Origin: Nitrososphaeraceae archaeon
GTDB taxonomy: Archaea > Thermoproteota > Nitrososphaeria > Nitrososphaerales > Nitrososphaeraceae
NCBI GenBank assembly: GCA_044870765.1
Contig: JBIOZG010000009.1
Span: 1-10,654 of the forward strand
Length of the DNA: 10,654 nt
Reading direction: 5' to 3'
Made by a program: the position numbers and the translations under genes. Below the pieces are notes generated by a model, which saw nothing but the letters and a program-made list of their open reading frames with translations, had not been told where the DNA came from and ran no database searches. Shown piece by piece: positions 1 through 10,654 of the stretch. Position 1 is the first letter of the stretch. Each line of letters starts with the position of its first letter.

Positions 1-23
1 TTTTATAGGATATAAAAATACTA

Positions 24-257
24 TTGTTAAAGTTGGACTCAAATTCTGGAAGTGATAATAAAAGAATTTCTACGTCAAAAATTTTCATAAATGGTACATT
101 TCTAGCTCTTATTATAGCATTGCCGGCCATAGTCAGTACTGTTTTATTCCATTACGTTATCAAGACTAATTTGATAGTAACCATCTTTGCTGGAGTCATT
201 ACACTTTTTGTAGCTATGGGTTTTGCATATAAGATCTCTAAAAGACTTTCAATGTAG
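24..257 (+). CDS. Small hypothetical membrane protein (two predicted TM helices, basic C-terminus); paralog of 673..891
   Basis: 77-aa ORF with two hydrophobic stretches (FINGTFLALIIALPAIVSTVLF; LIVTIFAGVITLFVAMGFAY) and a KISKRL tail. Motif-level similarity to the ORF at 673..891 supports both being real. Start uncertain: TTG at 24 or in-frame TTG at 33 (TATA-like TTTTATAG at 1-8). Confidence 0.75.
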   Translation: MLKLDSNSGSDNKRISTSKIFINGTFLALIIALPAIVSTVLFHYVIKTNLIVTIFAGVITLFVAMGFAYKISKRLSM

Positions 258-672
258 CATATGTATTCGTGGTAAGAAAATTTCGACTTCAACTGAATGA
301 AAGACAATAAACAATATATGTTCTGGCGATAACGAATTTCATTTTTACGAGCTATATTTTTTACAGATATCCCTTGCAATAAATTTACGCGCGGTAAAGT
401 CTTTTGATTCAATGATACCTCATCTAGGTTATGAAGCAATTAATATTCAAGAGAAAGAAATTAGTTAGAATTTTGTAACAATGCTTTTTCTGATTTTTTT
501 CTTTATTCTACTATTACAAAATTCATAATGTGAGCGATATACAGTTAAATTATACAATCATTGGAAAATTTTTCATAATTTTTAAGACGTCAATACATAT
601 ATCAGGTCTCAAAAGATTGGATTTTGTCAATTGTCCAGCACAAGTCTAAAGTTTCAGTTTCCTTGTCAAAAA

Positions 673-891
673 ATGGAAAATGTTACGCCAGATATCATGA
701 TCAAGATGGTAAGTGTAAGCGTAATTCTTGCGTTGTTATTTACTGTTCCTGCTTTGGGAATATTTTTGGGAATTTATTGGCATACGGATAATTTAGTGAT
801 AGGGGCCATCATGGGCTTTTCAACACACTTTGTCACCCTAGGATTTGCCCATCCATTATCTCGCTCTATCTCAACTTTTTTTGACAGTTAG
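673..891 (+). CDS. Small hypothetical membrane protein (two predicted TM helices); paralog of 24..257
   Basis: 72 aa from ATG 673 (the ORF track starts at TTG 631; true start uncertain). Hydrophobic hairpin VSVSVILALLFTVPALGIFLGIYW / LVIGAIMGFSTHFVTLGFA. Followed immediately by a hairpin and T-tract. Confidence 0.75.
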   Translation: MENVTPDIMIKMVSVSVILALLFTVPALGIFLGIYWHTDNLVIGAIMGFSTHFVTLGFAHPLSRSISTFFDS

Positions 892-893
892 CT

Positions 894-939
894 GGTCAAG
901 TTAGGTTTATCAGTTTAACTGACCGATCTAGCATTTTTT
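894..939 (+). terminator. Putative terminator: stem-loop plus oligo-T after the 673..891 gene
   Basis: GGTCA(A)GTTA (894-903) pairs with TAACTGACC (916-924) with one bulged A; T6 at 934-939; begins 3 nt after the stop codon. Confidence 0.5.
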
Positions 940-1111
940 GGGCATGAATAAATGAAAATTTTTGATACCTTATTCTGAAATATGCGGAACTGATAGGCGA
1001 GGTCAAAATTCTGCTACGAATTGAGAATTTGTGTTCCTTTTAATAATATCATCTATTATGCACTATCATTAGTTTTGAATTGGGTCCATACATAGAAAAT
1101 TTATCAGGAAA

Positions 1112-1127
1112 TTTTTGAATTCAAAAA
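1112..1127. repeat. Perfect 16-bp palindrome TTTTTGAATTCAAAAA
   Basis: Read directly in the intergenic region upstream of atpC; function unknown. Confidence 0.5.
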
Positions 1128-1156
1128 ACTTTATCTTATAACAGCTACAACATCGA

Positions 1157-1177
1157 TTGATATGAGTTGATATGAGT
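1157..1177. repeat. Tandem 10-bp direct repeat (TTGATATGAG)x2 plus T
   Basis: ttgatatgag-ttgatatgag-t read directly from the sequence. Confidence 0.6.
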
Positions 1178-1326
1178 GCTGTAAAGTACAAATCATGTTC
1201 TTCTTTTTCTACACCCACATTAATTTTGCAGTCAGTAGGACTATAGAAATTTAACTTGATTTAGTTGTATGCTGGTTACTTCGTTTTTTATTAATAAGCA
1301 CATAATAATATGTGATGGTTCTTCAA

Positions 1327-1340
1327 GCAAGGTTAAAATT
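1327..1340 (+). promoter_or_regulatory. Possible BRE/TATA element for atpC
   Basis: GCAAGG-TTAAAATT, with TTAAAA at 1333-1338, about 45 nt before ATG 1383. Position and AT content only. Confidence 0.3.
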
Positions 1341-1382
1341 GATGCAGAATTATTACGTAATGACAGAGGACGTGCCATATCA

Positions 1383-2435
1383 ATGAGCAAGGTAAGCATG
1401 CCAGGAAAAATTTTCGGTACTGTCATGTCTCATGGATTAAAAGGGAGATTGTTAACAAAGAATGAACTCCAGATGTTGACCGAATCAAGGGACATGGATG
1501 AACTAGTAACAAGGATGAAAAATACCGTTTACCTCGATGCGTTGGCCAAGCTCACGAAGCCGTATACTGCAGATAAGATTGAAAACGCGTTGAAAGAATA
1601 TCTCGTGAACACACATTCAAAAATGGTCAACGTTTCAGGTGGAGCCAGAATTATCAGTGCATATTTTGTAAAGCATTTAACGTGGAATTTAAAGATGATT
1701 TTAAAGGGAAAAGCTCTGGGAAAATCCTATGATGAACTGTTGCCGAAGATAAACCTGAGGGCTGAAGAACTAGTAGGTAGACGAGATCTTGTGGTTAAGG
1801 CACTTGTTTCAAAGACATTAGAGGAAGCGGTATCTACTCTTGCTGGTAGCGAATTTGCAGAGGATGTTACCAAAGCGGCTGCTATTTACAAGGATAAAGG
1901 AGATGTCAGGATTTTTGATGTTTACCTAGATCATGTATTCTACCATGATTTGGGTAGGGCGATGAATACTGAATCACAATCATTGGATGCAAAAAACATT
2001 GTCTCTGTTGATATTGATTCTTATAACGTACTTGCAATACTGCGAGGAAAATTTTGGAACCTGCCTGCCGATGACATAAATAATCTCATGGTCGCTAGTA
2101 CTTCGAAGGTAACAAAAGAAACTATACAAAAGATGATAAATGCGGAAAAAATATCAGAGGCAATTGGGGAATTATCCAACACAGTATACAAGGATATTGT
2201 CCCTCAGAATCCGACAAGTGACATAGATTCCATATTACAAATTGAAAAGGGATTTGAAGACATTGCATTAAAGCGAGCATTGTCAGCTTTTAGAACTATG
2301 TTCAGTGTGGGGATTGTACTTGCAGCACTAAAACTTATCATGGTAGAAGTTAGAAATTTGTCAGCAATAGCATCTGGAATTGAACAGAAGATTCCAGGAG
2401 AAACAATATTATCAAAGTTAATTAATGTAAATTAA
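1383..2435 (+). CDS. atpC: A/V-type ATP synthase subunit C (C/d family)
   Basis: About 350 aa with family-typical segments (LKGRLLTKNELQML; WNLKMILKGK; DIDSYNVLAILRGK; EVRNLSAIASGIEQKI) and ATP synthase context. The first 38 codons from ATG 1269 do not resemble the family, so the start is placed at ATG 1383 (alternative ATG 1398). Confidence 0.93.
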   Translation: MSKVSMPGKIFGTVMSHGLKGRLLTKNELQMLTESRDMDELVTRMKNTVYLDALAKLTKPYTADKIENALKEYLVNTHSKMVNVSGGARIISAYFVKHLTWNLKMILKGKALGKSYDELLPKINLRAEELVGRRDLVVKALVSKTLEEAVSTLAGSEFAEDVTKAAAIYKDKGDVRIFDVYLDHVFYHDLGRAMNTESQSLDAKNIVSVDIDSYNVLAILRGKFWNLPADDINNLMVASTSKVTKETIQKMINAEKISEAIGELSNTVYKDIVPQNPTSDIDSILQIEKGFEDIALKRALSAFRTMFSVGIVLAALKLIMVEVRNLSAIASGIEQKIPGETILSKLINVN

Positions 2436-2509
2436 GACCTTCTATTCAATACCACAGATTTTATCACTCACTTATTTCAAGTTTGGATCGGCCTAAAACT
2501 AATAACTAT

Positions 2510-2523
2510 GAAAAATATTTTTC
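2510..2523. terminator. Putative bidirectional oligo-T terminator between convergent atpC and atpI
   Basis: Perfect 14-bp palindrome GAAAAATATTTTTC, 5 nt beyond the atpI stop, giving a T5 tract on each strand. Confidence 0.4.
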
Positions 2524-2528
2524 TGTAT

Positions 2529-4625
2529 CTAACTAGATCGTTTTTCTGGCCAGACAAGATTTGAATAAAGCATCTTTGGAATTAATTTCTTGAATTCAAC
2601 TCCTTCGCCTATATACCATTTTGGAAACCATTCGTAAAGATGTAACCTAATTGTCTGAATATATACAATTAATCCTTCTATAAGCATGATTCCTATGTTG
2701 CCTCCAATCAAAACTGCTAAACCGCCTCCATGCTCGTATGACTGATTGACCGTTACCAAGAGAGCAGCGTGTACCAACAACATAATTCCAAGTCTGGTAT
2801 AACTGATCACATTAGAAAGTACTTCAATTATCCTTACTAGTATGACCTCAATAACAATTCCCATCAATCCTCCTCCTCCTTCATCATGACCATGTTTTGC
2901 AGCGAGTTCTTGTTCTTTTTTTCCTCCGTAAATCATGATTCCCGCAGTTGCAATGATTATAGGAGGGGTGGCTTTGGCAACCAAGTCTACTGTTACCCAG
3001 TCCCCGAATAAATATGTCAACCACGGTACCGGTTCATTATGAGTGACACCAGTTATTCCAAACATACCTATTATATCGTATCCTGAACCTATCGCGGCAA
3101 GTATCAATGCTACTATGGCAAGAAATTGTATTATAGTAGGAATATCATGTGTGAAAACGACAAGTTTGTCTCTTTTGAGGATATCAGCTCTAAGTCTTAG
3201 AAACAATGCCATCAACAAGTGTATGATACCAATAGCAACGGACACTTTCAGTATCTTTATTACCTGTTCAAATGTTAATTCTGAAACATTTAGAGCCCCC
3301 ACTAGCCCATCCAATGGCGCAAATATGGGTGCTAATATAGCGATCTCATCTATGTGAAATCCAAAAAATTCTCCCGTTCCTACCCCTGCAATGCTGGCTG
3401 CTGCACCGCTTGCAGCCAATAATGTTGCCCAAGTCCTTAGACTTCCATTTGCTCTGTACCGTAAGAACATTCCCAATCCAAAAAGCAGAAGGCCATGTCC
3501 CAAATCTGCAAACATAATGCCATAAAAAACGGGCCATACGAAAGCAATTATTGGAGTCGGATCTACTTCACCATAATTAGGAAGTCCCTGAGTCTCAGTT
3601 ATTACTTCAAATGTCTTTGCATACTTGTTATTGAGAAGTAGTGTTGGAAGTTGATTGCTAGAATCCTTATCTAAACTAGCCGGCTCGGCAATAGAGACAT
3701 AACTTTTTGTGAGATTTTTGAACTTTTTCTCCATGCCGTCTGGGATATATCCCTGAATAAGGGCAAAATTCTTTGTTCCTCCTGGCTTTCTAGTTACCTC
3801 CAAAATATCTTTTGTGACCTTAGAGGACTCGTACAATGAAAGTAATTTGGGCAAGAGATTAACTTTTAATTTCTCTATTTTTTTAGTGATCTCTGCAGAT
3901 GCCTTTTCAAGTTCCTTGCATTTCTTTTGGCATTTCTCATGGGCAGAACCAGGATTCTGTGGCAATTCGGGAGGAATCTGAATAGGATGCACATTAAAAC
4001 TTCTAAGAACTTTCATGATTTTTTCAGAATCTTCTTGTGAGCCTATCACAGTAATAGATGATTTCTCATCATTGAGTTTGAGTGGATGTACAATAAGATC
4101 AGTCAGACTATTTTGAATTTCAGTGATATCTTTGGTATTAACGATAAAAATTTCTGCAAAAAATGTCTTCAGACTACGCAATCCGGATAAGTCCATTCGG
4201 AGCTTTGAAGCACTTCCGATTGCGTTCAGGGCATTACGATATTCTTCAAGTTCCTTTTCTATTTGTTGCTGGCTCTTAAGTAACGATATTGGTTCTTCTA
4301 GTACAACTTTACTTTTCATTTCTAATTCAACAATGAAATTTTGAATATCGTCTATCTTGTAATCAGTCTTTTCCTGGGGAGCGCCTTTAAAGAGAGCGGC
4401 CATGACACCAGTTTCAAGGGGTATGCCTAAAGATCTTATAACATCGTCAATCTCTTGAAATAACTTTTGAGCATTTAACAAAAGATCATCAAAGTAAGGA
4501 TTACCATGTTCAGATGGATTCTGCAATGGATGAAACCATTCTAATTCTGCCAATTTACTTACGGCGTCGTGCGTTTCAACCCTTGGCAGAATCAAAGTTG
4601 TCTTTAAGAGTTTGGCCTGTCCCAT
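2529..4625 (-). CDS. atpI: A/V-type ATP synthase subunit I (subunit a)
   Basis: 698 aa; soluble coiled-coil N-terminal half and polytopic C-terminal half. Motifs LPNYGEVDPT, FYGIMFADLGHG, SNVISYTRL (essential Arg) and QTIRLHLYEWF. Confidence 0.97.
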   Translation of the reverse strand: MGQAKLLKTTLILPRVETHDAVSKLAELEWFHPLQNPSEHGNPYFDDLLLNAQKLFQEIDDVIRSLGIPLETGVMAALFKGAPQEKTDYKIDDIQNFIVELEMKSKVVLEEPISLLKSQQQIEKELEEYRNALNAIGSASKLRMDLSGLRSLKTFFAEIFIVNTKDITEIQNSLTDLIVHPLKLNDEKSSITVIGSQEDSEKIMKVLRSFNVHPIQIPPELPQNPGSAHEKCQKKCKELEKASAEITKKIEKLKVNLLPKLLSLYESSKVTKDILEVTRKPGGTKNFALIQGYIPDGMEKKFKNLTKSYVSIAEPASLDKDSSNQLPTLLLNNKYAKTFEVITETQGLPNYGEVDPTPIIAFVWPVFYGIMFADLGHGLLLFGLGMFLRYRANGSLRTWATLLAASGAAASIAGVGTGEFFGFHIDEIAILAPIFAPLDGLVGALNVSELTFEQVIKILKVSVAIGIIHLLMALFLRLRADILKRDKLVVFTHDIPTIIQFLAIVALILAAIGSGYDIIGMFGITGVTHNEPVPWLTYLFGDWVTVDLVAKATPPIIIATAGIMIYGGKKEQELAAKHGHDEGGGGLMGIVIEVILVRIIEVLSNVISYTRLGIMLLVHAALLVTVNQSYEHGGGLAVLIGGNIGIMLIEGLIVYIQTIRLHLYEWFPKWYIGEGVEFKKLIPKMLYSNLVWPEKRSS

Positions 4626-4652
4626 TGTATTGAGTTTTTTGATTATTAATCT

Positions 4653-4668
4653 CCTTAAAATCTTTCCC
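4653..4668 (-). promoter_or_regulatory. Putative archaeal BRE-TATA promoter of atpI
   Basis: Minus strand GGGAAAGA-TTTTAAGG; TTTTAA (4660-4655) is 30-35 nt upstream of ATG 4625; no SD next to the ATG, consistent with a short-leader or leaderless mRNA. Confidence 0.55.
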
Positions 4669-4769
4669 TTTTCTTCGTTTCAAGAATTCAGAAATTACGT
4701 TTTGTAATTACTTCAATTTGACTTACTTTGATATTCTAAATTTGATTTCCACTTGGTTGAGATATGTTC

Positions 4770-4798
4770 TTGCAGCCATTTCACGAAATTGGCTGCAA
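4770..4798 (-). terminator. Stem-loop downstream of atpK (terminator, attenuator or RNA stabiliser)
   Basis: Perfect 9-bp inverted repeat TTGCAGCCA (4770-4778) / TGGCTGCAA (4790-4798) around TTTCACGAAAT, about 60 nt after the atpK stop. Confidence 0.5.
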
Positions 4799-4858
4799 TC
4801 TACTACTTTACGATATCAGCTTTGCCTTTACGAAAAATGTTTTGAGGATTGCTGTTAC

Positions 4859-5191
4859 TCATTGTCCCAAGATGATGAACATCATTACAATACCATAGAT
4901 AGCAATGGATTCTACCATACCGACAAATATGAAGACTCTAGATTGCATTTTTGGATTATCGCTAATCGCGGCTAAACCAGCAGCGCCTACAAATCCCAAA
5001 CCTATTCCTGAACCAGCGGCCGCAAGACCAAATGCCATACCTGCACCAATAAACTTGGCTGATCCTGCATCTGATGTTCCCCCTGTTTCGGCTTGTGCAA
5101 ATGCCCAGTTGTAATACAAGAATAGTATGCTAAAAGTCATAGCAATTGTCAGAAGAATAACACTAGCTTTTTCTCTGTTAACACCCATCAT
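4859..5191 (-). CDS. atpK: A-type ATP synthase subunit K (subunit c, proteolipid); single hairpin with a signal-peptide-like N-terminal extension
   Basis: GxGxG helix (GSGIGLG), loop SDNP, ion-binding Glu in VESIAIYG. Residues 1-32 are basic/hydrophobic and end in AFA|Q. Start ATG 5191 or 5188. Confidence 0.96.
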   Translation of the reverse strand: MMGVNREKASVILLTIAMTFSILFLYYNWAFAQAETGGTSDAGSAKFIGAGMAFGLAAAGSGIGLGFVGAAGLAAISDNPKMQSRVFIFVGMVESIAIYGIVMMFIILGQ

Positions 5192-5214
5192 ACATTGGTT
5201 CGAAATTGAAGGCC

Positions 5215-5228
5215 ATATTTAATTATAA
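5215..5228 (-). promoter_or_regulatory. Putative TATA box of a dedicated atpK promoter
   Basis: Minus strand TTATAATTAAATAT; TTAAATA (5222-5216) is 25-31 nt upstream of ATG 5191, the spacing expected for a leaderless archaeal transcript. Confidence 0.5.
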
Positions 5229-5397
5229 CTAAGAAATTTGCATGATGTCCGAATTCACTGCGTTGTAAATACGGAAAAGAGTTCTAAGTAACCTGTACTA
5301 TCCAATATCATTAAGAGATTCTAATCGATAAAATGTTTCTAACTACTGTAATTGGTCAAAATGTGTTTTGGAACTTGACGAGATTAACTTGTATTAC

Positions 5398-5544
5398 TTA
5401 AACATCCGACAAAGCCTTTTTCTTGTAGGAAGAAATATCTTGTTTTACATCCTGTATCATTGAATCGTGCTCTGATTGTAAATTTTGTTTTGATTTCTTA
5501 AAATACTCTGCAATAATATCAGCCTCCATTTTACTTGCAACCAT
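5398..5544 (-). CDS. Small 48-aa helical protein in the ATP synthase operon, absent from the ORF track; candidate G/H-like peripheral-stalk subunit
   Basis: Manual translation from ATG 5544 to TAA 5400-5398: MVASKMEADIIAEYFKKSKQNLQSEHDSMIQDVKQDISSYKKKALSDV. Starts 18 nt after the atpD stop on the same strand; no Pro or Gly; charged and amphipathic. Alternative start ATG 5529. Confidence 0.72.
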   Translation of the reverse strand: MVASKMEADIIAEYFKKSKQNLQSEHDSMIQDVKQDISSYKKKALSDV

Positions 5545-5562
5545 CAATATGCATTGTTATGT

Positions 5563-6207
5563 CTACTCTATATTCTTTTTCTTATCTAAAACAACTTTTA
5601 CTTTTTTCAGTCTTACAAATTCTTCTCGCTCACGTTCTTCTAATGTTCCCTTAATGAAGGCAATCGCATGCTGATACTGTGGAATTATAACAAATTCAAG
5701 CGCATTGATTAGTTTTTGGGTTTTTTCAAGTTCCTTTGCTAGACTGAAAATAGCATTTTCATATTCGGCTGCTTTACAAATCTGTGGAAGCATATTCTTT
5801 ATCTGTTTAGATGCCTTGTCAACAAATACGTTTGTTTCTGAAAATCCATAAGACAGGTCCTGACCTCCTTGTTTTGTTTTTATCTGGAGTGTGGGGATTT
5901 TCACATCAACGATCCTTCTCACATTAACATTTACTTCCATTATAGCCGGAGTCGAATCTGAAATTGATTCAAGTGTCGATGTTCCCAGTGACATATACGA
6001 ATCATAGACTGCAGAGTAAATATCAGAAAGTGGAGACCAGATATCACCTCTCGTTTTATTAGCCTCTTCTATCATTTCGTCGATTTTTTTTAGTAACACT
6101 TCTCGTTTGTCATCAAGTATTTTGTGAACCATACTGCTAACTTGCAACGATCTCCTTATCTTTATCAGTTCTATTTTCGTTGCAGTAACATTTTTACCAA
6201 ATGACAT
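5563..6207 (-). CDS. atpD: A/V-type ATP synthase subunit D (central stalk)
   Basis: 214 aa; N-terminal ATKIELIKIRRSL...HKILDDKREVL and C-terminal LEKTQKLINALEFVIIP...LEEREREEFVRLKKVK signatures. Confidence 0.97.
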   Translation of the reverse strand: MSFGKNVTATKIELIKIRRSLQVSSMVHKILDDKREVLLKKIDEMIEEANKTRGDIWSPLSDIYSAVYDSYMSLGTSTLESISDSTPAIMEVNVNVRRIVDVKIPTLQIKTKQGGQDLSYGFSETNVFVDKASKQIKNMLPQICKAAEYENAIFSLAKELEKTQKLINALEFVIIPQYQHAIAFIKGTLEEREREEFVRLKKVKVVLDKKKNIE

Positions 6208-6223
6208 TTCGATGTACTAAAGT

Positions 6224-7612
6224 TTACTTGTTTCCCTTATAATACTGCTGAATATGTTTGTCTTTAATTTTAGTTAGTTCCCCTTCTGGTAAAGCAGCCA
6301 ATATATCCCATGCCCTGCTCAGCGTTTCATCCAAATTTCTATTTTCATCAGGACTTTGTTTTAAAAAATGCGTCTCAAAATTATCCCCAGCGTCGAGATA
6401 TTTCAAATCAACTCCGGTTAAACCCGCCTTTCCTACAATCTCTGCCAGTGCTCTGACCTCTTGCGCTCTAGAATAAGCATCGTATAATTGATTGCCAACT
6501 TCCATATGATCTGATCTGGTTTTTCCTTCTCCAACACCATCCTTCATTAATCTAGAAAGTGACATCATAACATTGACCGGTGGATATATTCCCTTTCTGA
6601 AAAGGTCTCTTCCCAGGACCACTTGTCCTTCCGTAATGTAACCAGTCAAATCAGGTATAGGATGTGTAATGTCATCTGCGGGCATTGATAATATGGGCAT
6701 TTGAGTAACACTTCCGCTCTTTCCCTTAATTCTCCCTGCTCGCTCATAATTATTTGCCAAGTCAGTATAGAGATATCCAGGATATCCTTTCCTTCCAGGA
6801 ACTTCTTCCCTAGCGGCGCTAATTTCCCTGAGGGCTTCTGCATAATTGGTCATATCAGTTAGTATTGCCAATACATGCATACCTAGATCAAATGCAAGAT
6901 ACTCAGCAACAGTCAAGGCCACCCTTGGAGTTATGATTCTTTCAATTGCAGGGTCATCTGCAAGATTAATAAATAAAACACTTCTTCTCAAAGCACCTGA
7001 TTCCTCCAAGCTCCTTTTGAAGTATTGCGCTTCAGAGTACTGAACACCAATAGCCGCAAATACTACAGCAAAGTCTTCGTTGGTCCCTACAACTGTAGCT
7101 TGTCGCGCAATTTGTGCCGCCAATATATTATGTGACATTCCAGAGCCCGAAAAAATAGGCAACTTTTGACCCCTGACAAGTGTCAGCATTCCGTCAATAA
7201 CAGATACTCCGGTTTGAATGAATGAAGTTGGATATTCTCGGCTCTGCGGATTCATCGGCTCTCCGTTCACGTCAAGGAATTTATCAGCAACAGGATCAGG
7301 TAAGCCATCATTTGGTCTGCCAAGCCCATCGAATACTCGTCCAAGAAGTTCTTGGGATACCGGCATGGTCATAGTTTTTCCGAGAAATTTTACTTTTGTT
7401 CCAGTTATAGCCAGTCCCGTTGTTCCTTCAAAAACCTGAACTACTGCTTTGCCGTATCCTATTTCCAGAACTTTTCCTAATCTTCTTTCACCCTCATTTG
7501 TTTCAATTTCCACAAGTTCGTCAAATGATGCTTTGGTTACACCATCTACTATCATAAGTGGTCCTTTTATTTCAGCAATTTTCGTATATTCTATTCCAGT
7601 GGTTTTAGACAG
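6224..7612 (-). CDS. atpB: A/V-type ATP synthase subunit B (non-catalytic), probably initiated at CTG 7612
   Basis: Motifs [48 protein letters not shown] and [18 protein letters not shown]. The frame is open 19 codons upstream of ATG 7555, encodes the conserved [12 protein letters not shown] segment and begins at a CTG with SD GAGGAGGT 8 nt upstream (462 aa in total). Confidence 0.97.
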
Positions 7613-9389
7613 AGACCTTTACCTCCTCAATGTTACCTTTGAACGAATCGGATAACTGCTTGTCAATTTCTTCTAACTTTGAAACCTCCTCGTCTGTAAC
7701 TTCAAACTTTGCCTTTAATAGAGTGGTTATTATTGGTAGTGCTCTGATATCTGCTAAGGATTTTCCCTCCTTTAGAGCCTTTTGTGCTTCTTTGTAAAAC
7801 TTTACCATCAATCTAACCAATTTCAGTTGTTTTGCTGGACCACAATAAGTATCAACTTTATCAAAAGAGTTTTGTTGCAAGATTCCAATCTTTAGCATTC
7901 TGGCTACTTCAAGAACAAGTTTCTCCTCATCGGGAAGCGCCTCAGGTCCCAACAATCTAACAATTTCTTTTAGTGTATCTTCACGCTGCAATATATGATA
8001 GGATTCAGCTCTCAGATCATACCAGTCAGGACTTACGTTTTCTTTCCACCATTTAGATATATCTTCAAGATATCCAGAATAAGACTGCATCCAATTAATT
8101 GACGGATAGTGCCTCGAGTATGCTAATCTGGTATCTAGCGCCCAAAAAGTCTTGATGAATCTAATTGTGTGAGTTGTTACCGGTTCGGTAAAGTCTGCTC
8201 CAGATGGAGATACTGCACCAACCAATGTCACGGATCCGGAACGATCTGGTGAACCAAGTGCTCTGATTCGTCCTGCTCTTTCGTAAAATTCTGCGAGTCT
8301 TGAAGCCAAGTACGAAGGATAACCCTCTTCTGCTGGCATTTCTTCTAAACGACCTGACATTTCTCTGAGTGCCTCTGCCCATCTACTTGTAGAATCAGCC
8401 ACAAGAACTACGTCATAGCCCATGTCCCGATAATACTCTGCCATAGTAACACCAGTGTAGATTGATGCCTCTCTAGCGGCAACAGGCATGTTACTAGTAT
8501 TAGCGACAAGTACTGTTCTTTCCATCAATGGTCTCTGAGATCTGGGGTCAATTAAATGTGGAAATTCTACAAGAACTTCTGTCATTTCATTGCCTCGTTC
8601 TCCACAACCAATGTAGACTACAACCTTGGAATCTGCCCATTTAGCTATTTGATGTAGTGTGACAGTCTTGCCTGTGCCAAATCCGCCTGGAATAGCACCG
8701 GTTCCACCTTTTGCTATAGGGAAATAAGTGTCAATGATTCTCTGACCGGTAACCAGCGGTACTGTAGGATCATATCTTTCTGCATATGGACGTGGTTTCC
8801 TAACTGGCCATTTATGATACATCTTTAATTGAATTTTATCTCCGTTCTTGCTACTGGCCTGTCCAATGACATGCTCTAAATCATACTCTCCTTCCTTGAC
8901 AATATCAGAAATAGTCAACTCAGGATAATTTGGAGGAACCAATATTTTGTGAGTTAACAAAGGAGTTTCCTCTACTGTCCCAAGGACTGAACCCCCAAAA
9001 ATAGCATCATCTTTTTTTACTGAGGGATTAAATCTGTATTTATTTTTCATATCGACAGGGCTTGTCGTAATCCCTCTACCAATGAATGCTCCTGATTTTT
9101 CAGCAATCTCGTCCAACGGCCTTTGTATACCATCATAAATTCTTCCAATAATTCCTGGGCCCAGAAGTACGGAAAGTGGCTGACCCGTACCTATTACTTC
9201 TTCTCCCGGTTTAAGACCTGATGTTGATTCATAGACTTGAATAAACGCTACGTCTCCAGTTAATCTGATAACTTCTCCAATTAGTTTTGATTCACCAACT
9301 TCCACCGTCTCATACATTTTTGCAGATGACATTCCATCAGCCTTAACTGCTGGACCACTAACCCATACTATTTTTCCCTTTGCTACCAT
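7605..9389 (-). CDS. atpA: A/V-type ATP synthase subunit A (catalytic)
   Basis: 594 aa; Walker [31 protein letters not shown], Walker [31 protein letters not shown]. The ATG directly follows the atpE TAG, with SD-like GAGGGGAG upstream. Confidence 0.99.
7621..7628 (-). promoter_or_regulatory. Shine-Dalgarno sequence GAGGAGGT for atpB, within the 3' end of atpA
   Basis: Minus strand GAGGAGGT-AAAGGTCT-CTG; 8-nt spacer. Confidence 0.75.
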
Positions 9390-10001
9390 CTACTTGTTCT
9401 CCCCTCTAAGCAGTTGGACTATGTCTTTCCTTATTAAAGGTTTGAGGCTTTCAATATTAGAATCCAGGGTGTTATCCAATGTCATTGTTGCGTCCGCTGA
9501 AGTCGCTTTTATTCCACCGATTATATCTAAAAAATTGTCGGATACACTTACTTTCATGTTTTTGGTGGTTGATTCTTGTGAGGATATCTTCCTTACTAGC
9601 TTTTGGTCGGCTTTATTGCATTGTATGACAATTTCAGCACCTAACTTTGAAACACTGTCTTGTATCATCCTGGTCAGCAATTTTTCATAATTTTTTTCAT
9701 TATTACTCTGGGCAAGTTTTTCCTTTGCTTTAGTAAAAATTTCATCAATTGCCGATTCGATTATGATGAGCTCTTTGTTCCTGGCGTTAAGGGTGCTAGA
9801 TCCTATTATCTGTCGTTTTAAACTTTCAGCCTGTTTTTTTGAAGATTCAATAATAGCATCATATTCAACCTGTAGAGTGGTCTTGGAAGATTCTAAATTT
9901 TTTAATGAATTCTGAAGTGCAGAATCAATCTCAGAAATTAAAGCTGATTCTTTTTGTGAAAGAACTTTATCAATGGTTCTTTCTAAAGAATTTAAACTCA
10001 T
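9390..10001 (-). CDS. atpE: A/V-type ATP synthase subunit E (peripheral stalk)
   Basis: 203 aa; long N-terminal helix and C-terminal domain with IIGGIKATSADATMTLDNTLD; immediately upstream of atpA. Confidence 0.92.
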   Translation of the reverse strand: MSLNSLERTIDKVLSQKESALISEIDSALQNSLKNLESSKTTLQVEYDAIIESSKKQAESLKRQIIGSSTLNARNKELIIIESAIDEIFTKAKEKLAQSNNEKNYEKLLTRMIQDSVSKLGAEIVIQCNKADQKLVRKISSQESTTKNMKVSVSDNFLDIIGGIKATSADATMTLDNTLDSNIESLKPLIRKDIVQLLRGENK

Positions 10002-10026
10002 TCATTGACTTTTTCAGAACTACGTG

Positions 10027-10040
10027 ATTTTAATCTTTTG
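10027..10040 (-). promoter_or_regulatory. Putative BRE-TATA promoter of the atpEABD transcript
   Basis: Minus strand CAAAAGA-TTAAAAT; TTAAAA (10033-10028) is 27-32 nt upstream of ATG 10001; shares AAAGATT with the atpI promoter. Confidence 0.55.
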
Positions 10041-10054
10041 ATGGAATCCCAAGT

Positions 10055-10064
10055 AAAAGAAAAA
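10055..10064 (-). terminator. Possible oligo-T terminator of the CBS-domain gene
   Basis: Minus strand TTTTTCTTTT about 95 nt after the stop and just upstream of the putative atpE promoter. Confidence 0.3.
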
Positions 10065-10157
10065 TAATTTAGGTAGCTTGACTGAAATTCGGATAAACCA
10101 CTACTATGTCAATATCAGTTGGAATCATAATTCACTTCTGCGTTTGGTATGATGTAA

Positions 10158-10654
10158 CTATGAACCCCTGCATACTTCGCAGGTAAATGTTCCTTCAGAA
10201 TACATTAGCCCATCTGACCATTCTCCACATTCATCACAATATCCAGACACAGTAGATGCCGGTCTACCAATCTCCCCTCTAATCATGGCAGCCTTTTCTG
10301 ACACCACATCGACTAGTTCTGGAGTCACAGCGATAACATCGGAACTTGAAATTATTCCTGCTAATTTGTCTTTGTAAACAACGCCCAATCTTTTGATATT
10401 ATTTTTTCTTAATATCCGCGCTGCCTCAGTTATATCTTCTCCTGCTTCGACCGTGTGAATAGGTTGCATTACTTTTACTGCCGCAACAGAAGATGGTTCC
10501 AAATTGCTCCCCACAACCTTTGATACCACGTCCCAGTCAGTGACAATTCCAACGGGTTTTTCATTTTCAGTTATAATTACACTGCCAATAGTATGCTCTT
10601 TCATTTTCATTGCGATGTCAGCAATGTTATCGCTTGGAATAGCTGTGATTACGG
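10158..10654 (-). CDS. CBS-domain pair (Bateman module) protein with C-terminal Cys4 zinc ribbon; 5'-partial
   Basis: The frame stays open from ATG 10610 to the window edge (..VITAIPSDNIADIA-MKMKEH). CBS motifs IGSVII..KPVGIVTDWDV and IKRLGVV..KLAGIISSSDV; tail CDECGEW-x10-CEVC. Confidence 0.9.
   Translation of the reverse strand, partial: VITAIPSDNIADIAMKMKEHTIGSVIITENEKPVGIVTDWDVVSKVVGSNLEPSSVAAVKVMQPIHTVEAGEDITEAARILRKNNIKRLGVVYKDKLAGIISSSDVIAVTPELVDVVSEKAAMIRGEIGRPASTVSGYCDECGEWSDGLMYSEGTFTCEVCRGS

What the first reader, a model, noticed from the sequence alone, without database searches (positions are those of the whole stretch)
5398..5544. Unannotated 48-aa helical ORF inside the operon: candidate for the missing G/H peripheral-stalk subunit
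Seen: a clean ATG-to-TAA ORF, not in the ORF track, starts 18 nt after atpD on the same strand. It encodes a Pro/Gly-free, charged, amphipathic helix (MVASKMEADIIAEYFKKSKQNLQSEHDSMIQDVKQDISSYKKKALSDV). Established: A/V-type enzymes need an E-G(H) coiled-coil stator in which G/H is an all-helical protein of roughly 100 aa; no such gene is recognisable in this window. Inference: this is a half-length G/H partner for AtpE, or else a small regulatory or inhibitory peptide of the A1 head (IF1/zeta-like concept).
Basis: partly seen in the sequence, partly recalled or inferred. Interest (0 to 1): 0.8.

Follow-up and report, generated by a model that had tools for sequence, protein, structure and literature searches.

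The report
Conserved small ATP synthase helix gene
The 48-codon reading frame after atpD is a real, conserved gene for a single-helix protein that travels with the archaeal-type ATP synthase of ammonia-oxidising archaea and resembles the little-studied "epsilon" subunit of Sulfolobus, but it is not the missing G/H stalk subunit, which this genome encodes elsewhere.

Summary
The ORF is there as described, on the minus strand (ATG 5544 to TAA 5398-5400), 18 nt after atpD. It is a real gene. It lies between atpD and atpK in 30 of 30 genus loci, aligns without gaps, and has a median dN/dS of 0.13. A small helical ORF follows atpD in all 19 further A-type loci of the order that extend past atpD.

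It is not the missing G/H subunit. A full-length 109-aa H-like gene lies on another contig (NF006256, E 6.9e-9). That gene heads the H-F-E-A-B-D operon in 8 loci of other families, and its evolutionary rate covaries with AtpE (rho 0.48). It was not found in the genomes searched that carry only a V-type-like atpD.

The small protein shows no profile similarity to H (1.2%). It does match the Sulfolobaceae "epsilon" family PF08112 (78%, E 1.7e-5; 0 of 200 shuffles reach the score), which occupies the same atpD-to-atpK slot.

My best reading is that it is a tenth small subunit or accessory protein of Thermoproteota A-type ATP synthases: one amphipathic helix, often translationally coupled to atpD. 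Its binding partner is unresolved. I lean weakly towards the E-H stalk. The one complex prediction I ran gave no verdict.

The parts
5398..5544 (-). Small ORF 'X' (48 aa from ATG 5544). Met6 at 5529 gives the 43-aa core shared by the whole family; TTG 5547 is a further possible start. One amphipathic helix.
   Evidence: sequence; conservation, synteny, dN/dS 0.13; family alignments; helix 2-47, pLDDT 93; hydrophobic period 3.74, 0 of 1000 shuffles reach it
5563..6207 (-). atpD (central-stalk subunit D), the gene directly upstream. In 15 of 32 related loci its stop overlaps the start of X.
   Evidence: PF01813 E 1.9e-52; spacing
5192..5232 (-). Conserved A+T-rich block with a TATA-like core directly upstream of atpK. 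Probably atpK's own promoter, which would make X the last cistron of the E-A-B-D-X unit.
   Evidence: the only part of the spacer conserved, in 27 of 28 loci; no RNA contig covers 5186-5293 in any of 4 runs; a weak hint only. The promoter reading is inference.
4859..5191 (-). atpK (c/proteolipid subunit, 110 aa, with an N-terminal hydrophobic extension), downstream neighbour
   Evidence: PF00137 E 3.2e-17; NF004888
2529..4625 (-). atpI (a subunit, 698 aa)
   Evidence: PF01496 E 5.1e-27
6224..7555 (-). atpB
   Evidence: translation; matched as atpB in related operons. Named from the translation and gene order; no family search was run on it.
7605..9389 (-). atpA
   Evidence: Named from the translation and gene order; no family search was run on it.
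9390..10001 (-). atpE (203 aa, full length)
   Evidence: PF01991 E 4.7e-19; NF003049 E 2.2e-19
1269..2435 (+). atpC (d subunit, 388 aa), transcribed divergently
   Evidence: PF01992 E 1.4e-58

Best explanation
The ORF encodes a small accessory subunit of the archaeal (A-type) ATP synthase. It is the ammonia-oxidiser counterpart of the Sulfolobus ATPase 'epsilon' chain (Pfam PF08112), and would be a tenth gene product beside A, B, C, D, E, F, H, I and K.

Shown: it is a conserved protein-coding gene under purifying selection. It sits directly after atpD in every A-type operon examined in the order, and in several other Thermoproteota families. Its start often overlaps the atpD stop. It was not found in the genomes searched that carry only a V-type-like atpD. 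It folds as one amphipathic helix of about 43 residues whose hydrophobic stripe repeats every 3.7 residues. It coexists with a separate full-length subunit H.

Inferred: it is made in step with D as the last cistron of the soluble A1 transcription unit, and it works by lying lengthwise against another long helix of the enzyme. I lean towards the E-H peripheral stalk as a short third helix (about 40%), over the rotor subunit D (about 25%). It does not replace H.
For: Real gene: (details in the observation check).

Breadth:
- Profile A2 finds it in 80 of 201 genomes of the order at E <= 1e-3. Three of those hits lie in 336-aa frames and are probably false.
- All 22 further loci fetched show atpD next to it.
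- All 19 A-type loci of other families that extend past atpD carry a 33-55 aa hydrophilic ORF there.
- G094, missed by the profile, has one too.
- 91 representative clusters match at E <= 1e-3, and 89 of them are proteins of 28-68 aa.

Link to the A-type enzyme: in family f1, 26 of 40 genomes have an A-type atpD (E <= 1.5e-98), and exactly those 26 have X and the H-like gene. The 14 with only a distant atpD (E 2e-19 to 2e-15) have neither. In f13 the two V-type-only genomes likewise lack both.

Relation to Sulfolobus epsilon:
- PF08112 hits 9 of 9 Sulfolobaceae genomes (8 over Pfam's cut-off), and all nine hits lie between atpD and atpK.
- hhalign of the X alignment (A3) against the Sulfolobaceae alignment (A4) gives 78% probability, E 1.7e-5 and score 26.2, in register up to the C-termini.
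- Controls score lower: 200 column shuffles have mean 8.8 and maximum 17.2; reversed profiles score 12.6 and 11.6; the H-like profile scores 14.1.
- The ORFs in the same slot in two other families match A3 at 88% and 80%.

Coupling to atpD: 15 of 32 loci overlap the atpD stop and 8 of 32 lie 0-10 nt away. RNA contigs bridge atpD and X.

Not H.

Leads towards the stalk, all weak:
- Hydrophobic period is 3.74, against 3.70 for H and 3.6-3.74 for the AtpE N-terminal helix.
- NCBIfam gives weak matches to F-type b subunits, E 0.02-0.035.
- The Sulfolobaceae profile against the AtpE N-terminal helix gives 36%.
- Rate covariation is X-H rho 0.33 (p 0.019), against X-D 0.20 and X-E 0.21.
- X evolves as fast as E and H (tree lengths 9.8, 6.5 and 7.6), not like D, A and B (2.8, 2.2, 1.7).
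Against: - No protein-level evidence was seen, whether mass spectrometry, ribosome profiling or a structure. Supplements of proteome papers were closed.
- No Pfam, NCBIfam or PDB family matches X itself at a meaningful level. PF08112 does not detect it.
- The X-epsilon link rests on one profile-profile score of two short, charged helical profiles. Periodic helical families reach scores of 19-24 against each other even when reversed.
- Loss together with the operon is trivial for a gene that lies inside it.
- The stalk leads are each weak. The D N-terminal helix also has period 3.66. The X-H covariation vanishes with another background (rho 0.18, p 0.2) and is uncorrected for multiple tests.
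- Gene adjacency is a poor guide in this operon. F binds D, as known from solved V/A-ATPase structures (recalled), yet atpF lies between H and E.
- That Sulfolobus epsilon is part of the purified enzyme is recalled, not checked here.
Confidence: 0.62

Rival explanations
1. One reading: the peptide is a half-length G/H subunit that pairs with the N-terminal helix of AtpE and stands in for a missing stator subunit.
For: - The window holds no G/H gene.
- A 2019 paper stated that no H homologue was known in neutrophilic ammonia oxidisers (PMC6863869).
- X gives weak F-type b-subunit matches (E 0.02-0.035).
- Its hydrophobic period resembles that of H.
Against: - A full-length H-like gene exists in the same genome.
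- That gene sits at the head of the operon in 8 of 8 loci of families f7 and f10.
- Its evolutionary rate covaries with AtpE (rho 0.48), and JGI names it subunit H.
- X and H coexist in all 27 genomes analysed, in two other Thermoproteota families, and in one Sulfolobaceae genome.
- The X and H profiles are unrelated (1.2%).
- X is 41-55 aa throughout the order and its Sulfolobaceae counterparts are 52-59 aa, so it is not a recent truncation.
Confidence: 0.05
2. The peptide is a regulatory inhibitor of the A1 head. On this reading it is a free helix that enters an A-B catalytic interface or clamps D to block wasteful ATP hydrolysis when the proton motive force falls. It would work like mitochondrial IF1 or the alphaproteobacterial zeta subunit without being related to them.
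For: - It is a single charged helix of a similar size class to IF1 (IF1 size recalled).
- It is encoded with the A1 genes.
- It is confined to lineages whose enzyme works as a synthase. That is established knowledge of Sulfolobus and ammonia oxidisers, not tested here.
- It evolves fast.
Against: - No sequence match to any inhibitor family appeared in the Pfam scans.
- Start-stop overlap with atpD in 15 of 32 loci suggests fixed co-production rather than regulated supply.
- Nothing here speaks to activity.
Confidence: 0.13
3. The peptide is an assembly factor. It would hold newly made D, or an A1 intermediate, until it joins A3B3 or the membrane sector, and would be absent from the mature enzyme.
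For: Translational coupling to atpD; its position as last cistron of the A1 unit; small size and fast evolution.
Against: No direct evidence. From recall, the Sulfolobus homologue was named as a subunit of the enzyme. Conservation across the phylum fits a structural role equally well.
Confidence: 0.12
4. The frame is not translated, or its product has nothing to do with the ATPase. What is conserved would then be an RNA or spacing element between two transcription units.
For: No protein-level data were seen. No known family matches it.
Against: - dN/dS is 0.13, the alignment is gapless, and changes sit at third positions.
- The amino-acid pattern is kept while the DNA diverges to saturation.
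- The frame is kept open in high-GC relatives such as G094.
- The same slot is filled across families whose atpD is only 50-60% identical.
Confidence: 0.04

Closest known systems
Sulfolobus ATPase 'epsilon' chain, Pfam PF08112 (ATP-synt_E_2)
   Same: - Same slot between atpD and the proteolipid gene, often overlapping the atpD stop (9 of 9 Sulfolobaceae loci).
- Similar size (52-59 aa against 41-55 aa).
- Same hydrophobic period (3.72 against 3.74).
- Shared basic C-terminal motif, and a profile-profile match of 78%, E 1.7e-5.
- Coexists with a separate H-like gene.
   Different: The Pfam model does not detect the ammonia-oxidiser proteins (0 of 37 f13 genomes). Public records call them 'hypothetical protein'. 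The function of the Sulfolobus protein is itself unknown to me. Its naming as an enzyme subunit and the 1990 operon paper are recalled, not read here.
A/V-ATPase subunit H (=G): PF16999, TIGR02926, NF006256
   Same: All-helical and charged, with a hydrophobic period near 3.7 and a fast evolutionary rate.
   Different: H is about 93-145 aa, one helix of about 100 residues. It is encoded separately here on contig C50. Its profile is unrelated to X. The family models hit the C50 gene and not X.
Small helical proteins of F-type ATP synthases: mitochondrial epsilon, IF1, zeta (analogy only, recalled)
   Same: Small proteins attached to a rotary ATPase, either at the foot of the central stalk or as hydrolysis inhibitors.
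   Different: No sequence relation was found. They belong to another enzyme class. No functional data exist for X.

Membership tests
A/V-ATPase subunit G/H | Matches the family models (PF16999, PF03179, TIGR02926, NF006256) | tested here: not met
   Pfam gives 0 families at E <= 1. NCBIfam gives only F-type b-subunit models at E 0.021 and 0.035. Whole-genome scans with PF16999, TIGR02926 and NF006256 hit the C50 gene and not this ORF. PF03179 was covered only by the Pfam scans and was not scanned across the genome.
A/V-ATPase subunit G/H | About 100-120 aa, with a helix long enough to run the length of the AtpE N-terminal helix | tested here: not met
   41-55 aa in the 32 orthologues of alignment A3. 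The model is one helix over residues 2-47. The C50 protein is one helix over 2-102.
A/V-ATPase subunit G/H | Is the genome's G/H gene, with no other candidate | tested here: not met
   The C50 gene matches NF006256 at E 6.9e-9. It lies in the operon as H-F-E-A-B-D in 8 of 8 loci of f7 and f10. Its rate covaries with AtpE at rho 0.48.
A/V-ATPase subunit G/H | Forms a coiled coil with AtpE | not tested
PF08112 ATP-synt_E_2 (Sulfolobus epsilon) | Scores over Pfam's gathering threshold (25 bits) | tested here: not met
   No hit for the window ORF or for any of the 32 members of A3. The genome scan's best hits lie elsewhere, at E 0.35 or weaker.
PF08112 ATP-synt_E_2 (Sulfolobus epsilon) | Profile-level similarity to family members | tested here: met
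   hhalign A3 against A4: 78%, E 1.7e-5, 33 columns. 0 of 200 column shuffles reach the score, and reversed controls give 11.6-12.6. Moderate strength only.
PF08112 ATP-synt_E_2 (Sulfolobus epsilon) | Encoded between atpD and the proteolipid gene, as a small single-helix protein | tested here: met
   X; 9 of 9 Sulfolobaceae loci.
PF08112 ATP-synt_E_2 (Sulfolobus epsilon) | Physically part of the ATPase complex | not testable with these tools
   Needs purification, cross-linking or cryo-EM.
IF1 / zeta-type ATPase inhibitors | Sequence membership in a known inhibitor family | tested here: not met
   No such family appeared among the Pfam matches of X or of the 32 A3 members.
IF1 / zeta-type ATPase inhibitors | Inhibits ATP hydrolysis by the soluble head | not testable with these tools
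   Needs a biochemical assay.

The most novel reading that the evidence does not exclude
X/epsilon is a genuine stoichiometric tenth subunit of the A-type ATP synthase throughout the Thermoproteota, including the abundant marine and soil ammonia oxidisers, and has no counterpart that I know of in solved rotary ATPase structures (no PDB chain matched it by sequence). It would be either a short third helix on the E-H stator that stiffens or anchors it, or a built-in brake on ATP hydrolysis. The textbook nine-subunit composition of A-ATPases would then be incomplete for a whole archaeal phylum.
Probability: 0.35. Interest if true: 0.65.

Novelty: new member of a known kind. Interest (0 to 1): 0.42.

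Why it matters
Ammonia-oxidising archaea are among the most abundant microbes in oceans and soils (PMC6863869, abstract). Their A-type ATP synthase has been treated as incompletely catalogued, with 'eight of nine' subunits found (PMC6863869).

This work adds two things. First, the H subunit is present but unlinked in Nitrososphaeraceae and Nitrosopumilaceae. JGI already annotates it, while the NCBI records listed for it call it 'hypothetical protein'. Second, every A-type operon examined carries a further small gene that public records leave as 'hypothetical protein', and it appears to be the counterpart of the little-studied Sulfolobus epsilon chain.

If the peptide is a true subunit, structural and biochemical models of Thermoproteota ATP synthases lack a component. 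Comparisons of A-type and V-type enzymes in acid and pressure adaptation should then take it into account. The claim can be tested directly in cultivated strains.

Tried and rejected
Tried without result:

- Complex prediction on AtpD + AtpF + X, with paired alignments A6, A7 and A3 and X as the partner. It returned 'no answer' (score 0.01, mark 0.32). This is neither for nor against binding. No E/H+X model could be run because the cap is one job.
- Foldseek of the H-like model against the PDB: 0 matches. This is expected for a single long helix.
- Profile search of X (A3) against PDB sequences: only chance-level hits, namely a designed helical protein, sigma factors and haemagglutinin.
- Pfam scan of all 32 A3 members: no recurrent family.
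- ESM Atlas look-alikes: best score 0.79, below the lead level.
- Search for natural fusions. Of 91 representative clusters, two are long. P0279 is the first ~120 residues of an atpD joined to X through an out-of-frame stretch. P0321 is a eukaryote-like membrane protein joined to X. I read both as assembly or frameshift artefacts. The 222-aa 'open frame' in G069 is an out-of-frame overlap with atpD, not a fusion.
- Profile search for X outside the order, in 300 phylum genomes: only 6 weak hits (E 0.008-0.04) inside long frames, which I take as chance. Relatives there were found by position and by profile-sequence comparison instead. The slot ORFs of families f26 and f29 (L088, L089) show no detectable similarity and count only as positional analogues.
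- Rate covariation could not settle the partner.
- Hydrophobic period could not separate the stalk from the D N-terminal helix.
- RNA contigs: the hole at 5186-5293 in all four runs is only a weak hint of a transcript end. Contigs cannot show ends, and RNA libraries can hold DNA.
- Literature searches found no paper in the held library on this small ORF, on a Sulfolobus epsilon function, or on a Thermoproteota A-ATPase structure. I read passages of PMC6863869, PMC3189178, PMC8305020, PMC10811736 and PMC13707971. Supplements were closed, so proteome tables that might list the peptide were not seen.

Unpublished genomes: G020 and G034 appear in the tallies, as loci L006 and L029, and L029 is in alignments A1 and A2. 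G144 appears only in the tallies. No claim depends on them alone.

Full report
**The observation**

The window carries an A-type ATP synthase cluster on the minus strand. The genes, in order, are:
- a CBS-domain gene (10158-10610)
- atpE (9390-10001)
- atpA (7605-9389)
- atpB (6224-7555)
- atpD (5563-6207)
- the small ORF (5398-5544)
- atpK (4859-5191)
- atpI (2529-4625)

atpC lies on the plus strand (1269-2435).

It starts 18 nt after the atpD stop and has no Pro or Gly. An ORF of this length is nothing special by itself: there are 55 ORFs of at least 40 aa in the window.

**It is a real gene**

- The peptide matches 31 of 36 genomes of the same genus.
- In 30 of 30 loci it lies between atpD and atpK. 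One locus is the window itself, and atpK was seen in 29 because one locus ends early.
- The 30 sequences align without internal gaps. Median pairwise dN/dS is 0.13 over the 306 of 435 pairs with usable dS, and none exceeds 1.
- The ORF aligns as a block in 23 of 28 loci. The 206-nt spacer behind it keeps only its last ~40 nt.
- Public gene callers predict it, always as 'hypothetical protein', including in Nitrosopumilus maritimus and Ca. Nitrososphaera gargensis.
- In four soil metatranscriptome runs, contigs bridge atpD and the ORF. All five variant sites inside the ORF are third-position changes that I read as synonymous.
- AlphaFold2 with the family alignment gives one helix over residues 2-47 at pLDDT 93.

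**Breadth of the family**

A genus profile, then a broader one, found the family in other genera and families of the order. Profile A2 matched 80 of 201 genomes at E <= 1e-3, including 37 of 40 genomes of the family that holds Nitrosopumilus. All 22 further loci fetched keep the ORF next to atpD.

Because the profile loses sensitivity, I also looked by position. In 20 A-type loci from families where the profile found nothing, all 19 that extend past atpD have a 33-55 aa hydrophilic ORF directly after atpD. G094, which the profile missed, has one as well.

The shared core is 41-45 residues and starts at the Met that corresponds to Met6 of the window ORF. The start overlaps the atpD stop in 15 of 32 loci and lies within 10 nt in 8 more.

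A search of 1.84 billion representative proteins gave 91 clusters. 89 of them are proteins of 28-68 aa. The two long ones look like artefacts.

**It is not the missing G/H subunit**

Wang et al. 2019 (PMC6863869, passages read) state that only eight of nine subunits were known for the A-type enzyme of neutrophilic ammonia oxidisers, and that no clear H/G homologue had been reported.

The genome nevertheless holds a full-length candidate on contig C50:
- It is a 109-aa protein that matches NF006256 'V-type ATP synthase subunit H' at E 6.9e-9 over its whole length. It also gives weaker matches to TIGR02926, PF16999 and many F-type b-subunit models.
- It is the only such match in the genome.
- It folds as one 100-residue helix.
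- JGI already names this family subunit H or G/H, while the NCBI records listed for it say 'hypothetical'.

Three independent lines tie this gene to the enzyme:
1. In 8 of 8 loci from families f7 and f10 it sits directly upstream of atpF-atpE-atpA-atpB-atpD (coordinates).
2. Within family f1, exactly the 26 of 40 genomes with an A-type atpD have it. The 14 with only a distant, V-type-like atpD do not, although the gene is unlinked to the operon there. The same holds for the two V-type-only genomes of f13.
3. On a fixed A+B tree of 27 genomes, its branch-rate residuals covary with those of AtpE (rho 0.48, p < 0.001; rho 0.40 with another background), but not with AtpD.

atpF is also encoded elsewhere, on C12. 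All nine canonical subunits are therefore present at normal lengths, and the small protein is extra. Its profile is unrelated to the H-like profile (hhalign 1.2%).

**What it resembles**

Other Thermoproteota also have a small helical ORF between atpD and atpK. Pfam has a family for the Sulfolobus one, PF08112 'ATP synthase epsilon subunit'. It hits 9 of 9 Sulfolobaceae genomes in a sample of 251 phylum genomes, and all nine hits lie between atpD and atpK, mostly overlapping the atpD stop.

PF08112 does not detect the window ORF. Profile against profile, however, the two families match at 78% probability, E 1.7e-5, in register to the C-terminus. The alignment pairs an E-aromatic/His motif and the basic C-terminal motif.

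The score of 26.2 stands well above the controls:
- 200 column shuffles: mean 8.8, maximum 17.2
- reversed profiles: 11.6 and 12.6
- the H-like profile: 14.1

The slot ORFs of two more families match the X profile at 88% and 80%. Two others show no similarity and are only positional analogues.

A Sulfolobaceae genome also has a 110-aa H-like gene overlapping the start of atpC. Epsilon and H therefore coexist there too, as they do in families f28 and f34.

I conclude that the ORF is a divergent member of the Sulfolobus-epsilon kind. From memory, not from a call, the Sulfolobus operon was described in 1990 as delta-alpha-beta-gamma-epsilon-c.

**How it may work**

Shown:
- It is one amphipathic helix.
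- Its hydrophobic stripe has a period of 3.74 residues, with almost no power at 3.5 (0 of 1000 shuffles reach it).
- It is often translationally coupled to atpD.

Indicated, but weaker: it appears to be the last cistron of the E-A-B-D-X unit. A conserved TATA-like block sits just before atpK, and no RNA contig crosses 5186-5293.

Inferred: it packs lengthwise on another long helix of the enzyme.

Several weak leads favour the E-H stator:
- The same period is found in H (3.70) and in the AtpE N-terminal helix (3.6-3.74).
- X gives weak matches to b subunits.
- The Sulfolobaceae profile matches the AtpE N-terminal helix at 36%. A reversed H profile scores nearly as high, so this counts for little.
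- Rate covariation is highest with H (rho 0.33, p 0.019, uncorrected, and lost with another background).
- X evolves at the pace of E and H, not of D, A and B.

For D, the only support is gene adjacency and coupling. That argument is weakened because atpF, whose product binds D in solved V/A-ATPase structures (recalled), is not next to atpD.

My odds are:
- stalk-associated: 40%
- rotor-associated: 25%
- inhibitor at the head: about 13%
- assembly factor: about 12%

**Verdict**

This is a new, unannotated member of a known but functionally obscure kind. Interest is moderate. It would rise if the peptide proves to be a stoichiometric tenth subunit.

Noticed in passing
G000 contig C50:7384-7710 (minus) = L001:1411-1740: Full-length subunit H-like gene (109 aa), unlinked to the atp operon, next to genes for a NAC-domain protein and a PUA-domain protein. 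The NCBI records listed for this family call it 'hypothetical protein'; JGI calls it subunit H. In families f7 and f10 it heads an H-F-E-A-B-D operon.
   Followed up: yes
G000 contig C12:83251-83496 = L003:1495-1791: atpF (98 aa, PF01990 E 2.9e-15) is also encoded away from the operon, so the ATPase genes of this genome lie in at least three places.
   Followed up: partly
window 5192-5232 (minus strand): The only conserved part of the 206-nt spacer between the small ORF and atpK is an A+T-rich block with a TATA-like core directly before the atpK start. It is kept in 27 of 28 genus loci and is probably a separate promoter for atpK-atpI.
   Followed up: partly
L132:2217-3754 (genome G164): The atpA match is split into two pieces about 1.5 kb apart on the same strand. 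This looks like an intein or other insertion in the catalytic subunit.
   Followed up: no
window 10158-10610 (minus strand): The gene directly upstream of atpE encodes a CBS-domain protein (PF00571) with a Cys-rich C-terminal tail that looks like a zinc ribbon. It could be a nucleotide-sensing regulator placed beside the ATPase genes.
   Followed up: no
window 4859-5191 (minus strand): The c subunit (110 aa) has a hydrophobic N-terminal extension of about 45 residues before the single hairpin matched by PF00137 (residues 48-107). Sulfolobaceae and other relatives show the same feature.
   Followed up: no
genera g23 and g25 of the same family: All 8 g23 genomes, the single g24 genome and 5 of 7 g25 genomes have only a distant, V-type-like atpD and lack both the small ORF and the H-like gene. 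G182 and G216 (g25) have two atpD matches, so they may carry both enzyme types.
   Followed up: partly
P0321 and P0279: Two database proteins join the small peptide to unrelated sequence: a eukaryote-like membrane protein in one, and a frameshifted half of atpD in the other. Both are probably assembly or gene-calling artefacts.
   Followed up: partly
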